The notes under the pieces: model-generated
The model's database searches: none
What the model was told of the DNA's origin: nothing
What the model saw: the letters and a program-made list of their open reading frames with translations, nothing else
NCBI GenBank assembly: GCA_041615815.1
Contig: JBFJCP010000006.1
Location: forward strand, 32,001-96,000
Direction of reading: 5' to 3'
DNA length: 64,000 nucleotides
Source of the DNA: Gemmatimonadales bacterium
Lineage (GTDB): Bacteria; Gemmatimonadota; Gemmatimonadetes; Gemmatimonadales; GWC2-71-9
Position numbers and translations under genes: made by a program
Shown: in pieces, positions 1-64,000 of the stretch
Position numbering within the stretch: the stretch's first letter is position 1
Layout of the letters: each line of letters starts with the position of its first letter

Positions 1-2
1 TC

Positions 3-1574
3 CCGCAAACCCCACCACCACGGCTAGGTGTCGTGATCGTCGTCGATCAGATGCGTGCCGATTTCCTACAGCGCTTTACCGGGTTCTACACGGAAGGATT
101 TGCCGCGCTCATCGAGGGTGGTACCGTCTTCACTGACGCGCATCAGGACCATGCGGTGACCGAGACCGCGGTAGGACATGCCACGATCGCCACTGGCGTC
201 TTTCCGAAACATCACGGGATCGTTGGAAACACCTGGTATGACCGTGGCGCGCTCCGGATGTTCTACGCTTCCGAGGACTCGTCAGTTCAAATCGTCGGCC
301 TCGAGGGGGCGGAAGGGCGTTCGCCGGCACAACTCCGGTCGCCTACGGTGGGTGACTGGCTAAAAGCGCGGTCACCGGCGAGTAAGGTGTATGCAGTTGC
401 ACTCAAAGACCGAGCAGCAACGTTCATGGCGGGGAAGAAGGCTGACGCAGCGTTGTGGTACGAGGAAGACGCTGGCCGCTATGTCACCTCCACCTATTAT
501 ACCCGCGATTCCCTGCCGTGGCTCGAAGCGTTCAATCGGTCAGGACGTATCGAGGCCTTTCTGAAGGACGGGTGGAAACAGATGCTTCCGGTTGAGGGGT
601 ACTTCGTGTCCCGCGAAGACTCGTTTCCCCAGGAAGCGAACGGCATCAAGACCACGTTTCCGCATACCTTCACGGGTGACACAGTGATCACCCCTGCCTA
701 CTACAGCGAGCTGCGTGTTACCCCGTTCGCCGATCAGCTCACGCTAGACCTGGCTCGTGACGTCATTACGGAGGAACGGTTGGGGGCGGATGCGGATCCG
801 GACCTGATATTCATCGGGTTGTCCGCCGCCGACTACATTGGCCATACCTTCGGCCCGTTGAGCCAGGAAGCAGAAGACTACTATGTTCGCGTGGATGGGT
901 TCCTAGGGGACTTCATTGCGTTTCTGGATGAGCAAGTGGGACGCGAGCAATACTTCGTCGTCCTGACGTCCGATCATGGTGTGCTGCCGTTGCCGGAGGA
1001 ACTCGCGCGTCGTGGCTTGCCCGCACGGCGCATATCCAGAAACGAACTCCAGCTCACCCTGCAGGAAGTGATTCTCGGCGCGCTCGAGGAGACGGGGATT
1101 ACCACCCCACCTCGTGTTCGGCTCGCCAACGGGGTGTCCTTTGAGTTCACCGACCCTTCCGTCACTGACGCACAGCGGCTCACCGTAGCGCAAAGTGTCG
1201 CCGCGCGGCTCCGGGAAGCGTCTTTCGTGGAAGATGCATTCACCTACGCCGAGCTTCAGGAAACGGGCGCCGACCGTTCGTATCTCGAGGTCTACCGGCG
1301 ACAGTTTCCGCCGGATCTGTCGCCCGATGTCGCCTTACGGTTCTCACCGTTCACCCTCGCCGGATGGGGCGACTTCGGCACGACGCACGGCTCGCCCTAC
1401 GTCTACGATACGAAGATCCCGTTGGTTTTTTGGGGAGGGGCCATCCGCGGAGCCCGGGTGGTTCGGCGCGTCCGCTCGGTCGATATCGCACCGACCATCG
1501 CGCACCTCCTCGCGGTGACTCCTCCAGCCAACTTGAATGGTGAGGTCTTGAAAGAGGTGCTCGTGCGCCCGTAA
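3..1574 (+). CDS. Alkaline phosphatase family protein (PafA/NPP-like), 5'-truncated by window edge
   Basis: VVDQMR, TETAVGHATI (Thr nucleophile), LKDRAA, DYIGH, TSDHG, THGS motifs; frame is open to the window start. Confidence 0.9.
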   Translation, partial: PQTPPPRLGVVIVVDQMRADFLQRFTGFYTEGFAALIEGGTVFTDAHQDHAVTETAVGHATIATGVFPKHHGIVGNTWYDRGALRMFYASEDSSVQIVGLEGAEGRSPAQLRSPTVGDWLKARSPASKVYAVALKDRAATFMAGKKADAALWYEEDAGRYVTSTYYTRDSLPWLEAFNRSGRIEAFLKDGWKQMLPVEGYFVSREDSFPQEANGIKTTFPHTFTGDTVITPAYYSELRVTPFADQLTLDLARDVITEERLGADADPDLIFIGLSAADYIGHTFGPLSQEAEDYYVRVDGFLGDFIAFLDEQVGREQYFVVLTSDHGVLPLPEELARRGLPARRISRNELQLTLQEVILGALEETGITTPPRVRLANGVSFEFTDPSVTDAQRLTVAQSVAARLREASFVEDAFTYAELQETGADRSYLEVYRRQFPPDLSPDVALRFSPFTLAGWGDFGTTHGSPYVYDTKIPLVFWGGAIRGARVVRRVRSVDIAPTIAHLLAVTPPANLNGEVLKEVLVRP

Positions 1575-1577
1575 GTC

Positions 1578-2762
1578 CTAGTCGTGCTGAATCTTCGCGG
1601 CTGAATCCGCGCTGGCAGTGATCGGCGCTTGGGTCATCTTCTCGCGTACCGCATCGGGGATTCGGATCTCGAGTTCCTTCCTGTCCTCTGGGTCTTCCTC
1701 TTCGAGGTCGGGAGCCCGTTCGTACGCGAACTCGACGATCTTCCGCAACGTGTGCGAAAACTCAAAACCACCGGCCTCTGCTGACTCCATGTACGACACA
1801 CCCTCGGTGAGATCCGGGTTGGGATTGACTTCGAGCACGTAGGGCTGGTTGCGTTTGGCAAGCCGAATGTCGAGGCGCGCGTAGTCACGACAGCCCGTGA
1901 GCGTGTATGCTCGCAACGCCACGTCCTCGATTTTCTTGAGGGCCCGCTCCGACAGTTCCGCTGGACAGATAGTGTGCACCTGATGGTACACTTGATTCAG
2001 CGGATTCCACTTTGCATCGTAACTGATGATCGAAGGATGCTCCGGCGGGAGCTCGGAAAAGTCGAACTCGATCGCTGGCAGCATCACCGGAGGATCGTTT
2101 CCGAGGATCGAGACGTGTAGCTCACGACCCTCGATGAACTCTTCCACGAGAATCGGCGGATCGAACTCCTCGAACACTTTGTCGAGTTGCTTGACCAACT
2201 GCTCGTGATCGTGAACCACGGATCCGGCCTCCACGCCCATGCTTGCGTCCGACCGTGATGGCTTGACGATGAGGGGATAGTGTAGGCCGTGTCGCTTGGA
2301 CACCTTTGGCTCGTGCAGAATACGGAATCGGGGCGTCGGCACGCCATTCGCAAGCAAGACTTGTTTCGCAAGACCCTTCTTGTGGCAGAGCGACAACGCA
2401 AAGGGAGGTGCGCCTGTATAGGCGATGTCGTGTAAATCAAAGAAGGCGGCGACCGCTGGCTCGAGTTCGGCATCGTCGCGAAAATGTTCGACGAGGTTGA
2501 AGACGACATCCGGACGGCCGCGTCCTTTGGTAAGACGTTGGAGCCTGCGAATGTCCTCCTTGATGTTTACCGCCGTCGCTCGGAATCCCTCCTGTCGCAG
2601 CGACTTCACGATGGCTTTGTACTCTTCCTCGACCGTTGCTACGTGAATGTCGTATTCCGGCTCGAACCCCAACATAGCGGGATCGACGTTGCGAATCTTT
2701 TCGTACACGTCCTCCGCGATGTGATTGTACACCACCGCCACGAAAATGCGATCGTCGTCCAT
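1578..2762 (-). CDS. D-Ala-D-Ala ligase-like ATP-grasp protein
   Basis: VFNLVE, YTG, PLIVKP..SDASMG, EEFIEGRE, YDAKW, DYARLDIR, LEVNPNP; start placed at ATG 2762 (MDDDRIF). Confidence 0.85.
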   Translation of the reverse strand: MDDDRIFVAVVYNHIAEDVYEKIRNVDPAMLGFEPEYDIHVATVEEEYKAIVKSLRQEGFRATAVNIKEDIRRLQRLTKGRGRPDVVFNLVEHFRDDAELEPAVAAFFDLHDIAYTGAPPFALSLCHKKGLAKQVLLANGVPTPRFRILHEPKVSKRHGLHYPLIVKPSRSDASMGVEAGSVVHDHEQLVKQLDKVFEEFDPPILVEEFIEGRELHVSILGNDPPVMLPAIEFDFSELPPEHPSIISYDAKWNPLNQVYHQVHTICPAELSERALKKIEDVALRAYTLTGCRDYARLDIRLAKRNQPYVLEVNPNPDLTEGVSYMESAEAGGFEFSHTLRKIVEFAYERAPDLEEEDPEDRKELEIRIPDAVREKMTQAPITASADSAAKIQHD

Positions 2763-2812
2763 GGCCGCTACTAGTCCTTGCAGTTCTGCCGTTGGGGTTC
2801 GCCAGACAACGT

Positions 2813-2818
2813 TATAAT
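2813..2818 (+). promoter_or_regulatory. Candidate sigma70 -10 element (TATAAT) for the C39-argE-hutF unit
   Basis: Perfect TATAAT 29 bp before ATG 2847 in a GC-rich background; no good -35. Confidence 0.4.
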
Positions 2819-2846
2819 TTGCTCGGGTCACTGGTTAGAGCGCTAC

Positions 2847-3674
2847 ATGGGAATTTACCCACAATCGAACGGTTGGGAGTGCGGTCCCTTTGCCCTGAAG
2901 TACGCCCTGACGCTCTTGGGAATTCCTTGTGACGAACGCGAAATCGCCCAAGTCGCTGGCACCAATGAAGATGGGACCGATGAAGAAGAACTTGCACGTG
3001 CGGCAACACGGTTTGGCTGCGAGTTGAAACTGATTCGCCACGACCATCCGGCTGCAGCTCAGCGCGATCTCGATACGCTCCTCGGTAGAGGCACCCCAGT
3101 GCTTTTGTGTATCGATCAGTGGGGGCACTGGGTGACAGCGGCGCACGGCGAGGACGGCACGTACGTCGTGTTCGATAGCCGGGATAGCAGCGTGGTCACC
3201 GTGAGTCCTTGGGACCAACTGCGCCCGCGCTTGGCGTACCAAGAGCGCGCTCCCGACGGTTCGAACCGGGCGCTCTACGACCTGCACCCCGTCCAGGCGA
3301 GGCTTGCGACACCGCGCCGTGCCCGGATCTCCCTGACTCGAGCGGGGCACTTGAGACTTCCCGAGAATCGGAGCTTGGCGCTCGGATGGAGTCGTTATCT
3401 CGAAGACCTTCTGCAAATCGCCGTGGTGCCGTCAGGGCAGTGTGATCTGAGCGTACCGTTGATTCACGTGATCCGAGAACGGTGCGACGCGATCTCGGCT
3501 CGAGCCCACGAGGCGGTTGCCACGGTCGATGCGGCAACCCGCAGGCGAATCCTAGATAACATGTGTTTCGTCGCCGACGCGTATCAACTCGAGATCGCCG
3601 TTGGAATGGAAGAGCAGGTGGTATCACGGGTCAGCGACGTACTCGTACGCCGAGCTCGTGCGGCCCTCGTGTGA
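2847..3674 (+). CDS. Peptidase C39-like (papain-fold) domain protein with unknown C-terminal helical region
   Basis: Q-x5-CGP, GT(D)EEEL, GHWV and VFDS give a Cys-His-Asp triad typical of C39/C39-like peptidases. Confidence 0.7.
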   Translation: MGIYPQSNGWECGPFALKYALTLLGIPCDEREIAQVAGTNEDGTDEEELARAATRFGCELKLIRHDHPAAAQRDLDTLLGRGTPVLLCIDQWGHWVTAAHGEDGTYVVFDSRDSSVVTVSPWDQLRPRLAYQERAPDGSNRALYDLHPVQARLATPRRARISLTRAGHLRLPENRSLALGWSRYLEDLLQIAVVPSGQCDLSVPLIHVIRERCDAISARAHEAVATVDAATRRRILDNMCFVADAYQLEIAVGMEEQVVSRVSDVLVRRARAALV

Positions 3675-3760
3675 TAGACCAGCCAGACGCTCTCCCAAGG
3701 CGTGCCTACGTCCATCGTGGCCCATAGCCATGAAGGCAGTCTGCTCGTATTCTTCGGGCC

Positions 3761-4918
3761 ATGACGCGCGGGCTCGAGGATGTCGAGTTGCTCAGCCGTC
3801 TCGTGGCGTTCGACTCCACGAGTCGGAACAGCAACCTGCCTATCGCAGACTTCATTTGCGACTACCTCGATCGTCGTGGTGTACGGATCGATCGAAACGC
3901 CTCACCGGACGGTACCAAGGCCAATCTCGTTATTGCTGCTGGACCAGAAGATCTCGCCGCTGAGGGCCTCGGTCTCTCCGGGCACATGGATGTGGTTCCG
4001 GCTGACGAGAAGGACTGGAACAGTGATCCATTTTCATTGGCACGCGTCGACGATCGGCTCGTCGGGCGCGGTGCATGCGACATGAAGGGGTTTCTGGCGC
4101 TTGCGATGAATCGGTTCTTCTCGGTCGACCCCGACCGCTTGCGTCGACCCCTTGCGTTGCTCTTCACGTATGACGAGGAGCTCGGGACGCTTGGGGCCAA
4201 GCATTTCGTGGAGACGTGGCCCACTCCGCGGCGTTTGCCCCGTGCAGTCATCGTCGGTGAGCCAACGGAGCTTCGAGTCGTTCGGATGCACAAAGGGTAC
4301 CTCAAGCTCCGCGTTACATTTGTGGGCCGGGCGGCACACAGCGGATATCCACATCTCGGGCGCAACGCCATCGAGCCCGCGGGCCGCGCGATCGTGGCGC
4401 TGAGCGAGTTGCGGCGCGTTCTCGAGACGGAACGACCCCTACACGCCCTGCATTTTCCGGAGGTTCCATTTGCGGCGCTCAACGTCGCCACCATCACCGG
4501 AGGCGTCGCGATCAATGTCATTCCAGACCACTGCCAGATCGAAGTGGGAGTCCGGTTACTTCCCGAGATGCGAAGCCCAGCCATCGTTGGACGGATCCGG
4601 GATACGCTCACCCACGCGCTCGACGATATCGCGTTCGAGCTCACCGTCCTCGGCGAGAGTCCGGCGATGCTGCTCGAGGAGGATGCATCGCTGCATCGAG
4701 CCCTGTGTCAAGCGATGGGGCAAACGGATTCCCAAAGCGTTTCGTTCGCCACAGACGCGGGCTGGTTCCAGAACATTGGGCTCGAATGTGTCATTTTCGG
4801 TCCGGGATCGATTGAAAAGGCGCATCGCGCCAACGAGTACATGCCGCTGGCCGAGTTGCGGTCTGCAAACCTCGTGTTGCATCGCATAGTACACGATTGG
4901 TGCGAGGCGGGAAGCTGA
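3761..4918 (+). CDS. argE: Acetylornithine deacetylase (M20A family)
   Basis: SGHMDVVP, GRGACDMKG, YDEELG, GEPT, AHSG, AHRANE. Confidence 0.85.
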   Translation: MTRGLEDVELLSRLVAFDSTSRNSNLPIADFICDYLDRRGVRIDRNASPDGTKANLVIAAGPEDLAAEGLGLSGHMDVVPADEKDWNSDPFSLARVDDRLVGRGACDMKGFLALAMNRFFSVDPDRLRRPLALLFTYDEELGTLGAKHFVETWPTPRRLPRAVIVGEPTELRVVRMHKGYLKLRVTFVGRAAHSGYPHLGRNAIEPAGRAIVALSELRRVLETERPLHALHFPEVPFAALNVATITGGVAINVIPDHCQIEVGVRLLPEMRSPAIVGRIRDTLTHALDDIAFELTVLGESPAMLLEEDASLHRALCQAMGQTDSQSVSFATDAGWFQNIGLECVIFGPGSIEKAHRANEYMPLAELRSANLVLHRIVHDWCEAGS

Positions 4919-4920
4919 CC

Positions 4921-6231
4921 GTGCCAGAGATTCTGCAGGCGGAGCTGACATGGACGGGAACACGCTTCGAGTCCGATATCGAGGTTGTCGTCTCCGATGA
5001 CGGTCGGATATACGCGGTGCGCAGGGCAAATACGAAGCCGTCCAAGCGACTGGACGGGCAAGCCCTCATGCCCGGCTTCATCAACGCGCATTCGCATGCA
5101 TTTCAGCGAGGGCTACGAGGATTAGGGGAACGATACGCAGAGGGCCCAGGCAGCTTCTGGACCTGGCGAGAGACGATGTATGATTTCATCGCGGGGCTGG
5201 ACGAGAACGCATTCCGAGAACTCTGCTACCAGTGCTTCGAGGAGATGCGCGACGCCGGGATAACGACCGTCGGCGAATTCCATTATCTGCATCACTCCTC
5301 GCACGATGCCGATCATCAGTTTGACGAAGCCGTGTTGGCAGCGGCGGCTGCCGCAGAGATTCGACTGGTCCTTCTCAGCGCCTACTACGCCACTGGCGGT
5401 ATCGGCAAGCCTCTAGAGGGGTCGCAATGCCGGTTCGCAACACACACACCAGAAGCATACTGGCTGCAGATGGACCGGCTGTCTGCGAAGCTTCACCACA
5501 ATACCCAGCGACTTGGCGCGGTCGTTCACAGTATTCGAGCAGCATCACTCGAAGACTGTAGCTCCATCTACCACGAAGCGAGACGGCGAAACCTCGTCTT
5601 CCATATGCATGTCGAAGAGCAGCGTCGGGAGATTGCGGAATCGATTCGTGTATATGGCAAGCCGCCGTTGGAACTGATCCACCACGTTCTGCAATTCCAT
5701 GACGGCATCACCGCCGTTCATTGTACGCACAGTAGTCAGGACCTGCTGCGACGCTTCTTGCAGGTCGGCGGTCTCGTGTGCGTATGTCCGCTCACGGAGG
5801 CAAACCTGGGAGACGGGATCCCCGATCTCGCCGACGTACCGGAAGTGCCCGGACAACTTTGTCTCGGCACCGACTCAAACGCCCGTGTGAGCATGTGGGA
5901 AGAAATGCGATGGGTGGAGTACGGGCAGCGACTGGTGCGAGAAGCCCGCGGCATGTTGAAGCGTGGTAGCGACGTCGCACAGTTGCTTCTCGAGGCCGCG
6001 ACCGCCACGGGTGCTCGGTCGCTAGGAGTGTCGGCTGGTCAAATTGCGCCGGGCTGTTGGGCCGACTTCATGACGATCGATCTGGACCATCCCTCGATTC
6101 GGGGGTGCGATCCCCAACACCTGCTGGATGCTCTGGTATTCGGCGCCGGTAACGAGGTGATCGTAGCGACGAGTGTTGGCGGACGCTGGCGGGACTCCCG
6201 AGCCAAGGCACAAGACCCTACGCCCAAGTGA
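4921..6231 (+). CDS. hutF: Formimidoylglutamate deiminase
   Basis: NAHSHAFQR, FWTWRETMY, VGEFHYLHH, HSIRA, HVEEQ, TEANLGDG, GTDSN; GTG start 2 bp after argE stop. Confidence 0.85.
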   Translation: MPEILQAELTWTGTRFESDIEVVVSDDGRIYAVRRANTKPSKRLDGQALMPGFINAHSHAFQRGLRGLGERYAEGPGSFWTWRETMYDFIAGLDENAFRELCYQCFEEMRDAGITTVGEFHYLHHSSHDADHQFDEAVLAAAAAAEIRLVLLSAYYATGGIGKPLEGSQCRFATHTPEAYWLQMDRLSAKLHHNTQRLGAVVHSIRAASLEDCSSIYHEARRRNLVFHMHVEEQRREIAESIRVYGKPPLELIHHVLQFHDGITAVHCTHSSQDLLRRFLQVGGLVCVCPLTEANLGDGIPDLADVPEVPGQLCLGTDSNARVSMWEEMRWVEYGQRLVREARGMLKRGSDVAQLLLEAATATGARSLGVSAGQIAPGCWADFMTIDLDHPSIRGCDPQHLLDALVFGAGNEVIVATSVGGRWRDSRAKAQDPTPK

Positions 6232-7447
6232 TGCCCGCCTGGGCGTCCGGTAAGTGTGCGGGATGCCCCGCTGCGCTGAGCACGTCCAGGATCCCCTGAA
6301 GATGGTCGTGTCCACGGGTCTGAATCACGAACTCGACCTCGACCGATGGCAGCCGCACGTTCGTGAACGCGCGCTGGTGACGCACCTCGAGAATATTGGC
6401 TTCGGCTTCAGCTAGGCAGGTGGTGACTTCGGCGAGCCCGCCAGGGAGATCCCGTAGTTCAACGAGCAGGCGCACCAGACGTCCCGTACGGACGAGCCCG
6501 CGTTGAATCACGGACGACAAGATCATCGGGTCGATATTACCTCCGCAAACCACGAGCGCGACTCGTCGACTGGCGAACCGGTCTGCGTGCTTGAGCACCG
6601 CGGCCAGCCCAGCCGCCCCAGCCCCCTCAACCACCATTTTCTCGCGTTCCAAGAACAAGAGAACACTTCGTTCGATCTCATCCTCCTCGACCAGCAGAAC
6701 GTCGCTCACCAATTGACGGATGATCGGGACGGTGAGCCGGCCGGGTACTTTCACCGCGATCCCCTCCGCGATCGTTGCCGTACCGCATTGGATGGGGTCT
6801 CCAGCCAATGCCTGCCGCATCGAGGGGAAACGCGCCGCCTCGACACCGATGATCTCGATACCCGGCTTGATACCGGTAGCGGCGGTCGCGATACCCGCGA
6901 TCAACCCGCCACCGCCGATCGGCACCACAATGACGTCCAGGTCCGGGTGCGCTTCGAGGAGCTCAACGGCTACCGTCCCCTGTCCTGTGATGATCTTCTC
7001 GTCGTCATACGGATGGATCAGGTGAAGACCGCGTTTCTTCGCGAGGGCGGTGGCATGCGCGCCAGCTTCATCAAGTCCGGCGCCCTCCAAGACGACCTCT
7101 GCTCCGAAGCTGCGTGTGCGCTCAACCTTGAGTGTGGGCGTGTACCGCGGCATCACGATGGTGGCCTCAATGCCGAGCCGCTGTGCGTGACGGGCAACCG
7201 CCTGGGCGTGATTACCGGCTGACATGGCAATGATGCCCGCGGCCCGCTCATGCTCGCTCATCGAGCGGAGTTTGAACACGGCGCCCCGCTCTTTGAACGA
7301 GGCAGTGTATTGGAGATTCTCCAGTTTGAGGATGATCTCGGCACGAGTGATCTCCGACAACACCCGGGAGCGGGAGGAGGGAGTGGTGCCGATCTCCTGC
7401 GCCACGATTCGGGCAGCGGTACGGATGTCGTCGACGTTCACAGACAT
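6218..7447 (-). CDS. ilvA: Threonine ammonia-lyase with C-terminal ACT domain
   Basis: KLENLQYTASFKERG (PLP Lys), SAGNHAQ, GGGGL, GGNID, ACT domain DLPGGL. Confidence 0.9.
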   Translation of the reverse strand: MSVNVDDIRTAARIVAQEIGTTPSSRSRVLSEITRAEIILKLENLQYTASFKERGAVFKLRSMSEHERAAGIIAMSAGNHAQAVARHAQRLGIEATIVMPRYTPTLKVERTRSFGAEVVLEGAGLDEAGAHATALAKKRGLHLIHPYDDEKIITGQGTVAVELLEAHPDLDVIVVPIGGGGLIAGIATAATGIKPGIEIIGVEAARFPSMRQALAGDPIQCGTATIAEGIAVKVPGRLTVPIIRQLVSDVLLVEEDEIERSVLLFLEREKMVVEGAGAAGLAAVLKHADRFASRRVALVVCGGNIDPMILSSVIQRGLVRTGRLVRLLVELRDLPGGLAEVTTCLAEAEANILEVRHQRAFTNVRLPSVEVEFVIQTRGHDHLQGILDVLSAAGHPAHLPDAQAGITWA

Positions 7448-7552
7448 GCAGATGCGAGTCCGATCATCACGGACTCAGAAGCTAACCGTCGTGCACGGGC
7501 CTGCCACGGGCAGGCATGCTGAGGCTGGGAGGGCCGGTGAAATGGAATGAAC

Positions 7553-7677
7553 AAAAAAACGAGGGGCGTCAGGCGAGCGGATGACCGGTCCGCTCTCGAG
7601 AGACCCATCGGCCCCTGTCCGACGAGTCCCGTCCGTGCCGTAATCGACACGATTTGCTGACTGCCCGACACCCCTCG
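7553..7677 (-). ncRNA. Unannotated structured RNA: four-way junction closed by a 15-bp stem, followed by U7
   Basis: P1 7663-7677/7560-7574, P2 7633-7652, P3 7600-7630, P4 7575-7595; all seven non-Watson-Crick pairs are G-U on the minus strand. Confidence 0.65.
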
Positions 7678-7755
7678 AAACTTGAATTTGAGTCCTGATG
7701 TCTAAGGCCGTTATGAAATGGTCATGAGCATCGCCGCGGCGCCGTCATTCCAGAC

Positions 7756-9339
7756 TCAAGGCCCAAGGCGGCGTTTCTGAGGCGCGGATCCGAGGCGCGG
7801 ACCAGCGGTGGACGCAACGTGGGCTGCCAGACGGTCGATCAAGGTCGTGAGCTGATCGTGTCGGGTCCTCACGGTTCGTGCGAAGATCGTGCGTGCCAAG
7901 CCCCAGGACGCGCCAACCGCGAGGGCTGCAGCCACAACACCGGCCACTGGGGCTTGAAGGGCCCCGGCTACCACCCCGAGCAGCGCGCCCCCTCCCCCCC
8001 CACCACCTCCCCCTACGATGCCACCGAACACACCGCCCGCGAAGTTACTCATGCGCTCGTCGATGGTGATGCGCGTCCGTCCGTCGCGCGGCATCACCAT
8101 GATGTGAATGTCCCGCCCACCGGCCCCCTGCCCCGCCCGAGCCGTGCTCCACGTCAGGGAGCGGCCGAGGGTACTCACGTGCCCCACGTCACGCAGCGTG
8201 GCTCGCACGTCCTCGACGAGGATCGCAAACTCCGAATCCGGCACCTCTCCATCGACGGTTCGTTCGAGCCGCAACGACGTCGGGGCGCCGGCAAGAAAGT
8301 TCTTCCGCGGCGGTGAGGGCTCCGGGCGCTGGAGCTGCCGGGCTGCCTGTTCTACTCGCTCCGGCGAGATTCCCACTTGGGCGGCGATTTGCTGTACCGC
8401 TCCAATGGAGAGCGCGCCTTCCTCTGTCGGCTGCTGAACCTGCATCTCGCTGGCGTGCTTGACGATGGATCGAACCTCGGACTCGCTATACCGGCGGCTA
8501 CGTCCGGTGGCGCTCATCAAGGCATCCACCAACTCCTTGGCGCTCGAGTAGCGGTCTTGCGGTCTGATGGCCATCGCTCGAACGAGCACCCGCTCGAGTG
8601 AGCCCGAGAGCTCATCGAGTCGCTTCCGATGCGACGCACTGGCGTCGAGGAATCTCCCCAGCTTGCTGGCTTCCTCGGTGGGCCAAAACCCGGGTGTCTC
8701 GCCGACCATCATCTCGTAGCACACACATGCCAAGCTGTAGACGTCCGTGCGCGCGTCCAGTTCCCGCACGGCTGCTGCCTGCTCGGGGCTCATGTAGCCG
8801 GGCGTTCCCAGGGGGAATCCGGTGCGGGTGAGCTCGATACCGCCCGCGGTGCTGATGGCTCGGGCGATCCCGAAGTCCGCCACCATCGCGTGGCCCTCGG
8901 AGAAGAGGATGTTCTCAGGCTTGAGGTCTCGATGGAGGACGCCCTGGCGATGAGCGTAGCTCACTGCGTCGCCCACGCGCACCGAGATTCCCAGTGCGTG
9001 GTCGACGTCCAGGGGACCCTCGCGGTTCAGCAGTGAGCGCAGCGATCCGCCATCGATGTATGGCATCACGTAGTACAGCCGGCTGTTCGCCTCGCCGGAG
9101 TCGTACAAGGGAACGATGTGTGGGTGCGTGAGCTTGGCCGCGATCTCGATTTCCTTGAGGAACCGCTCGGTACCGATGGACGCGGCGAGATCTGGCCGCA
9201 GCACCTTGACCGCCACTTGCCGATCGTGTTTGAGGTCCCGAGCCAAATACACGGTCGCCATTCCTCCCCGACCCAGGATGCGCTCGAGCGCATACCGCTT
9301 TGCCAAGGCGGAACGGAGAGTTTCGGGTATCTGCGTCAC
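7756..9339 (-). CDS. Ser/Thr protein kinase with C-terminal helical domain and Gly-rich membrane hairpin
   Basis: GRGGMATV, VAVK, HRDLKPEN, DFG, GTPGYMSPE; start placed at GTG 9339 (ORF extends to 9414). Confidence 0.9.
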   Translation of the reverse strand: MTQIPETLRSALAKRYALERILGRGGMATVYLARDLKHDRQVAVKVLRPDLAASIGTERFLKEIEIAAKLTHPHIVPLYDSGEANSRLYYVMPYIDGGSLRSLLNREGPLDVDHALGISVRVGDAVSYAHRQGVLHRDLKPENILFSEGHAMVADFGIARAISTAGGIELTRTGFPLGTPGYMSPEQAAAVRELDARTDVYSLACVCYEMMVGETPGFWPTEEASKLGRFLDASASHRKRLDELSGSLERVLVRAMAIRPQDRYSSAKELVDALMSATGRSRRYSESEVRSIVKHASEMQVQQPTEEGALSIGAVQQIAAQVGISPERVEQAARQLQRPEPSPPRKNFLAGAPTSLRLERTVDGEVPDSEFAILVEDVRATLRDVGHVSTLGRSLTWSTARAGQGAGGRDIHIMVMPRDGRTRITIDERMSNFAGGVFGGIVGGGGGGGGGALLGVVAGALQAPVAGVVAAALAVGASWGLARTIFARTVRTRHDQLTTLIDRLAAHVASTAGPRLGSAPQKRRLGP

Positions 9340-9588
9340 GCCACCAAGGTAGCCGGGGATGTGGCGCTTCGGAACGTCCAACTCTTCTCGGTGGAGCGCC
9401 ACGTAGCGATACATCTGCTACAAAGTAGGCCATGCCGCGCAGTGATGTGGCCGCAAGGCTCCGCTCCCGAACGACCGCCGAGGGCTGTGTGGTAGGGTGG
9501 TCCGATCACGCCAAGTGGCAATGACTTGTGCGCGGCCCGGTCTTGCTGTCACCGCAACATCAGGTCGTGGGCGGAGGCATCCCCCTCC

Positions 9589-9604
9589 GGGCACGACGCT
9601 TGCT
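9589..9604 (+). promoter_or_regulatory. Sigma54 -24/-12 promoter upstream of the cupredoxin operon
   Basis: GGGCACGACGCTTGCT vs consensus TGGCACG-N4-TTGCW, exact GG/GC spacing. Confidence 0.65.
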
Positions 9605-9769
9605 CCTTCCCGCCACGCGTTCGTTTCGAAGCAGTGAGACGGGCATCGATTGAACCAACGTTCATACACAGTTCAGCTTCACGAAGACATGGTGTTTCAT
9701 CGTGTTGGATCTCAGGACCGCGGCACGTTTTGCGGCCACCACCTGGGACCCAGTCGGGGGGGTTGGAGC

Positions 9770-11473
9770 ATGCGGATAGGATTCATGGCTTTGCTCGGTC
9801 TGATCGGTGTGGGAGGGTGTGGTGGAGGTGGGGCGGCCGGACCTACGGCGCCCGACGCCCAGGTCTCCTTTGCCTCGCTGGATCTCACGCCCGCGTCGGT
9901 CGCGGTACCCGTCGGCGGCACCGTTCAGCTCGTGGCGACTCCGAGAGACTCGAACGGGAATCCCGTGGGTAGCCTTCCACCGGCCACGTTCTCGAGCAGT
10001 TCTCCAGAAACGGCTGGTGTGGACGACCAAGGTCTTGTGACCGGCAACTTGGTAGGGAGCGCCGTCATTACGGCGAGCGTCACTGCCTCGGGTGTCACCC
10101 ACACCGCGAGCGCAACGGTCGCGGTCACCTCGGGCGAACGGGCTCCGGCAACGGTTACCACCCCCGGCCTTGCCTTTGACCCCGCGTCACTCGCTGTGTC
10201 GGTAGGTGACACGGTCACGTGGGAATTTTCGGGTGCGGTCCACAACGTGACGTTCACTGAGGGAACGCCGCCCGGTGGAAACATTCCCGATCAGCAGATT
10301 GGGAGCGTAGTAGAACGGGAGTTCCCGGATCCCGGGACCTTCAAGTACGAGTGTACCATCCACGCTGGCATGGCGGGGGAAGTGGTGGTCACGACGGGAA
10401 CACCGAGCGTGTTCACCTCGCTCGCCGTGACGCCGACGACCCCCGCCATGGACATTGGACAGAGCGTCCAGTTGACGGTCACGGCGCTGGATCAGTTCGG
10501 CAACGCGATGCCGGGAATGCCAGCACCAACCTTCAGCGTGATCGACGGTTCGATAGCGTCGGTCGACGCCGGCGGGCTCGTGACGGGAGTGAGTGAAGGG
10601 ACCACGACGGTTGTGGCCTCGATCACCCACGACGGTGTGACCCAGACTGCGTCGGCAACGGTGAACGTACGCTCGCCCCAATCGGGCGCCGTGACCGTGA
10701 CAACCCCCAATTTGCGATTCGATCCCCCCACTATATCGATACCAGTTGGCGGGAGCGTGACGTGGCAGTTCTCGGAGGCGGTCCACAACGTGACATTCTC
10801 GGGCGCTGCACCTTCCGGTGGCAGCATCCCGGACCAGGATCCCGGAAACGCCGTTTCACGCTCCTTTACGGCTGCAGGCACCTATGGGTACGAGTGCACC
10901 CGCCATAGCGGGATGGTGGGAGAAGTGGTGGTGGAAGGAGGAGCGGGTCCTTCGGTCTTCAGTTCGCTCGCGCTGTCTCCAATGGAATGGGCGATGCCAC
11001 TAGGTGCGTTCAAGGAATTGACGGCGACGCCCCTCGATCAGAACGGGCTCCCCATTTCGGGACTCCCGGCGCCCTCGTTTACGAGTAGCGATCCGGCCGT
11101 GGCGTTCGTCGACGAGAGCGGCCTGGTCACGACCGGAGGTGAGGGTACCGTCGTTGTCACCGCCGCACTCACCGTCGACGGTGAGACACGAACGGCCACG
11201 ACATCGATCTCGGTGGCGCCGGCCACTGCCGCCGTCGTGCGAATTACTGCGGATTTGTACGAGCCGGATCCGGTCGACATTGCTCCCGGCGGGACGGTGA
11301 TTTGGGAAGTCGGTGGGTCGGCACACAACATGACCTTCGACCTTCCACCTGTCGAGGGAAATATCCCGGATACGGATCCCGGCAATGCCGTTGCCAGGAC
11401 CTTTGCCACCGAGAATGATTACGACTACGAATGCACACTCCATGGCGAGAAAGGACGAGTGCGCGTCCGATGA
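9770..11473 (+). CDS. Lipoprotein with three alternating Ig-like (Big_2) and cupredoxin domains
   Basis: Signal peptide ending VGGC; Big_2 motifs (FSSS.P..A.VD..GLVT); HNVTF..CTIHAGM, HNVTF..CTRHSGM, HNMTF..CTLHGE. Confidence 0.85.
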   Translation: MRIGFMALLGLIGVGGCGGGGAAGPTAPDAQVSFASLDLTPASVAVPVGGTVQLVATPRDSNGNPVGSLPPATFSSSSPETAGVDDQGLVTGNLVGSAVITASVTASGVTHTASATVAVTSGERAPATVTTPGLAFDPASLAVSVGDTVTWEFSGAVHNVTFTEGTPPGGNIPDQQIGSVVEREFPDPGTFKYECTIHAGMAGEVVVTTGTPSVFTSLAVTPTTPAMDIGQSVQLTVTALDQFGNAMPGMPAPTFSVIDGSIASVDAGGLVTGVSEGTTTVVASITHDGVTQTASATVNVRSPQSGAVTVTTPNLRFDPPTISIPVGGSVTWQFSEAVHNVTFSGAAPSGGSIPDQDPGNAVSRSFTAAGTYGYECTRHSGMVGEVVVEGGAGPSVFSSLALSPMEWAMPLGAFKELTATPLDQNGLPISGLPAPSFTSSDPAVAFVDESGLVTTGGEGTVVVTAALTVDGETRTATTSISVAPATAAVVRITADLYEPDPVDIAPGGTVIWEVGGSAHNMTFDLPPVEGNIPDTDPGNAVARTFATENDYDYECTLHGEKGRVRVR

Positions 11474-12567
11474 CGAAGCTATGGATCTTGACACCGGCTC
11501 TCTGTCTCGCTCTCGGTGTGACAGGGATAGAAGCCCAATCGCTGCTCGATCGTCCGCCGAACGTCTCGGGGGATTGGGTCGCCAACGCGGGCACGGTACA
11601 GTTCAACTTTCTCCACCGGTTCATGGTAAGTGACGCCCCCGTCCGGAAGATCAGCAATTTCCCCACTTTCCTGATTGGTGTGGGTCTGCCAGGAGCGCTG
11701 ATGGTTGGCGCGCATTATGCCACCAACTCGACGCTCGCTCCTCGTTTCCCCAACGAGTGGGAGTTCTTTGCCCGTCTGGCGCCATTGTCCGAAGATCGCG
11801 GGGCGCCGATCGATCTCGGGGGTCAAGTCGGATACAACCTGGCTGCAGAAGGCCTGGACGGTGAGCTCTCCGTGGCCAAGCGGGTAGGACCGCTTCGGCT
11901 CATCGCCGCGGCCCGAGTGCTTGCAGATCCCTTTGCAGAGGGCGAGGTGCTCTTCGCCATGGGTGGAGGGGGCACGTTACGAGTTAGCCGGTACCTTGCC
12001 CTCGCCGGTGATATTGCAGGTCTCACCAAGAGGGACGAGGATCGCGGCGAGAAGCCCGCTTGGAGCGCCGGCGTGCATCTTGCCATCCCCAACACCCCGC
12101 ATACGCTATCTCTCCAGGCCACCAACACGAATACAGCGACGCTCCAAGGCCTTTCCCGCGGTGACAGCGAGATTCGTTACGGTTTCGAGTTCACGGTTCC
12201 TGTCACGCTGTCGCGGTTCTTTGGGCGGCGACGCCCGCCACGCAGACCGCAACCGACAGCAGACTCGCTCCGCGCACCTTTGGTTGCCCAGGAGGCGGAC
12301 TCAACGGGCGAAGTGATCGGCACCGTCATTCGCCAAATGAAGTTTCCGCAGAATCGGCTCGAGATCGAAGTGGGAACGACGATCGTGTGGGAAAACGCGG
12401 ATCCACTGGCCCACACCGTCACTGCCGACGACGGCAGCTTTGACTCGGGGTTGATCCAGCCCGGTGAGAAATGGAGCTACACGTTCACGCGGGTTGGGGA
12501 CTACAGCTTCTTCTGTACTCCCCACCCGTTCATGACCGGGATCGTGATTGTACGAGGCACGCCATGA
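11470..12567 (+). CDS. Outer-membrane beta-barrel (DUF5777-like) fused to C-terminal amicyanin-like cupredoxin
   Basis: Signal peptide; amphipathic strands with FLHRF, HTLSLQATN, YGFEF; Arg/Pro linker; AHTVT..CTPHPFM; ATGA overlap with upstream gene. Confidence 0.75.
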   Translation: MTKLWILTPALCLALGVTGIEAQSLLDRPPNVSGDWVANAGTVQFNFLHRFMVSDAPVRKISNFPTFLIGVGLPGALMVGAHYATNSTLAPRFPNEWEFFARLAPLSEDRGAPIDLGGQVGYNLAAEGLDGELSVAKRVGPLRLIAAARVLADPFAEGEVLFAMGGGGTLRVSRYLALAGDIAGLTKRDEDRGEKPAWSAGVHLAIPNTPHTLSLQATNTNTATLQGLSRGDSEIRYGFEFTVPVTLSRFFGRRRPPRRPQPTADSLRAPLVAQEADSTGEVIGTVIRQMKFPQNRLEIEVGTTIVWENADPLAHTVTADDGSFDSGLIQPGEKWSYTFTRVGDYSFFCTPHPFMTGIVIVRGTP

Positions 12568-12947
12568 GGTCGAGACTCTGGGGGATCCTGGCGGCCACCA
12601 TCGTGGCGGCCTGCTTTTCGGAGCGCACCGACACGACGAGTCCACCGCTGCAGGGTACGTGCGACGTTTCGCTTCCAGCGGAGCTGCTCGGATCCACCAT
12701 TGTCGCGATCCGTAACTTCAGCTTTGAGCCGGCCCAAGTGCGGGTCGCAGCCGGTGGGACGGTCACCTGGGTGAACTGTGCCCCGGCGGACGAACCGGCG
12801 CACACGAGTACGTCGGATCAGGGCGTATGGGGGACCGAGCTCCTACCCCCGGGGAGTTTTGCCAGCTTTACCTTCACCCAGGCAGGAGCGTTCCCGTATC
12901 ACTGCGAGCCCCATCCGTTCATGCAGGCAACTGTGGTTGTCCAATAG
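12564..12947 (+). CDS. Small cupredoxin (plastocyanin/amicyanin-like) lipoprotein
   Basis: Lipobox IVAAC; AHTST..CEPHPFM; ATGA overlap. Confidence 0.85.
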   Translation: MRSRLWGILAATIVAACFSERTDTTSPPLQGTCDVSLPAELLGSTIVAIRNFSFEPAQVRVAAGGTVTWVNCAPADEPAHTSTSDQGVWGTELLPPGSFASFTFTQAGAFPYHCEPHPFMQATVVVQ

Positions 12948-12953
12948 GTTGCC

Positions 12954-15194
12954 TCAGAAGCCCATCCGCGTCACGAGGGAGTCGAACCGGGGATCGTTGC
13001 GTACAGTCTCGAGCTTGGGCTCGACCCGGAGATACGCGAGCCAGCCCCGCCGCTCTTCGTAACAGCGATCGAGCCATTGGAAGACCGCGTCGGGATCGCC
13101 GAGCGCAACGTGCAGTAGCACGAACGCCACGGGAGATATGTACCCCTCACTACTGAGTTGCTCGAGCTCGACGAGCAGGCGCTCGGTCTCGGCACGACGG
13201 CCGCGCCGCGCTTCCATGTATCCCCAACCCGCCATAGCGTATGCGGCGGTTTTCTGGGCCGTCGCGATGGCGTCACGGAAGGCGGCTTCCGCCTCTTCAA
13301 ATCGACCCAAGGCCGTGTATACGAGACCCAACACGCTGTGTGTCTCATCGGCTTGGGGATCGATGGCCAGTGCCCGTCGTAAGTGTTCAACGGCTTCTTC
13401 GTGCCGTCCGAGGTAGTAGCAGAGCCACCCCAACCCGCGATGTCCCGACACGGATACGGGATCGAGATCCACCGCCATTCGGGCCTCTTGCAGGGCCTCC
13501 ACACCCCGACCAGTCGCAAGGAGCAACCACGCGAACCACTGTCGGGCGGTGGCGTAGGACGGGTTGAGCTCGATCGCTCTCCGGAATTCACGTTCGGCGG
13601 CGGTCCAGTCCCAATCGTAGATGAAGTTGACCCACGCAAGGGATGTGTGCGCTTCCGCGAGCGTCTCATCCAGCTCGAGGGCCCGGCGTGCCTCGACTTT
13701 CGCCTGCTCCATCCGTTCCGCCACAGGGGAACCCCGATAGTCCACCTGGATGGCATGGGCATCGGACAAGCCGGTGTAGGCCAGGGCGTAATCTGGGTCT
13801 TCTTGGATCGCCTGCTCGAAATACTCGATGGCGCGGAGGATATCCTCTGGGGTCCGGAGGTTCCAGTGGTATCGACCGCGAAGGTATGCGTTGTACGCCT
13901 TGACATTGTCCGTGTATCGCCGCGGCCGAAGTTCGCCGAGATCCCGCCATAAAGTTGTCCGGAGCGTCATGACAATAGTTCGGGTAATCTCATCCTCGAC
14001 CGCGAAAATGTCGTCGACTTCGCGGTCATACCGCTCGGCCCAGAGGTGGCGCCCGTCGGATACGTCGGTGAGCCGAGCCGTGATCCGGAGGCGATTGCCC
14101 GACTGTCGGACGGTTCCCTCCAGCACGGTCGACACGCCCAGTTGCGCACCAATGGCTCGGACGTCTTGCCGGGTTCCCTTAAAGGCGAAGACCGACGTCC
14201 GAGATGCGACGTGTAGTCCCTCGACCTTCGTGAGGGCGTGGATGAGTTCGTCGGTGAGCCCGTCACTCAAGTATTCGTTGTCCGGGTCTGGGCTCGCATT
14301 CTCGAACGGCAGCACAGCAATCATTCGAGTGTTTCGGTCTGCAGCGGCGGATGCAGGAGGATCCGTCGAGGTCAAGGCTTCTGTAAACGCCCGAACGGTG
14401 TCAAAGCGCTGAGCCGGATCCTTGGCCAGCGCTCGAGCGATGACTTGGTCCACCACCAAAGGGACTTCACCCCGCTGCGACCGGACTGATGGTGGTGGCT
14501 GGATGGCGTGCTGGGCCATGGTGGCACGAGCGTTGGGCCCGCGAAACGGTGGTTCGCCGGTCAGCATTTCGAACAAAACGCAGGCCAGGCTGTAGAGATC
14601 GCTTCGGGCGTCCAGCTCCCGGTCTGCCGTCACCTGCTCGGGGCTCATATAGGCAGGCGTCCCAACCGCGAGCCCCGGCTCCGTCAACCGATCCGACCCG
14701 GCTGCGGAGATCGCCGTGGCCACGCCGAAGTCCGTCAGGAGGGGCTGTCCTTCGTTGAGCAAGATGTTCTCGGGCTTGATGTCACGATGCAGCACGTTCC
14801 GACGGTGCGCGTAATCCAGTGCACCGGCTACCGCCAGGGTGATCCGGATCGCATCGTGTATCGGCAGTCGCTTTTTCTCGTTGAGTCGGTCCCTGAGGGA
14901 CTCACACCCAACGAAGGGCATGACGTAGAAGAAGAATCCGTCGCATTCGCCGGAATCATGGAGCGGTAGGATCTGGGGATGGGTTAGCCCAGCGGCTATG
15001 CGAATCTCACGAAGGAACCGTGCGGTCTCGTAACCGGTGACCAGCTCGGGCCTGAGAACCTTGATCGCGACCTCACGACCGTGTTTGACATCTTCGGCCC
15101 GGTAGACGGTCGCCATCGCCCCTCGTCCCACTTCTTCCTGGACGGCATAGCGGTCTCCCAAAGCCGCTCGCAGACGTTCAACCGTGCACTCCAT
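12954..15194 (-). CDS. Ser/Thr protein kinase with TolB-like domain and TPR repeats
   Basis: HRDIKPEN, DFG, GTPAYMSPE; IAVLPFEN..EYLSDGLTDELI; multiple TPRs; ends DPRF. Confidence 0.92.
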   Translation of the reverse strand: MECTVERLRAALGDRYAVQEEVGRGAMATVYRAEDVKHGREVAIKVLRPELVTGYETARFLREIRIAAGLTHPQILPLHDSGECDGFFFYVMPFVGCESLRDRLNEKKRLPIHDAIRITLAVAGALDYAHRRNVLHRDIKPENILLNEGQPLLTDFGVATAISAAGSDRLTEPGLAVGTPAYMSPEQVTADRELDARSDLYSLACVLFEMLTGEPPFRGPNARATMAQHAIQPPPSVRSQRGEVPLVVDQVIARALAKDPAQRFDTVRAFTEALTSTDPPASAAADRNTRMIAVLPFENASPDPDNEYLSDGLTDELIHALTKVEGLHVASRTSVFAFKGTRQDVRAIGAQLGVSTVLEGTVRQSGNRLRITARLTDVSDGRHLWAERYDREVDDIFAVEDEITRTIVMTLRTTLWRDLGELRPRRYTDNVKAYNAYLRGRYHWNLRTPEDILRAIEYFEQAIQEDPDYALAYTGLSDAHAIQVDYRGSPVAERMEQAKVEARRALELDETLAEAHTSLAWVNFIYDWDWTAAEREFRRAIELNPSYATARQWFAWLLLATGRGVEALQEARMAVDLDPVSVSGHRGLGWLCYYLGRHEEAVEHLRRALAIDPQADETHSVLGLVYTALGRFEEAEAAFRDAIATAQKTAAYAMAGWGYMEARRGRRAETERLLVELEQLSSEGYISPVAFVLLHVALGDPDAVFQWLDRCYEERRGWLAYLRVEPKLETVRNDPRFDSLVTRMGF

Positions 15195-15254
15195 GACCGA
15201 TAAAGATGGTTGGGCGGCGGAGGGGACGGCAGGGGACGCCGCTGGCGCTGTTCC

Positions 15255-15695
15255 TCATACCCGGTGGTAGTCTGGTCGCCAGGCCTGGATGAGTTTCTTG
15301 ATCTCCTCGCGATCGCGGATCCCTTCGCCCCGCACGCGCCGGGCAAGAGCGGGCACCTCTTCATCGGAGGCGAAGCGGAGCGCGATCAGCTGTCCGATGG
15401 TGAACTCGTCGACGCGTGCTGCGAGATCCGCGGGCAAAAGGCGCGCGAGGCGGAGTTTTTCCTCCAAGCAGATGACACGATCCTGGACGGTGGTGGCGAA
15501 GGTCCGCGTATAGTAGAAAAGGAGGAGAACCCCGATGACCAATAGGACGCTCATCAGACGATCCACCGAAAAGCTTGTCACCGTCCGGTACGAGGACCAG
15601 ATCAGATTGACGATCAGGATGCCGAACGTCGCGGCGTGAAACCCGATCACGTAGCGGCGGTGGTTTTGGTAGCTCTGAGGCTCGACGTCGCTCAT
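15255..15695 (-). CDS. DUF6526-like small membrane protein
   Basis: QSYQNH, two TM helices, VQDRVI..EE, QLIALRFASDEE, IKK.I..WRPD..RV. Confidence 0.75.
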   Translation of the reverse strand: MSDVEPQSYQNHRRYVIGFHAATFGILIVNLIWSSYRTVTSFSVDRLMSVLLVIGVLLLFYYTRTFATTVQDRVICLEEKLRLARLLPADLAARVDEFTIGQLIALRFASDEEVPALARRVRGEGIRDREEIKKLIQAWRPDYHRV

Positions 15696-15863
15696 GCGCT
15701 CTCCCGTCAGCAGGTTCGAGGAGAATGCACCTCATAGACCGCGACGGCCAGTCCGCCCCCTGCACCACTCTGTCTGGAAGTGTATCTTGGACGTGTATGC
15801 TCGGCGGAAGGCTGAGTTGCGAAGGCTCGGACTGCGTTCTTCTCGTGTAAGGGAGAGACGAGT

Positions 15864-16886
15864 GTGACCGCTCCCATCCTGGCCGTAGTAGCGGCAATCC
15901 TGGCTGTGCTCCTCATCGTGGAATTTGCTCGGCAGCGACGTGCGGTCGAGGCTCGTGAGTTGTACCGGAAGATCTTCAACGACCTCCACATAGGCATCAA
16001 TGTGTGGCATTTGGAGGATCCCTCGGATCCTGGCTCGCTGCGTCTGATCGCATCCAATCCGGCGGCGGCCGCCGCCACGGGCATCCCGAGCGTCAAGTGG
16101 ATTGGTCGAACCATCCTAGATGTGTTCCCGGAGGCGGTTCCGCGGGGTATCGCCGCGGACCTGGCCGAAGTGGCCAGGGTGGGCCGATTGAAGGATCTCG
16201 GCGAGTTGTCGTACGGGGATGCCCGGATTCAGGAAGGCATCTACTCGGTCTTCGCCTATCCGCTTCCGGGACGTTGCACGGCGGTCGCGTTTGAGAACAT
16301 CACGAAGCAGAAGCTCGCGGCCATGGAAGTGGCACGGAAGGCAACGTATGTACAGCTGTTGCAGGAAGTCGCCTGCCGCGCCAACGAAGCAGACTCCATC
16401 AGCGCAGCTCTCGAGGAGACCTTACCACAAATCTGCGAGCACACCGGTTGGGTCGTGGGTCACGCCTACCTGCGGGACGGCAATGGCCCGTCCCTCGTGC
16501 ACACCCGGCATTGGCATCTCGCGAATCCACAATTGTACGACGAGCTTCGTGCCGCAACGGACGCGACACGTTTTACGGCAGGTGTGGGTCTCCCGGGCCG
16601 AGTACTCAACAGCGGAGCCGCTGAATGGGTCGTGGATCTCAGTTCGGCCACGAATGTCCCCCAGGCGAAAGTCGCCGTGGCCTGTGAACTCCGCTCGGCC
16701 TACGCGTTCCCCATACTGCTCGATGGCAATGTGACAGGCGTGTTGGAGTTCTTTGCGACGGATACCTGGGTTCCCGACGAACTGTTGTTGGAGACGATGC
16801 AGCGCGTGGGTCGGCAGTTGGGCCGTGTCATTGAACGGCAGCGTGGGAGCCCGTCGGTGGGATCGTCGGCGGCCCCCGGTTCCTAG
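15864..16886 (+). CDS. Membrane-anchored PAS + GAF protein with no output domain
   Basis: N-terminal TM; PAS (NPAAA..G..IGRTILDVFP..FENIT); GAF (GVGLPGRV..AFPI..GVLEFF); stop right after GAF. Confidence 0.75.
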   Translation: MTAPILAVVAAILAVLLIVEFARQRRAVEARELYRKIFNDLHIGINVWHLEDPSDPGSLRLIASNPAAAAATGIPSVKWIGRTILDVFPEAVPRGIAADLAEVARVGRLKDLGELSYGDARIQEGIYSVFAYPLPGRCTAVAFENITKQKLAAMEVARKATYVQLLQEVACRANEADSISAALEETLPQICEHTGWVVGHAYLRDGNGPSLVHTRHWHLANPQLYDELRAATDATRFTAGVGLPGRVLNSGAAEWVVDLSSATNVPQAKVAVACELRSAYAFPILLDGNVTGVLEFFATDTWVPDELLLETMQRVGRQLGRVIERQRGSPSVGSSAAPGS

Positions 16887-16894
16887 AAGCGGGT

Positions 16895-17974
16895 TCAGTC
16901 CTCCACGGCGTACCCTTCACCATAGAACTTGCTGGTGCTTCGAGTGTGGAAAACGATCGCCCTAATGGGATCATACTTGGGGTTCGCCAGGCCGGGGAGC
17001 ACTTCCAGAACTTCGTCTTCCCACACATAGACGGCCATCGGGAAGGACACTCGTGGGGTTCCCAGCTGTGCGACGGTACGGGGTTTGCTCACGCGGTGCG
17101 TCGTGGACGGTAGGCGGTCGTTCGTGATTCGCTGCATGTAGTCGCCCGTGTTGATGATGAGGGAACCCCAAGGGGCGTTCAAGCGAATCCACTTGTTGCT
17201 TTGATGGTTCCATACCTGCAACCCCTCCACGCGAGCCGCCGGGAGGATCGTGAATAAGTCGACATCTTCGTGGCCTAGCAGGCGGCCGGCTCCTGAAGCG
17301 TCCTCGTCTCTTCCGATTGGCGGGTAGTAATTCAATCGCAGGCCAAAATTCGTTCTGGTGAGCGTGGCATCGTAGAAATGGGGATCCACTCCCAAGTACG
17401 TGAAAATGCTCTGCGTGATGGGCAGAATCAGCTTTTCGTGCGCCAGACAAATCTGACGAAAGAACGGCTCGTATTCCGGCAGAGGCCAGAAATCTTCCGG
17501 AGCAAAGTCCTTTTGTCGTGGCTCCATTTCGAATGCGCGACGGCAGAAGACCCACCCCTCGACCAGGTCGGGATGAATATCACTGGTTTCCTTGATAGGA
17601 AAGTATCCCTGGCTCACTGAACCGAACCGTTCGGCGCGATACGCCAACTTTTGATCGAGCGTGGTGCGCGTGAAGAACTCCACGACCTTACCCTCCGCCT
17701 CGTCGTACAGCGATGGGTCGACGCCGTGCCCCACGATAATCGCAAAGCCGATCTCTTCGAGTGCCGACCCGAGCCCTTGGGCAAACTGCTGCCGCCCGGC
17801 TTCTCCACCGCTCCAGAACGGTGTCATATCCACGGTTCGGATCTGGTACTCCTCGTCGAAGACGTCTTCACCGGGCGTCTCTGCCAAATGGTACGTATGT
17901 GCCTTTTGCACCTGATCGAACCGCATAAACTCCTGATTGACGGCACTCACACGTTGGTCTTTCTCCTTGGACAT
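16895..17974 (-). CDS. Isopenicillin N synthase-family Fe(II)/2OG oxygenase
   Basis: DIOX_N-like IGFAIIVGHGV; RLNYYP, HEDVDLFTIL (HxD), NTGDYMQRITN, STTHRV, RVS. Confidence 0.88.
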   Translation of the reverse strand: MSKEKDQRVSAVNQEFMRFDQVQKAHTYHLAETPGEDVFDEEYQIRTVDMTPFWSGGEAGRQQFAQGLGSALEEIGFAIIVGHGVDPSLYDEAEGKVVEFFTRTTLDQKLAYRAERFGSVSQGYFPIKETSDIHPDLVEGWVFCRRAFEMEPRQKDFAPEDFWPLPEYEPFFRQICLAHEKLILPITQSIFTYLGVDPHFYDATLTRTNFGLRLNYYPPIGRDEDASGAGRLLGHEDVDLFTILPAARVEGLQVWNHQSNKWIRLNAPWGSLIINTGDYMQRITNDRLPSTTHRVSKPRTVAQLGTPRVSFPMAVYVWEDEVLEVLPGLANPKYDPIRAIVFHTRSTSKFYGEGYAVED

Positions 17975-18119
17975 CTGGCATCCTTCTCGAGCGGTGGGTT
18001 CACTGGACCTGCAAACGTGGACCTGTCTGGCCGCGGTCGACCCGTCCTCGTATTCTACTCTTCCGGCACCAAGAGACAATGATGGATATACCGTCTCCAC
18101 CTCAAGCCACGTGTGGCCC

Positions 18120-20543
18120 ATGAACCGACTGATCGGCTGTCTTGCCGTCTGTGCTATTCTCATCCCCGATGAGGCTGCTCGAGCCCAGGTGACGGCGGAT
18201 ACCGTGCGTCTCGCCGGGCTGCGCGCGCCGGTCGAGATCCTTCGTGATGTTTGGGGCGTCTCGCATATCTACGCGCAGAACGAGGAGGACCTGTTCTTTG
18301 CACAAGGGTTCAACGCCGCGCGAGATCGCCTCTTCCAGCTCGAGCTATGGCGCCGCCGTGCCACGGGCACGATGGCGGGACTCGTGGGCCGGAGAGCGCT
18401 CGAGCACGATATCGGCGCTCGTTTGCTGCAGTTTCGCGGCGACATGCGTAAGGAGATGCGGCATTACCATCCCCGGGGGCGGAGAATCGTGACTGCCTTT
18501 GTTGCGGGCATCAATGCGTACATCGATTTGACTGTCAGGGTGCCCGAACTGCTTCCATGGGAATTCGCCGCTCTCGAGATCAAGCCCGGCAAGTGGACGC
18601 CCGCCGTCGTGGTCTCCCGTCACAATGGCCTGTATCGAAACGCCAATCGAGAGCTCGAGTTGGCAGCCATCGTCCACTCCCTAGGACCGCAGCAGACAAA
18701 GCAGCTACTGGCGTTCGAGCCCGGCAGCCCTTCCTTGACGCCAGATGCCAGCCTTGATCTCGGGACGCTGGACTCTCGAGCGCTCAGCCTCTACCGAGCG
18801 TCCCGATCGCGGATCCGGTTTGAGCCGCAAGACATGGCTGCTGCGTTCCGCGCCGAGGTGTCGCGCCACGAACCGCCCGATCCATGTAGCCTGCCAGAGC
18901 GGTGTGATGCGTGGGAGCAATTCGATCGCCAGCGGAGCGGCAGTAACAATTGGGTGGTCTCGGGCGCACGGACGTTCAGCGGGGCACCGATGATGGCAAA
19001 TGATCCACATCGTGTGCTGTCCCTTCCATCGCTGCGATACTGGGTACATCTGGTGGCACCGGGATGGAATGTCATCGGTGGCGGTGAGCCGGCGCTCCCG
19101 GGAGTGGCGATAGGACACAATGAACACGGTGCGTGGGGTCTGACGATTTTTGCGGTGGATCAAGAAGATCTCTACGTGTACGACACCAATCCTGCCAACG
19201 AGCGGCAGTACAGGTATGGCAGACGGTGGGTCGACATGCTCGTCGTGTCCGACACCATTCCGATTCGCGATGAAGCTCCCGTGGCCGTGGAGCTGCGCTT
19301 CACTCGGCATGGTCCGGTGTTGTTTCAAGACGAGGCACGGAACCGAGCGTACGCACTTCGAGCGGCGTGGCTAGAGGTGGGCTCGGCACCGTATTTGGCG
19401 AGCCTTCGTATCGATCAGGCACGTAACTGGGAGGAATTTCGCGAAGCCTGTGCCTACTTCTATACGCCGTCCGAGAACATGGTTTGGGCTGATGCCACTG
19501 GGAACATCGGATGGCAAGCGACGGGGATCACTCCACGACGACGCGGGTGGGACGGTCTGCTCCCGGTACCAGGAGACGGACGGTTCGAGTGGGATGGTTT
19601 TGTGAAGGTGGTCGATCTCCCGAGCCGCGGGAACCCCGAGCAGGGGTGGCTCGCCACCGCCAACGATAACAATCTGCCGTCTGGGTATCGTCCGATCGTG
19701 GGTTACGAGTGGACCGATCCGTTTCGGATTTCGCGGATTCGCGAAGTACTTGGATCCAGCCGCCGGCTCACGCTGATGGACATGCAGCGCCTGCAGCATG
19801 ATGAGCTGTCGCTTCCCGCTCGATCCTTAGTGCCCCTTCTCGAAGGACTCGATTATCCCAGCGCTGCGGCTGGTAAGGCCGCGGATCGCTTGCTGCGTTG
19901 GGATTACGTGCTCGATCGCGACTCCGACGGGGCCGCCATCTACGTGTTTTGGGAACAGCGATTGGTGGAGCAAGTCTGGCGTAGGCTCGTCCCGGAGGCC
20001 GTCCACGATCTCATCCGTCCGTCGGATCTCTCACTTCGAAAGGTCGTGGACTGGATCACGGTTCCCGACGGCCGTTTGGGACCGCGCCCCTCCGAGGCGA
20101 GGGACGGTCTCCTCGTTGCCAGCCTCCAAGATGCCGTTACTGAACTGAGTGAATTGCTGGGCGAAGACCAGTCACAGTGGAGATATGGGCTCCTCAAGCA
20201 CGTGTTCTACGAGCACTCCCTGAGCGCCGCTGTGAGGCACGACATGCGGGACAGCTTGGACATCGGACCGCTTCCGCGCGGAGGCTACGGCCACACTGTC
20301 AACTATACCTCCGATAATCTGAACCAAACGAGCGGTGCCACGTTTCGCATCATCGTCGACACCAGCGACTGGGACCGGTCGCTTGGAACCAATGCCCCGG
20401 GACAGTCGGGCAATCCAACGAGCCCGCACTACGGCGACCTGTTTGTACCCTGGGCAGCGGGAAAGTACTTCTCCGTCCTCTACTCCCGCGAGCGCGTAGA
20501 GTCCGCAACGGCCGACGTCATCGTGCTCCATCCCACACGTTGA
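18120..20543 (+). CDS. Penicillin acylase family (S45 Ntn-hydrolase), exported
   Basis: Signal peptide; RDVWGVSHIYA, ARDRLFQ, GSNNW nucleophile, ANDPH, TRHGP, PGQSG..SPHY. Confidence 0.92.
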   Translation: MNRLIGCLAVCAILIPDEAARAQVTADTVRLAGLRAPVEILRDVWGVSHIYAQNEEDLFFAQGFNAARDRLFQLELWRRRATGTMAGLVGRRALEHDIGARLLQFRGDMRKEMRHYHPRGRRIVTAFVAGINAYIDLTVRVPELLPWEFAALEIKPGKWTPAVVVSRHNGLYRNANRELELAAIVHSLGPQQTKQLLAFEPGSPSLTPDASLDLGTLDSRALSLYRASRSRIRFEPQDMAAAFRAEVSRHEPPDPCSLPERCDAWEQFDRQRSGSNNWVVSGARTFSGAPMMANDPHRVLSLPSLRYWVHLVAPGWNVIGGGEPALPGVAIGHNEHGAWGLTIFAVDQEDLYVYDTNPANERQYRYGRRWVDMLVVSDTIPIRDEAPVAVELRFTRHGPVLFQDEARNRAYALRAAWLEVGSAPYLASLRIDQARNWEEFREACAYFYTPSENMVWADATGNIGWQATGITPRRRGWDGLLPVPGDGRFEWDGFVKVVDLPSRGNPEQGWLATANDNNLPSGYRPIVGYEWTDPFRISRIREVLGSSRRLTLMDMQRLQHDELSLPARSLVPLLEGLDYPSAAAGKAADRLLRWDYVLDRDSDGAAIYVFWEQRLVEQVWRRLVPEAVHDLIRPSDLSLRKVVDWITVPDGRLGPRPSEARDGLLVASLQDAVTELSELLGEDQSQWRYGLLKHVFYEHSLSAAVRHDMRDSLDIGPLPRGGYGHTVNYTSDNLNQTSGATFRIIVDTSDWDRSLGTNAPGQSGNPTSPHYGDLFVPWAAGKYFSVLYSRERVESATADVIVLHPTR

Positions 20544-20583
20544 TCGGACCTTGTGCGTTTCACCCCTGCCATGGTCCGGAGCT

Positions 20584-21444
20584 CTAGTCTCCTCGAGTGG
20601 ACAGCCAGCGATACAGCGCTCGGATGTTGAGTGGGAACCATTCCGTGTAGCCCCGCCAACGCTCATACGCCGGCAATCTCACCTCTTGCGCGGCCTGATC
20701 CTCGGTGAGCCCTCGTTGGATCGCAGCGTCGACGGCGCTGCGGAGATCCTCGTAATACTGAACCTGGCGCTCGATGGTGGCACGCGTCCCCGGGGCGCCA
20801 TGGCCGAACGCAATCGTCGAAAAGTCTATTTCTAAGAGTCGCCGCAACGCGTCGAAGAACTCGGGGAAATAGTAGTCCGGCAAATCCCGATACCCCACGC
20901 CATCGTTAGTCACGAAATCAACCGCGAAGGCAATTCGGTCTTCGGGCAAGTAGGCGACGACCATATTGTCGCTGTGACTGCGTCCCAAGTAGTGGAGCTC
21001 CAGCAGTCGACCACCGAAGTGAAGGGTCAGCTGGTCCTCGAACGTAATGTCGGGGGGAGGGAGGTCCGGATTTGGCGCCTCTGTGAGGCGTCCGCGGCTG
21101 TTCGCATGCGCAATGATCGGAACCTCGCTACCAAAGGCGGAGCGCAGGACTCGGGCACCGGTGGCGTGATCCGCGTGATGGTGACTGTAGACGACGGCTC
21201 TAAGCGCCTTGCCGGGCGCCACTCGCTTGATAGCCTCTGCAAAGTGGCGGGCTGCTTGAGTGGAGATCGGATCGATGGCGACGACGCCGTCGGTCGTGAC
21301 GACGAACAGTCCCTGGTGTGCCTGGAACCGGAACTGATAGACGCCTTCAGCAAGACGGGTCGTTTCCACCTGTGTGTCTTGCGAGGATACGGGTGCTGCC
21401 AAACTGGCCAGGGCTGCTACCAACATCGAGGCTGTTCGCGTCAT
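20584..21444 (-). CDS. Exported MBL-fold metallo-hydrolase
   Basis: Signal peptide; SHHHADH, GRSHSD, AVDF, FGHG. Confidence 0.85.
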   Translation of the reverse strand: MTRTASMLVAALASLAAPVSSQDTQVETTRLAEGVYQFRFQAHQGLFVVTTDGVVAIDPISTQAARHFAEAIKRVAPGKALRAVVYSHHHADHATGARVLRSAFGSEVPIIAHANSRGRLTEAPNPDLPPPDITFEDQLTLHFGGRLLELHYLGRSHSDNMVVAYLPEDRIAFAVDFVTNDGVGYRDLPDYYFPEFFDALRRLLEIDFSTIAFGHGAPGTRATIERQVQYYEDLRSAVDAAIQRGLTEDQAAQEVRLPAYERWRGYTEWFPLNIRALYRWLSTRGD

Positions 21445-21683
21445 GAATCCACTCCTCGTTGGCGGACGAACGCAGTTGTGGTATGTGGCACAGCACAATT
21501 TCGAACTGGGCTCGGTGCTATCGGGCCTGAAGACGAGCAGCTGCGTCTGCGACCATTCACGATCTCCTTCCTTCCGTGCCGACCTGTCAACCCGAGTTGT
21601 CAAAACGAATCGATCGTGCCGCTCCGGAACTGAAACGTCTAGAGGTCTTCTGACCTCCGCACCGGCGGCGCCAGCCAGGTCTT

Positions 21684-23129
21684 TCACGGGTCACCCGCGG
21701 CCTTGGGAGGCGGAAAGAAGATCCGGACGTTGGCGGCGGGCACCGGACGGGTGAATCGGGAAACAATCAGGAACAGTACGAGGCTCGTGGCCACTCCAAT
21801 CTCAACGGCATCGATGCCGTGACGATCGAAGGTCTCCTGGCCGGTCAACTCCCAGGTGAGGCATGCGAGAAACCCGCCGAGCATCGAGGCGATCGCGCCA
21901 GCGGCCGTACCACGGCGCCAGTTCAACCCGATGACGACGGGTATGAAGAAGAAACTGGCAATGAACTTTGCCTGCTCTACGACGATGGCTTGAACATCTC
22001 CATACTTCTGCAACGCGAAGTACAACGGGATCAACGCGAGCACGACGATGCTGATTCGGTTTACCAGGACTAGGTGGCGCTGACTGGCATTCCGGCGCAG
22101 GAACCTGCCATACAAATCATGGGCCACCGACGCGCCGGTGACGAGCAGGATGGAGTTCACGGTGGACATGATGGCGCTCAGCATGGCAACGATGAGCAGA
22201 GCCCCGACCAGCGGTGGCAACACTTCAAACGCCATGATGGAACTCGCCTGATCGGCAGATGCGAGGTTGGGGAAGAGCACCCGTGTAAAAAGTCCAATGG
22301 CCAAAACACTCAAGCCGATGATGAATTGAAAACCGATCGAGACCGCAATGGCCTGTTTCACCGTTCGCTCATCACGCATTGAGTAGAATCTCGTCATCTC
22401 GTACGGGGCTGCCGCTATCGACAATCCGAAACTGATGCCGAACGCCAGGAGTGCACGTGGGCCGTAATACCAGCCCAACAGCCGGTCATCCAGAGACGCT
22501 AAGAACCGGAGTGGTGTGCCGAAGCCACCGGCATGGCTGACGAGGACCGGGACGGCAATCATGAGGCCGCTTACCATGATCAGGGTTTGGAGGAATTCGA
22601 TGTACGAGCTGCTTCGCACCCCGCCCAAAAGCGTGTACAGGGCCGTGCTTCCCACTAGGATGAGCATGGCCGTTAGCGGCTCGATGCCGAAGATCGCGAG
22701 GGCGATTTCGCCGCTGGCCTGGAATTGTGCTACGAGGTAGATCGTGTAAGACACGACGATGAGCACGGCGGCCAACGCCCGGGCGGGTTCGCTGCCAAAC
22801 CGTGTGCCGATGTAGTCGGGGACCGTGAGGGCGCCAAAGCGTCGCAGCTTGGGTGCCACGAAGAACGCCGAGACGAGCCACCCAGCCCAAACGCCAAACC
22901 AGATGTACCACCAAGACACCCCCGTGAGGTAATGCCGTCCCAAGGTCCCCACGACGGTGCCGGCGCTGATCTGTGTAGCGGCGAGTACGGCTCCACCGAC
23001 GAACGGTCCGATGGAGCGCCCAGCAGCGATGAAGTCCTCCTCTGTCTTCGTGTGAAACGAGCTCGCGATCGCAATGCCGAGGACCAGTAGGAAATAGACG
23101 GCGAGTACGATACCGAGCGTGAGTCCCAT
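21684..23129 (-). CDS. Sodium:solute symporter (SSS) family protein
   Basis: DFIAAGRS, TVPDYIGTRF, YTLLGG, SAIMSTVNS; many TM helices. Confidence 0.9.
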   Translation of the reverse strand: MGLTLGIVLAVYFLLVLGIAIASSFHTKTEEDFIAAGRSIGPFVGGAVLAATQISAGTVVGTLGRHYLTGVSWWYIWFGVWAGWLVSAFFVAPKLRRFGALTVPDYIGTRFGSEPARALAAVLIVVSYTIYLVAQFQASGEIALAIFGIEPLTAMLILVGSTALYTLLGGVRSSSYIEFLQTLIMVSGLMIAVPVLVSHAGGFGTPLRFLASLDDRLLGWYYGPRALLAFGISFGLSIAAAPYEMTRFYSMRDERTVKQAIAVSIGFQFIIGLSVLAIGLFTRVLFPNLASADQASSIMAFEVLPPLVGALLIVAMLSAIMSTVNSILLVTGASVAHDLYGRFLRRNASQRHLVLVNRISIVVLALIPLYFALQKYGDVQAIVVEQAKFIASFFFIPVVIGLNWRRGTAAGAIASMLGGFLACLTWELTGQETFDRHGIDAVEIGVATSLVLFLIVSRFTRPVPAANVRIFFPPPKAAGDP

Positions 23130-23726
23130 CTACTCGCCCCGCGCCGCACTGCCGACACGGCGCTGGCTCCGGCGGCGGGCGATCCACGAAAGGGTGGCGA
23201 GGCCAATCAACGCCAGCACGCCCAGCTCCGCGATGCGGTTGGTAGTCCACATACCGTGGCGCGAGGGCGGTCGCACGAAGCTCGGAAGACTGCTTGGCGT
23301 AGCCATGGCGGCGGTCGTGCCGACTGCGGCGAGTCGGGGGAAGGTATTGTCGAGTGGCCGGCCCGGTGGCACCCCAGCGACGTGGATGCGAACACGTCCA
23401 CCGCCGGGAGTTAACGTCATGTCCGGGACCGGAATCGGGATCCGCGAGAGGTCGCCCTCCAGCTCGAAGGATATCTCGGCGCGCCCGGCTCGCGGCAGAA
23501 TCGTCACTCGCTGTAGTCCCGCAAGCGTGTCGGGTGCAGTTGTGCCCTCCAACATGCGCACCGCTTGACCCGGTAGCCGCATGAGAGACAGGCCAAGTGA
23601 ATCCGGTGCAGGGAGGTAGTATCGTGCGACGACCGTTGCCTCGCCGTTGCCAAGGCTGATCTGGATCACTGCCGAGTCCACCTGAGCCAGCGCCAAGACG
23701 GCGAACATCGCTGCGAGCTGTGGCAC
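23130..23726 (-). CDS. Hypothetical exported protein with C-terminal TM anchor
   Basis: Signal-like N-terminus, C-terminal hydrophobic helix and Arg-rich tail; tightly packed between ligase and SSS genes. Confidence 0.6.
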   Translation of the reverse strand: MPQLAAMFAVLALAQVDSAVIQISLGNGEATVVARYYLPAPDSLGLSLMRLPGQAVRMLEGTTAPDTLAGLQRVTILPRAGRAEISFELEGDLSRIPIPVPDMTLTPGGGRVRIHVAGVPPGRPLDNTFPRLAAVGTTAAMATPSSLPSFVRPPSRHGMWTTNRIAELGVLALIGLATLSWIARRRSQRRVGSAARGE

Positions 23727-23729
23727 GTG

Positions 23730-24856
23730 CTACCGCGAGGCGGGCTCCCGAGCTGGAATCCCCTCGGCGGTCTCTTCGATCAGTTGAGTCACGACGGCCT
23801 TCAAGTCACCGGTCCGTTCGTACGTGCGAGCTGGCGGTCGGCGCTAGAGCCTTCGTCCAGCATGTGGTACGCATATTCGACTTCCTTACGGCTTCCTAGT
23901 TCGTCAACCACGTCGGCAATGAACCAATCCAAGATCTCGCGAATGAGATCGCGTGCAGGAACTTCTTTTTGTTTGCCGAAATCGATCAGTTTGCCGTCCA
24001 GCCCGTGGCGCACGGCACGCCACTTGTTCTCCTCGATCAGCGCGGCAGGGTAGACACGGAAGGTGGTGTTGGCCAAGCGCAGCTTCCAGAGCTTGGCGAC
24101 CACGGCCTGTAGCAGGGCGGCGATACAGACCGCTTCGTCCACACGAGGGCACACGTCCATGAAGCGGAATTCGAGGGTCTGATACCGGTGATGCGGGCGA
24201 ACGTCCCAGTAGATCTTGGAGCCGTCTGGAATACAGTTTGTCTGCACGAGCACGTCGAGCAGCTCGCGGTACTCGCTATACGACCGCATGGTCCGTGGCA
24301 CACCGGTTCTCGGGAAGTAGCGCCAGATGATGCTGCGGTACGATTTGAGACCGGTGTCGCGTCCCATCCAGAATGGCGAACTGGATGCGAGGCACAGCAG
24401 ATGTGGCATCAGGTACCGCGCCGTGTTCATGGCATCGATCAAGAACTCACGATCTTCGATCCCGATGTGGACATGCATGCCGAAAATCAAGAGTTGCTGG
24501 GCGAGATCTCCCATGTCCTTCTTGATCCCCATGTAGCGTTCGAGTGGCGTGATCTCCTGATCGAGCCAGGATGAAAAGGGGTGGGTCCCCGCCGCCACGA
24601 TCTTGAGATCGTTCTTGGCTGCCAGGCCCATGACCATCCCGCGGAGCCGAACGAGTTCCTCGCGCGCCTCCGCTGCGTTTTGGCAAACTGTACTCCCGAT
24701 CTCAACCGTGGATTGGTGAAGTTCGGGCTTGATCTCACGAAGGGTGAGGTGGTCATCGGAGAGAATCTCGATGATATAGGATGACAACTCGCCTGTGCCG
24801 GGGTCGACGATCTGGTATTCCTCTTCTATGCCGATGGTCAGTGATGGAGGTTTCAT
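23730..24856 (-). CDS. YbdK/GCS2-family carboxylate-amine ligase with frameshift near the C-terminus
   Basis: TIGIEEEYQIVD, GTHPF, FGMHVHIG, SSPFW, YWDVRPH, TLEFR; family-like tail TYERTGDLKAVV continues in another frame from 23825 to TAG 23730-23732. Confidence 0.85.
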
Positions 24857-24931
24857 GTCATCATGGCGAAGGGGGAATGGCTGTCTGCTTCACATGACGA
24901 TATTCGCTGGCGTGGTGACATGTGTCAAAAC

Positions 24932-26272
24932 TCAAGGTTCTGCCGCCACACCCAACACGGATGTCAAGAGCCACCAGAGACCGACAAGCGTCACCGCAGC
25001 GGGAATGACGTAGCGAATCCACAGAAACAGCAATGGTGAGATCTGGTGTGGGCTCCCGCTGGAGAGCTCCGCCAGTGCGGTCCCCCGATCGATGGCCCAC
25101 CCCACGGTGACTACGGCAAGTAGCACGCCGAGCGTCTGCATACCGGATCCAAACGTGAGGTCCCACGGGACGAAGATGTCGGTGTTGATCATTGGTGGGA
25201 GTGAAAACAGAAAGACGACGCCTGCCATTGTCCAGACCGCTTGCTGTCGGGAGAGGGGGGTACTGTCTGTGAGGCCGGCAATGAGAACCTCGAAGGCGGC
25301 CACATCCGACAAGTAGGCTGCTCCAAGCAACCCGATGAAGAACAGCACTCCAAAGAGCCAGCCCACCGGAAGCGCTGCGAAGACGCTCGGTAGAGTCGAA
25401 AAGAGAAGTCCCGGACCGCTGCCGGGCTCGAGCCCAAATGCGAACACGGCGGGAAAGATGGCGAGGCCGGCCAACAGCCCGGCTCCCGTGTCGCCGATCG
25501 CGGTCCACGCCGCGTTGCGGCGAAGATTGGCTTCTTTGCCGAGGTAGGATCCGTACACGACCATGAATGTGCCACCGAGGGACAGCGAGAACACCGCTTG
25601 GCCTGTTGCCGCGAGGACCACTCGGGGAGTGAGTGCCCCCAACTCCAGCTTCAAGATGTACCAACGGACGCCGTCTCCACTGCCTGGGAGTGTGAGCGCC
25701 CGAACTATCAGAATTCCCAAGATCACCAGCAGCATGGGGACGAGCACACGACTCACCGGCTCGATGCCCGCCCGCAATCCCTTGAGCAGCACGGTGACGC
25801 ATCCGAGGATGACGAGTCCCGAGAAGAAGACCTGCAGCAGGAAGGAGCTGAGCTTGAACCCGGTGCTGGGTGGGAGGATGGCGGCGGGGTCGATCGATGT
25901 CCCGATCGCTCGCCCCAGCTCGGTGACGGCGTAGTACGCCACCCACCCCACGACATTCGTGTAATAGGCCGTTGCTGCCGTCACGACGAAAAAGAAGAAC
26001 CAACCAACGTAGCGTCCCCAGGGCAAACCGGCCCGCTCGAAGGCGCCAACCGGTCCCCGGCCGGTATGACGTCCCAGGGTCCACTCCGCCATCAATGCCG
26101 GGATCCCAATCGCGACCACGGCTACGAGGTACACCAAGACGAACGCGGCACCGCCAAAGCGGCCTACCATATATGGGAACCGCCAGACATTGCCCAAACC
26201 CACGGCTACGCCGACCATCGTCAACAGCATGCCAATGGTCGATGCGAATCCCTGGCGCTCCGCGTTTGTCAA
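24932..26272 (-). CDS. Sodium-dependent transporter (NSS/SNF family)
   Basis: AVGLGNVWRFPY, GGAAF, GQAVFSLSLG, YGSY, GPGLLF; TTG start overlaps the cupin stop. Confidence 0.92.
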   Translation of the reverse strand: MTNAERQGFASTIGMLLTMVGVAVGLGNVWRFPYMVGRFGGAAFVLVYLVAVVAIGIPALMAEWTLGRHTGRGPVGAFERAGLPWGRYVGWFFFFVVTAATAYYTNVVGWVAYYAVTELGRAIGTSIDPAAILPPSTGFKLSSFLLQVFFSGLVILGCVTVLLKGLRAGIEPVSRVLVPMLLVILGILIVRALTLPGSGDGVRWYILKLELGALTPRVVLAATGQAVFSLSLGGTFMVVYGSYLGKEANLRRNAAWTAIGDTGAGLLAGLAIFPAVFAFGLEPGSGPGLLFSTLPSVFAALPVGWLFGVLFFIGLLGAAYLSDVAAFEVLIAGLTDSTPLSRQQAVWTMAGVVFLFSLPPMINTDIFVPWDLTFGSGMQTLGVLLAVVTVGWAIDRGTALAELSSGSPHQISPLLFLWIRYVIPAAVTLVGLWWLLTSVLGVAAEP

Positions 26273-26700
26273 CGGGTGGAGGGGCGCTCGTATGGAACGA
26301 TGTGTTCCCACTCGTCAGCGTCGGAGCGCGCCACGACGGCGACGACGGGCTCCGTTTCGCTGAGATTGAACACCTCGTGGGGAACGCCGGGCTCAATGAA
26401 GATGAAGTCGCCCGCCACGTTGTCGACCACCCGGGTCAGGCCGTCGCCGTACTCATGACGGACGTGGCCCCGCAGGATGTACAGCATGACTTCGAAACCC
26501 ACGTGGATATGGGCCTTGGCAACTCCCCCGGGGGGAATCGTTGCCACGTTCATGGACAGAGCCCGCGAACCGACGTTCTTACTGGACATACCAGTGCGGT
26601 ATTGGATGCCGTTCCAGTGACGCCATGGATCGCCGGCGCGGATGACGCTGATGCCGTCCCCTGGCTCCACGGGGCTGATGAGGTCCTCGCGAGAACTCAT
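26269..26700 (-). CDS. Cupin domain protein (RmlC-like)
   Basis: AHIH..E and GDFIFIEPGVPH cupin motifs. Confidence 0.85.
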   Translation of the reverse strand: MSSREDLISPVEPGDGISVIRAGDPWRHWNGIQYRTGMSSKNVGSRALSMNVATIPPGGVAKAHIHVGFEVMLYILRGHVRHEYGDGLTRVVDNVAGDFIFIEPGVPHEVFNLSETEPVVAVVARSDADEWEHIVPYERPSTR

Positions 26701-26959
26701 GCCCGACCTCGTAAAACGTAGTGATGGAGTGTGTGGTTCGAGAGAAGGTATTGGATGGGCGAGAGAGGGGAAGACGGCGCCCCAAAGGCGCCGTGGTGCT
26801 GCCCATCCTGGCCTTCGGTGGCGCCGCCCTCGTCGCGATGCCTTGGATCTCTCCGATCCGATGCGGTGCCATCTCTTTCTTCCGATGCACCGGATGCGTC
26901 GGACTATCCGACTCCGTGCATACAGGTGAATAGTGTATGTCAGCTAAACTCGCGGAAGC

Positions 26960-27409
26960 CTAGGCTGCTTCGAGCGCCGATGTGCAGTGCCCGCAGCGCG
27001 ATGCGTTGATGGGGATTTTCATCTTGCAGTAGGGGCAGTCTTTCGTCGTGGGCGCGGGCGCCTCCTCTTTCTTCTGCATGCGGACCATGACCCGGACCAC
27101 GAGGAACATCGCAAGGGCGACAATCACGAATGCGATGACGTTATCCATGAATACGCCCCAACTGATGACCACGGCACCGGCCTCCTGCGCGTCGGCGAGG
27201 GTCGAATAGGGGCCCATGGGATCTCCTGATTTGAGCATCAAGAACAGATTCGAGAAGTCGACGTTCCCCAATGCCATGCCCACCGGTGGCATGAGAACGT
27301 CGGACACCAACGACTTGACTACCGTACCAAACGCGGCGCCAATGATGATGCCCACCGCCATGTCTACCACGTTGCCGCGGAGGGCAAAATCCTTGAAGTC
27401 TTTTAGCAT
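26960..27409 (-). CDS. mscL: Large-conductance mechanosensitive channel with C-terminal zinc ribbon
   Basis: FKDFALRGNVVDMAVGIIIGAAFGTVVKSLVSDVLMPP; tail CPYC-x9-CGHC. Confidence 0.93.
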   Translation of the reverse strand: MLKDFKDFALRGNVVDMAVGIIIGAAFGTVVKSLVSDVLMPPVGMALGNVDFSNLFLMLKSGDPMGPYSTLADAQEAGAVVISWGVFMDNVIAFVIVALAMFLVVRVMVRMQKKEEAPAPTTKDCPYCKMKIPINASRCGHCTSALEAA

Positions 27410-28063
27410 TGTTCGACTCCCTTCGAGGTGTTCAATCCAGGATCCCGAGAATTGCTCGGTCCGCCGTCCCCGTAGGCCGGTCAGGACCTGCGGAGCCAGG
27501 ACACCCATCGTGCAGGTCCGTCGATCCCGTGCCGGATGCCCCGCGGCACGATTCACGAATACAACCTAGCCGACGCGCATCGAACTCACCCGGCTCGGCG
27601 AGTCGGTGTCGGGCCCGCTGTTGAGGATCTCGGGCGCCTCAAGGATCGTGTCGAAGATCACCAGCAGCGGGTGCAAGTCATCGACAGAGACCGTCCGGTT
27701 CCGACGTGAGCATGACAGCAGGCTCGGCCATGTGCAAGTCGACGGTTCAGCGGGACGTCGAGGTTCGTTGTAACCCGACGGTCATGGCTGGCGCCATCTT
27801 GGCCGCGCGCGGCCTGCATTCGAACCACGACTGCCCTCGAGCAGCGGTATTCCTTGAGTCGTGAAGTCGGAACCGGGGGGCTGCGCACCGGCCTACCCGC
27901 TCCTGGCCGGTCCATGGTCGGTGTGCGGGTAACGCGATCGGGTGATACACTTCTCACCACGGTCGAGGCAGATGGTCCCCGGGGCGTCTCCCCGCGGCCT
28001 GGCGGGTCTCGACCCAAACACCGGAATCCGTTGTCACGAAATGGGTTAGACTTGTGTGTGCGC

Positions 28064-28079
28064 GGGCACTTCCGTTGCC
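28064..28079 (+). promoter_or_regulatory. Sigma54 -24/-12 promoter upstream of DUF481-like gene
   Basis: GGGCACTTCCGTTGCC with exact GG/GC spacing; IHF-like segment 28025-28048; palindrome GGTGA-N8-TCACC at 27941-27958. Confidence 0.55.
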
Positions 28080-28145
28080 CTTGAGAGGCGTGAGAGCGGG
28101 CTTTGAAGTCCGTCTCGCGCAAGCCCCAACATGAGAGGAATTCGA

Positions 28146-29213
28146 ATGAAGGTTTGGTTGCACGCTGTGCTCGTCTGTGCCCTCATCGGTGGCGTCACCG
28201 TGGGGGTCGAGGCGCAGCAAACACTGGTATTGGAAAACGGAGACCGGCTGACCGGCCAGCTCAAGAGTATCGGCGGTGGGCGTTGGGTGTTTGCCCATCC
28301 CGGGGGCGAGGTAACCGTGGCGGCCGCCAATGTCACCTCCTTCACGACGAGCGAACCGCTGGGACTCCGGCTAGGTGATGGGACGATTCTCGCTGCGTCG
28401 GTTACGACCGTTGGGACCGCTCTTCGTCTCACCGCAGCAGACGGGACGACGAGGACCGTAGCACCGAGCGATCTGGCTGCGGTCGGGGACCCCGCCAATC
28501 TCGCAGCGCTCGAGCCGCTCGAGATCGGCTATTTCAGCCCCTTGGGCATGTTCTGGGGCGCCACGGCGAGTCTGGGATTCTCGGACAAGAGCGGGAACAG
28601 CCGTTCACGTGGCCTCTCTCTCGCCCTGGAAGTGGGGCGGCGAAGCCCGAAGGACCGTCTCACGTTCAAGGCGGGGCTGGCGCGTGAGGAGGCTCGTCTC
28701 CAGGGCAACGACTTCGAAACCACCGTGGAAAAGTACTTTGGATCGCTCAGGCTGGACGTGTTCATTGGGCCGAGGTTCTTCGTATTCGGTGTGACAGGGC
28801 AGGAGCGTGATCAGTTCCAGGACATCGATCTCCGCTCGACGTACAACGCAGGCCTTGGATATCAAATTCTGGCGACGGACCTCACGGACCTGCGGTGGTA
28901 CGCCTCCGGTGGTGTCCGATCGGAGAATTTCACTTCGGGCGGGAGTACCTCGACGGGCGTTCTCGCCACTGGAGCGGCGGTTCAGCAGTCGATTGGGCCG
29001 GCGGTGTTCAGTTGGACGGGAGACTTTGCGCCGAGCGTTGAGAACTTCCGGGACTATCGGTTCGTCTCCGACGCGAGCCTCACGACGACGGTATACAAGG
29101 GTCTCGGGTTTCGCATCGGCCTGCGTAACGAACTGAACAACAATCCCCGTCCAGGAGTAGAAAAGCACGACATGCTCGTCACCACGACGCTGACCTATAC
29201 GATTGGACGGTAG
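28146..29213 (+). CDS. DUF481/YdiY-like outer-membrane beta-barrel
   Basis: Signal peptide; LENGDRLTG N-domain; SGNS, ERDQFQDIDLR, GLGY, terminal TTLTYTI strand. Confidence 0.8.
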   Translation: MKVWLHAVLVCALIGGVTVGVEAQQTLVLENGDRLTGQLKSIGGGRWVFAHPGGEVTVAAANVTSFTTSEPLGLRLGDGTILAASVTTVGTALRLTAADGTTRTVAPSDLAAVGDPANLAALEPLEIGYFSPLGMFWGATASLGFSDKSGNSRSRGLSLALEVGRRSPKDRLTFKAGLAREEARLQGNDFETTVEKYFGSLRLDVFIGPRFFVFGVTGQERDQFQDIDLRSTYNAGLGYQILATDLTDLRWYASGGVRSENFTSGGSTSTGVLATGAAVQQSIGPAVFSWTGDFAPSVENFRDYRFVSDASLTTTVYKGLGFRIGLRNELNNNPRPGVEKHDMLVTTTLTYTIGR

Positions 29214-29247
29214 GCCGTTGCGTGAAGGGGACCGGCGGGTCACAATG

Positions 29248-29275
29248 AACGAGCGGCGACGAGCCGCTCGTTTTT
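29248..29275 (+). terminator. Intrinsic terminator after DUF481-like gene
   Basis: AACGAGCGGC-gacga-GCCGCTCGTT running into a T-tract. Confidence 0.7.
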
Positions 29276-29311
29276 GGTGCCGGTGAATGAGGGTGTTGAA
29301 TAGAGGGGGCG

Positions 29312-29710
29312 ATGGAGCTTTACGCGGGCCCGTTCGTGACCATACGCCACGACGCCGACGCGGGCCTCGTGGCGCTGGAATGGACCGCGAGGTCCGCCCA
29401 GATGGCACCTGCCGATTTCAAACAGGCGCTGGAACAATTTGTCGAGCATATCGAAGCAAGAGGGGCGCGTCGGCTTCTGGTCGATGTCCGTGCCTTTCAC
29501 TTCGAGGTCACGCCGGATCTTACGATTTGGCGAGATGAGCGGATCTCACGGCGCTACAACGACGCGGGCGTCGACCGCCTGGCCTACGTCGTCCGTGAGG
29601 GTTTCCCAGTGCCGCGGTACGACGGTAAGCCCCTGTCCAAGCAGGAGCTCTTTCGCACCCGGTTCTTTACATCGATGGCGGAGGCTCGCCGCTGGCTTCT
29701 CCGCTCCTGA
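29312..29710 (+). CDS. Small STAS/SEC14 (SpoIIAA-like) hypothetical protein
   Basis: LLVDVR, W..E, AGVDRLAYVV, RFF..EARRWL pattern. Confidence 0.65.
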   Translation: MELYAGPFVTIRHDADAGLVALEWTARSAQMAPADFKQALEQFVEHIEARGARRLLVDVRAFHFEVTPDLTIWRDERISRRYNDAGVDRLAYVVREGFPVPRYDGKPLSKQELFRTRFFTSMAEARRWLLRS

Positions 29711-29768
29711 CCGCTCCCGGGTTGTCCGAGAGTTGGACGATTCACCGCGGTCCCCCCACTGAACGCGT

Positions 29769-30155
29769 TTAGCGTCGGCGCTTCTTTCTCCGTTTGCTGG
29801 CGAGTTCCCTGGCGGTGAGGCTGGCGGCTGCCGTGAGGCCAGCCGCGGCCGCCGCGGCTCCGGCGCCCTTCAAGATATCCCCGGTCTTCTTGAGTCGCTG
29901 CTTCGCTTTCCGGCTTCGGGCCACCTGCTTCGCCTTCTGTCTGGCCTTTTGAACCGCCTGCTTGGCGCGCTTGGCCATTTTGGCCGTGGCCTGCTTGGCG
30001 CGTTTCGCGCCCCGAGCGGTTGCCCGCTTGGCTCGTTTCGTGCCTTTCTTGATCGCCTTTCGGGCGCGCTTGGCCGTCTTACGGGCAGTGGCCTTGGCGC
30101 TCTTTTTCACCGGTTTTCTCGCCCGCTTGGTGGCTTTCTTCCGTGCTGCAGCCAT
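29769..30155 (-). CDS. Histone H1-like Lys/Arg/Ala-rich basic protein
   Basis: Repeated KKATKRARK/KRAKQA units; strong RBS GGGAGG before ATG 30155. Confidence 0.7.
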   Translation of the reverse strand: MAAARKKATKRARKPVKKSAKATARKTAKRARKAIKKGTKRAKRATARGAKRAKQATAKMAKRAKQAVQKARQKAKQVARSRKAKQRLKKTGDILKGAGAAAAAAGLTAAASLTARELASKRRKKRRR

Positions 30156-30218
30156 CTGTTTCCTCCCTGTAGCGATGGGGTCCACGACACTGTGGCCGGG
30201 ACAATATAGCGCCGTCGG

Positions 30219-31529
30219 TCAAGTCCCTTCGGGACGTGAGAGCCGATATATGAGCAATGCGGCTCGTTTCGTGACCACGGGTAGGGAAGTGAGGTCGACC
30301 CGCTCCTCGAGAGTGTGTCCCCCCGAGCCCACGACACCCAACCCATCGAGAGCATCGATGTACGGCGCCACGAAGGACACGTCCGCCGCGCCGCGCCGTC
30401 CAGGATCGACCGCTTCAATGGAGCCATGCCCGAGGTCACGGTTCACGCTGTCGAGCGCCTCGAGCAATGCGTAGTTGCCCGGGGTCGGTGCCATGGGAGG
30501 GTACGAGTCCCGATAAGTGATGTCCGCGGTCGTGCCGGGAAGACCGCGGGCAAGGACGCCCCGCATCCGTTCCTTCGTTCGCTCCCGCTGTTCTACGGTC
30601 AGTGTCCGGAGGTCGCCCGCCACAGTCACGATTTGGGGTATGACGTTGGTCTTTCCGAAGGCGATACCTCGGGCATGGGCCGTATCGTAACTCACCTGCG
30701 TGCCGCCAAGCACGATGCCGGGTCCGAAGGTGAGATACCGCTCTCCTCGGATCTCTCCATAGAACGCGTTGAGGATTCGTGCCGCCTCATAGATGGCCCC
30801 AGCACCATACTCCTCTCCAAAGATCAGTGACGAGTGGCCGCGTTTCGCGGTGACCTCGAGGGTCCATCCGGTGAACCCTCGTCGCGCTACCGTGGCGGTA
30901 TGCAGGCCTCCGACCCCACCCTCGAAGCCCAAGGCGACATCGCATTGCTGGGCAGCCTCGATGAGATCGCGGCGCGCGACGGAGAGCGGATCGCCCGTGT
31001 CTTCCTCGTCCCCCGTGAAGGCGACAATGATCCGAGTCCCTTCGAGTGCCCCAGCCGCATGCAGTGCCTTTAGCGCAAAGAGTGCGACGACGTTGCCGCC
31101 TTTCATGTCCTCCGTGCCTGGTCCCCTGGCCACCGAATCCGTATGCTCGAACCGCTGGAAAGGACTGTCCTCCTCGAAGACCGTATCGAGATGGCCGATC
31201 AGCAAGACACACCGTCCGTGGCCGCCTTGGTATTCCGCGAAGAGATGCCCGGCCCGATTGACGGAGTCCGGCATCTCGATCCATTGCGTCGTGAATCCCA
31301 ACGCGTCGAGCTCGGTGCCGAAAACCTGCCCGACGACACGTACTCCTTCGTGGTTCATGGTGCCACTGTTGATGTTGACGACGCGCTCCAGAAACCTGAT
31401 CGCGTCCGCGCCGTGTTCGTCCACGTACTGCACGATCCGCTGTTCCGGTGGCGTCAGCGTTTGGGCTGGCAAGGGCATAGCGGTCCAACCGATGAGGGCA
31501 CCGGCCACGCAACCGGTAGCGACACGCAT
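30219..31529 (-). CDS. Exported M20 family metallopeptidase (glutamate carboxypeptidase-like)
   Basis: IGHLDTVF, GPGTEDMKGG, GDEE, GHSS, GAADVS, GGHT..E. Confidence 0.88.
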   Translation of the reverse strand: MRVATGCVAGALIGWTAMPLPAQTLTPPEQRIVQYVDEHGADAIRFLERVVNINSGTMNHEGVRVVGQVFGTELDALGFTTQWIEMPDSVNRAGHLFAEYQGGHGRCVLLIGHLDTVFEEDSPFQRFEHTDSVARGPGTEDMKGGNVVALFALKALHAAGALEGTRIIVAFTGDEEDTGDPLSVARRDLIEAAQQCDVALGFEGGVGGLHTATVARRGFTGWTLEVTAKRGHSSLIFGEEYGAGAIYEAARILNAFYGEIRGERYLTFGPGIVLGGTQVSYDTAHARGIAFGKTNVIPQIVTVAGDLRTLTVEQRERTKERMRGVLARGLPGTTADITYRDSYPPMAPTPGNYALLEALDSVNRDLGHGSIEAVDPGRRGAADVSFVAPYIDALDGLGVVGSGGHTLEERVDLTSLPVVTKRAALLIYRLSRPEGT

Positions 31530-31613
31530 ACGTTCCATCCTTTCTGGGCCGATGTACAAATGTTACGGACACCGTAATCGGGCGGTCCTGGCCGATGGTA
31601 GCACCTGCGGCCA

Positions 31614-31991
31614 CTACGTGAGATCAACGTAGCGCTCGATATACCAGGTGCCGTCGCCGTCGAGGCGCCAGAGGACGAGATAGCGGCCAGCATGGGATGA
31701 ACGGCGACCGCTCTCGCGCCGGCGAAGGCTCGATGTGAACAGCCCATTTTCTACCGCCCAGTTGCCGGCCACGCGAAGTCGGCTTTTCGAGGGCACGAAA
31801 TCGTACTCGTACTCGTGGAAAAAGGGCTTGAGCCACTGCTGGACAGCTGTCCGTCCATAAATGGCGTCGAGACCAGGTGGAATCCAGACCACGTCCTCTG
31901 TGAGAAGCTGCCCGTACCGTTCCCAATCACCGTCGTTGACAGCCGTGACCCACGACTTCCGTCGAGCGATAATGTTCGCCTCGTCACTCAT
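31614..31991 (-). CDS. NTF2/SnoaL-like (DUF4440/YybH) protein
   Basis: AVNDGD..LLTEDVVWIPP..GR..; GRYLVLWR..DGTWYI. Confidence 0.8.
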   Translation of the reverse strand: MSDEANIIARRKSWVTAVNDGDWERYGQLLTEDVVWIPPGLDAIYGRTAVQQWLKPFFHEYEYDFVPSKSRLRVAGNWAVENGLFTSSLRRRESGRRSSHAGRYLVLWRLDGDGTWYIERYVDLT

Positions 31992-32027
31992 GGCGGCCAC
32001 TCGGGAGAAAGCCCATCCGAAGGTTAC

Positions 32028-32057
32028 TTGACACTTGATCCGGCTTTGTCATATCAC
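32028..32057 (+). promoter_or_regulatory. Candidate sigma70 promoter for gdhA
   Basis: TTGACA (32028) - 18 bp - TATCAC. Confidence 0.45.
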
Positions 32058-32135
32058 GATCGGCCCGCCCATCTTCATGGACAAATGCGCCGATCAGAAG
32101 CATAACTTCAGGGACCACCAACCTGGGTGAGCCGC

Positions 32136-33551
32136 ATGTCCGGCACCTATAGCTTCTTGGAACAAGTCCACCGCGCGTTCGATCGCGCGGCGGCCCACAC
32201 TGCCCATGATCCAACGTTGCTGAGCCAGATCAAGCAATGCAACAGTGTCTACTACGTCACGTTTCCCCTCAAGCGTGACGACGGCACGATCGAGGTCATC
32301 GAGGGTTGGCGGGCGGGGCACAGTTATCATCGATTACCCACCAAGGGCGGCATACGATTCAGTTCACTCGTGAGCGAAGACGAAGTGATGGCGCTTGCGT
32401 CACTCATGAGTTACAAGTGCGCCATTGTGGATGTCCCGTTTGGAGGAGCCAAAGGCGGAGTCCGAATTTCCCGCCGGAAGTACTCGGAACAGGAACTGGA
32501 GCGCATCACTCGGAGATACACCTTCGAGCTGGTCAGGAAGAACTTCATGGGACCGGGTGTGGACGTGCCAGCCCCCGACTACGGCACCGGCCCCTCGGAG
32601 ATGTCCTGGATCGCGGACACGTTCATCACGCTTTCAGGAGGAGAACTGAACGCGCTGGCGTGTGTCACAGGGAAGCCGGTGAGCTTGGGTGGGATTCGAG
32701 GTCGCATGGAAGCGACCGGGCGTGGCGTGTTCTTCGGGATCCGGGAGGCATGCAGGGTTCCGGAGGACATGAAGGTCTTGGGACTGGAGGCCGGTCTGGA
32801 CGGCAAGCGGATCGTGGTCCAGGGACTGGGCAATGTGGGGTATCACGCGGCGAAGTTCCTGGAGGAGGGCGGTGCCGTTATCGTGGGCATCGCGGAGTAT
32901 GAGGGCGCCATTTGCGACGGCAATGGTCTGGAGCTCGAGAAGGTAGTCGCACACCGCCGAGAGACCGGCTCCATTCTCGATTTTCCCGGTGCCACGAACA
33001 TCGCAGAGTCCGCGCAGGCACTCGAGCTCGATTGTGATATTTTGGTGCCGGCCGCCCTCGAGAATCAGATTACGGCAGACAATGCACCGCGCGTCAAGGC
33101 GAAAATCATCGCGGAGGCGGCAAACGGCCCGACGACGACCGAAGCTGAAGCGATTCTCACCGCTCGGAACGTCATGATCATACCGGACACGTACCTGAAT
33201 GCGGGCGGCGTGACGGTCTCATACTTCGAGTGGCTGAAGAATCTCTCGCACGTGCGCTTCGGCCGGATGCAGAAGCGGCGTGAGCAGTCCGCCGCCGTAC
33301 GGCTGATGGAAGCGGTGGAACATTTGACGGGGAGGGAATTCTCGGATCTGGAAATGGAAACGTCCACACGCGGGGCGGACGAGGAAGATCTAGTGAACTC
33401 CGGTCTCGAGGAGACGATGGTCAATGCCTACACACAGGTTCGCACAATCCGGGATCGTCTCGACGACTCCGTGGATCTCCGCACTGCGGCGCTGATCAAC
33501 GCCATCGACAAGATTGCGATGGATTACAAACAGCGCGGGATCTTCCCTTAG
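32136..33551 (+). CDS. gdhA: Glu/Leu/Phe/Val dehydrogenase (glutamate dehydrogenase)
   Basis: [52 protein letters not shown]. Confidence 0.92.
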
Positions 33552-34168
33552 GAAGCCGTTTCTCCGTCCTGAAGAAACGCCCGACGGATGATCACGGGCT
33601 CGACCGGCAGGTCACCAAATCGCCCTTGCCGCCGTGTGGGACCGGTCGCAATGGCATCCACGACGTCCATGCCCTCGATGACGCGGCCGAACACAGTGTA
33701 GCCCCAGCCCTCGAAGGTCTGCTCCCGAAAATCGAGCTTGTCGTTGTCCTTCACATTGATGAAGAACTCGCTCGTGGCGCTGTGAGGGTCTCCCGTGCGC
33801 GCCATGGCGACCGTGCTTCTGCGGTTCTGGAGCCCATTCTGCGCTTCGTTTGCGACGCCCATGACGGATGTCTTGCGACTCTGCATGTCCTCTGTCAGGA
33901 GCCCAGCCTGAATCACGAAGTCCTCGATGACCCGATGGAAGATCAGTCCGTCGTAGAAGCCTGACCGTACGTGGAGGAGGAAGTTGCTGACGGTCTCGGG
34001 CGCCCGCTCGGGTTCGAGCTCCATGACGATGCGGCCCCTGGTGGTCTCGAGCACGACAATGGGCCTCGCCGCCGCCTCAGACTGCTGCACTGATGGCTCA
34101 CTCTGGGGCCGATCGGTACCGCAAGCTGGCAACAGGGTGGCAATCAGGAGGGCAACGCCCCGCCTCAT
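33548..34168 (-). CDS. Cyclophilin-type peptidyl-prolyl isomerase, lipoprotein
   Basis: Lipobox [42 protein letters not shown]. Confidence 0.9.
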
Positions 34169-35595
34169 AGCTCGCCGGTGGGAAGTTGGATCTTGTGGCC
34201 TTTGGCGCGGAGGGCGGATGCCAACCCCGCCTTCTCGACGGACCTCATATACGCCTCCTCCGGGGCCACGAGCCTTTTCTCGACCAACTCCAACAACGAA
34301 TCGTTGAGCGTCGACATCCCGACTTTCTTGTTGGTCTGGATGATCGAGGGAATCTGGAAGGTCTTCCCCTCGCGGATGAGATTCGACACCGCCGGGGTCG
34401 TCAGCAGAATCTCCCACGCCGCCACCCGACCACCCTGGATCTTCCTGCAGAGTGTCTGCGCGATGACTCCGCGGAGCGATTCCGACAACATGGTCCGGAT
34501 TTGTCCCTGCCGATCAGCAGGGAACTGGTCGATCATCCGATCAACGGTCGAGGCGGCCGTCGTGGTGTGAAGCGTGCCGAACACGAGGTGGCCCGTCTCG
34601 GCGGTCTCGATCGCGATGGCCGTTGTCTCCAAGTCTCGAAGCTCACCCACCAGCACCACGTCCGGGTCTTCACGCAACGCCGCCCGTAGCGCCACCTTGA
34701 AGCTCTCCGTGTGCGAGCCGACCTCCCGCTGCGTGACGAGGCATTTCTTGTTCTCGTGAACGAACTCGATGGGATCCTCGATGGTGATGACGTGATCTGT
34801 GCGAGTGCGATTAATGAGGTCGATGAGGGCACACAGCGTCGTGGATTTTCCGGATCCCGTTGGACCCGTCACTAAGACGAGGCCTTTCGTAAGGTAGCAA
34901 AGCTGCTGTACTTCCTTGCTGATCCCCAGATCCTCGACCGTAATGATGTCGACCGGAATCACGCGCAACACGGCCACGGGGCCCTTCCGATCCCGAGCCA
35001 CGTTGACCCGGAAGCGCGCGACCCCGTCGATTTGATAGCCGAAGTCCGAATCACCGCTCTCACGCCACTGCCTCTGGTTGCGAGGGGGCAGAATCCCAAT
35101 GAGCATCTGCTCCATCTCTGCGGCTGTGAGAGCCGGTCCCGCTTGACGAACTATCTCGCCATGCACCCGGAAAAACGGTGGCTCCCCTACCCGGAGATGT
35201 AGGTCCGAGCCCTGTGCTTTCACGAGCGACTTGAGGAGGGTGTTGATGCGCGCCGCGTCACCGCCGCCGCCGCTCGACGGCCTGCCGGTACCGTTGGCCG
35301 GACTGATGACCGCCGTCAGCCCGCCGCTCCCCCGCGTGACCTGCACGCGGACGAGACCGGCGGCCGCCTCATAGGCAAATTCGGTATCGGCGTCCTGGTT
35401 CAACTGGTCCGCGATGGCCGGAGGTGCTACCTCCTGCATCAGGACGAAGATTTGCTGCGCGCTCACCGGCTGCCGGCTCAAACGCCGGGGCTTCCCGTCC
35501 TTTACGAGGATGGCGGGTTCGTTGGCGGTGAACCGAAGCTCCTCTCCCTCCTCATCAAACAATCGCTTGACAAAAGGGTCGATCCGCGAGGGCAT
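34165..35595 (-). CDS. pilT: PilT/PilU-family twitching ATPase with duplicated N-terminal domain
   Basis: GSDLHL, GPTGSGKSTT, TIEDPIE, ALREDPD, GELRD, TGHLVFGTLH, SNLIRE. Confidence 0.9.
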   Translation of the reverse strand: MPSRIDPFVKRLFDEEGEELRFTANEPAILVKDGKPRRLSRQPVSAQQIFVLMQEVAPPAIADQLNQDADTEFAYEAAAGLVRVQVTRGSGGLTAVISPANGTGRPSSGGGGDAARINTLLKSLVKAQGSDLHLRVGEPPFFRVHGEIVRQAGPALTAAEMEQMLIGILPPRNQRQWRESGDSDFGYQIDGVARFRVNVARDRKGPVAVLRVIPVDIITVEDLGISKEVQQLCYLTKGLVLVTGPTGSGKSTTLCALIDLINRTRTDHVITIEDPIEFVHENKKCLVTQREVGSHTESFKVALRAALREDPDVVLVGELRDLETTAIAIETAETGHLVFGTLHTTTAASTVDRMIDQFPADRQGQIRTMLSESLRGVIAQTLCRKIQGGRVAAWEILLTTPAVSNLIREGKTFQIPSIIQTNKKVGMSTLNDSLLELVEKRLVAPEEAYMRSVEKAGLASALRAKGHKIQLPTGEL

Positions 35596-35599
35596 CTAT

Positions 35600-36082
35600 T
35601 TACTCCAGGGGGCGGACGAAGACTACCTGGTTTCGATTGACGTAATGCGTTTCGTTTTCGGAAGCGACGGCAAAAAACGGACTCGGGGCTGCGTTCAAGA
35701 AGTCGAGGAGGCGGGCACGGGTCTCCGGCATTTCGATCTGTACCGAGCCGGCAAACTTGGCCCCGTTTGTCAGGGCCACCTCCACGCCCTCGGCCCGTGC
35801 CGTGCTCAGCCGATCGGGATCCTCCACGTCATCGGTCTGTGCTACTACCACACAAAGCGTCTGTGCCTTCGCGATGAGCAGAATCTGTCCCTCGTCGGTA
35901 CGGAAAGGGAACACTTCCTCTGTCCGGTTGAGCATCTCGAGTGGTGTCTCCCCGCCGCTGTGCTGGGGTGCCCGGGGAATCAAGAAAAGTACGCCGCTGT
36001 GACGCTCCCCGTGCGCCAACTCGATTTGGGCAGGCACGGTGGTGCGAGGGACCGAGAGCTCCGAGAGCCGAGGATCAACCAT
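35600..36082 (-). CDS. Conserved hypothetical protein (DUF6812-like, two repeated beta modules)
   Basis: RLLDFLN..PFF..YVNR pattern; same strand and 4 bp upstream of pilT. Confidence 0.6.
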   Translation of the reverse strand: MVDPRLSELSVPRTTVPAQIELAHGERHSGVLFLIPRAPQHSGGETPLEMLNRTEEVFPFRTDEGQILLIAKAQTLCVVVAQTDDVEDPDRLSTARAEGVEVALTNGAKFAGSVQIEMPETRARLLDFLNAAPSPFFAVASENETHYVNRNQVVFVRPLE

Positions 36083-36342
36083 GACGGTATAAGATAGTCC
36101 CTTGATTGAGATAGAGGGGATCCCCATCCTGGATGGCGCCCTCCCCGACTTAAGATCGGCCGATCTGCCCAAACCTTGAGGAGGCGGGGAGTTCCGAGCC
36201 GCTCAGCCCCGGGGTATCCCCCCTGTGCTCGACCGCGCAAAGGCCTCGAGCCCGAGGGCCGGATGAAATCTCGGGCGTCCCGCGCACCGAGCGCTCGTGC
36301 TCGCTGCCCAAGGCAGGGGATAAAACTCGACGACTGGGCGAG

Positions 36343-37659
36343 CTAGTCGGCGGGACCGGACGGTGCCAGCCGACGCGTCAGAAAATGCCAAGCGAGCCCG
36401 ACGACCAGGATGCCGAGGCCGACACGCCAGATGGATGGATCGATCCAAAAGGCCAGAAGCAGGCAAGCCGCCAATCCGAACGCTGGGATGGCCGGGGGAT
36501 ACCGCCGGGCCGTCGCGGGAAGGCGTAGAGCCGCGAAACTCACGATGGCATAGTAGACCAATACGCTAAACGCGCTGAGTGACCACGTCACCCGGATGTC
36601 GCGCAGGAGCACGAGTCCAGCCACCGCCACGGCCGTCAGAGCAACGGCCGGTGCGGGATTGGCGGTATTCGGGTCGAGCCGCGCAATGAGCTTGGGGAGA
36701 TCGCCACGCCTGCCCATGGCCAACATCATGCGCGACAGGCCCAGGATTAGGTTGAGCAGGACGCCGATCATCGCCGTGGCAGCGCCCACGGCGATCAGCA
36801 TTGCCAGCCCAGGCAGCTGCGAGCGGCGGGCGACCGCCTCGAGAGGGGCGGCCGTCTCCGCCGTGGCTCGAGCGAAGGCCTGCGGACCCAAAACGCCGAT
36901 TCCCGCAGCCGCGACGGCCACGTAGAGCACGATGGTGATGCCCAGGGTAACGATGACAGCGCGGGGTATCGTGTCCCCGGGGTTGACGACCTCCTCCCCG
37001 AGAGTTGCGATCCGCCCAAAGCCCGTAAAAGCGACGAACATGAGGGCGGTCGCATGACCCACGATGGCGAGCCGTCCCGCCGTCGTGGTTTCCGTAGGGA
37101 AGAGCGCACCGACGCGCGGTCCTTCAGCGACCAACGTGGGAATGCTGCCCATGACGAGCAGGCCCAAGGCCCCAAGAGTGACCGTTACGATGACGGCATT
37201 CACCCGGGCGGACCGCTTCATCCCGCCCAAGACGACCATGGTGAGCAGTCCCACTGCGCCCAAAGCCACCGGAAGTCGCCAAATTGTCTGGGAGCCACCC
37301 ACCGCGTCCACGAGATATCCGGCGAGACCGAGCGCGGCGGTGGCGGCTGAAGCCGTCTTGGCGAACAAGAACATCCACCCCGCGGTGAACCCCAACCAGG
37401 GGGTAAGCAGCCGATACCCGTACTCGTAGGCACTTCCGCTGACGGGGTACTGAGCCGCGAGCTGGGCGGTCGCGAGCCCAACACACGTTGCCACGAGGCC
37501 GGCAAGGACAATGCCGATCAGAACCGCGGAGCCGGCGACGTCGACCGCGATCCCAACACTGACGAAGACCCCGGTTCCCACGATGGAGCCGAGACCGAGG
37601 AGCACCGCCTCGCGGAGCCCCACGACGCGGTCGAGTCGCTGCTTTGAAGAGGGAGGCAT
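36343..37659 (-). CDS. APC family amino acid permease
   Basis: GSIVGTGVF, YPVSGSAYEY, FVAFTGFGRIATLGEE, TIPRA. Confidence 0.9.
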   Translation of the reverse strand: MPPSSKQRLDRVVGLREAVLLGLGSIVGTGVFVSVGIAVDVAGSAVLIGIVLAGLVATCVGLATAQLAAQYPVSGSAYEYGYRLLTPWLGFTAGWMFLFAKTASAATAALGLAGYLVDAVGGSQTIWRLPVALGAVGLLTMVVLGGMKRSARVNAVIVTVTLGALGLLVMGSIPTLVAEGPRVGALFPTETTTAGRLAIVGHATALMFVAFTGFGRIATLGEEVVNPGDTIPRAVIVTLGITIVLYVAVAAAGIGVLGPQAFARATAETAAPLEAVARRSQLPGLAMLIAVGAATAMIGVLLNLILGLSRMMLAMGRRGDLPKLIARLDPNTANPAPAVALTAVAVAGLVLLRDIRVTWSLSAFSVLVYYAIVSFAALRLPATARRYPPAIPAFGLAACLLLAFWIDPSIWRVGLGILVVGLAWHFLTRRLAPSGPAD

Positions 37660-37699
37660 GTCAGGTGCCGACCGGCGCAAGTGTCGGGCCAGGGGTGCG

Positions 37700-38185
37700 C
37701 TACGACATCCGCTTTGCCGACCGGATGACGACGTTGTCGATCGGAACGTCGTCGTAGGGTCCCCGCCGTCCCGTGTTCACCTCAGCGATCTTGTCGATGA
37801 CGTCCATCCCCTCGACCACCCGAGCAAACACCGCGTACCCGAAATCTCTCGTGCCGTGGTCGAGGAACGCGTTATCGGCCAGGTTGATGAAGAATTGCGA
37901 CGTTGCGCTGTTGACGTCGCTCGTGCGCGCCATGGAAAGCGTTCCGCGCCCATTCTTCAAGCCGTTGTCCGCCTCGTTTTTGATGGGAGCCCGGGTAGCC
38001 TTCTCCTCGAAGCCTTCGGTCAGACCACCGCCCTGGATGACGAAGCCAGGAACGATCCGGTGGAAAATGGTCCCGTCGTAGAATCCGGCGTCGACGTATG
38101 CGAGAAAGTTATCGACGGTGAGGGGTGCATCCTTTGGGAACAGCTCGAGCGTGACGTCACCGTGGGTGGTGGCGAGAACGACCAT
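37700..38185 (-). CDS. Cytoplasmic cyclophilin-type peptidyl-prolyl isomerase
   Basis: [40 protein letters not shown]. Confidence 0.93.
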
Positions 38186-38260
38186 GGGGCCTCCAAAGGG
38201 ATGAGTTCCGTCCCAAAGTAACCGACTGACCCCGGGGAGCCACCGCACCACGAGTCGCTC

Positions 38261-38833
38261 TTAGGTCACGGCCGCTCCTACGTATCCCATCTCAACGGCA
38301 TAGGCATACAGCTTTTGCTGCAGGATCTGTCGCGCCCGGAAGATCCTCGATTTGACAGTCCCCAACGGCGAGCGTGTGATGCGGGCGATCTCGTTGTATG
38401 GCAGCCCCTCGACATCGCTCAAGACGAGCGCCTCCTTGAACTCGTCCGGCAGGGCGTCGATGGCGGCCAGTACCTCGTCATCAACGAAATCGTGAAAGAA
38501 CAGCGTCTCGGGATCGGGACTCTCCAACCCGTGTGCCGACTGCAGACGCTCGATCAGGTCTTCGCCGAGCCCGGAGACCTGTCGGGTTCCGCGGCGGCGC
38601 TCGTTGATGAACGTGTTGCGGAGAATAGTGGCCAGCCAGGCCTTGGCGTTCGAGCCGGGTTTGAACTGATGCCAAGCCCGAAACGCCTTGAGCATGGTGT
38701 CCTGTACCAGATCTTCTGCCTGCGCTTCGTCACCGGCGAGGCGGAGCGCGAACCGGTACAAGAAATCGATCAGTGGAATCGCGTCACGCTCGAACTGCTC
38801 GCGAAGGGTGACGGCGTTGGTTGTCGTGGTCAT
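38261..38833 (-). CDS. ECF sigma factor (SigH/SigR-like), no adjacent anti-sigma
   Basis: AEDLVQDT, KAWLATILRNTFIN, DVEGLPYNEIA, GTVKSRIFRAR; RBS GGAGG. Confidence 0.9.
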   Translation of the reverse strand: MTTTTNAVTLREQFERDAIPLIDFLYRFALRLAGDEAQAEDLVQDTMLKAFRAWHQFKPGSNAKAWLATILRNTFINERRRGTRQVSGLGEDLIERLQSAHGLESPDPETLFFHDFVDDEVLAAIDALPDEFKEALVLSDVEGLPYNEIARITRSPLGTVKSRIFRARQILQQKLYAYAVEMGYVGAAVT

Positions 38834-38898
38834 CGTTCCTCCCGGCGGCGCGCGTGCCAGGACCCGAAGTTTTCGCTCGCCATTGACCATCCTGAAGA

Positions 38899-38914
38899 AG
38901 CACGCCGCGTGCCG
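38899..38914 (-). promoter_or_regulatory. Sigma54 -24/-12 promoter upstream of ECF sigma gene
   Basis: Minus strand CGGCACGCGGCGTGCT, exact GG/GC spacing. Confidence 0.6.
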
Positions 38915-39013
38915 TTCTTGCATCACGGCAGCGAAGAACCACAAGCGATTGTAGCGCAGTCACTTATATTGTTCGGGATGGGTTGTCGGCGCGGACGCAG
39001 AGTCAGATTTTTT

Positions 39014-39043
39014 ACGACATATCGTTAGGATGCCCAAATATGG
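39014..39043. promoter_or_regulatory. Candidate bEBP enhancer: two palindromic boxes
   Basis: ACGA-cata-TCGT (39014-39025) and CCA-aata-TGG (39034-39043), 100-130 bp upstream of the sigma54 site. Confidence 0.5.
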
Positions 39044-41647
39044 TCAATCCGGACGTTGGATACCCAGCTTCTTCATTCTTGCTTGGAGAGTCGTGGGCTT
39101 GATCCCGAGGATTTGCGCGGCGCCTTTGGGCCCACTTACGCGCCAACCAGTTCGCTCGAGAGCTTCGAGAATGTGAGCGCGCATGGCGTCATCCAGTGTG
39201 GGGAGCCGGTCGTCTCGGTATGTTGCGCCGCCCGACTGTCGCAGCCAGGTCTCCAGATCCAGTTCGCGCCCGGTGCTCAGGATCACGGCCCGCTCCACGA
39301 CATTCTCGAGTTCCCGGATGTTGCCCGGCCACGCGTATTGGGCGAGCGCGTGGAGGGTGCGCTGCGGGACCGTATCGATTTCCTTCCCGAGCCTCTGCGC
39401 GTAGCGGCGTGCGAAGAAGCTCACGAGGAGCGGAATGTCTTCCCGTCGCTCGCGCAGGGGTGGGACGTGGATGGGAAAGACCCTGAGTCGGTAGTACAAG
39501 TCTGACCGGAAGCGACCGGCTTCGACGGCGTCCTCTAGATCGCGATTCGTCGCGGCGATGACTCTCACGTCCACACGAATGGTCCTCGTGCCCCCAACCC
39601 GCTCGAACTCCCCTTCCTGGAGCACCCGGAGCAGCTTCGCCTGGAGCTCAGGTGGAAGGTCCCCAATCTCGTCCAAGAATATCGTGGCTCTGTCCGCGAG
39701 CTCGAACCGCCCGCTTCGGCGGGCGACGGCTCCCGTGAACGCGCCCTTCTCGTGACCAAACAATTCACTCTCGATCAGTCCGGCTGCCAGGGCGGCACAG
39801 TTGACCTTTATGAGTACCCGATCTCCTCGAGCACTAGCACCGTGAATCGCGCGTGCCACCAGCTCCTTCCCGGTCCCTGTCTCGCCCGTGATCAGCACCG
39901 TCGAGTCTGTTGCCGCCACCTGTTCGATCAGGTGCACGACGCCGGTGATAGCCGATGAGGTTCCCACCAGCTCACCGAAGTTGTGCTCCGTTTCGATCTC
40001 TTCCTGGAGGTAGATGCGCTCCAGGCTGAGTTTCCGGAGTTCGGCTTCAGCTCGTTGTCGCTGATCGATGTCCCGAAGGATCATGGTGTAAAGGACCTCT
40101 CCATCGACAGTGGTGCAGGATACCGTGGCTTCGATGGGAAAGGATTCGCCGCTGCTCCGTCGAGCCTCCTGGCCGGGTGGAAGCCAGCGCGCCCCTGCTT
40201 CGCCCGAGGGCTGCTCTTCGCTAAGGAGCCGCCGCACCTCATCTGACAAAAAGCGGTCCACCGCCGTGCCGATCGCTTCACGAGCGGGGCACAGAAAGAC
40301 GCGCTCGGCGGCCTTGTTGAACAAGGTGATTCGTCGGCTCTGATCGAAGGTCATGATGGCGTCCATCGCCGAATCGAGGATCCGGCTGAGCCGTCCCTCG
40401 AGTCGCCGCCGCACCCGCTCCGCCTGCAGGCGCTCGGTGATGTCGCGAGCGAGGGCGAGGATCCGCTGCTTCCCTCGGACCACAAACAGGCCGGCCCGCA
40501 CTTCGACGGGAAACGTCGTCCCGTCCTTGCGGCGGTGATATCCACCCATGGTCACAGGGCCTGCCGCGGTCATCTGCTCGACATTGTGTCGGAGCTGCGC
40601 GGCAGAGAGCCCTTCGGATATTTCCCAAACGGCGAGTGCTAACAGTTCCTCGCGTGTGTACCCAGTGGTCTCGCAGGCTTGCTGGTTGACATCGACGATG
40701 GTGCCGTCGGGATCCAGGACATAAAAGGCGTCCGCAGCCCGGTCCACGAGCAAGCGAAATCGCTCCTCGCTTTCCCGGAGCGCTTCTTCGGCTTTTTTCC
40801 GGTCGCTGATGTCCCGTACCCACGCGACGATTCGTCGCTCACCGCCGATCTCCACGGCCGAGGCTGAGATCTCCGCGGAGATCCGCTCGCCCGCCTTGGT
40901 GACGCACGAAAGCTCATCGGTCCACCCCCCACCCTGTTCGAAGACCGCGTTCGTGAACCGTGTCAATCTGGGCATTTCATCTGGGTGGATCGCGGAGATC
41001 GGGAGAGTGAGGAGCTCACGGTGGCCGTAGCCCAACAGCGCGGCAGCGGGCTGATTGGCGTCCACGATGGTGTCGGCCGCCGGGTCCAGCACGAAACCGG
41101 CGTCGTTGGAGAGATTGAAGATCTTGCTGAACCGCTCCTCGCTTGCCCTGAGGGCGGTCTCCGCTCGGTTGCGGGCCGTGACATCCACCAGGAAGGCCAG
41201 GGACCGGTTGAACCGCCCCTGCTGATCGAACTCGGCGATGGCGGATACCAGCACATCGATGATCTCGCCCTGGCGAGTGACCAGCTGTGATTTGACGTCG
41301 CGGACGACACCGTGCTGCCGGAGTGCGGAAATCGAGATCTCGACGGCCCGGCGAGCGGCGTCGTCTGTCAGAAAATCCGTGAGCGGTCTTCCCAGTACGC
41401 CGTCACGCTCATACCCCATGACGGTGAGCCAGTAGTCGTTGACGTCCGTCAGCCGGCCCTGTTCGTCTATGGAATGCATCATGACCGGCGTGTTGTGATA
41501 GAGGGAGCGGTAACGGGTTTCGCTCTCCCGCAGTGCTTCCTCGATCCTCGCCCATTCGATCTCACGGTTGTGGACCGCTGCCAGGCGAGATCGAAGCTCG
41601 CGGACTTCTTGGAGGAGATCGGCCTGACTGCTCCGTCCGCTGCTCAC
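39044..41647 (-). CDS. Sigma54-dependent activator (FhlA-like AAA+/Fis HTH) with four PAS domains
   Basis: Four PAS/PAC repeats; GETGTGKE, ESELFGHEKGAFTGA, FLDEIG, FRSDLYYRL, WPGNIREL, RMKKLGI. Confidence 0.93.
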   Translation of the reverse strand: MSSGRSSQADLLQEVRELRSRLAAVHNREIEWARIEEALRESETRYRSLYHNTPVMMHSIDEQGRLTDVNDYWLTVMGYERDGVLGRPLTDFLTDDAARRAVEISISALRQHGVVRDVKSQLVTRQGEIIDVLVSAIAEFDQQGRFNRSLAFLVDVTARNRAETALRASEERFSKIFNLSNDAGFVLDPAADTIVDANQPAAALLGYGHRELLTLPISAIHPDEMPRLTRFTNAVFEQGGGWTDELSCVTKAGERISAEISASAVEIGGERRIVAWVRDISDRKKAEEALRESEERFRLLVDRAADAFYVLDPDGTIVDVNQQACETTGYTREELLALAVWEISEGLSAAQLRHNVEQMTAAGPVTMGGYHRRKDGTTFPVEVRAGLFVVRGKQRILALARDITERLQAERVRRRLEGRLSRILDSAMDAIMTFDQSRRITLFNKAAERVFLCPAREAIGTAVDRFLSDEVRRLLSEEQPSGEAGARWLPPGQEARRSSGESFPIEATVSCTTVDGEVLYTMILRDIDQRQRAEAELRKLSLERIYLQEEIETEHNFGELVGTSSAITGVVHLIEQVAATDSTVLITGETGTGKELVARAIHGASARGDRVLIKVNCAALAAGLIESELFGHEKGAFTGAVARRSGRFELADRATIFLDEIGDLPPELQAKLLRVLQEGEFERVGGTRTIRVDVRVIAATNRDLEDAVEAGRFRSDLYYRLRVFPIHVPPLRERREDIPLLVSFFARRYAQRLGKEIDTVPQRTLHALAQYAWPGNIRELENVVERAVILSTGRELDLETWLRQSGGATYRDDRLPTLDDAMRAHILEALERTGWRVSGPKGAAQILGIKPTTLQARMKKLGIQRPD

Positions 41648-41910
41648 GGGAACTCTCGCGTCAGAGAGAGCTTGGCCACCGCCGAAGGGCGTCCTCGTCT
41701 GTAGCGGATCACAGGCTCACGGGCGGGCGTCATTCGGAATCGTCCCCATCGGTGGCGCGGCTCACCTGCATGGTGTGGGGCGCCTGGGGCTCTCGACAAT
41801 ACCGCACCAAGTCACTCGATGCTGCCCTTGCCATCGTGCCTCCCCCGCCGGTGCGCTGGGGGAAAGGTGTCGGATCATGAACGGCGCCGCCAGCGATCGG
41901 TACTGTCCTG

Positions 41911-42906
41911 CTATTGTCCCGGCCCCACAGTCACGACTGCTGCGCCCCGGACCCTCCCAGCTCGCAGGTCTTCGAGCGCCTCGTTGGCATCGGACAGCCC
42001 GTACGTCTGAACTTCGGTACGGATCCCGACCCGCGGGGCCACTCGGAGAAACTCCTCCCCGTCCTTGCGGGTGAGGTTGGCGACAGACCGGATCACTCGC
42101 TCCCCCCACAGGATACGGTACGGGAACCGGGGAATGTCACTCATATGGATCCCGGCGCACACGACGGTGCCGCCGCGGACCACGTGACCGAGGGCCGTGG
42201 GAACGAGGGAGCCAACGGGAGCGAAGATGATGCCGGCATCCAATGCCTCGGGAGGGTCTCGATCCGATCCACCTGCCCACTCGGCTCCGAGCGCGCGCGC
42301 AAAGTCCTGACCAGCCCGGTCTCCAGGCCGGGTAAACGCGAAAACACGCCGTGCCTGGTGGTGCGCTACCTGTGCCACGATGTGGGCGGCAGCTCCGAAG
42401 CCATAGATGCCCAGCCGATTGGCATTCCCCGCCGCAGTGAGGGAGCGATACCCAATCAAACCCGCACAGAGAAGCGGCGCGGCCTGGATGTCTGAATATT
42501 CAGGAGGGATCGGGAAGCAGAACCGCGCGTCCGCGACCGTGTACTCGGCGTATCCCCCATTGATGTGGTAGCCCGTGAAGCGGGCCTGTGCGCAGAGGTT
42601 CTCACGACCCGCGCGGCAGTATTCGCATGTGCCGCATGTCCACCCCAGCCAGGGAACCCCAACACGGTCCCCGGGGGCAAGGGTGTCGACCCCGAGTCCG
42701 GCGGCGACCACGACGCCCACGATCTCATGGCCGAGCACAAGTGGGAGCTTCGGATCCTCGAGGTCGCCGTCGGCTACATGGAGATCGGTGCGGCACACGC
42801 CACAGGCGGTGATCCGGAGGAGGACCTCTCCTGGCCGCGGCTCAGGCGTGGGGAGCTCGCCGGATCGGAGGGGTTGCTTGGCCCGATCCAGGATCATGGC
42901 TTGCAT
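41911..42906 (-). CDS. Zinc-dependent alcohol dehydrogenase family protein
   Basis: CGVCRTDLH, GHE, CGTCEYC..C, LLCAG, GFGAA. Confidence 0.92.
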   Translation of the reverse strand: MQAMILDRAKQPLRSGELPTPEPRPGEVLLRITACGVCRTDLHVADGDLEDPKLPLVLGHEIVGVVVAAGLGVDTLAPGDRVGVPWLGWTCGTCEYCRAGRENLCAQARFTGYHINGGYAEYTVADARFCFPIPPEYSDIQAAPLLCAGLIGYRSLTAAGNANRLGIYGFGAAAHIVAQVAHHQARRVFAFTRPGDRAGQDFARALGAEWAGGSDRDPPEALDAGIIFAPVGSLVPTALGHVVRGGTVVCAGIHMSDIPRFPYRILWGERVIRSVANLTRKDGEEFLRVAPRVGIRTEVQTYGLSDANEALEDLRAGRVRGAAVVTVGPGQ

Positions 42907-42989
42907 TGCTTTTTCCCCCTTGCCGGGTTGACCTCGCGCAGTGTCCCGGGCGCTGGTAGCGCGTCTACCGAGAGGTTAGTGTACGTCCG

Positions 42990-43694
42990 ATGCGCGCGTT
43001 CGTTGGTACCAGCGGTTATTCGTACAAGGAGTGGAAAGGGAGTTTCTATCCCGAGAAACTCGCGGCGTCGGAGATGTTGAAATTCTACGCCGAGCGGCTG
43101 AATACCGTCGAGATCAACAACACGTTCTATCGGATGCCCACCGAAAAAGTCCTTCGCCAGTGGGGTGAGCAGGTTCCTGACGGATTCACCTTTGTGCTCA
43201 AGGCGTCGCGTCGCATTACCCATCTGAAGCGCCTCCAAGATGTCTCCGACGAAACGACATACCTGCTCCACACGGCTTCGGTGCTCGGAACGAAACTCGG
43301 TGCGATCCTGTTCCAATTGCCGCCCAGCATGAAGAAGGACCTGGCGCGGCTGCGGGTGTTTCTCGATCTGATACCGGAGGGATGGCAGACCGCGATAGAG
43401 TTTCGGCATGCGTCGTGGTTCGAAGAAGACGTCTATGATGTTCTCCGAATGCGAAATGCGGCATTAGTGATTGCCGAAACTGAAGAGACGGCTGTCCCAT
43501 TCGTGTCCACGGCGGATTGGGGGTATCTCCGACTCCGCCGTGAGGACTACGACGGATCCGATCTCCAGCACTGGGCGGAGCGGGTCCGAGGCGAAGGATG
43601 GGACGCCGCGTATGTGTTCTTCAAGCATGAGGACGAAGCTCACGCGCCTCGTTTCGCGACCGAGTTCCGCGAGTTGCTGGCCGCCGGTGCCTAG
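42990..43694 (+). CDS. DUF72 domain protein
   Basis: GTSGYSY..WKGSFYP, VEINNTFY, LFQLPP, EFRH.SW, YLRLR, FFKHE. Confidence 0.9.
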   Translation: MRAFVGTSGYSYKEWKGSFYPEKLAASEMLKFYAERLNTVEINNTFYRMPTEKVLRQWGEQVPDGFTFVLKASRRITHLKRLQDVSDETTYLLHTASVLGTKLGAILFQLPPSMKKDLARLRVFLDLIPEGWQTAIEFRHASWFEEDVYDVLRMRNAALVIAETEETAVPFVSTADWGYLRLRREDYDGSDLQHWAERVRGEGWDAAYVFFKHEDEAHAPRFATEFRELLAAGA

Positions 43695-44095
43695 CGGTCC
43701 CGTTTGAAACGATCCAGCATGCGGCGCTCCCGTTTGGTCGGCCGTCCTTTCCCTTTGAATTCGAACGCTGGCTGCCCACGAAGCTCCCTGGCTCGATGCT
43801 CACGAGCCCGAAGGCTGGCCTCGGTTTCCGCGTAGAGTTGGGCGGCGTCGGTGGCGGAGCCACGATGTTCGGACAGCTGCTGAACGATGACCACCTGCTC
43901 GAACGCCCCCTTGCGAATTCGCACCTGGTCACCCACGTGAACGGCCTTGGACCGCTTCACTCGTTCCCCCTCCAAGTGAACCTTGCCGCCCTGGATGGCG
44001 GCAGCCGCGAGGGACCGGGTCTTGAAAAAGCGGGCGGCCCAGAGCCAGCGATCCAATCGGACGTGTTCGGGCTCGCGGGGCGTTTTCGGCGGCAC
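43691..44095 (-). CDS. hslR: Ribosome-associated heat shock protein Hsp15 (S4 domain)
   Basis: RLDRWLWAARFFKTRSLA, GGKV, GRPTKRERR; GTG start with AGGAG. Confidence 0.9.
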   Translation of the reverse strand: MPPKTPREPEHVRLDRWLWAARFFKTRSLAAAAIQGGKVHLEGERVKRSKAVHVGDQVRIRKGAFEQVVIVQQLSEHRGSATDAAQLYAETEASLRAREHRARELRGQPAFEFKGKGRPTKRERRMLDRFKRDR

Positions 44096-44114
44096 GGTGG
44101 CGCTCCTGATTCGA

Positions 44115-44849
44115 CTAGCGGACGGCGCGGGCGAGGGTGTCGTGATGGGAGTCGATGAGCGTGCGGAGATACGTGCCGATTCGGTCCGCTCCCTCGAAGC
44201 CAGCCATCCGGGCTGCCTCTTCTTCACGCTCGGGCGGAATCGCGCCGCTCGCCGCGAAATGTTGGATGTCTTCGTACACGCCAACGGTGAACATATCCCA
44301 GGCCGCCCCCGCCTCCCGCTCGAATATCAAGTTCTGGGGTCGGTCTAGCGCCGCGAGGTAGGTGTTTTCCATCTGCCGCTCGCGGCGGAGCTCTTCATAC
44401 TTGCCAGGCAGCGCGATGAACATCTCCACGTGATAGAAATCTCCCGATCGCAGGACCCGGTCGACCTCGACCACAGCGGGTCCCGTGACATACAGCTCTT
44501 CCTTCCATGCCACGACCGGGCGAAGGCGAGCGACGAATTCTGCTGACGAGCCCAATCGCTCGCCAGCGGCGCGTCTCCGCGACACCCGTGCCGGAGAGTA
44601 ATAGTCGGCAAACCCGGCACCCATTGGAAAGATGAGCATGAGATCCCATTGGTCGCCCTGGCGGTGACGCATCATGAACGGCGGGTGGTCCCCGGCAGCC
44701 TCATAGAACGATGAGCGTGCACGAAACGCGTCGATGAGTTCGATCAGGGCTCCGGGCGCCGCACGAACCAGCATGGTCCGGTACAGACCTGTGGTATCTT
44801 GTGGCGCTAGACTACCGAAGAGAAGGACCGAGAGCATCAAGGCTGTCAT
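44115..44849 (-). CDS. Exported hypothetical protein (two NIPSNAP/dimeric alpha-beta-barrel-like repeats)
   Basis: Signal peptide; repeated A.PG / G..WD modules; ends HHDTL. Confidence 0.6.
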   Translation of the reverse strand: MTALMLSVLLFGSLAPQDTTGLYRTMLVRAAPGALIELIDAFRARSSFYEAAGDHPPFMMRHRQGDQWDLMLIFPMGAGFADYYSPARVSRRRAAGERLGSSAEFVARLRPVVAWKEELYVTGPAVVEVDRVLRSGDFYHVEMFIALPGKYEELRRERQMENTYLAALDRPQNLIFEREAGAAWDMFTVGVYEDIQHFAASGAIPPEREEEAARMAGFEGADRIGTYLRTLIDSHHDTLARAVR

Positions 44850-44944
44850 GGCGACTCCGGGCAAATGGGTGACATCGGGCTCGAAACGTTGATACAGCTT
44901 GGTGCCGCCCGCAACCCATCGCTCAGCGGATATCTTTTGACCTC

Positions 44945-45814
44945 ATGGACGTCACACTCGTGACCTGTGCCGCGCTGCCAGGGCTCCACTCCGACGACCG
45001 CCACCTGCTTCGAGCCCTGAGGCAGGCAGGCCTACAAGCAGAACCGGTGGTGTGGGAAGATCCGTACGTCGACTGGGGGCAATCCCGGCTATCGTTGATT
45101 CGCTCATGCTGGGACTACTCCTTTCGTCGTACGGCCTTCGTTTCGTGGGCGGAGAGGGTGGACGCGGCGTCGACCCTCTGGAACTCGGCGAAGGTGGTTT
45201 CGTGGAACACCCACAAACGATATCTCTGCGATCTCGGTGACCGCGGCGTTCCGGTGGTGCCGACCCGCGTGCTCGAGGCCGGGCAGGCCGTCGACCTGAG
45301 GGTGTTGATGGGGGACAGCAACTGGAGTGACGTGGTCATCAAGGCTGCTGTCGCGCAGTCAGGTCGCTACGCCCGTCGCGTGAGAGCCGACGGGGTCGAG
45401 TCCGGCCAGGCGCATCTCGATCATCTTCTGCCGCACGAAGACATGCTGGTGCAGCCCTTTCTCGGCGCTGTGGAGGAACTTGGGGAGCTCTCGATCGTGT
45501 TCATAGACGGCGAGTTGACGCATGCCGTGCGCAAGCACCCGGCGGAAGGCGATTTTCGGGTGCACGATGACTACGGGGGCTCCGTGGTTCCGGTCTCGCC
45601 GAGCGACGCCGAGGCGGCGGCGGCGGTGGCGGCGGTGCGGGCCGTGGGCGAACGCCTGGTGTATGCGCGGGTCGATCTGGTACACGACGAGCAGCAGCCC
45701 GTTGTGATGGAGCTGGAGGTGGTGGAGCCCGAGCTCTTCTTTCGTCACGCTCCGGAGGCCGTGGACCGGTTGGTGACGGCCATCGAGGCTCAGGTGGGTG
45801 GGGTCATCACATGA
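44945..45814 (+). CDS. ATP-grasp ligase (RimK/GshB/DcsG-like)
   Basis: IRSCWDY, WNTHKRYL, VQPFL, GELS, GDFRV, YARVD, MELEVVEP. Confidence 0.8.
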   Translation: MDVTLVTCAALPGLHSDDRHLLRALRQAGLQAEPVVWEDPYVDWGQSRLSLIRSCWDYSFRRTAFVSWAERVDAASTLWNSAKVVSWNTHKRYLCDLGDRGVPVVPTRVLEAGQAVDLRVLMGDSNWSDVVIKAAVAQSGRYARRVRADGVESGQAHLDHLLPHEDMLVQPFLGAVEELGELSIVFIDGELTHAVRKHPAEGDFRVHDDYGGSVVPVSPSDAEAAAAVAAVRAVGERLVYARVDLVHDEQQPVVMELEVVEPELFFRHAPEAVDRLVTAIEAQVGGVIT

Positions 45815-46521
45815 GCGCGCATCCCTGGACGCCGCACGCGCTCGCCATGAAAGCGTACCATCGGGGAGACCGGGAAGCGACGATTGTCGTCCACGACGAC
45901 TTCGCTGGCCGGGAGGAGCATCCGGTCGCGTACTTCTTCCGCGAGCCCGCCGCCTTTGCGGAATGGGAACGGATCGCGCTGGATGCCTGTCGAGGGTGGG
46001 TACTGGACGTTGGTGCCGGTTCGGGTTGTCACACCCTCGCACTCCTGGAACGTGGACTGCGGGTGACTGCACTCGAGATCGTACCGGAGTTGGTCGCGAT
46101 CATGCGGGAGCGAGGCGTCCCGGACGTTCGGGTAGGGAGTGTGTTCGATTTCGTTGACGGTCCCTTCGATACGGTACTCCTGATGATGAATGGGTTCGGC
46201 CTCGCCGAATCATTGTCGGGATTGACCCACCTTCTCGAGCGGTTCCACGCGCTCGTCGCACCCAACGGTCAGGTCGTCGCGGATTCGTGTGACTTGCGGG
46301 ATCGCGTTCCTACGGGGCTCTCGACTCGTGCCGACGGCCGTTACATAGGAGAGATCGATTTTCAATTGGAGTTTCGTGGAACGAAGGGGGGTGTGTTCCA
46401 ACAGCTCTACGTGGACCCGGACACTCTCAGCGCGCATGCTTCGGCAACAGGATGGAGCAGCGAAATCCTTTGTTATAGCGAGGGTGGTGGGTATCTGGCA
46501 CGGCTGCGATCCGCTTCCTGA
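45811..46521 (+). CDS. Class I SAM-dependent methyltransferase
   Basis: VLDVGAGSGCH, FDTVLLMMNG; ATGA overlap with the ATP-grasp gene. Confidence 0.88.
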   Translation: MSAHPWTPHALAMKAYHRGDREATIVVHDDFAGREEHPVAYFFREPAAFAEWERIALDACRGWVLDVGAGSGCHTLALLERGLRVTALEIVPELVAIMRERGVPDVRVGSVFDFVDGPFDTVLLMMNGFGLAESLSGLTHLLERFHALVAPNGQVVADSCDLRDRVPTGLSTRADGRYIGEIDFQLEFRGTKGGVFQQLYVDPDTLSAHASATGWSSEILCYSEGGGYLARLRSAS

Positions 46522-46621
46522 GCGTGGGTCGCGTGACCGCTGTCGGAGTTCTGTTCACCTTGCCCCTTCTGCGATTGGCCGTGTATGATCCGGCCGTTCC
46601 CGCATCCCTGGTAGAGGCGAA

Positions 46622-47302
46622 ATGCGCCGCGCGCTGACCCTGTATCGCTCATCGGTTGGGAAGAAGGTGGCGATGGCGGTAACCGGCATCGTGCTGTTCC
46701 TCTTCGTGGTGGGCCACATGCTGGGCAACCTCAAGATTTTCCAAGGTCCCGAGAAATTCAACGCTTATGCCGAATTCCTTCGGGAAATCGGTGACCCCAT
46801 TCTTGGTCACGGCCAGTTTCTCTGGATTGCGCGCCTTGGTTTGTTGCTTGCTGTTGGAATACATATCGTTGCTGCGGTGCAACTCACGCGAATGAGCCGC
46901 GCCGCGCGACCTGTGAAGTACAAACGCGCGCTCGAGCCGGACGCGTCGACGTACGCGTCTCGTACAATGCGGTGGGGCGGTGCGATCATCGCCGCCTTCG
47001 TCATTTACCACCTGTTGCACTTCACATTTGGGACCGTGCATCCCGACTTCGTGGCGGGTTCGGTATATCACAACGTCATCGTGGGGTTCCAAGATTGGAT
47101 CGTCGCAGGCTCCTACATGGTGGCCGTCGGTGTACTCGGGATGCATCTGTATCATGGGGTGTGGAGTGTGTTCCAAACGCTTGGTGCCAATAATCCTCGG
47201 TACAATCGACTTCGTCGACCGGCGGCCACGGCAGCTGCGCTTATCATTTTTTTCGGGTTTGTCGCGGTTCCGCTGTCTGTGCTCGCGGGTCTCGTGCAAT
47301 AG
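46622..47302 (+). CDS. sdhC: Succinate dehydrogenase cytochrome b subunit
   Basis: SSVGKKVAMAVTG, HMLGNL, heme His residues, HLYHG..S.FQTLG. Confidence 0.92.
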   Translation: MRRALTLYRSSVGKKVAMAVTGIVLFLFVVGHMLGNLKIFQGPEKFNAYAEFLREIGDPILGHGQFLWIARLGLLLAVGIHIVAAVQLTRMSRAARPVKYKRALEPDASTYASRTMRWGGAIIAAFVIYHLLHFTFGTVHPDFVAGSVYHNVIVGFQDWIVAGSYMVAVGVLGMHLYHGVWSVFQTLGANNPRYNRLRRPAATAAALIIFFGFVAVPLSVLAGLVQ

Positions 47303-47305
47303 TCC

Positions 47306-49234
47306 ATGAGAGAGTCCGACATGGATCTCCACGCGCAGGTTCCTAGCGGGCCGATCGAGAAGAAGTGGGACCAGCATCGGCAGGATCTCAAGCTCGTGAA
47401 CCCCGCAAACAAGCGGAAGTTCGACATCATCGTGGTCGGGACCGGACTGGCCGGGGCGTCAGCCGCCGCGACGCTTGCTGAGCTCGGCTACAAGGTCAAG
47501 GCATTCTGCTTTCACGACAGCCCCCGCCGTGCCCATAGCATCGCCGCACAGGGAGGGATCAACGCCGCCAAGAATTATCAGAATGATGGCGATAGCGTTT
47601 GGCGGTTGTTCTACGATACGGTGAAAGGGGGAGACTTTCGATCACGCGAAGCGAATGTTTACCGGCTCGCGCAAATCAGCCTCAACATCATCGATCAGTG
47701 CGTAGCGCAAGGCGTCCCGTTTGCCCGGGAGTACGGTGGTCTCCTTGCCAATCGGTCCTTTGGTGGCGCCCAAGTCTCCCGAACGTTCTACGCTCGCGGG
47801 CAAACAGGACAGCAGCTGCTGTTGGGCGCGTATCAAGCACTCGAACGGCAAATCGCTGCCGGCAACGTTGAGATGTTTCCGCGCACCGAAATGCTCGACA
47901 TCGTCGTCGTGGAGGGCAAAGCGCGCGGTATCGTAGTGCGCGATTTGGTGAGCGGCGCGATTAGCTCGCACGCCGGCGACGCCGTGGTCCTGGGTACCGG
48001 CGGTTATAGCAACGTGTATTTCCTTTCGACCAACGCGAAAGGATGCAACGTCACGGCCACTTGGCGCGCTCACAAGCGGGGAGCGGCATTTGCAAATCCC
48101 TGCTTCACACAGATTCACCCCACCTGTATTCCGCCAAGCGGTGAATATCAGTCCAAACTCACATTGATGAGCGAGTCGTTACGAAACGATGGGCGGATCT
48201 GGGTGCCAACCAGGAAAGGCGACGCACGGCCTGCCAATCAGATTCCGGAAGGTGACCGCGACTACTACTTGGAACGGCTCTACCCGAGCTTTGGCAATCT
48301 CACGCCTCGGGACATAGCCTCTCGAAGAGCCAAGGATGCCTGTGATGAGGGCCGGGGAGTTGGTGAGACTGGCGTCGGCGTCTATCTGGATTTCCGAGAC
48401 GCCATCGAGCGACTTGGCCGTGGCGTTATCGAAGATCGCTATGGCAACCTCTTCGACATTTACCAACAGATCACCGGCGAAGATCCCTATCACGTACCGA
48501 TGCGGATCTATCCCGCGCCTCATTACACGATGGGGGGATTGTGGGTGGATTACAATTTGATGAGCACCATTCCCGGGCTCTACGTGATCGGCGAGGCGAA
48601 CTTCTCGGATCACGGTGCCAACCGTCTGGGCGCCAGTGCGCTCATGCAGGGTCTCGCCGATGGATACTTCGTGCTTCCGTACACCATTGGTGATTATCTG
48701 GCCCAGACCGACCTCGCGAAGCTGGACGAAAAGCACGCGCAATTCCGGACGGTGGAAGGTGAAGTTTCGAGCCGTGTCAGCAAACTGTTGTCTGTCAACG
48801 GATCCCGATCGGTGGATTCGTTCCACAAGGAGTTGGGACGACTCATGTGGGATCGCTGCGGAATGTCTCGCACTCGCGCAGGGCTCGAGAGCGCCATCGA
48901 GCGCATTGGCGGGTTACGCGACGAGTTTTGGAGCGATGTCAGAATCACCGGGTCGGCCGGAGACCTGAATCAGACCTTGGAGAAAGCCGGGCGCGTGGCC
49001 GATTTCCTCGAGTTCGCCGAACTCATGTGTCACGATGCCCTGGACCGAGAGGAGTCGTGCGGAGCCCATTTTCGTGAGGAATACCAAACGCCGGAGGGGG
49101 AGGCAAGACGCAACGACGAGCAGTACGCGTATGTCGCAACCTGGGAGTTCGCCGGGGTGGGGTGCCGACCCCGTCTCCTGAAAGAGCCACTGACCTTCGA
49201 ATACGTGGCTCTTGCCCAGCGGAGCTACAAGTAA
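47306..49234 (+). CDS. sdhA: Succinate dehydrogenase/fumarate reductase flavoprotein
   Basis: [37 protein letters not shown]; alternative start 47321. Confidence 0.95.
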
Positions 49235-49989
49235 TGAATCTCGTCTTGCATGTGTGGCGACAATCGCGGCCGGGGGATCGCGGCCGGTTCGAACGCCATG
49301 AAGCCAACGATGTCAGCCCCAACATGTCTTTCCTGGAGTTGCTGGACGTCATCAACGAGCGTCTCGTGGCGAGCGGCGAAGAGCCGATTGCGTTCGAGCA
49401 CGACTGTCGAGAAGGTATCTGCGGTTCCTGCGGCATAGTCATCAACGGCTCTGCCCACGGACCGCTGCAAGGCGTGACCGCCTGTCAGCTTCACTTGCGT
49501 TCGTTCCGTGACGGAAACCAGATATGGGTGGAGCCGTGGCGCGCCAGGGCCTTTCCAGTATTGAAGGACCTGGTAGTGGATCGGAGTGCGCTGGACCGGA
49601 TTATCCAGGCGGGTGGCTTCATCTCCGTACGCACGGGGAGCGCACCAGACGCGAACGCCATCCCCATCCCCAAACCGAATGCGGATTTGGCCTTCGACGC
49701 CGCGACTTGCATTGGCTGCGGTGCGTGCGTCGCGGCATGCCCCAACGCCTCGGCCATGCTCTTCACGGCGGCCAAGGTGAGCCACTTGGCCCTGCTTCCC
49801 CAGGGCCAGCCCGAGCGCTTGCACCGCGTGGCCTCCATGGTGGCCCAGATGGACACGGAAGGGTTCGGGAACTGCACCAACCACGGTGAGTGCCAAGTCG
49901 CCTGTCCGAAAGAAATCAGTGTCGACCACATTGCGTGGCTGAATCGAGATTTGGTCCGGGCGTTGGCCCTCGGGCCGGTGGCCGAGTAG
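49234..49989 (+). CDS. sdhB: Succinate dehydrogenase iron-sulfur subunit
   Basis: [38 protein letters not shown] overlap. Confidence 0.95.
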
Positions 49990-50003
49990 CCTTCCAGCAC
50001 CCC

Positions 50004-50032
50004 TACAACATTCTCACGTCTTCCCGTATCTA
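50004..50032 (+). promoter_or_regulatory. Possible ECF-type autoregulatory promoter
   Basis: TACAAC ... CGTATCTA upstream of the ECF gene, resembling AAC / CGT ECF elements. Confidence 0.3.
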
Positions 50033-50073
50033 ATTCCCCAAAGCACATAGAGCCGACGGGAGCAGCGAAGGGA

Positions 50074-50628
50074 GTGCGGGACCTGACGGATCGAGTGGAG
50101 ATGACTTCGGCAGACGCCGACGCCGTGGATGTGGAGTTCGCGATCAGCGGTGACTCCCGAGCCTTCGAGCGGCTCTACCGACGGCACGTGCCGCGGATCA
50201 ACAGCCTCGCGCGCTGGCTCCTGGGAGACGACGACGTGGAGGACGTGGTGCAGGACGTCTTCGTCCGTGCCTGGCAAAAACTCGGCACGTTCCGTGGAGA
50301 GTCGGCGTGGGGGACCTGGCTCCATCGGCTGGCCACGAACGTCATCCTGAGGCGTCGAGCCAAGCGCCGGACTCGCGCGGATCGGTTCTCGGGATCGCTT
50401 GCGGATCTCGCCCGGTCGTCGGCAACCACCAGCTCACCGGGGCTCCGCGTCGACTTGGAAGCGGCCGTCGACGGCCTGCCTGAGCGGGCGCGCCAAGTAT
50501 TTGTGCTGCACGACATGGAAGGCTTCAAGCACCAGGAGATCGCGGACGCGCTTGGGATCTCGATCGGGACGTCGCGCTCGCAGCTCCATCACGCCCGAAT
50601 GGCGCTTCGCAAGCACCTCGAGGGCTGA
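50074..50628 (+). CDS. ECF RNA polymerase sigma factor
   Basis: GD.RAFERLY, EDVVQDVFVRAW, TWLHRLATN, HDMEGFKHQEIA, SRSQLHHAR. Confidence 0.92.
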   Translation: MRDLTDRVEMTSADADAVDVEFAISGDSRAFERLYRRHVPRINSLARWLLGDDDVEDVVQDVFVRAWQKLGTFRGESAWGTWLHRLATNVILRRRAKRRTRADRFSGSLADLARSSATTSSPGLRVDLEAAVDGLPERARQVFVLHDMEGFKHQEIADALGISIGTSRSQLHHARMALRKHLEG

Positions 50629-50645
50629 AGAAAGAGGGAATACCA

Positions 50646-51332
50646 ATGTCGGATCATTGGGCGACCAAACTATCTGCCTATCTCGATGACGAGCTAGCGC
50701 CTGAGGACGCGGCGGCGCTGGAGGCTCACCTCACGCGCTGCGAGGAATGTGTGACAGCGCTCGGGGAGTTACGGGCAGTGATGGCGTGGGCCGACTCCTA
50801 TCCCGGACGAGCCCCGGCGACGGACGTATGGCCGCGGATAAGCGCTCGGCTTCACCACACGCGTGGTGGGCCCGTGGATCTTCTCAACGAGCGCAGCGGC
50901 AGACCTCCTTGGCTCATTGGAGCACTGCCGAAGGCTCTGGCGGCCGGCATCGCGCTGATGGCGGTGGCCGGGGGCAGCTGGCTGCTTGGCCGCGCCAGTG
51001 CACCTGCGGTTCCCGCGCTGGCGGTGATTCCCGTGGCCGAGATGCGGGGAGTACCGTCGACTGACGTGACGATGTTACAGGCCGAGAAATATGCCGCGGC
51101 CATTGCGGAGCTCGAGATGGCCTTGAGTGCTCGGACGGCCGGGCTCGATTCCGGTACTGTCCGAATTCTCAACGAGAAACTGCATGTGATCGATCGCGCC
51201 ATTGCGGACGCGCGGAGGGCGCTGGCGTCGGATCCGAACAGCGCGTATTTGGCGCAGCACTTCACGAGGATGATGCGACACAAGCTGATCCTGTTGCGGA
51301 ACGCACCCAGGTTCACGGTGACGCAGGGTTAG
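50646..51332 (+). CDS. Zinc-finger (zf-HC2) transmembrane anti-sigma factor
   Basis: LSAYLDDEL, HLTRCEEC, TM helix, C-terminal helical domain. Confidence 0.85.
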   Translation: MSDHWATKLSAYLDDELAPEDAAALEAHLTRCEECVTALGELRAVMAWADSYPGRAPATDVWPRISARLHHTRGGPVDLLNERSGRPPWLIGALPKALAAGIALMAVAGGSWLLGRASAPAVPALAVIPVAEMRGVPSTDVTMLQAEKYAAAIAELEMALSARTAGLDSGTVRILNEKLHVIDRAIADARRALASDPNSAYLAQHFTRMMRHKLILLRNAPRFTVTQG

Positions 51333-51346
51333 GGGAGGATTGAACC

Positions 51347-52282
51347 ATGTTGATGACGATAGCCGGTGGCATTATGGCCGCGCTTACACTCGTTCAGCAG
51401 ACGGATACGACCTTTGCGGTGGACCCTGCCGCACGGATCAATGTGAGCAACTACGCAGGTGGAATCGTCGTGCGGACCTGGACTCGGAATGCCGTGCGTG
51501 TCCAGGCCAGCCACTCCAGGCGGGACCAGATCATCGTCGATCGGGCAGGAGCCGAGGTCCGGATCCGGTCCGCCAATTGGCGGCGCGACGCAGACCACTT
51601 CGACGTCCAGATCGATGGTCCCGATCGGGTCGGCGTACAGATCCGGTCTCCGCGACGGCCATCGATCATCGACTATGAGATCACGGTTCCCGCTAGCGCA
51701 CCTCTCGATCTCGGTGGCCCCTATACCGACGTGACCGCCGAGGGAGTCAACGGGGAAGTGAGCATCAAAGTGAATGAAGGGGACGTCTCTATCCGCGGCG
51801 GCTCGGGTAGAGTGACTGCTCAAACCGTCGAAGGTGACATCACGGTCCGGCGTGCCCAGGGGAACATCCGACTCGTATCGGTGGATGGCGATATCACCTT
51901 GGAGGACGCCAGCGGGGATATCCTGGCGGAGACCACCGACGGGGAGATCCGGATGGTGAATATCAACTCATCCAATGTCGAGGCCTTCTCCGTGGACGGC
52001 GACGTGTGGTTCTCTGGTACGATCCAAGCGCGGGGGCGATACAGCTTCAACACGCACGACGGAGATGTGACGGTCTACGTGCCTCGCGCCACGAGCGCGC
52101 GGATCACCGTCGCCACCTTTGACGGGGAATTCAGTACCGACTTTCCCTTCACGCTGGACACGCGGAGGGTCCGAGGACACCGGTTCACGTTTTCCGTGGG
52201 CTCGGGGGCCGCCGAAATCGACGTCGAAGCGTTCGACGGCGACATCGAACTGCGGTACCTAGAGCGAAGACCAGCCCGATAA
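51347..52282 (+). CDS. DUF4097 beta-strand repeat (putative adhesin) protein
   Basis: Signal peptide; repeated T/S-x-D/E-G-D-I/V motifs. Confidence 0.85.
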   Translation: MLMTIAGGIMAALTLVQQTDTTFAVDPAARINVSNYAGGIVVRTWTRNAVRVQASHSRRDQIIVDRAGAEVRIRSANWRRDADHFDVQIDGPDRVGVQIRSPRRPSIIDYEITVPASAPLDLGGPYTDVTAEGVNGEVSIKVNEGDVSIRGGSGRVTAQTVEGDITVRRAQGNIRLVSVDGDITLEDASGDILAETTDGEIRMVNINSSNVEAFSVDGDVWFSGTIQARGRYSFNTHDGDVTVYVPRATSARITVATFDGEFSTDFPFTLDTRRVRGHRFTFSVGSGAAEIDVEAFDGDIELRYLERRPAR

Positions 52283-52304
52283 TCGTCAGGCCACTGCCGA
52301 CGGT

Positions 52305-52344
52305 CAGGCCCCGCGAACCGAGCGGTCCGCGGGGCCTGTTCTTT
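52305..52344 (+). terminator. Intrinsic terminator after ECF operon
   Basis: CAGGCCCCGCG...CGCGGGGCCTG followed by TTCTTT. Confidence 0.65.
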
Positions 52345-52399
52345 GCGAGTCCAAGGCCGCAGCTTATCGTCGCACCGCGCGACAACGGGAGATCGCAAC

Positions 52400-53680
52400 G
52401 TGACCGGGAGCCACAACGGACGCGCCTCCACCTTCTGGACCAGCTTTGGGCCCGGACTGCTGTGGGCCGCCGCCGCGATCGGGGTGTCGCACCTCGTCCA
52501 ATCAACGCGAGCCGGGGCCATCGGCGGTTTTGCCCTGACGGGCGTCATTCTGTTGGCGCTCGTCCTGAAGTATCCCTTCTTCGAGTTCGGACCACGATAC
52601 GCCGCGGCCACCGGCGCCAGCCTAGTGGAGGGGTACCGTCGGATCGGGCCGTGGGCTCTGTGGCTCTACTTGGGGATCACGCTCGCGACCGCCTGGATCG
52701 TGCAGGTGACCGTGGTCTTATTCACGGCCTTCCTGATTCAGTATGTGTTCGGCTTGCATTGGCCCATCGCGGCTGTTGCGGGGTTGTTGGTGCTTCTCTG
52801 CGCGGCCCTGCTGTGGGTGGGGCGCTTCAGACTCCTGGATGCCACGATCAAGGTGATCCTGGTGTTCCTCGCCCTCTCGACCCTCGCAGCGGCGGTGGTC
52901 ACTATCCCGCGAGCACCATTGGACTCGCTGGCGCTGTGGCCGGCGGGTGCCATCGGATCCGTCGTGCCCGCGGCCTTCCTGCTGGCGTTGATGGGCTGGA
53001 TGCCCTCAGCAATCGACATCTCCGTGTGGAGCTCACTCTGGACGCTGGCCAAGGACGAAACAGTAGGAGCCCAGGCCTCGGTTGGGACCGCCCGGCTCGA
53101 CTTTTTCATCGGCTACGCGGGGACCGGTGTCCTCGCATTTGCGTTTCTCACCTTGGGGGCGGGCGTCATGTTCGGCTCCGGAGCGGAGTTCAGTGAAGCC
53201 GGGACCGTGTTCTCGACGCAGCTCGTGGAGTTGTACAGTGCGACGCTCGGCGCCTGGACCCGACCGGTGGTACTTGTCGCCGTGACGACTACGATGCTCT
53301 CGACATCGCTCACGGTGGTGGATGGCTTCCCGCGTGCCATTGACCGCTCGGTGGCCAACGTCTTGACGCCCGACACCGGCTCGAGGGCCCACCCGGTGGG
53401 CCGGGTCTACTGGCTGAGCATCGCGCTGCTGGGAATCACGACCGTCGTCGTGCTCCACCTGTTTGCCGGTACGCTCACGACCATGGTGGATTTCGCCACG
53501 ATCGTGTCATTCCTTACCGCTCCCGTCCTCGGTTTTCTCAACCTCAAGGCCGTGACCTCCGCCGAGGTACCGCCGGAACACCGCCCTGGCCTGGCCATGC
53601 GGATACTCTCCTGGACGGGACTGCTGCTCCTCGGCGGTACCGGGGGTGTCTATCTCGTCTGGCGCTTTCTGCTGATTTAG
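52400..53680 (+). CDS. NRAMP-superfamily transporter
   Basis: GPGLLWAAAAIGVSHLVQSTRAGA, KYPFFEFG, MGWMP; start uncertain (GTG 52400). Confidence 0.8.
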   Translation: MTGSHNGRASTFWTSFGPGLLWAAAAIGVSHLVQSTRAGAIGGFALTGVILLALVLKYPFFEFGPRYAAATGASLVEGYRRIGPWALWLYLGITLATAWIVQVTVVLFTAFLIQYVFGLHWPIAAVAGLLVLLCAALLWVGRFRLLDATIKVILVFLALSTLAAAVVTIPRAPLDSLALWPAGAIGSVVPAAFLLALMGWMPSAIDISVWSSLWTLAKDETVGAQASVGTARLDFFIGYAGTGVLAFAFLTLGAGVMFGSGAEFSEAGTVFSTQLVELYSATLGAWTRPVVLVAVTTTMLSTSLTVVDGFPRAIDRSVANVLTPDTGSRAHPVGRVYWLSIALLGITTVVVLHLFAGTLTTMVDFATIVSFLTAPVLGFLNLKAVTSAEVPPEHRPGLAMRILSWTGLLLLGGTGGVYLVWRFLLI

Positions 53681-53708
53681 TCCAGGCGGCACACGAACAA
53701 CCGGTACC

Positions 53709-54425
53709 TCATTGGGCCTCTGGCTCTTGGTGGTTGGCGTCAAATCGATAGCCAACCTTGCGTACCGTGCGAATATGAGTGGGATTTGCAGGGTCGGCCT
53801 CGAGTTTTCTTCTGAGTTCGGCGACGTGCGTGTCGACAGTGCGACTCAAGACCGACGCGTTGTACCCCCACACCTCTTTCATGAGGTCTTGCCGCGACAC
53901 CACGGTGCCCCGGCGATTCAGCAGCGCGACCAAGAGATCGTACTCCTTCGGGGTGAGCGGCACCGCTTCGCCCCGCCGGCGCACGACCCGTGCGGCAAGA
54001 TCCACCTCGACGTGCCCAAAACGCTCGAGTGCGGGTTGCGCTGCCCCATCTCGGGTCTCGTCTCCCGCCCGTCGCAGGAGCGCTTCGACGCGAGCCAGTA
54101 GCTCCAGCACGCCAAATGGCTTGGTGACGTAGTCGTCCGCACCGAGCTTCAGGCCGCGCACTTTGTCGGTCTCCTCGCCACGAGCGGTGAGCACCAATAC
54201 AGGATTGCGGTAACCGCGCCGGCGAAGCTCGTGGAGCACCCTGAAGCCGTCCATTTCGGGAATCATTAGATCGAGAATGACGAGATCGGGGGCGGTCTGG
54301 GTGGCTTCGGCAAGCCCGGCCCGGCCATCACCGGCAATGGCAACCTCGTAGCCTTCGATTTCCAGATTGTTTCGAAGACCAAACGCAAGATCCTCGTTGT
54401 CCTCGATCACGAGCACTCGGGTCAT
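53709..54425 (-). CDS. OmpR/PhoB-family response regulator
   Basis: VLVIED, LDLMIPEMDG, GADDYVTKPF, LTPKEYDLL, RTVDTHVAELRRK, VGYRF. Confidence 0.95.
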   Translation of the reverse strand: MTRVLVIEDNEDLAFGLRNNLEIEGYEVAIAGDGRAGLAEATQTAPDLVILDLMIPEMDGFRVLHELRRRGYRNPVLVLTARGEETDKVRGLKLGADDYVTKPFGVLELLARVEALLRRAGDETRDGAAQPALERFGHVEVDLAARVVRRRGEAVPLTPKEYDLLVALLNRRGTVVSRQDLMKEVWGYNASVLSRTVDTHVAELRRKLEADPANPTHIRTVRKVGYRFDANHQEPEAQ

Positions 54426-56116
54426 GATCCACTCCCGGCTGCTGCCTGGGAGGGTGTGGGACCGATGGGGGAGCGTGCCTGTTCCTGACTGGTGGGGTGT
54501 CCAGGCGTGGCGTTGGGAAGTTCGACCGTCAGGCGAGCACCTCCCCCTGGCGCGGTTTCGGCCCACGCCCGTCCACCGTGCAATGTGGCCAGTTCTCGTA
54601 CCACCGACAGACCGATCCCCGTGCCCGCCACCGCCGCCGTGCGCTCGCGGTCCACACGCGCAAACCGATCCCACACACGCTCACGATCACCCTCGGGAAT
54701 TCCCGGACCTTGGTCCTCGACCCACAGATGGGCCATCCCGTCCCGTAGACTGAGCCCAACGGTGACGGTCTGTGCTGCAGGACCATATTTCACGGCATTG
54801 TCCAGTAGGTTGAGCAGCATCTGCTTGACCGCTCCCCGGTCCACCGGTGCGTCAACCTCGTTCACGATGTTCGTGTGAAAGCGGATCTCGCTGGATTCCG
54901 CAATCGGCGCGAAGAGGTCCACCGCCTCCCGTATCAACGGAGCGAGTGCCGTCTGTTCGGGAGCGACCCTCGCGATTCGTCGTTCCGCGCGCGAAAACTG
55001 CAGCACGTTCTCGACGAGATGAGTCAGGCGACGAGCTTCCTTATCGATGATGCTAAGAGAACGTCGTTTCTCGTGCTCCGACCGGACCCGTCCCAAGAGC
55101 AGCGTTTCTGCAAACATTCGGATTTGGGCAAGCGGTGTTCGCAATTCATGGGAAACGTTCGAGACGAACTCGGTTCTGAGCCGGGCCAGCTCGTGTTCTC
55201 TGCGCACTTGGAGTAGGGCGATCGCGATGAGCCCGGCCGTGAGCAGCAGCAGACCCATAATGAAGCGGAAGCGGGCCTGGGGCAGACCGCCGTGTATGAG
55301 TCCCTCTGCCGCGGCCGGTCGCAGCGCGATGTGGGTCGAGATACCGCCCAGCCGGGCATCAGCGTCGGCACGTGCCGCAAATGTCGCTACCGGTACGCTA
55401 TCGGCATGTGATGCATACAGAACGTTCCCCCCTGCATCGAGGAGACGCACGACCACCAGAGAGTCCCCATCGATACCGCGAAGCAGGGACGGTGGCAGCA
55501 ACGGTTCCCGCCGAACCGAGGCACCCAACAGCGAGCTGGCGCTATCGGCATCCAACTCGAACCCATACGCGGTCACGGGGTCTCCCGCGGCATCCCGTTC
55601 GACGGCGTATACGAACACCCCGCGATTCGGGCCTGGCCGGATGAGCACCGCCGAGCGCCACTCGCTGTCGAATACATCGGTGACGTGTGGCGGAAGCGTG
55701 TCCTCGAGCCAGCTCGCGAGCGGGCTCGGGAGCGCGCTGGCGTTGGCCAGGGTTCTGGATGGGAATTCGAAGCGGAAGACGTAGCGTACGGCGGCGAGCG
55801 CAGCACGCTCATATCCGGCCGCTCCTTCGGGCAACGCCTCCGGAGCGGGCAGCGCCGTCCCGAGGACACCCACCTTGAGATCGTCCAACGTTCGGAAGAC
55901 GGGATAGAAACCGTAGTACTCGAAGTCTCGGGCGATGCGCTGAGCGGACTCCTCGGCAGCGGCGCGAGCGTAGTCGTTGAGGATCTGTACGGCCGTGGTC
56001 CGGTGATAGAGGTCGGACGCTATGGCCTGAAACGCCAGCATCGCGGCGAGTGCCAGCGCCGACAGCAGGAGCACGACGATGGACCGTGAACGTGGCTTCG
56101 GTGTCTTCGAAAGCAT
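54422..56116 (-). CDS. Membrane sensor histidine kinase
   Basis: Two TMs; VSHELRTPL, NLLDNAVKY, DQGPG, GTGIGL. Confidence 0.93.
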   Translation of the reverse strand: MLSKTPKPRSRSIVVLLLSALALAAMLAFQAIASDLYHRTTAVQILNDYARAAAEESAQRIARDFEYYGFYPVFRTLDDLKVGVLGTALPAPEALPEGAAGYERAALAAVRYVFRFEFPSRTLANASALPSPLASWLEDTLPPHVTDVFDSEWRSAVLIRPGPNRGVFVYAVERDAAGDPVTAYGFELDADSASSLLGASVRREPLLPPSLLRGIDGDSLVVVRLLDAGGNVLYASHADSVPVATFAARADADARLGGISTHIALRPAAAEGLIHGGLPQARFRFIMGLLLLTAGLIAIALLQVRREHELARLRTEFVSNVSHELRTPLAQIRMFAETLLLGRVRSEHEKRRSLSIIDKEARRLTHLVENVLQFSRAERRIARVAPEQTALAPLIREAVDLFAPIAESSEIRFHTNIVNEVDAPVDRGAVKQMLLNLLDNAVKYGPAAQTVTVGLSLRDGMAHLWVEDQGPGIPEGDRERVWDRFARVDRERTAAVAGTGIGLSVVRELATLHGGRAWAETAPGGGARLTVELPNATPGHPTSQEQARSPIGPTPSQAAAGSGS

Positions 56117-56211
56117 CGATCAAACGCCTGAGACGATCCGTGTTCGTAACGAAGGAAGTTTGGGACCGTCCCGGGTGCGGAACAAGCGTGCCCCGCCATT
56201 GGTGGTGAGTT

Positions 56212-56228
56212 CTAACAACTTCCTGACA
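56212..56228 (-). promoter_or_regulatory. Candidate OmpR-family tandem box upstream of the two-component operon
   Basis: TGTCAG-N5-TGTTAG on minus strand (11-bp period), about 100 bp before the kinase start. Confidence 0.4.
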
Positions 56229-56305
56229 GTTCGAGAAGCGCCGGCAACCCGAGGCCACCCCTCCGCCGACGGAGGAGGGGTGGGTCGACATGCCGCCGGT
56301 GGCAG

Positions 56306-57700
56306 CTAATTCCCGTACTGGTTGGCGATGTCAGACAGCTTGGCCTCGAGCTCGGTCCGTGGGAGCCACTTCCCATGCAGCATGACCCCAGTGGGGTCCC
56401 CCACGTTACCCACGTTCTCCAACGGATTGGCATCGAGCAGCACGAGGTCCGCCCGCTTGCCGGGTGCGACCGTTCCCTGCTCGTCCTGCACACCGAAAAA
56501 GGCTGCCACATTACGGGTCCCCGTCACAAGGGCGTCGTACGGGGTGAGTCCGGCCGCCACCATGGCCTCCAACTCACGCCTGATTGAAAAGCCGGGCACG
56601 TTCCAGATCTGTGGGGCGTCCGACCCCAGCAGCAGGCCAGCTCCCCCTTCGTATAGAGCCTTCAGAAGCTCTCGGCGAACCTCGATGAAGCCGTCGAGCG
56701 TCGCCCGTGGCGGAGCTTGGGCGAGCCAGTCCCGCGTGCGATTCATCCATGATTCCCGCACTCGCGGGGGCATGTACTTCATTTCCGGCCATGCGGCGCG
56801 GGACTCGGCGCTCTCGCTGCTCGCGAAGGCCTCCATCAAGGTCTGCGTCGGCACGTTCCACACTTCGGCCGCCCGCGTATCGGCCACCACCGTGGGAATC
56901 TTCGAGTGGTCTACGTGAGGCGCCAAGTTGGCCCCGAAGAAGCCACCGGCGGATGCGTCCACGCTGGTGTTGTCGGCGAGCAGCACCTCCATATACCCAT
57001 CGAGGTGGTCGATGGACGCGTACCGGGCGGCCAGAGCCCGCATCAGACCTACGTCGCTCGGCACGTGGCCCGAGAACGTGAACTCCATTCGATCCGCTAC
57101 CGCGTCCAGCGTGTCGAACACCGCTCTGGACAACCCGGGATGAATCTTGATGAAGTCATACCCGGCACGCTTCTGCTCCGTGACCGCCTGTCGCGCCGCC
57201 TGAGTTGTTGCAACGGAGTTCCCGTTCACCGAAGGACCCGAGGTCCACAGGCGCGGACCCAAGACCTCACCCTTGGCGATCTCCTCGCGGAGTGTGAGAT
57301 GCGCCGGATGGCCCAACATCCCTCGGATCGTTGTGATGCCGTTCGCCACATAGAGGAATAGAACCTCGTGGGCGTAGTCCATCGTGCCGCTTTGCGGTGA
57401 CGGGACGTGGGCGTGCATTTCTGCGAGGCCGGGAATCAAGTATCTGCCCGTACCGTCGATCCGTGTGGCCTGTGCCGGGACCGTCAACCGCGCGGCTGGT
57501 CCCATCTGTTCGATGCATCCGTCCTTGACGATCACCGTCATATGCTCGAGCGTCCGATTCCGATCCAGCGGAATCACCGTGACATCGACGAATGCGTACA
57601 TCCCCTTGTACGGGCCGGGGGCGCAAACCTCGGGCGGTGTGACGGCAATTCCCGAAGGTGCGCCAGCGAAGCTGAGCATGAGGGCGAGTGTGACGGACAC
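56306..57700 (-). CDS. Exported amidohydrolase family protein
   Basis: PGLAEMHAH, NGITTIR, FIKIH, SGHV, IDHLD, GSDAPQ, GKRADLVLL; GTG start with GAGG. Confidence 0.88.
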   Translation of the reverse strand: MSVTLALMLSFAGAPSGIAVTPPEVCAPGPYKGMYAFVDVTVIPLDRNRTLEHMTVIVKDGCIEQMGPAARLTVPAQATRIDGTGRYLIPGLAEMHAHVPSPQSGTMDYAHEVLFLYVANGITTIRGMLGHPAHLTLREEIAKGEVLGPRLWTSGPSVNGNSVATTQAARQAVTEQKRAGYDFIKIHPGLSRAVFDTLDAVADRMEFTFSGHVPSDVGLMRALAARYASIDHLDGYMEVLLADNTSVDASAGGFFGANLAPHVDHSKIPTVVADTRAAEVWNVPTQTLMEAFASSESAESRAAWPEMKYMPPRVRESWMNRTRDWLAQAPPRATLDGFIEVRRELLKALYEGGAGLLLGSDAPQIWNVPGFSIRRELEAMVAAGLTPYDALVTGTRNVAAFFGVQDEQGTVAPGKRADLVLLDANPLENVGNVGDPTGVMLHGKWLPRTELEAKLSDIANQYGN

Positions 57701-57752
57701 GAGGCACCTCTCAGAGATGAATTGGTTCGGGAGCTGTCTGCAGAGTGTGTAT

Positions 57753-59270
57753 TTAACCCTCGTTGGCGGTCTCGCGTTCCCTCGTCCGCATCGATGCCAT
57801 GAGCTGGGACGTGTTCGCTGGCGCATTCGTCATCCGACTCACCGCGAGGGTTACCAGGAGGGCAGCGAAGAACCCAGGGATGAGTTCGTAGAGGAGCGGC
57901 GATAGTACCGGGCTTGCTTTCCACACGATCGTCACGGCGGTTCCCGTGAGCAAGCCGGCGATAACGCCTGCTCGCGTGGTCCCCCGCCAAAACAGAGCTA
58001 ATAGGGACGTGGGGCCGATGGCAGCGCCCAACCCAGCCCAGGCGAAGAGCACGAGCCAGAAGACGATGTCGGTGGCTCGCATGCCGAGCACCAGTGCAAC
58101 CACCACGAGTACGACCACGACAACACGACTGTAGAGCACGAGGCGGCGTTGCGACAGGGCGCGACCGCGTCCGAGAACCTGTTCATATACGTCCCGCACG
58201 ACACTGGATGCGGCGACGAGCAGCTGGGAGTCCGCGGTCGACATGATCGCCGCAAAGATCGAGGCCACGACGATCCCAAAGAGGATTGGGTGTAAGTGTT
58301 GTTGTGCCAAGAGGGGATAGAGGTTTTCGGTATCGGCGGCCGGCAGCATGGCCACGTCTGGGAAGTAGACGCGGCCCGCGAGCCCTACGAAGAGCGCTCC
58401 CCATCCCATGACGACGTTCCAGACGGTGCCAACGACCGCCGCATAGCGGAGCTGATCCGCGTCGCGAATCGACATGTAACGCACAATGATGTGCGGATTG
58501 CCGGGGGACCCCAGCCCGATGCCCAGGAACCCGATGGCGGCACCGATCGCAAGCGCGGTGGGATCCACGAGCGTCGGATCGAGTGTGGTGAGCTCGGCGA
58601 GCACCTGACCCAATCCACCGCGGTCCAGCACGGCGATAATGGGAAGGACGACCAAGGCCAACATCATGAACATTCCCTGCAGCATGTCGGTGAGGCTGAC
58701 TGCCAAGAACCCGCCCAAAGTCGTGTAGACCAGGACAATGGTGGCGGTGACGATGATGCCCGTGGTCTGGTTCAGCCCGAAGCTCGCTGCAAAGGCTTTC
58801 CCCCCGCCCACGAATTGCGCCGCAACGTAGGCCACCATGAACACGGTCATGATGAGAGCGAGCAAGGTTCGGAGCAAACCATTCCCATCTCCGAACCGGG
58901 CGGCGTAGAAATCAGGCAGCGTGATACAGTCATAGGCCTCGCTGAAGCGACGCAGACGACCTGCATAGAAGAGGAATAGGAACAGTTCGGCCACCGTGTA
59001 GCCGGTAACCGCCCAGACCGCCGACGCGCCCATGGAGTACGCCATTCCAGTGACTCCCAACAACAGCCATGCACTTCGCCCCGATACGACCGCCGAGAGG
59101 GCAACGACGAACCGGTGCATCTTCCTGCCGCCGACGAAGAACTCGCGCACTCCGGAGGACGAGAAGCGCGTGGCGTAGGCGCCGATCCCCACGATGATCA
59201 CGAGATATCCGATGAATGCCGCGACGGCGTATCCACTCGTTTGGACCGCAGGGGCTACGGTTTCCTGCAC
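57753..59270 (-). CDS. putP: Sodium/proline symporter
   Basis: FFVGGR, SAWLLLG, GGFLAVSLTD, GNPHIIVRYM, AAIMSTADSQLL, YELIPGF. Confidence 0.85.
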   Translation of the reverse strand: MQETVAPAVQTSGYAVAAFIGYLVIIVGIGAYATRFSSSGVREFFVGGRKMHRFVVALSAVVSGRSAWLLLGVTGMAYSMGASAVWAVTGYTVAELFLFLFYAGRLRRFSEAYDCITLPDFYAARFGDGNGLLRTLLALIMTVFMVAYVAAQFVGGGKAFAASFGLNQTTGIIVTATIVLVYTTLGGFLAVSLTDMLQGMFMMLALVVLPIIAVLDRGGLGQVLAELTTLDPTLVDPTALAIGAAIGFLGIGLGSPGNPHIIVRYMSIRDADQLRYAAVVGTVWNVVMGWGALFVGLAGRVYFPDVAMLPAADTENLYPLLAQQHLHPILFGIVVASIFAAIMSTADSQLLVAASSVVRDVYEQVLGRGRALSQRRLVLYSRVVVVVLVVVALVLGMRATDIVFWLVLFAWAGLGAAIGPTSLLALFWRGTTRAGVIAGLLTGTAVTIVWKASPVLSPLLYELIPGFFAALLVTLAVSRMTNAPANTSQLMASMRTRERETANEG

Positions 59271-59443
59271 TAGTGGGACTTCTTTCCAGTGGCACGAGCG
59301 AGGATCACCGCCGCGGCGATGATGATGGCTGGGAGACCGAACATGGCGAGATAGAACATATGTGTCGGGTGGCGCTGGTCTGTGGATGTTTGACGGACAA
59401 CCGCCGGCAGAGAATCTTAGCGTTCTCTGCAATTCCCACTAGG

Positions 59444-60502
59444 GTGGTGCGCCACCTCGCTCCTCATGGTATTCACGAGAGGAACGCGACACCTCAGATC
59501 CGGAACCGAGAGACCCTGTCACCGATTCGAATTCTCCCAGCGGCCGTCGTTCACGACGCCCTCCGCATGCCCGCCGCTATCGACGCGATGCGCGACGCCT
59601 TTGGACAGTTGTCGATGGGTGAAGCGACGTTGCCGCTCAGAACGACGGTGTCGATCCCGGAGCGAAACGCGGTGACGCTTGTGATGCCTGCGCGGTGTCG
59701 TGTTCCCTTGGGGTTGGGTGGCAAGTTCGTCTCGGTGTTCCCGGAGAACACGTCGCGAGGGCTTCCGCTGATACACGCGGCCATCATCCTACTCAGCCCC
59801 GAAACTGGCGAAGTGCGTGCACTCGTGGATGGGACCGTGCTCACGGCCATTCGGACCGGAGCGGCCAGCGGGTTAGCTACCGAGCTACTCGCCAGGCCCG
59901 ACGCGACCCGCCTCGCCGTCATCGGGGCAGGCACGCAGGCCCGGACTCAGCTCCAGGCCGTTTGTTGCGTGCGGACGATCTCCCACGTGACCGTGTACTC
60001 TCGTACGCAAGGTCGGGCCAGGCGATTCGCCACGGAGATGGCCGGACAAGGTGGCATCCCAACGGTCGAGGTGGTCATGAGCGCCCGGGCCGCCGTCCAC
60101 GAGGCGGACGTCGTGTGCGTCGCGACGACCTCCAACACCCCCGTCCTTCAAGCGGAAGACATCCCCGCTGGTTGCCACGTGAATGCCGTTGGCTCGTATA
60201 CGCCGGCGATGGTCGAGCTGGACCCAGTGTTGCTGGGTCGGTCTCGCGTGTTCGTGGATCAACGCGAGGCCGCCCTGGCGGAGGCTGGGGAGCTGATCGT
60301 TGCCGTTGCGGATGGGACGATTCGCCAGACCGACCTCCTCGAGCTGGGCGAGGTCGTTCGCGGCGCCGCCGCCGGACGCACTGCCCGGGATCAGGTGACG
60401 GTTTTCAAGTCCGTCGGCGTGGCAACCCAGGATTTGTGCGCGGCGGACCGAGCAGTTCAGGAGGCGGAGCGGTTGGGGCTGGGCGTTGTGGTCGAGTGGT
60501 GA
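59444..60502 (+). CDS. Ornithine cyclodeaminase / mu-crystallin family protein
   Basis: K.VSVFP.N, LTAIRTGAASG, GAGTQA, HVNAVGS, FKSVGVATQD; start uncertain (GTG 59444/59447, CTG 59516). Confidence 0.88.
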   Translation: MVRHLAPHGIHERNATPQIRNRETLSPIRILPAAVVHDALRMPAAIDAMRDAFGQLSMGEATLPLRTTVSIPERNAVTLVMPARCRVPLGLGGKFVSVFPENTSRGLPLIHAAIILLSPETGEVRALVDGTVLTAIRTGAASGLATELLARPDATRLAVIGAGTQARTQLQAVCCVRTISHVTVYSRTQGRARRFATEMAGQGGIPTVEVVMSARAAVHEADVVCVATTSNTPVLQAEDIPAGCHVNAVGSYTPAMVELDPVLLGRSRVFVDQREAALAEAGELIVAVADGTIRQTDLLELGEVVRGAAAGRTARDQVTVFKSVGVATQDLCAADRAVQEAERLGLGVVVEW

Positions 60503-60511
60503 GATTGCGTA

Positions 60512-61339
60512 TTACGCCATCTCGTCGACAAACGCCCCCGCCGTCTTGGGACGCTTCCGGGGGTTTTTCTCCAACGCATGATGGACCGCTCGCTCGACCT
60601 CGGCGGGTACATCGCGCCGCACGACGCAGAGGGAGGGAGGCGGCTGCCGCACGTGACGCGCCATGATGGCCTGCGCCGTGCGCCCGGTGAACGGTGGCTC
60701 ACCGATCAACATCTCGTAGACCACGCACGCGAGCGAATAGATGTCACTCCGGCTGTCGATCTTGGAATCACCGGCTGCCTGTTCGGGGCTCATATAGTGC
60801 GGGGTGCCCAGTACAATGCCGCTCGAAGAGAGTCGCTCGCCGCCTGCCTTCACCACTGCCCGGGCCACACCAAAATCACAAACCTTCGCGCCGCCACCCT
60901 CGAACATGATGTTCTCGGGCTTGATATCCCGGTGGATGACGTTCTTCATGTGTGCGTAGTCGAGGGCAGAGGCGACATCCCGTGAGACAGCCACTGTATG
61001 CTGGAGCGAGAGCGTCTGTTCGCGGTCCAAGAGCGCCCGCAGTGAAGCGCCCTCTGCGTACGGCATCACATAATAGATGAGCGAACCGGCTTCCTGAGAG
61101 GCAATCAGCGGAAGAATGTTGGGGTGATCCAACTCGCCGAGGATCTTGATCTCGCGGTGGAACCGGTGACCCACCAGCGTCGCGCCAAACTCGGGATGCA
61201 GTACCTTGATCGCGACCCGCTCACCAGTTTCCGCGCAACAAGCCCGGAACACGGTCGCCATCCCACCATGGCCGACGACCTTTTCCACCGAATACTGCCC
61301 AGACAGTGCCTTCCGAACGGTCTCGATGTCGAGCGCCAC
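60512..61339 (-). CDS. Ser/Thr protein kinase, catalytic domain only
   Basis: GHGGMATV, VAIK, HRDIKPEN, DFG, GTPHYMSPE; ends right after the kinase domain. Confidence 0.9.
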   Translation of the reverse strand: MALDIETVRKALSGQYSVEKVVGHGGMATVFRACCAETGERVAIKVLHPEFGATLVGHRFHREIKILGELDHPNILPLIASQEAGSLIYYVMPYAEGASLRALLDREQTLSLQHTVAVSRDVASALDYAHMKNVIHRDIKPENIMFEGGGAKVCDFGVARAVVKAGGERLSSSGIVLGTPHYMSPEQAAGDSKIDSRSDIYSLACVVYEMLIGEPPFTGRTAQAIMARHVRQPPPSLCVVRRDVPAEVERAVHHALEKNPRKRPKTAGAFVDEMA

Positions 61340-61425
61340 CAGTGAAGCATACCGCCGCGATGAGAAAGCGACCAGGGTGCAAAGAGCGTGAGGGTTAAGG
61401 AGTACGGGGTATCAACGAGCTCCGG

Positions 61426-61456
61426 TCACCTCACCTCACCTCACCTCACACCTCAC
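61426..61456. repeat. (TCACC)n pentanucleotide tandem repeat
   Basis: TCACC x4 plus a degenerate unit; associated 10-bp inverted repeat 61384-61393 / 61451-61460. Confidence 0.85.
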
Positions 61457-61467
61457 GCTCAATTCCG

Positions 61468-62811
61468 CTATCTCGGAAACGCCACTGGGCTCTCATGTCC
61501 GGCCTGACCGACTGCGGCCACGCCAAAGAAGAAATTATCGATGATCAGCCCCGGAAACGTGAACTCGCGGAGATCTCCCACCCAACGACCGTGATCCCAG
61601 GTGGGTGAATCGGTGGCGCGCCAGTAGACCCGGTATCCAGCCACGTTGGCGGAATCGGCTGGCGGGCCCCAACGGAGCGTTGCCTCGGGCCGCACCGCAC
61701 CCGAGATCCGAACCTCACGCGGGGGTCCTGGTGCCCAGGCGAGGGCTGCTAGGGTGGCGGCATTGAGTGCGGTGAGTTTCGCGGCGTAGTGGAAATCCAC
61801 GCCCTCGATCACATCACCGAAGGCAATACCGTCTTCCACGCGAATATCCTGGTGCTGCCTGTCGTAGTTCTCGTTGGCCTCCATGATCCTCACGGCGGGG
61901 AACCCAACGTCCGCGAATGGCCGATGGTGGCCACCACGCCCAAACCGGTCCAACCGGTAGATCATGATGATGTCGAGATTTGGGATATACCGGTCTGCGA
62001 TGCGATCGACATATCGGGCCACCTGACGCGAGATGCCGTCCACTTCACCACCGGTGAAGCGTCGGCGCCGGCGTTCCTCTTCCGATTCGGTGGGTGGGGT
62101 CCCGTCGGAAAACACCCTGGCGGAAGTGTTGTCGATGATCCCGTTTACGCCCTCGATGTTGCCGATCATATCGTTGTTCAAGACCGCCTCGAGGTGCCAC
62201 CCGCTGTCCACGGCCATTCGGGCCACGGTCCGGCCCCCATAAAGGCCCTGCTCTTCGCCGGACAAGCCCAGGTAGACCACCGACCCATTGAAGCGATATC
62301 GGCTCAAAATCCGGGCAGCCTCGAGCACGCCGGCCATCCCACTCGCATTGTCGTTGGCACCGGGGGAGCTGTCGGCGGCGTTCATCGGGTCGGTGATGCG
62401 GCTGTCGATATCGCCGCTCATGATTACCATGCGGTTTGGATCGCTGGTCCCCCGCTGGACCGCCATGACGTTCACCACGTTGGTGGAGTCCGGGATTCGG
62501 CGCCCGGGAGGAAAGACTTCCGATATATAGCGTACCTCGAGACAGCCACCGCAGGTTTCCGAGATCCGGTCGAATTGGGCCTTGATCCATCGTCGGGCGG
62601 CCCCGATGCCTCTGGTGGCCGAGAGCGTGTCCGAAAGCGTGTGCCGCGTGCCAAACTGGACCAGTGCGCGGATGTCGTGTTCCAGTCGCTCGGGGGACAC
62701 GGCCTCGACGATCTGGTGAATACGTGGGTCCTCTGCCGGGGGTACCCTCTGCTGGGCGGAGAGAGCCGGCACGAGGCCCCAGAGGCCCACACACACGATC
62801 AAACCACGCAT
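61468..62811 (-). CDS. Exported M28 family metallopeptidase with C-terminal Fn3-like domain
   Basis: FGTRHTLS, SGDIDSR, GANDNASG, GEEQGL, NNDMIG, DRFGRGGHH, QHQD. Confidence 0.88.
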   Translation of the reverse strand: MRGLIVCVGLWGLVPALSAQQRVPPAEDPRIHQIVEAVSPERLEHDIRALVQFGTRHTLSDTLSATRGIGAARRWIKAQFDRISETCGGCLEVRYISEVFPPGRRIPDSTNVVNVMAVQRGTSDPNRMVIMSGDIDSRITDPMNAADSSPGANDNASGMAGVLEAARILSRYRFNGSVVYLGLSGEEQGLYGGRTVARMAVDSGWHLEAVLNNDMIGNIEGVNGIIDNTSARVFSDGTPPTESEEERRRRRFTGGEVDGISRQVARYVDRIADRYIPNLDIIMIYRLDRFGRGGHHRPFADVGFPAVRIMEANENYDRQHQDIRVEDGIAFGDVIEGVDFHYAAKLTALNAATLAALAWAPGPPREVRISGAVRPEATLRWGPPADSANVAGYRVYWRATDSPTWDHGRWVGDLREFTFPGLIIDNFFFGVAAVGQAGHESPVAFPR

Positions 62812-62925
62812 GGCACGATTCCCTGGTTGAGTCCGGGGCACGCTACGAACGATCACCGCATTGACGCAAGGGGGAGCGCCCGTAGGTTTGTATCGGAACA
62901 ACTCACTTGCACATGGAGTGGCTCG

Positions 62926-63423
62926 ATGCGACGGTCCCGGTTCATCTTGGTTTTCGCGGCGGTCGGTCTCCTGGCCTGCGAACAGGAGATAACCATGAGG
63001 GAGCGGGCGGTGGAGGTCGAGGCGGTCGAGGCTCGGTTCGCCACGTGGGTGCGGCTCATGAACGGCGGTCCCGGCAAGGTCGACAGCCTCCTGGCCATCT
63101 ACCACAACAGCCCGGGGCTTCGGGTGATGTGGTCGGACGGGAGTCGCGCGGAAGGGTTCGAGCGCCTCGAAACGGCGGTCAAGGAGTTCTACGGCAGCAT
63201 CTCGTACATGAACTTCGTTCCGCAGAACCCTCATTTCGAGGTGATCAATGCCGACGTTGCCGTTTCCACGTTCCGGCACTCCACCGATGTGGTGATGCCT
63301 GGGGGCGCCCGACTGCCGGTGGCTTCCGGCCAGGGCACCTTGGTGTGGCTCAAGGACCATGACGAGGACCTCTGGCAGATCCACGTTCAACAAATGGCGG
63401 TGAATAGCGCATCGATGAACTGA
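62926..63423 (+). CDS. SnoaL/NTF2-like lipoprotein
   Basis: Lipobox LLAC; C-terminal GTLVW..WQI.. NTF2 pattern; RBS GGAG; TTGACG-16-TAGGTT upstream. Confidence 0.7.
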   Translation: MRRSRFILVFAAVGLLACEQEITMRERAVEVEAVEARFATWVRLMNGGPGKVDSLLAIYHNSPGLRVMWSDGSRAEGFERLETAVKEFYGSISYMNFVPQNPHFEVINADVAVSTFRHSTDVVMPGGARLPVASGQGTLVWLKDHDEDLWQIHVQQMAVNSASMN

Positions 63424-63542
63424 TTCTTCACCGAGCGCACGCTGCCGCCAGCCTTTGGCCTTGGTGCCGAAGGCTGGCGGATCTATTGTGCGATCCAATG
63501 GCACTCCTTATTCTTCCGCAACTCAGTGGCGGAGGGCCGTGC

Positions 63543-64000
63543 ATGTCGGAACAGTTCTTGAGCTCCGACGAATACGCCGAACGCGCACACAATCTGTACA
63601 ATGACGGTTTCTACGACGAGGCCCTGGAAGTGCTCCGGGACGGCCTCGCCGTCTATCCGTTCGCAGTCGAACTGCACGTAGGCGCAGGGTACGCGCAGCT
63701 AGCACGGGAAGAGTATGCGTGGGCGCGGGGATGCTTTGGCGAGGCGCTCGCCCTCGATCCGCAAAACGAGGAGGGCCTCGCTGGGATGGGAGAAGCCCTC
63801 CTCAAACTCGGGAACCGCAAGTCGGCCCTCGAGCACTTCGAGCGCGTCTTGGCGCTGGGATTCCGTGAAGATCACGATCTGATGCTGCAAATCGGGCGAG
63901 CCCTGTTCCGAGAGGCCATGATGGGCCCGGCCCACGCGTTCTTCCAGGTTGCCGCCGAGCATCATCCCGATTCGTCCGAGGCCGCCGCGTGCTTCGGGTA
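63543..64000 (+). CDS. Tetratricopeptide repeat protein, 3'-truncated by window edge
   Basis: Read manually: MSEQFLSSDEYAERAHNLYNDGFYDEAL..; TPR patterns; RBS GGAGG; TTGTGC-17-TATTCT upstream. Confidence 0.8.
   Translation, partial: MSEQFLSSDEYAERAHNLYNDGFYDEALEVLRDGLAVYPFAVELHVGAGYAQLAREEYAWARGCFGEALALDPQNEEGLAGMGEALLKLGNRKSALEHFERVLALGFREDHDLMLQIGRALFREAMMGPAHAFFQVAAEHHPDSSEAAACFG

Follow-up and report, generated by a model that had tools for sequence, protein, structure and literature searches.

The RNA locus lies on the minus strand of the window (the whole 64,000-nucleotide stretch of Gemmatimonadales DNA analyzed here; its source genome is denoted G000), between a gene for a Ser/Thr protein kinase upstream (7756..9414, minus strand) and ilvA downstream (6218..7447, minus strand), which encodes a threonine ammonia-lyase with one ACT domain (PRK07334, 582 bits, cut-off 496; TIGR01127, 437 bits, cut-off 379). 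The core of the RNA (7560..7677, minus strand), delineated by folding, a helix check and covariation, is a four-way junction of the helices P1 to P4. The closing helix P1 consists of 15 base pairs, two of them G-U, between positions 7677-7663 and 7574-7560; the inner CGGGC of its 5' strand (7663..7677) is nearly invariant across the RNA family described below (columns 11-15 conserved in 27-28 of the 28 aligned members). The linker J1/2 together with the start of P2 (7653..7662) contains A16, G22 and A24, conserved in 25, 26 and 27 of the 28 members, respectively; according to the pair tables, part of this region forms the base of P2 in most members, and this pairing is partly lost in the window copy. 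P2 (7633..7652) is a hairpin of 8 bp, including two G-U pairs, with the loop AUUA, and is connected by the dinucleotide AC (7632-7631) to P3 (7600..7630), a 12 bp hairpin with three G-U pairs and the loop ACAGGGG. The linker J3/4, UCGA (7599-7596), is 4 nt long in all 28 members, with G as the third base in 24. P4 (7595-7575; 7 bp, loop CCGGUCA) directly adjoins P1, the 3' strand of which, with a run of seven U (7559-7553), makes up the predicted 3' end (7553..7574).

In an earlier note on this DNA, made from the sequence alone, the same four helices were proposed, with seven G-U pairs and no mismatches over the minus strand of 7553-7677; the helix check found the helix lengths, loops, linkers and U7 run as described there, and reproduced the pair count, the one element absent from that description being the AC linker between P2 and P3. 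The minimum free energy of the RNA is −73.9 kcal/mol (z = −6.91), and none of 200 shuffled sequences was equally stable. Over a 141-nt stretch, the minus strand folds to −75.4 kcal/mol vs. −53.3 kcal/mol for the plus strand, which is thus weaker by about 22 kcal/mol. The locus is present in one copy in the 4.19-Mb genome, so a dispersed REP- or MITE-like repeat, copies of which were looked for, is rejected as an explanation. The fold is real.

A DNA search of 101 relatives yielded one clear homologue, and the family was extended by three rounds of covariance models to a total of 29 loci, namely 28 loci in 27 genomes of a single Gemmatimonadota family and one metagenome contig. With the covariance model, the RNA was detected in at least 24 of 150 genomes of this Gemmatimonadota family, a lower bound given that the best 24 of about 2,000 candidates were scored per genome. 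In a draw from the phylum, it was found in 9 of 70 genomes of this family and in 0 of 79 from other families, and in a draw from the class, in 2 of 8 and 0 of 33, respectively; it was not found in five named Gemmatimonadota genomes. A deeper search of 15 further genomes of the family recovered the RNA in one, as a weak member (G022). There is one true copy per genome, except for G460, which has two. A leucyl-tRNA synthetase (LeuRS) from the same family is 75% identical to that of G000, compared to 60-65% for the five named Gemmatimonadota records and 43-53% for four outgroups, which places the lineage in Gemmatimonadota.

Several model matches were discarded. L042 and L043 were dropped before counting, L203 lies inside a LeuRS gene, and L221 and L222 (family f3) are repeat or coding sequence with no promoter box; L221:1501-1605 (G092, f3), a false match of the model, is intergenic and consists of a 23-nt hairpin that occurs three times with little change, the whole array being closed by a stem. 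Scans for the P4 motif as a pattern returned four loci in viral contigs and two extra matches in 401 genomes of the phylum, all chance hairpins, along with at least 119 loci in genome contigs, none of which is a true member (the best scores 31 bits, with broken helices). A metagenome scan gave two loci, the member L176 and the non-member L177.

The 28 aligned members share a mean pairwise identity of 53%; the median folding z in the family is −4.6. In a structure-blind MAFFT alignment, 21 of the 27 pairs change on both sides and 86% of the cells are paired; in a model-fitted alignment, both-side changes occur in 24 of 30 pairs. None of 500 shuffles scored as high, and partners slid along the alignment pair in 33-47% of cells vs. 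86-87% for the real pairs; the members are kin, so that these counts are not to be read as probabilities. Both-side changes are present in all four helices, including all seven pairs of P4. The covariation among homologues that the earlier note proposed to look for is thus apparent and, together with the single-copy status and the lack of an Rfam match detailed below, bears out its suggestion of a novel structured RNA maintained by selection at the RNA level.

Conservation centers on the junction, that is, the top five pairs of P1, A16, G22-C70, A24, G73-C136, G141 and three G-C pairs of P4. Only three of the conserved positions are unpaired (A16, purine 21 and G141). The peripheral parts are variable: P2 spans 12-39 nt inside its basal pairs, P3 has conserved basal pairs and a free length of 6-29 nt inside them, and the loop L4 ranges from 3 to 8 nt. 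When shared loop motifs were looked for, no 5-mer in P3 or L4 and no 4-mer in L4 recurred in more than 3 of the 28 members, and no signal of pseudoknot or tertiary pairing was found among the linker and loop columns.

Comparison to known RNA classes yielded no assignment. No family of Rfam 15 reached its gathering score in the window; the four matches with E ≤ 10 between 7400 and 7800 score 14-17 bits vs. cut-offs of 39-80, and over the 28 member loci (searched as 20 and 8) none came near a cut-off, so that the Rfam scan suggested in the earlier note identifies no known family. Judged by these sequence searches, the RNA family is uncatalogued, and a member of no Rfam family. The literature searched, with subscription papers and supplementary RNA-motif tables outside its scope, contained no description of either the RNA or its promoter box. 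The RNA is neither a tRNA nor the SRP RNA, the consensus of which it did not match in the earlier note either: ARAGORN makes no call at C6:39556-39679 and the loops share no motif and vary in length, and the genome encodes a separate SRP RNA (RF00169 above cut-off in 5 of 5 carriers examined, on contig C3 in G000). The five carriers, G000, G002, G032, G108 and G111, are 91-96% complete, and neither 6S RNA (RF00013) nor Hfq was found in them. A 6S RNA was rejected on the grounds that the molecule is a four-way junction rather than a long rod with a central bubble; RF00013 was found in 0 of 5 carriers and in 5 of 14 genomes in the control search, although divergent 6S RNAs often escape this model. 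A bacterial Y RNA (YrlA) was rejected given the lack of a tRNA-like T loop and of Ro60 (TROVE, PF05731; 0 of 5 carriers, control 2 of 14), an Hfq-dependent base-pairing sRNA given the lack of Hfq (PF17209; 0 of 5, control 5 of 14) and of a conserved single-stranded seed, and a CsrB/Rsm-type protein sponge given the absence of repeated GGA loop motifs.

The earlier note missed the promoter. On the minus strand at 7685..7728, three TTCA-type repeats with an 11-bp period, CTCA (7728-7725), TTCA (7717-7714) and CTTA (7706-7703), precede a −10-like hexamer, CAAATT (7690-7685); the consensus of this predicted promoter box is TTCA-N7-TTCA-N7-TTCA-N12-TAnnnT. With the matrix built from the family, the window box scores 19.8 in the leave-one-out test, compared to a null 99th percentile of 2.3, and is the best site in the window; the members served as the training set of the matrix, with each left out in turn in this one test and included in later ones. 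By the same leave-one-out measure, the box lies upstream of 24 of the 28 members (scores 8.9-31.5). The remaining four carry it about 100 nt further upstream (scores 25-29), so sigma-54, considered as an alternative for these seemingly box-less members, was rejected. At the 29th locus, in G022, the box scores 29.1, and at three false model matches the scores are −1.6, −4.6 and −2.1. A scan for the sigma-70 consensus found nothing. Overlap of the −35 region by direct repeats with a period of 11 bp is typical of OmpR/PhoB activators. In the window, a second TTCA box (9650-9693, plus strand, score 17.8) is located at the start of an operon with cupredoxin and Ig-domain genes (9650-12947), the true start codon of which is probably downstream of the listed ORF start. 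On the plus strand at 7677-7705, a pair of motifs resembling the ECF-sigma consensus overlaps the RNA promoter and points into the 3' end of the kinase gene; it is not found at the same place in G002.

From the spacing, the RNA is predicted to start at or near 7677, which is base 8 downstream of the −10 hexamer. For 25 members, the median distance from the hexamer to the start of P1 is likewise 8, with only 14 of the 25 falling within 6-9 nt, and P1 length is not significantly correlated with this distance (rho = 0.31, p = 0.13). The RNA is very probably a stand-alone gene with a TTCA-repeat promoter.

The neighbors of the RNA share no function. The kinase gene adjoins the RNA also in G002, but the RNA is missing behind the orthologue in G001. 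Of the 28 loci, 9 have a convergent gene next to the RNA and 17 a same-strand gene, the products of the latter being unrelated, while 2 are unclear; ilvA is directly downstream in one locus only, that of the window, where it starts 105 nt after the RNA on the same strand and lacks a TTCA box of its own (best score −0.2). Genes of the CheR type follow the RNA in two genera. In the metagenome copy (L176:191-3857), genes for threonine ammonia-lyase and a C39-peptidase-like protein are kept in a different order, with ilvA two genes upstream. A riboswitch or attenuator was rejected on these orientations and unrelated products. No conserved antiterminator was detected, and no leader peptide either, the members having neither ATG positions nor frame lengths in common. 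The earlier note had envisaged an attenuator or switch for threonine deaminase, in which GUCAG would pair with CUGAC and AGGGG with CCCCU; the probability of these pairings in the folding ensemble is 0.0, their formation would cost about 13 and 25 kcal/mol, respectively, and the sequences required are present in only 1 and 2 of the 28 members, that is, they are not conserved. The RNA is not an ilvA attenuator.

A separate terminator, i.e. a GC hairpin with a U tract no more than 17 nt from P1, was identified in 16 of the 28 members vs. 11 of 400 random windows. The U7 tail pointed out in the earlier note is present in the window but is not a family trait: only this copy has a U7 run immediately after P1, and it lacks the separate hairpin. 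P1 with U7 is not called by a simple terminator scan. With two loci left out, the next gene is on the same strand for 10 of the 11 members without a terminator, compared to 7 of the 15 with one (p = 0.036). Given that the window copy has no separate hairpin and that ilvA lacks a dedicated box, transcription could continue into this gene. The terminator stem CCGCCC/GGGCGG is kept across genera (e.g. L182, L183 and L196), and the 5' arm is often CCGCCC; this sequence is identical to the P4-P1 3' strand, which is unusual for a terminator. Antitermination through pairing of the CCGCCC arm with P1 was considered and rejected, because the arm does not follow changes in P1 (G225 and the second copy in G460, G460b) and many carriers face convergent genes.

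The TTCA box is not confined to the RNA. Of the 38 sites scoring above 18 in G000, 31 fall between genes, in a genome that counts as 79% genic; control matrices with periods of 9, 10, 12 and 13 gave 0-5 intergenic sites and those with shifted −10 spacings 10-15. Of 20 genomes examined per family, 13 in this family, 10 in f3 and 3 in f2 have a box with no more than one mismatch, compared to 3 of 61 in a reversed control. The genes behind the box were scanned in two sets (31 and 13 genes, of which 12 and 7, respectively, had no family at the thresholds used). In G000, these include genes for Hsp20, universal stress proteins, CBS proteins, a phosphoribosyltransferase, FtsH and a LonB-like protease, as well as cytochromes c, a tRNA-editing domain, a P-type ATPase and a subunit of haem-copper oxidase, and a clade II nosZ cluster with a Sec-dependent nitrous-oxide reductase (TIGR04246, 870 bits); some of them occupy later positions in predicted operons or are preceded by a weaker site (the sites closest to nosZ and the oxidase score 13.9 and 14.4, respectively). 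The nosZ region (L206:11400-15001 and L223:445-5037, G000 C29:41465-48037) comprises a cytochrome c gene, a porin-like gene and clade II nosZ-nosD, with boxes scoring 22.6 and 13.9. A link to RtcB/archease was rejected, as RtcB, though encoded in 4 of 5 carriers, is not preceded by a box in G000.

A candidate regulator and sensor are encoded next to a box. At L206:8051-11416 (G000 C29:38050-41415), a haem-GAF kinase (C29:38050-39285), a TTCA box, an apparently leaderless OmpR-type regulator (C29:39347-40030) and a CusS-like kinase follow one another. This arrangement looks like part of an as yet undescribed oxygen-sensing regulon, with some 30-40 sites in G000. In G000 as in G037, the box ends 8 nt upstream of the regulator's start codon, a spacing from the −10 hexamer equal to that of the P1 start in the window RNA, and the order of kinase, box and regulator recurs in G037. 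The GAF domain of the upstream kinase matches the DosT/DosS GAF-A domain (E = 2 × 10−39). It keeps His118 and Tyr140, the counterparts in the alignment of the haem ligand and the distal tyrosine described in PMC4082495, with the residue numbering deduced from the construct. The kinase is accordingly predicted to be a DosS/DosT-like haem-GAF sensor. Boxes occur within 200 nt of the kinase in G154, G174, G014, G127 and G040. The kinase is encoded in 121 of the 150 family genomes, that is, in 24 of 24 RNA-positive genomes vs. 97 of 126 others (Fisher p = 0.0045, for genomes that are kin and hence not independent). The RNA, found in only 24 of the 150 genomes though 121 have the kinase, and in 1 of the 15 searched more deeply, is not a required part of the regulon. 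No relative of the regulator was found in viral contigs. The best matches of the regulator (TIGR01387, 232 bits) and the downstream kinase (TIGR01386, 221 bits) are heavy-metal CusR/CusS models, both below cut-off, and G000 holds four other OmpR-like genes, so that the actual regulator and signal could differ from those proposed here.

Boxes are followed by other folded RNAs as well. In four loci, L192:1610-1706 (minus strand), L193:1396-1500 (plus), L196:482-596 (minus) and L199:1612-1726 (minus), promoter and core are separated by an additional folded 5' domain of roughly 100 nt. Its first hairpin is similar to P2, but the domain goes unrecognized by the core model, so that a tandem duplication is not shown. 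A second, different folded RNA of about 195-215 nt came to light when boxes were inspected in three genomes without the four-way-junction RNA; it was found behind the TTCA box in 4 of the 150 family genomes, in none of which the model R3 detects the four-way-junction family (L275:1550-1745, plus strand, in G037; L276 in G461; L277 in G103; L278 in G473; box scores 27.8-31.1). This RNA ends in a GC hairpin and U run and has invariant loop blocks; 6 of its 51 predicted pairs change on both sides among the four sequences, and the two of the four sequences that were tested had no Rfam match. At L266:215-355 (minus strand, G127), a strong box (26.0) with no likely reading frame after it precedes several hairpins in a row (z = −2.5), which may represent a third RNA.

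The reading we favor, to which we give about an even chance, is that the RNA is switched on by the OmpR-type regulator at low oxygen and acts in trans through a protein bound at the conserved junction. The haem-GAF kinase would sense low O2 (or NO or CO) and activate the regulator, which would bind the TTCA repeats, the box being its binding site. An RNA of about 120 nt (about 150 nt with a terminator hairpin) would then be made, and, with its 5' end in the closing helix, would probably be stable and accumulate, serving as decoy or scaffold to a protein that recognizes the top of P1 and the junction. A decoy or scaffold appears to be the simplest role because there is no conserved seed, Hfq and Ro60 were not found, the SRP RNA is separate and few conserved bases are unpaired. 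Low oxygen itself is a probable signal for the regulon, to judge from its predicted sensor and gene content. That the regulon answers metal or envelope stress through the CusS-like kinase, a point that concerns the signal alone, is rather unlikely: the heavy-metal models are the best family matches, albeit below cut-off, and the cupredoxin operon at 9650 is also boxed, but the haem-GAF kinase directly precedes the regulator in G000 and G037, the five additional genomes have boxes close to this kinase, and the regulon includes nosZ, cytochromes, Hsp20 and universal stress proteins.

The other readings concern the action of the RNA. It might be a cis-acting leader, in which case transcripts initiated at the box would extend past the fold into the neighboring gene, and the folded region plus U tract would attenuate or stabilize the mRNA, that of ilvA in the window, at least where the separate terminator has been lost. 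Such a role would fit the P1-U7 arrangement of the window copy with its box-less ilvA 105 nt on, the predominance of same-strand genes after terminator-less members and the CheR-type genes in two genera; we nonetheless consider it unlikely, because nine loci face a convergent gene, the same-strand neighbors share no function, no alternative fold is accessible or conserved, and the terminator stem ignores the P1 changes in G225 and G460b. Two-component-controlled, oxygen-linked sRNAs are on record (PMC3672276, PMC5360333), and the 3' strand of P4 is C-rich in the consensus, so one helix, e.g. P4, could open to pair with mRNAs as in PcrZ or DrrS. The absence of a conserved single-stranded seed, the covariation of all seven P4 pairs, by which the helix rather than one strand is kept, the failure to find Hfq in 5 of 5 carriers and the lack of a significant complementary site in G000 (best E = 0.91) make such pairing improbable. 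Quite improbable, too, is a dormancy RNA that binds RNA polymerase or the ribosome in place of 6S or Ms1 RNA: the stress-regulon promoter, the closed 5'-3' stem and the absence of RF00013 from all five carriers, with the control positive in 5 of 14 genomes, would agree with it, but the compact junction is not the long rod with a central bubble, the occurrence is patchy, and that absence counts for less as divergent 6S RNAs are often missed. The clustering of conservation at the junction, as in aptamers, could also indicate a small-molecule-binding RNA or a ribozyme acting in trans; with only three conserved unpaired positions, no signal of tertiary pairing and no Rfam ribozyme or riboswitch match at the member loci, we regard this as highly improbable.

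With the trans-acting, protein-bound RNA as the preferred reading, a broader proposal can be put forward tentatively, as a possibility of which we are doubtful: Gemmatimonadota of this family may possess an undescribed circuit in which a DosS-like haem kinase and an OmpR-type regulator that reads the triple TTCA would drive N2O respiration, dormancy genes and protein-binding effector RNAs, with a modular RNA slot occupied by the four-way junction, by the core with the extra 5' domain (4 genomes) or by the second RNA (4 genomes). Most orphan structured RNAs give no clue to the conditions of their expression; this one comes with a promoter, a candidate regulator and sensor, and a regulon. The same box precedes the clade II nosZ cluster in G000 and, if it is the oxygen switch, would give access to the control of N2O consumption in these bacteria. 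In a lineage in which searches for Hfq, Ro60 and 6S RNA came up empty, a compact junction RNA whose loops vary freely would suggest an RNA-binding protein still to be discovered.

The RNA is reminiscent of several known systems. tRNA and YrlA are built of a closing stem with three hairpins; the RNA described here shares this plan, with P4 adjoining P1 and P2 adjoining P3, but lacks T-loop, D-loop and anticodon-loop conservation, and no Ro60 was found in any of the five carriers. Like CsrB, RsmY, RsmZ and GlmY, which are RNAs of the protein-decoy type, it appears to be stand-alone, activated by a two-component system and, as proposed, acting through protein binding; unlike the CsrB/Rsm RNAs, it has no repeated GGA loops, and its conserved GG lies inside P4. 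The regulon resembles the DosR type in its haem-GAF kinase with proximal His and distal Tyr, but the adjacent regulator is of the OmpR/PhoB type, in contrast to DosR, a NarL/LuxR-type regulator. PcrZ of Rhodobacter sphaeroides is an sRNA under the response regulator of an oxygen/redox regulon with photosynthesis mRNAs as targets (PMC3672276); the present RNA has no conserved seed, and no homology between the two was found. A further parallel in control is with DrrS (MTS1338) of M. tuberculosis, a DosR-regulated sRNA of about 110 nt, cut from a longer precursor and predicted to form a short 5' hairpin and a long imperfect stem, with its first nucleotide in a stem that stabilizes it (PMC5360333). 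Both RNAs, that of the window by prediction, have a promoter activated by a two-component system whose sensor has the same haem GAF-A domain, and a 5' end in a stem, shown to stabilize DrrS; there is no Rfam or sequence match between them, and the RNA described here differs from DrrS in being a four-way junction with its own terminator, the candidate regulator of which is of the OmpR type with 11-bp direct repeats.

Follow-up and report, generated by a model that had tools for sequence, protein, structure and literature searches.

A Gemmatimonadales operon for a DUF5777-like outer-membrane barrel fused to a type-1 cupredoxin: a candidate redox station served by periplasmic carriers

The window, a 64,000-nucleotide stretch of the Gemmatimonadales bacterium assembly GCA_041615815.1 (contig JBFJCP010000006.1, positions 32,001 to 96,000), contains three genes, here called A, B and C, that overlap by ATGA at 11470–11473 (A/B) and 12564–12567 (B/C) (Table 1). 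The initial annotation described them as ATGA-coupled and all exported, which agrees with the lipobox cysteines of A and C and a signal peptide in B that was assigned by eye. It also stated that the operon has no oxidase, dehydrogenase, cytochrome c or copper-efflux gene, and this holds; the flanking genes are Ser/Thr kinase genes on the opposite strand, and none of the three proteins has a CxxCH motif. Contigs of X6, from another study, span 10310–13090 with ~1% differences, and a single contig of run X5, which may be the source, covers the whole stretch. The barrel region of gene B is not a chance product: of 7056 candidates, 2339 are related to it at E ≤ 0.001. A possible second barrel in the window, at 51347–52282, matched the barrel HMM weakly in two short pieces (E 0.0024) and was set aside as unrelated.

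Table 1. Features of the three-gene operon, with positions in the window
Feature	Position	Strand	Length or residues	Description
Gene A	9770..11473	+	567 aa	Lipoprotein, Cys17, Gly-rich tether; 3x Ig (Big_2-like) + cupredoxin; accessory, variable member
Cupredoxin A1	10145..10396	+		Ligands H158 C195 H198 M201
Cupredoxin A2	10685..10939	+		Ligands H339 C376 H379 M382
Cupredoxin A3	11228..11470	+		H519 C555 H558; shortened loop CTLHGEK, no axial Met
Gene B	11470..12567	+	365 aa	Signal peptide, putatively plugged 12-stranded DUF5777-like outer-membrane barrel, linker, type-1 cupredoxin; conserved core
Conserved N-terminal segment	11536..11592	+	residues 23-41	Putative lumen plug, from covariation
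12 transmembrane strands	11593..12207	+	residues 42-246	
His49	11614..11616	+		F-x-H-R-F motif, strand 1; kept in 446/454; putatively lipid-facing
His211	12100..12102	+		P-x-T-P-H motif, start of strand 11; kept in 445/454; putatively lipid-facing near periplasmic side
Linker of gene B	12223..12312	+		Low-complexity Arg/Pro/Ala; pLDDT 63-74
Fused cupredoxin of gene B	12313..12555	+		CTPHPFM; ligands H315 C349 H352 M355
Gene C	12564..12947	+	127 aa	Small lipoprotein cupredoxin, Cys17; ligands H80 C114 H117 M120

The gene A protein matches Pfam Big_2 (E 2.8e-18) and Copper-bind (E 2.3e-24), and its model has six folded domains in which Ig and cupredoxin folds alternate three times, bearing out its annotation as a lipoprotein of three Big_2 and cupredoxin pairs. 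The Ig domains resemble the repeats of LigA, S-layer proteins and intimin, and the domains have no fixed mutual arrangement in the model (pTM 0.39). Related chains contain two to five cupredoxins each, often with non-canonical ligands; the first cupredoxin lacks its Met in 20 of 36, and the last is of the Met-less CTLHGEK type of A3 in L002 and L021 and Met-less in other ways in L022, L067, L073 and L086. The five cupredoxins proposed for the operon are thus all present, and the type-1 sequence pattern (His ... Cys-x2-His-x2-4-Met) is found in only four of them, A3 being the exception.

The operon cupredoxins are like amicyanin, plastocyanin and halocyanin in fold and ligand loop, with amicyanin the best Foldseek match (E 2e-7), and differ from them in falling below the curated cut-offs and in being membrane-tethered or lipid-anchored. 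Genes A, B and C score 84, 48.7 and 47 bits against the amicyanin equivalog TIGR02657, all under its 110.2 cut-off, so "amicyanin-type" describes a resemblance only. The architecture of barrel, Arg/Pro linker and CTPHPFM domain stands; no methylamine dehydrogenase gene is present in the operon. Gene C is a CEPHPFM cupredoxin lipoprotein as annotated, with an extra pair of cysteines, Cys33 and Cys72, that likely form a disulphide. Predicted docking of the gene B barrel to the cupredoxin fused to it, both parts coming from a single protein and being paired in an alignment made for this analysis, gave a score of 0.52 against 0.06 for the best control, with at least 80% contact agreement between runs and partner pLDDT of at least 90; this is weak support for an interaction, as 116 of 157 solved pairs and 2 of 215 mismatched pairs attained the docking mark, but scores at or below 0.60 include only 18 of the solved pairs and both mismatches. 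Covariation between the two domains does not stand out, the best pairs being scattered with z up to 5.1 as against 9–14 for pairs within domains.

The initial annotation took the middle protein for a membrane barrel and had set structure prediction beforehand as a check. The gene B model is a 12-stranded, closed-type barrel (pLDDT 87.8), and the signal peptide and 12-stranded fold matches at Z 15–18 agree with an outer-membrane location; a sequence search of the PDB with the barrel profile gave nothing related (best E 0.51). The covarying pairs L25-H203, S24-A179, D35-G117, W36-T242, A38-M78, R28-E132 and N31-R50 link the N-terminal segment to the barrel and suggest that residues 24–38 sit inside the lumen, where conserved acidic residues (E96, E98, D130, E132, D181 and E240) are matched by conserved arginines (R28, R50, R102 and R149). 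His49 and His211 are both retained in 443 of 454 sequences and both missing in 6. The strand registers and face parity close round the barrel and place both histidines on its hydrophobic face, an orientation that comes from alternation and covariation rather than from coordinates. With ideal geometry the two are 11 Å apart in the best register and 16–22 Å apart in the next two, the register of strand 12 against strand 1 being weakly determined (scores 3.5, 2.9 and 2.0). The pair is a candidate cofactor or substrate site.

Gene B is probably a sister subfamily of DUF5777. The gene B protein (P0002) has no match to PF19089 above the Pfam cut-off of 23.1, and a six-frame search of the genome with PF19089 found no match, nor did the same search of 14 control genomes. 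On the other hand, 27 of 118 aligned gene B family members match it at E ≤ 1 (best 1.3e-6), the distant member P0261 exceeds the cut-off, and Atlas gives 0.96; aligning the gene B profile to PF19089 with hhalign gave a probability of only 49% (E 1.7e-4, 194 columns). The two groups share an aligned H-R-F motif in strand 1, a His before strand 11 and a G-F in the last strand, and both His49 and His211 align with invariant histidines of canonical DUF5777. They also share an association with cytochrome c or cupredoxin. Canonical DUF5777 proteins stop after their last strand or occur with YceI, whereas gene B adds a C-terminal cupredoxin. Three canonical clusters, whose commonest taxon is Acidobacteriota, are fused to cytochrome c in 93–100% of members, as is a further cluster, with Myxococcota as its commonest taxon, in 77%. 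A cytochrome-like lipoprotein with C-x4-C-H, a cupredoxin or YceI lies within 1.5 kb in 6 of 20 canonical loci, the other 14 having no such carrier or YceI in that distance, and YceI lipid-carrier genes adjoin 5 of the 20. This last association recalls LcoA-BcnA, a membrane redox protein and lipocalin that are reported to detoxify lipid peroxyls, acting on envelope lipids (Naguib et al. 2022, PMC9113575); LcoA is a cytochrome b561 rather than a barrel, and the present operon has neither a cytochrome b561 nor a YceI gene. YceI (PF04264) was not found anywhere in this 95.7% complete genome, whereas the control found it in 5 of 14. The term DUF5777 is absent from the literature searched.

Barrels of the gene B type were found in 86 of 301 Gemmatimonadota genomes. 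The 334 full-length relatives fall into four groups by their tails: a cupredoxin in 265, of which 260 show the complete ligand pattern, a class I cytochrome c in its place in 21, only a short tail in 35, many of which may be cut by contig ends, and another tail in 13. The linker of the 265 cupredoxin fusions is 10–116 residues long (median 26) and unconserved. Eight representatives of the cytochrome-fused barrels group together as a single clade (SH-aLRT 99), lying amid cupredoxin-fused barrels and short ones in a quick tree of 122 rows, so the swap within the gene B subfamily appears to be a single event. Conservation of the genes together was another check set in advance, and the barrel and cupredoxin are indeed conserved, mostly with gene C alongside. 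The fusion is present in 77 of 80 close loci, with contig ends truncating the other three, and the barrel gene is followed by a cupredoxin gene in 69 of the 72 close loci with enough flank. In gene calls from a codon model, after removal of the 12 of 80 close loci in which it missed the barrel gene, a gene A-like chain is present in 20 of 40 close and 2 of 37 phylum-wide loci, and the fusion stands without a lipoprotein partner in 12 of the 37. Across 120 loci, the barrel has no conserved neighbour that could be a catalytic or respiratory partner. When metagenomes were scanned with the alignment of the cytochrome-fused proteins, all 78 loci found matched through the cytochrome c part alone (query residues 249 onward); none of 41 pattern matches for the barrel on viral contigs was confirmed, and plasmids gave no match for P0261. 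A search for longer fusions (640–2000 aa) gave 2 matches among 5779 candidates; P0132, in which a TonB-dependent receptor is joined to a barrel that has its own signal peptide, is probably a read-through artefact.

The idea of a "haem-free" system is correct for the operon and not for the genome, which has 37 ORFs with at least two CxxCH motifs and a match to Cyc2-like cytochrome-porins. It also has four COX1-family matches and one NosZ match, whose proteins are possible electron sinks; nosZ does not co-occur with the barrel, being present in 36 of the 86 genomes that have the barrel and in 81 of the 215 that lack it (Fisher p 0.52, with kin not independent).

The explanation that we favour, which we hold plausible if somewhat short of probable, is that genes A–C form a redox station at the outer membrane, with carriers in the periplasm serving it. 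Because the number of strands is even, the fused carrier would be periplasmic, and the tethered domain is most likely a one-electron carrier, given the cytochrome c swap and the cytochrome c-fused canonical DUF5777 proteins. The lipid-facing histidine pair of a plugged barrel would be the functional site, holding a metal, a haem, a quinone-like molecule or a membrane-soluble substrate; the cupredoxin of gene B would hang in the periplasm on a flexible leash and dock transiently, moving single electrons to or from that site. Lipoprotein C, and chain A where present, would be further carriers or an electron reservoir, connecting the barrel with oxidases or donors of the periplasm whose genes lie elsewhere. 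The plug, the side on which the histidines lie and the redox role of the barrel are all putative.

An analogue in working is Cyc2, likewise an outer-membrane barrel fused to one single-electron carrier, and gene B might be its copper counterpart, in which a small reductant such as Fe(II) or Mn(II) passes into the pore, a cupredoxin at the periplasmic mouth oxidises it and A and C hand electrons on, inward or outward. The fusion of barrel and carrier, the cytochrome swap, the acidic lumen residues and the weak docking signal fit this reading, as do the KdgM/NanC/GalP solute porins among the fold neighbours (Z 16.4–17.8, rmsd 2.4–2.8 Å over 167–177 residues); a periplasmic position has been proposed for the Cyc2 carrier, too (Keffer et al. 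2021, PMC8406198; review PMC13741234). However, Cyc2, from iron oxidisers, has 16 strands and an N-terminal c-type haem, while gene B has 12 strands, no CxxCH, C-terminal type-1 copper, a long and variable linker, a putative N-terminal plug and the histidine pair, and no sequence relationship between them was found. A Cyc2-like carrier at an open pore was not borne out: the lumen appears to be filled by residues 24–38, its acids are paired with conserved arginines as in a plug-holding network, the linker has no conserved length, and chain A is optional and without fixed geometry, the fusion standing alone in 12 of 37 phylum-wide loci. The MtrAB/PioAB/MtoAB systems similarly encode a barrel and redox partner in one operon, but that conduit is a 26-stranded barrel threaded by a decahaem (PMC8406198), whereas our operon has 12 strands and no multihaem partner; we infer that a plugged barrel of this size cannot hold a cupredoxin. 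A rod of copper sites spaced by Ig domains, as first proposed, fares no better. One Ig domain per step is about 4 nm, far beyond tunnelling range; the spacing of the copper sites is too great for a wire, and the optional chain often has non-canonical cupredoxins. Overall, a Cyc2-like mechanism is decidedly unlikely.

Copper uptake, buffering or detoxification, with the barrel passing or binding copper through the histidine pair and the cupredoxins as stores or chaperones, also has a low probability. Cupredoxin-fold copper-tolerance proteins (CopI and CupA) do exist (PMC7558416), and tandem arrays of two to five domains, many with altered ligands, would suit storage. PcoB is a fold neighbour of the barrel (Z 11.4, rmsd 4.1 Å, 172 residues), and PcoAB, a porin and multicopper oxidase system for which He et al. 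2017 (PMC5566968) proposed, from bioinformatics, a role as the copper equivalent of porin-cytochrome complexes, likewise pairs a 10–12-stranded outer-membrane barrel with a copper redox protein of the periplasm. The present operon differs in having single type-1 carriers and no multicopper oxidase and is not a copper-resistance operon, and its barrel is only fold-similar to PcoB. No copper ATPase, multicopper oxidase or Cus gene is among the families recurring beside the barrel, and consensus patterns for Fur, CRP, FNR, CueR and CsoR are not enriched upstream of barrel loci (in 65 regions, CueR-like 1 against 0.98 expected and CsoR-like 4 against 5.7). Finally, the cytochrome c replacement could not serve copper binding, and it favours the preference of the initial annotation for electron transfer over copper handling.

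Gene B might instead be a translocon or anchor like FapF, Slam or the inverse autotransporters, displaying carriers on the cell surface with chain A projecting copper sites outward, which we think improbable. FapF is a top fold match (Z 17.6, rmsd 3.5 Å, 203 residues), intimin and autotransporter barrels are next (Z 14–16), gene B has the layout of an inverse autotransporter (an N-terminal 12-stranded barrel and a C-terminal domain), and its partners are lipoproteins with Gly-rich tethers and, in gene A, intimin-like Ig domains. However, the segment that contacts the lumen is N-terminal and not the unconserved C-terminal linker, canonical DUF5777 stops at the last strand, and the 12 loci with the fusion alone have no lipoprotein to export. 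A wall-side lipid-modifying enzyme, with the outward His acting with N219 or a loop Ser/Thr and the carriers regulatory or incidental, is very improbable: OMPLA and LpxR do have their catalytic His on the barrel wall and are 12-stranded fold neighbours (Z 11.3 and 14.8), N219 (450/454), T224 (412/454) and S229 (422/454) are conserved and YceI adjoins some canonical genes, but a hydrolase needs no electron carrier, carriers have been fused repeatedly, and His49 and Asn219 are 11–20 Å apart depending on register, ~20 Å in the best one.

An outer-membrane redox station thus remains our preferred explanation, and the replacement of a copper carrier by a haem carrier in relatives suggests a widespread outer-membrane redox module rather than a long copper wire. 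A bolder form, which we regard as unlikely, is that DUF5777-like barrels are redox proteins themselves, in which a His pair stacked along the membrane normal would bind haem or metal, on or between barrels, and pass electrons between a carrier in the periplasm and either the outer leaflet or substrates soluble in the membrane. If true, this would make them the beta-barrel equivalents of membrane b-type cytochromes, with interchangeable copper and haem carriers, in several phyla. To our knowledge, known outer-membrane electron traffic is by haem inside 16–26-stranded barrels, and no description of the three-gene module was found in the literature searched (subscription journals and supplements lay outside the search). 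Gene B makes these ideas directly testable, being one 38 kDa protein with a coloured cofactor and two target histidines. More than one in four of the genomes sampled from this phylum, which is common in soil and sediment, have the barrel, and a small barrel with a plugged lumen that takes on either blue copper or cytochrome c would be an overlooked redox function of the envelope; such a role would give the uncharacterised DUF5777 group its first function.

Just as the initial annotation described, the three genes of the operon, A, B and C, are coupled by ATGA overlaps and together encode five cupredoxin domains; Ser/Thr kinase genes on the opposite strand flank them. Four of these domains have the complete His-Cys-His-Met ligand set; the third cupredoxin of gene A ends in CTLHGEK, without Met, and this is common to its closest relatives. 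Nearly all of the named close relatives are Gemmatimonadota, and the host is accordingly taken to be a member of this phylum. A palindrome upstream of gene A, TGAAC-n4-GTTCA, resembles a LexA-type box and may be there by chance; among 65 upstream regions it is found only in that of the window, and it has 3 copies in the genome.

Coordinates of the features discussed (L-numbers are related loci; G000 is the window's genome and C-numbers its contigs)
Feature	Location	Strand	Remarks
Gene A	window 9770-11473	+	Ig/cupredoxin-chain lipoprotein
Gene B	window 11470-12567	+	barrel, linker and cupredoxin
Gene C	window 12564-12947	+	small lipoprotein cupredoxin
TGAAC-n4-GTTCA	window 9651-9664		105 bp 5' of gene A
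Succinate dehydrogenase/fumarate reductase-like flavoprotein and iron-sulphur genes; anti-sigma-like gene, then secreted repeat protein	window 47306-49989 and 50646-52282		gene names assigned by eye
Cyc2-like cytochrome-porin match	G000 contig C36, about 4411-5391		36% identical
Eight clustered ORFs	G000 contig C20, about 55770-88602		8-18 CxxCH motifs each; possible multihaem conduit
Cyc2-like cytochrome-porin near module	L116:13590-14780		CxxCH after signal peptide, weak Porin_4 match; one of 4 loci
CHRD-domain lipoprotein	L104:8977-9492		and 12 further loci; often divergent from module
His at axial position, first chain cupredoxin	L028, L038, L040-L043, L049, L050, L055, L078, L084, L087, L111
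TGTCnCG-n3-CGnGACA	L028, L033, L034, L036, L038, L041-L044, L049, L050, L055, L057, L058, L060, L063, L071, L075, L076, L078, L084, L087, L111		about 200-330 bp upstream of first gene

In the AlphaFold2 model of gene B (118-row alignment; pLDDT 87.8, pTM 0.81), residues 42-246 form 12 long strands. The model also has a short C-terminal helix, a linker with low confidence values and a cupredoxin, and so bears out the earlier proposal of a membrane barrel fused to a cupredoxin. In structure it most resembles 12-stranded outer-membrane barrels, namely GalP (Z 17.8, rmsd 2.5, 177 residues), FapF (Z 17.6, rmsd 3.5, 203 residues), KdgM (Z 17.4), NanC (Z 16.4) and COG4313 (Z 16.1), of which the first three are tied at the top, and fold alone shows no function. 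Pfam DUF5777 does not match the gene B protein, and it matches 27 of the 118 aligned family members at E≤1; DUF5777 clusters were ranked first for gene B by Atlas (0.96), and when its profile is set against that of 11 canonical DUF5777 proteins (PF19089 members proper), the H-R-F motif and the motif of the strand-11 His line up (probability 49%, E 1.7e-4). The gene B subfamily is thus probably a sister of DUF5777 rather than a proven member. One related 1045-aa record, P0132, joins a TonB-dependent receptor to the barrel-cupredoxin and is probably two neighbouring genes read through.

With the barrel profile, 86 of 301 Gemmatimonadota genomes give a match (completeness at least 90%; the 86 include the window's genome and G182, a genome flagged unpublished). 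Among the best 80 of 304 loci the cupredoxin is fused to the barrel in 77, the other three being cut by contig ends, and a cupredoxin gene lies directly downstream in 69 of the 72 with enough flank; barrel and cupredoxin are conserved together. Beside the barrel, a CHRD lipoprotein recurs in 13 loci, an AraC regulator in 6 and a MarR regulator in 11, and apart from syntenic genes specific to single lineages these are the only recurring extras; among the loci compared, neither an oxidase nor a dehydrogenase nor a copper transporter is a recurrent neighbour. A second palindrome, TGTCnCG-n3-CGnGACA, is conserved 5' of the operon: about 22 of the 98 regions compared have it, almost all from Longimicrobium or Longimicrobiaceae. 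It is a candidate operator for a regulator; it is absent from the window.

The gene A-type chain, which the initial annotation proposed as a rod with Ig domains spacing redox sites, is accessory and optional, being present in 20 of the 40 close loci that could be used and in 2 of 37 phylum-wide ones (usable loci from 40 picked among profile-matched genomes, long contigs favoured); 12 of these 37 have the fusion alone. Chains carry 2-5 cupredoxins, and Met is missing from 20 of 36 first domains; in loops such as CSRHDGDHGG, His takes the axial Met position, as in red-copper nitrosocyanin, and others have no axial ligand at all. The six domains of gene A fold well (19-row alignment, pLDDT 85.4) and match single Ig or single cupredoxin structures, and since pTM is 0.39 no fixed arrangement of them is predicted. 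In a cupredoxin both termini sit at one end of the domain and the copper at the other, and an Ig domain is ~4 nm long, so the coppers would branch off sideways at intervals of several nanometres. As the haems of MtrA are 3.9-6.5 Å apart (PMC8406198), the modelled chain is unlikely to be an electron wire and would more plausibly serve as a pool of carriers on a tether.

Protein searches gave 334 full-length barrels, of which 265 have a C-terminal cupredoxin (full ligands in 260), 21 a class I cytochrome c tail, 35 a short tail and 13 another tail. In a quick tree, the eight cytochrome fusions taken as representatives group in a single clade (SH-aLRT 99) amid cupredoxin-fused and short barrels, and therefore reflect a single swap. 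Canonical DUF5777 clusters are also fused to cytochrome c, separately from the gene B subfamily. At 6 of the 20 canonical loci, a neighbour no more than 1.5 kb away is a C-x4-C-H cytochrome-like lipoprotein (5 loci; Pfam PSCyt1 in 3), YceI (5 loci) or a cupredoxin (2 loci), the other 14 having none of these. The small PSCyt1-like lipoproteins adjoin canonical DUF5777 at L219, L220, L221, L230 and L232, with YceI in four of the five. Class I cytochromes c and cupredoxins interchange as one-electron carriers, plastocyanin and cytochrome c6 being an example, and nothing else argues as strongly as the swap for the probable role of the tethered domain in electron transfer. Copper uptake or buffering is disfavoured by it and seems quite unlikely.

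Covariation among 454 barrels (effective number 243) recovers the strand pairings. Because residues 24-38 also covary with lumen-facing positions (L25-H203, S24-A179, D35-G117, W36-T242, A38-M78, R28-E132 and N31-R50), the N-terminal segment probably plugs the lumen. By the standard porin topology (PMC8406198), 12 strands would put both termini, and therefore the cupredoxin, in the periplasm, where it would hang on an Ala/Pro-rich leash (10-116 residues among fusions). Strand registers propagated round the barrel are consistent in parity on closure, and one face is more hydrophobic in all 12 strands (slightly so in 7 and 9). Register propagation and ideal geometry, not model coordinates, would place His49 (F-x-H-R-F, strand 1), His211 (P-x-T-P-H, start of strand 11) and Asn219 on this face, the two histidines nearly stacked along the membrane normal; the best register gives a spacing of 11 Å on an ideal barrel, the next two one of 16 or 22 Å. 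Both are kept in 443 of the 454 barrels, both lost in 6 and one lost in 5. Complex prediction for barrel and cupredoxin, two parts of one protein, gave 0.52 against 0.06 for the best control (80% or more of contacts are shared between runs; the partner has a pLDDT of 90 or above). Of the solved pairs 116 of 157 reach this mark, and of the mismatched ones 2 of 215, but only 18 of the 157 and both mismatches do so at 0.60 or under; the result hints weakly at docking. No barrel-cupredoxin covariation stands out among the 454 barrels, which counts against a fixed docking.

The window's genome has four COX1-family matches, one NosZ match, 37 ORFs with at least two CxxCH motifs and the Cyc2-like match, and by its gene content appears not to be short of haem conduits. 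The occurrence of the barrel is not linked to that of nosZ, which 36 of 86 barrel genomes and 81 of 215 others have (G182 again included).

We tentatively favour an outer-membrane redox station, in which the leashed type-1 copper carrier, and optionally the lipoprotein carriers, would serve a lipid-side histidine site on the plugged barrel. That the barrel has its own membrane redox cofactor is unlikely; a Cyc2-like pore oxidase is about as improbable as copper handling, a surface-display translocon more doubtful still, and a wall-side hydrolase very improbable. The module would work like a fused porin-carrier, yet belongs to none of Cyc2, MtrAB and PcoAB; the last was proposed earlier, without experiment, as a copper analogue of porin-cytochrome complexes, and has a different barrel paired with a multicopper oxidase (PMC5566968). 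The literature searched holds no mention of DUF5777 and no description of the module, though supplements, outside the search, could hold gene tables naming these proteins. The module is real, conserved and apparently undescribed, and what is new here is the probable N-terminal plug, the histidine pair and the counts showing that the chain is optional.
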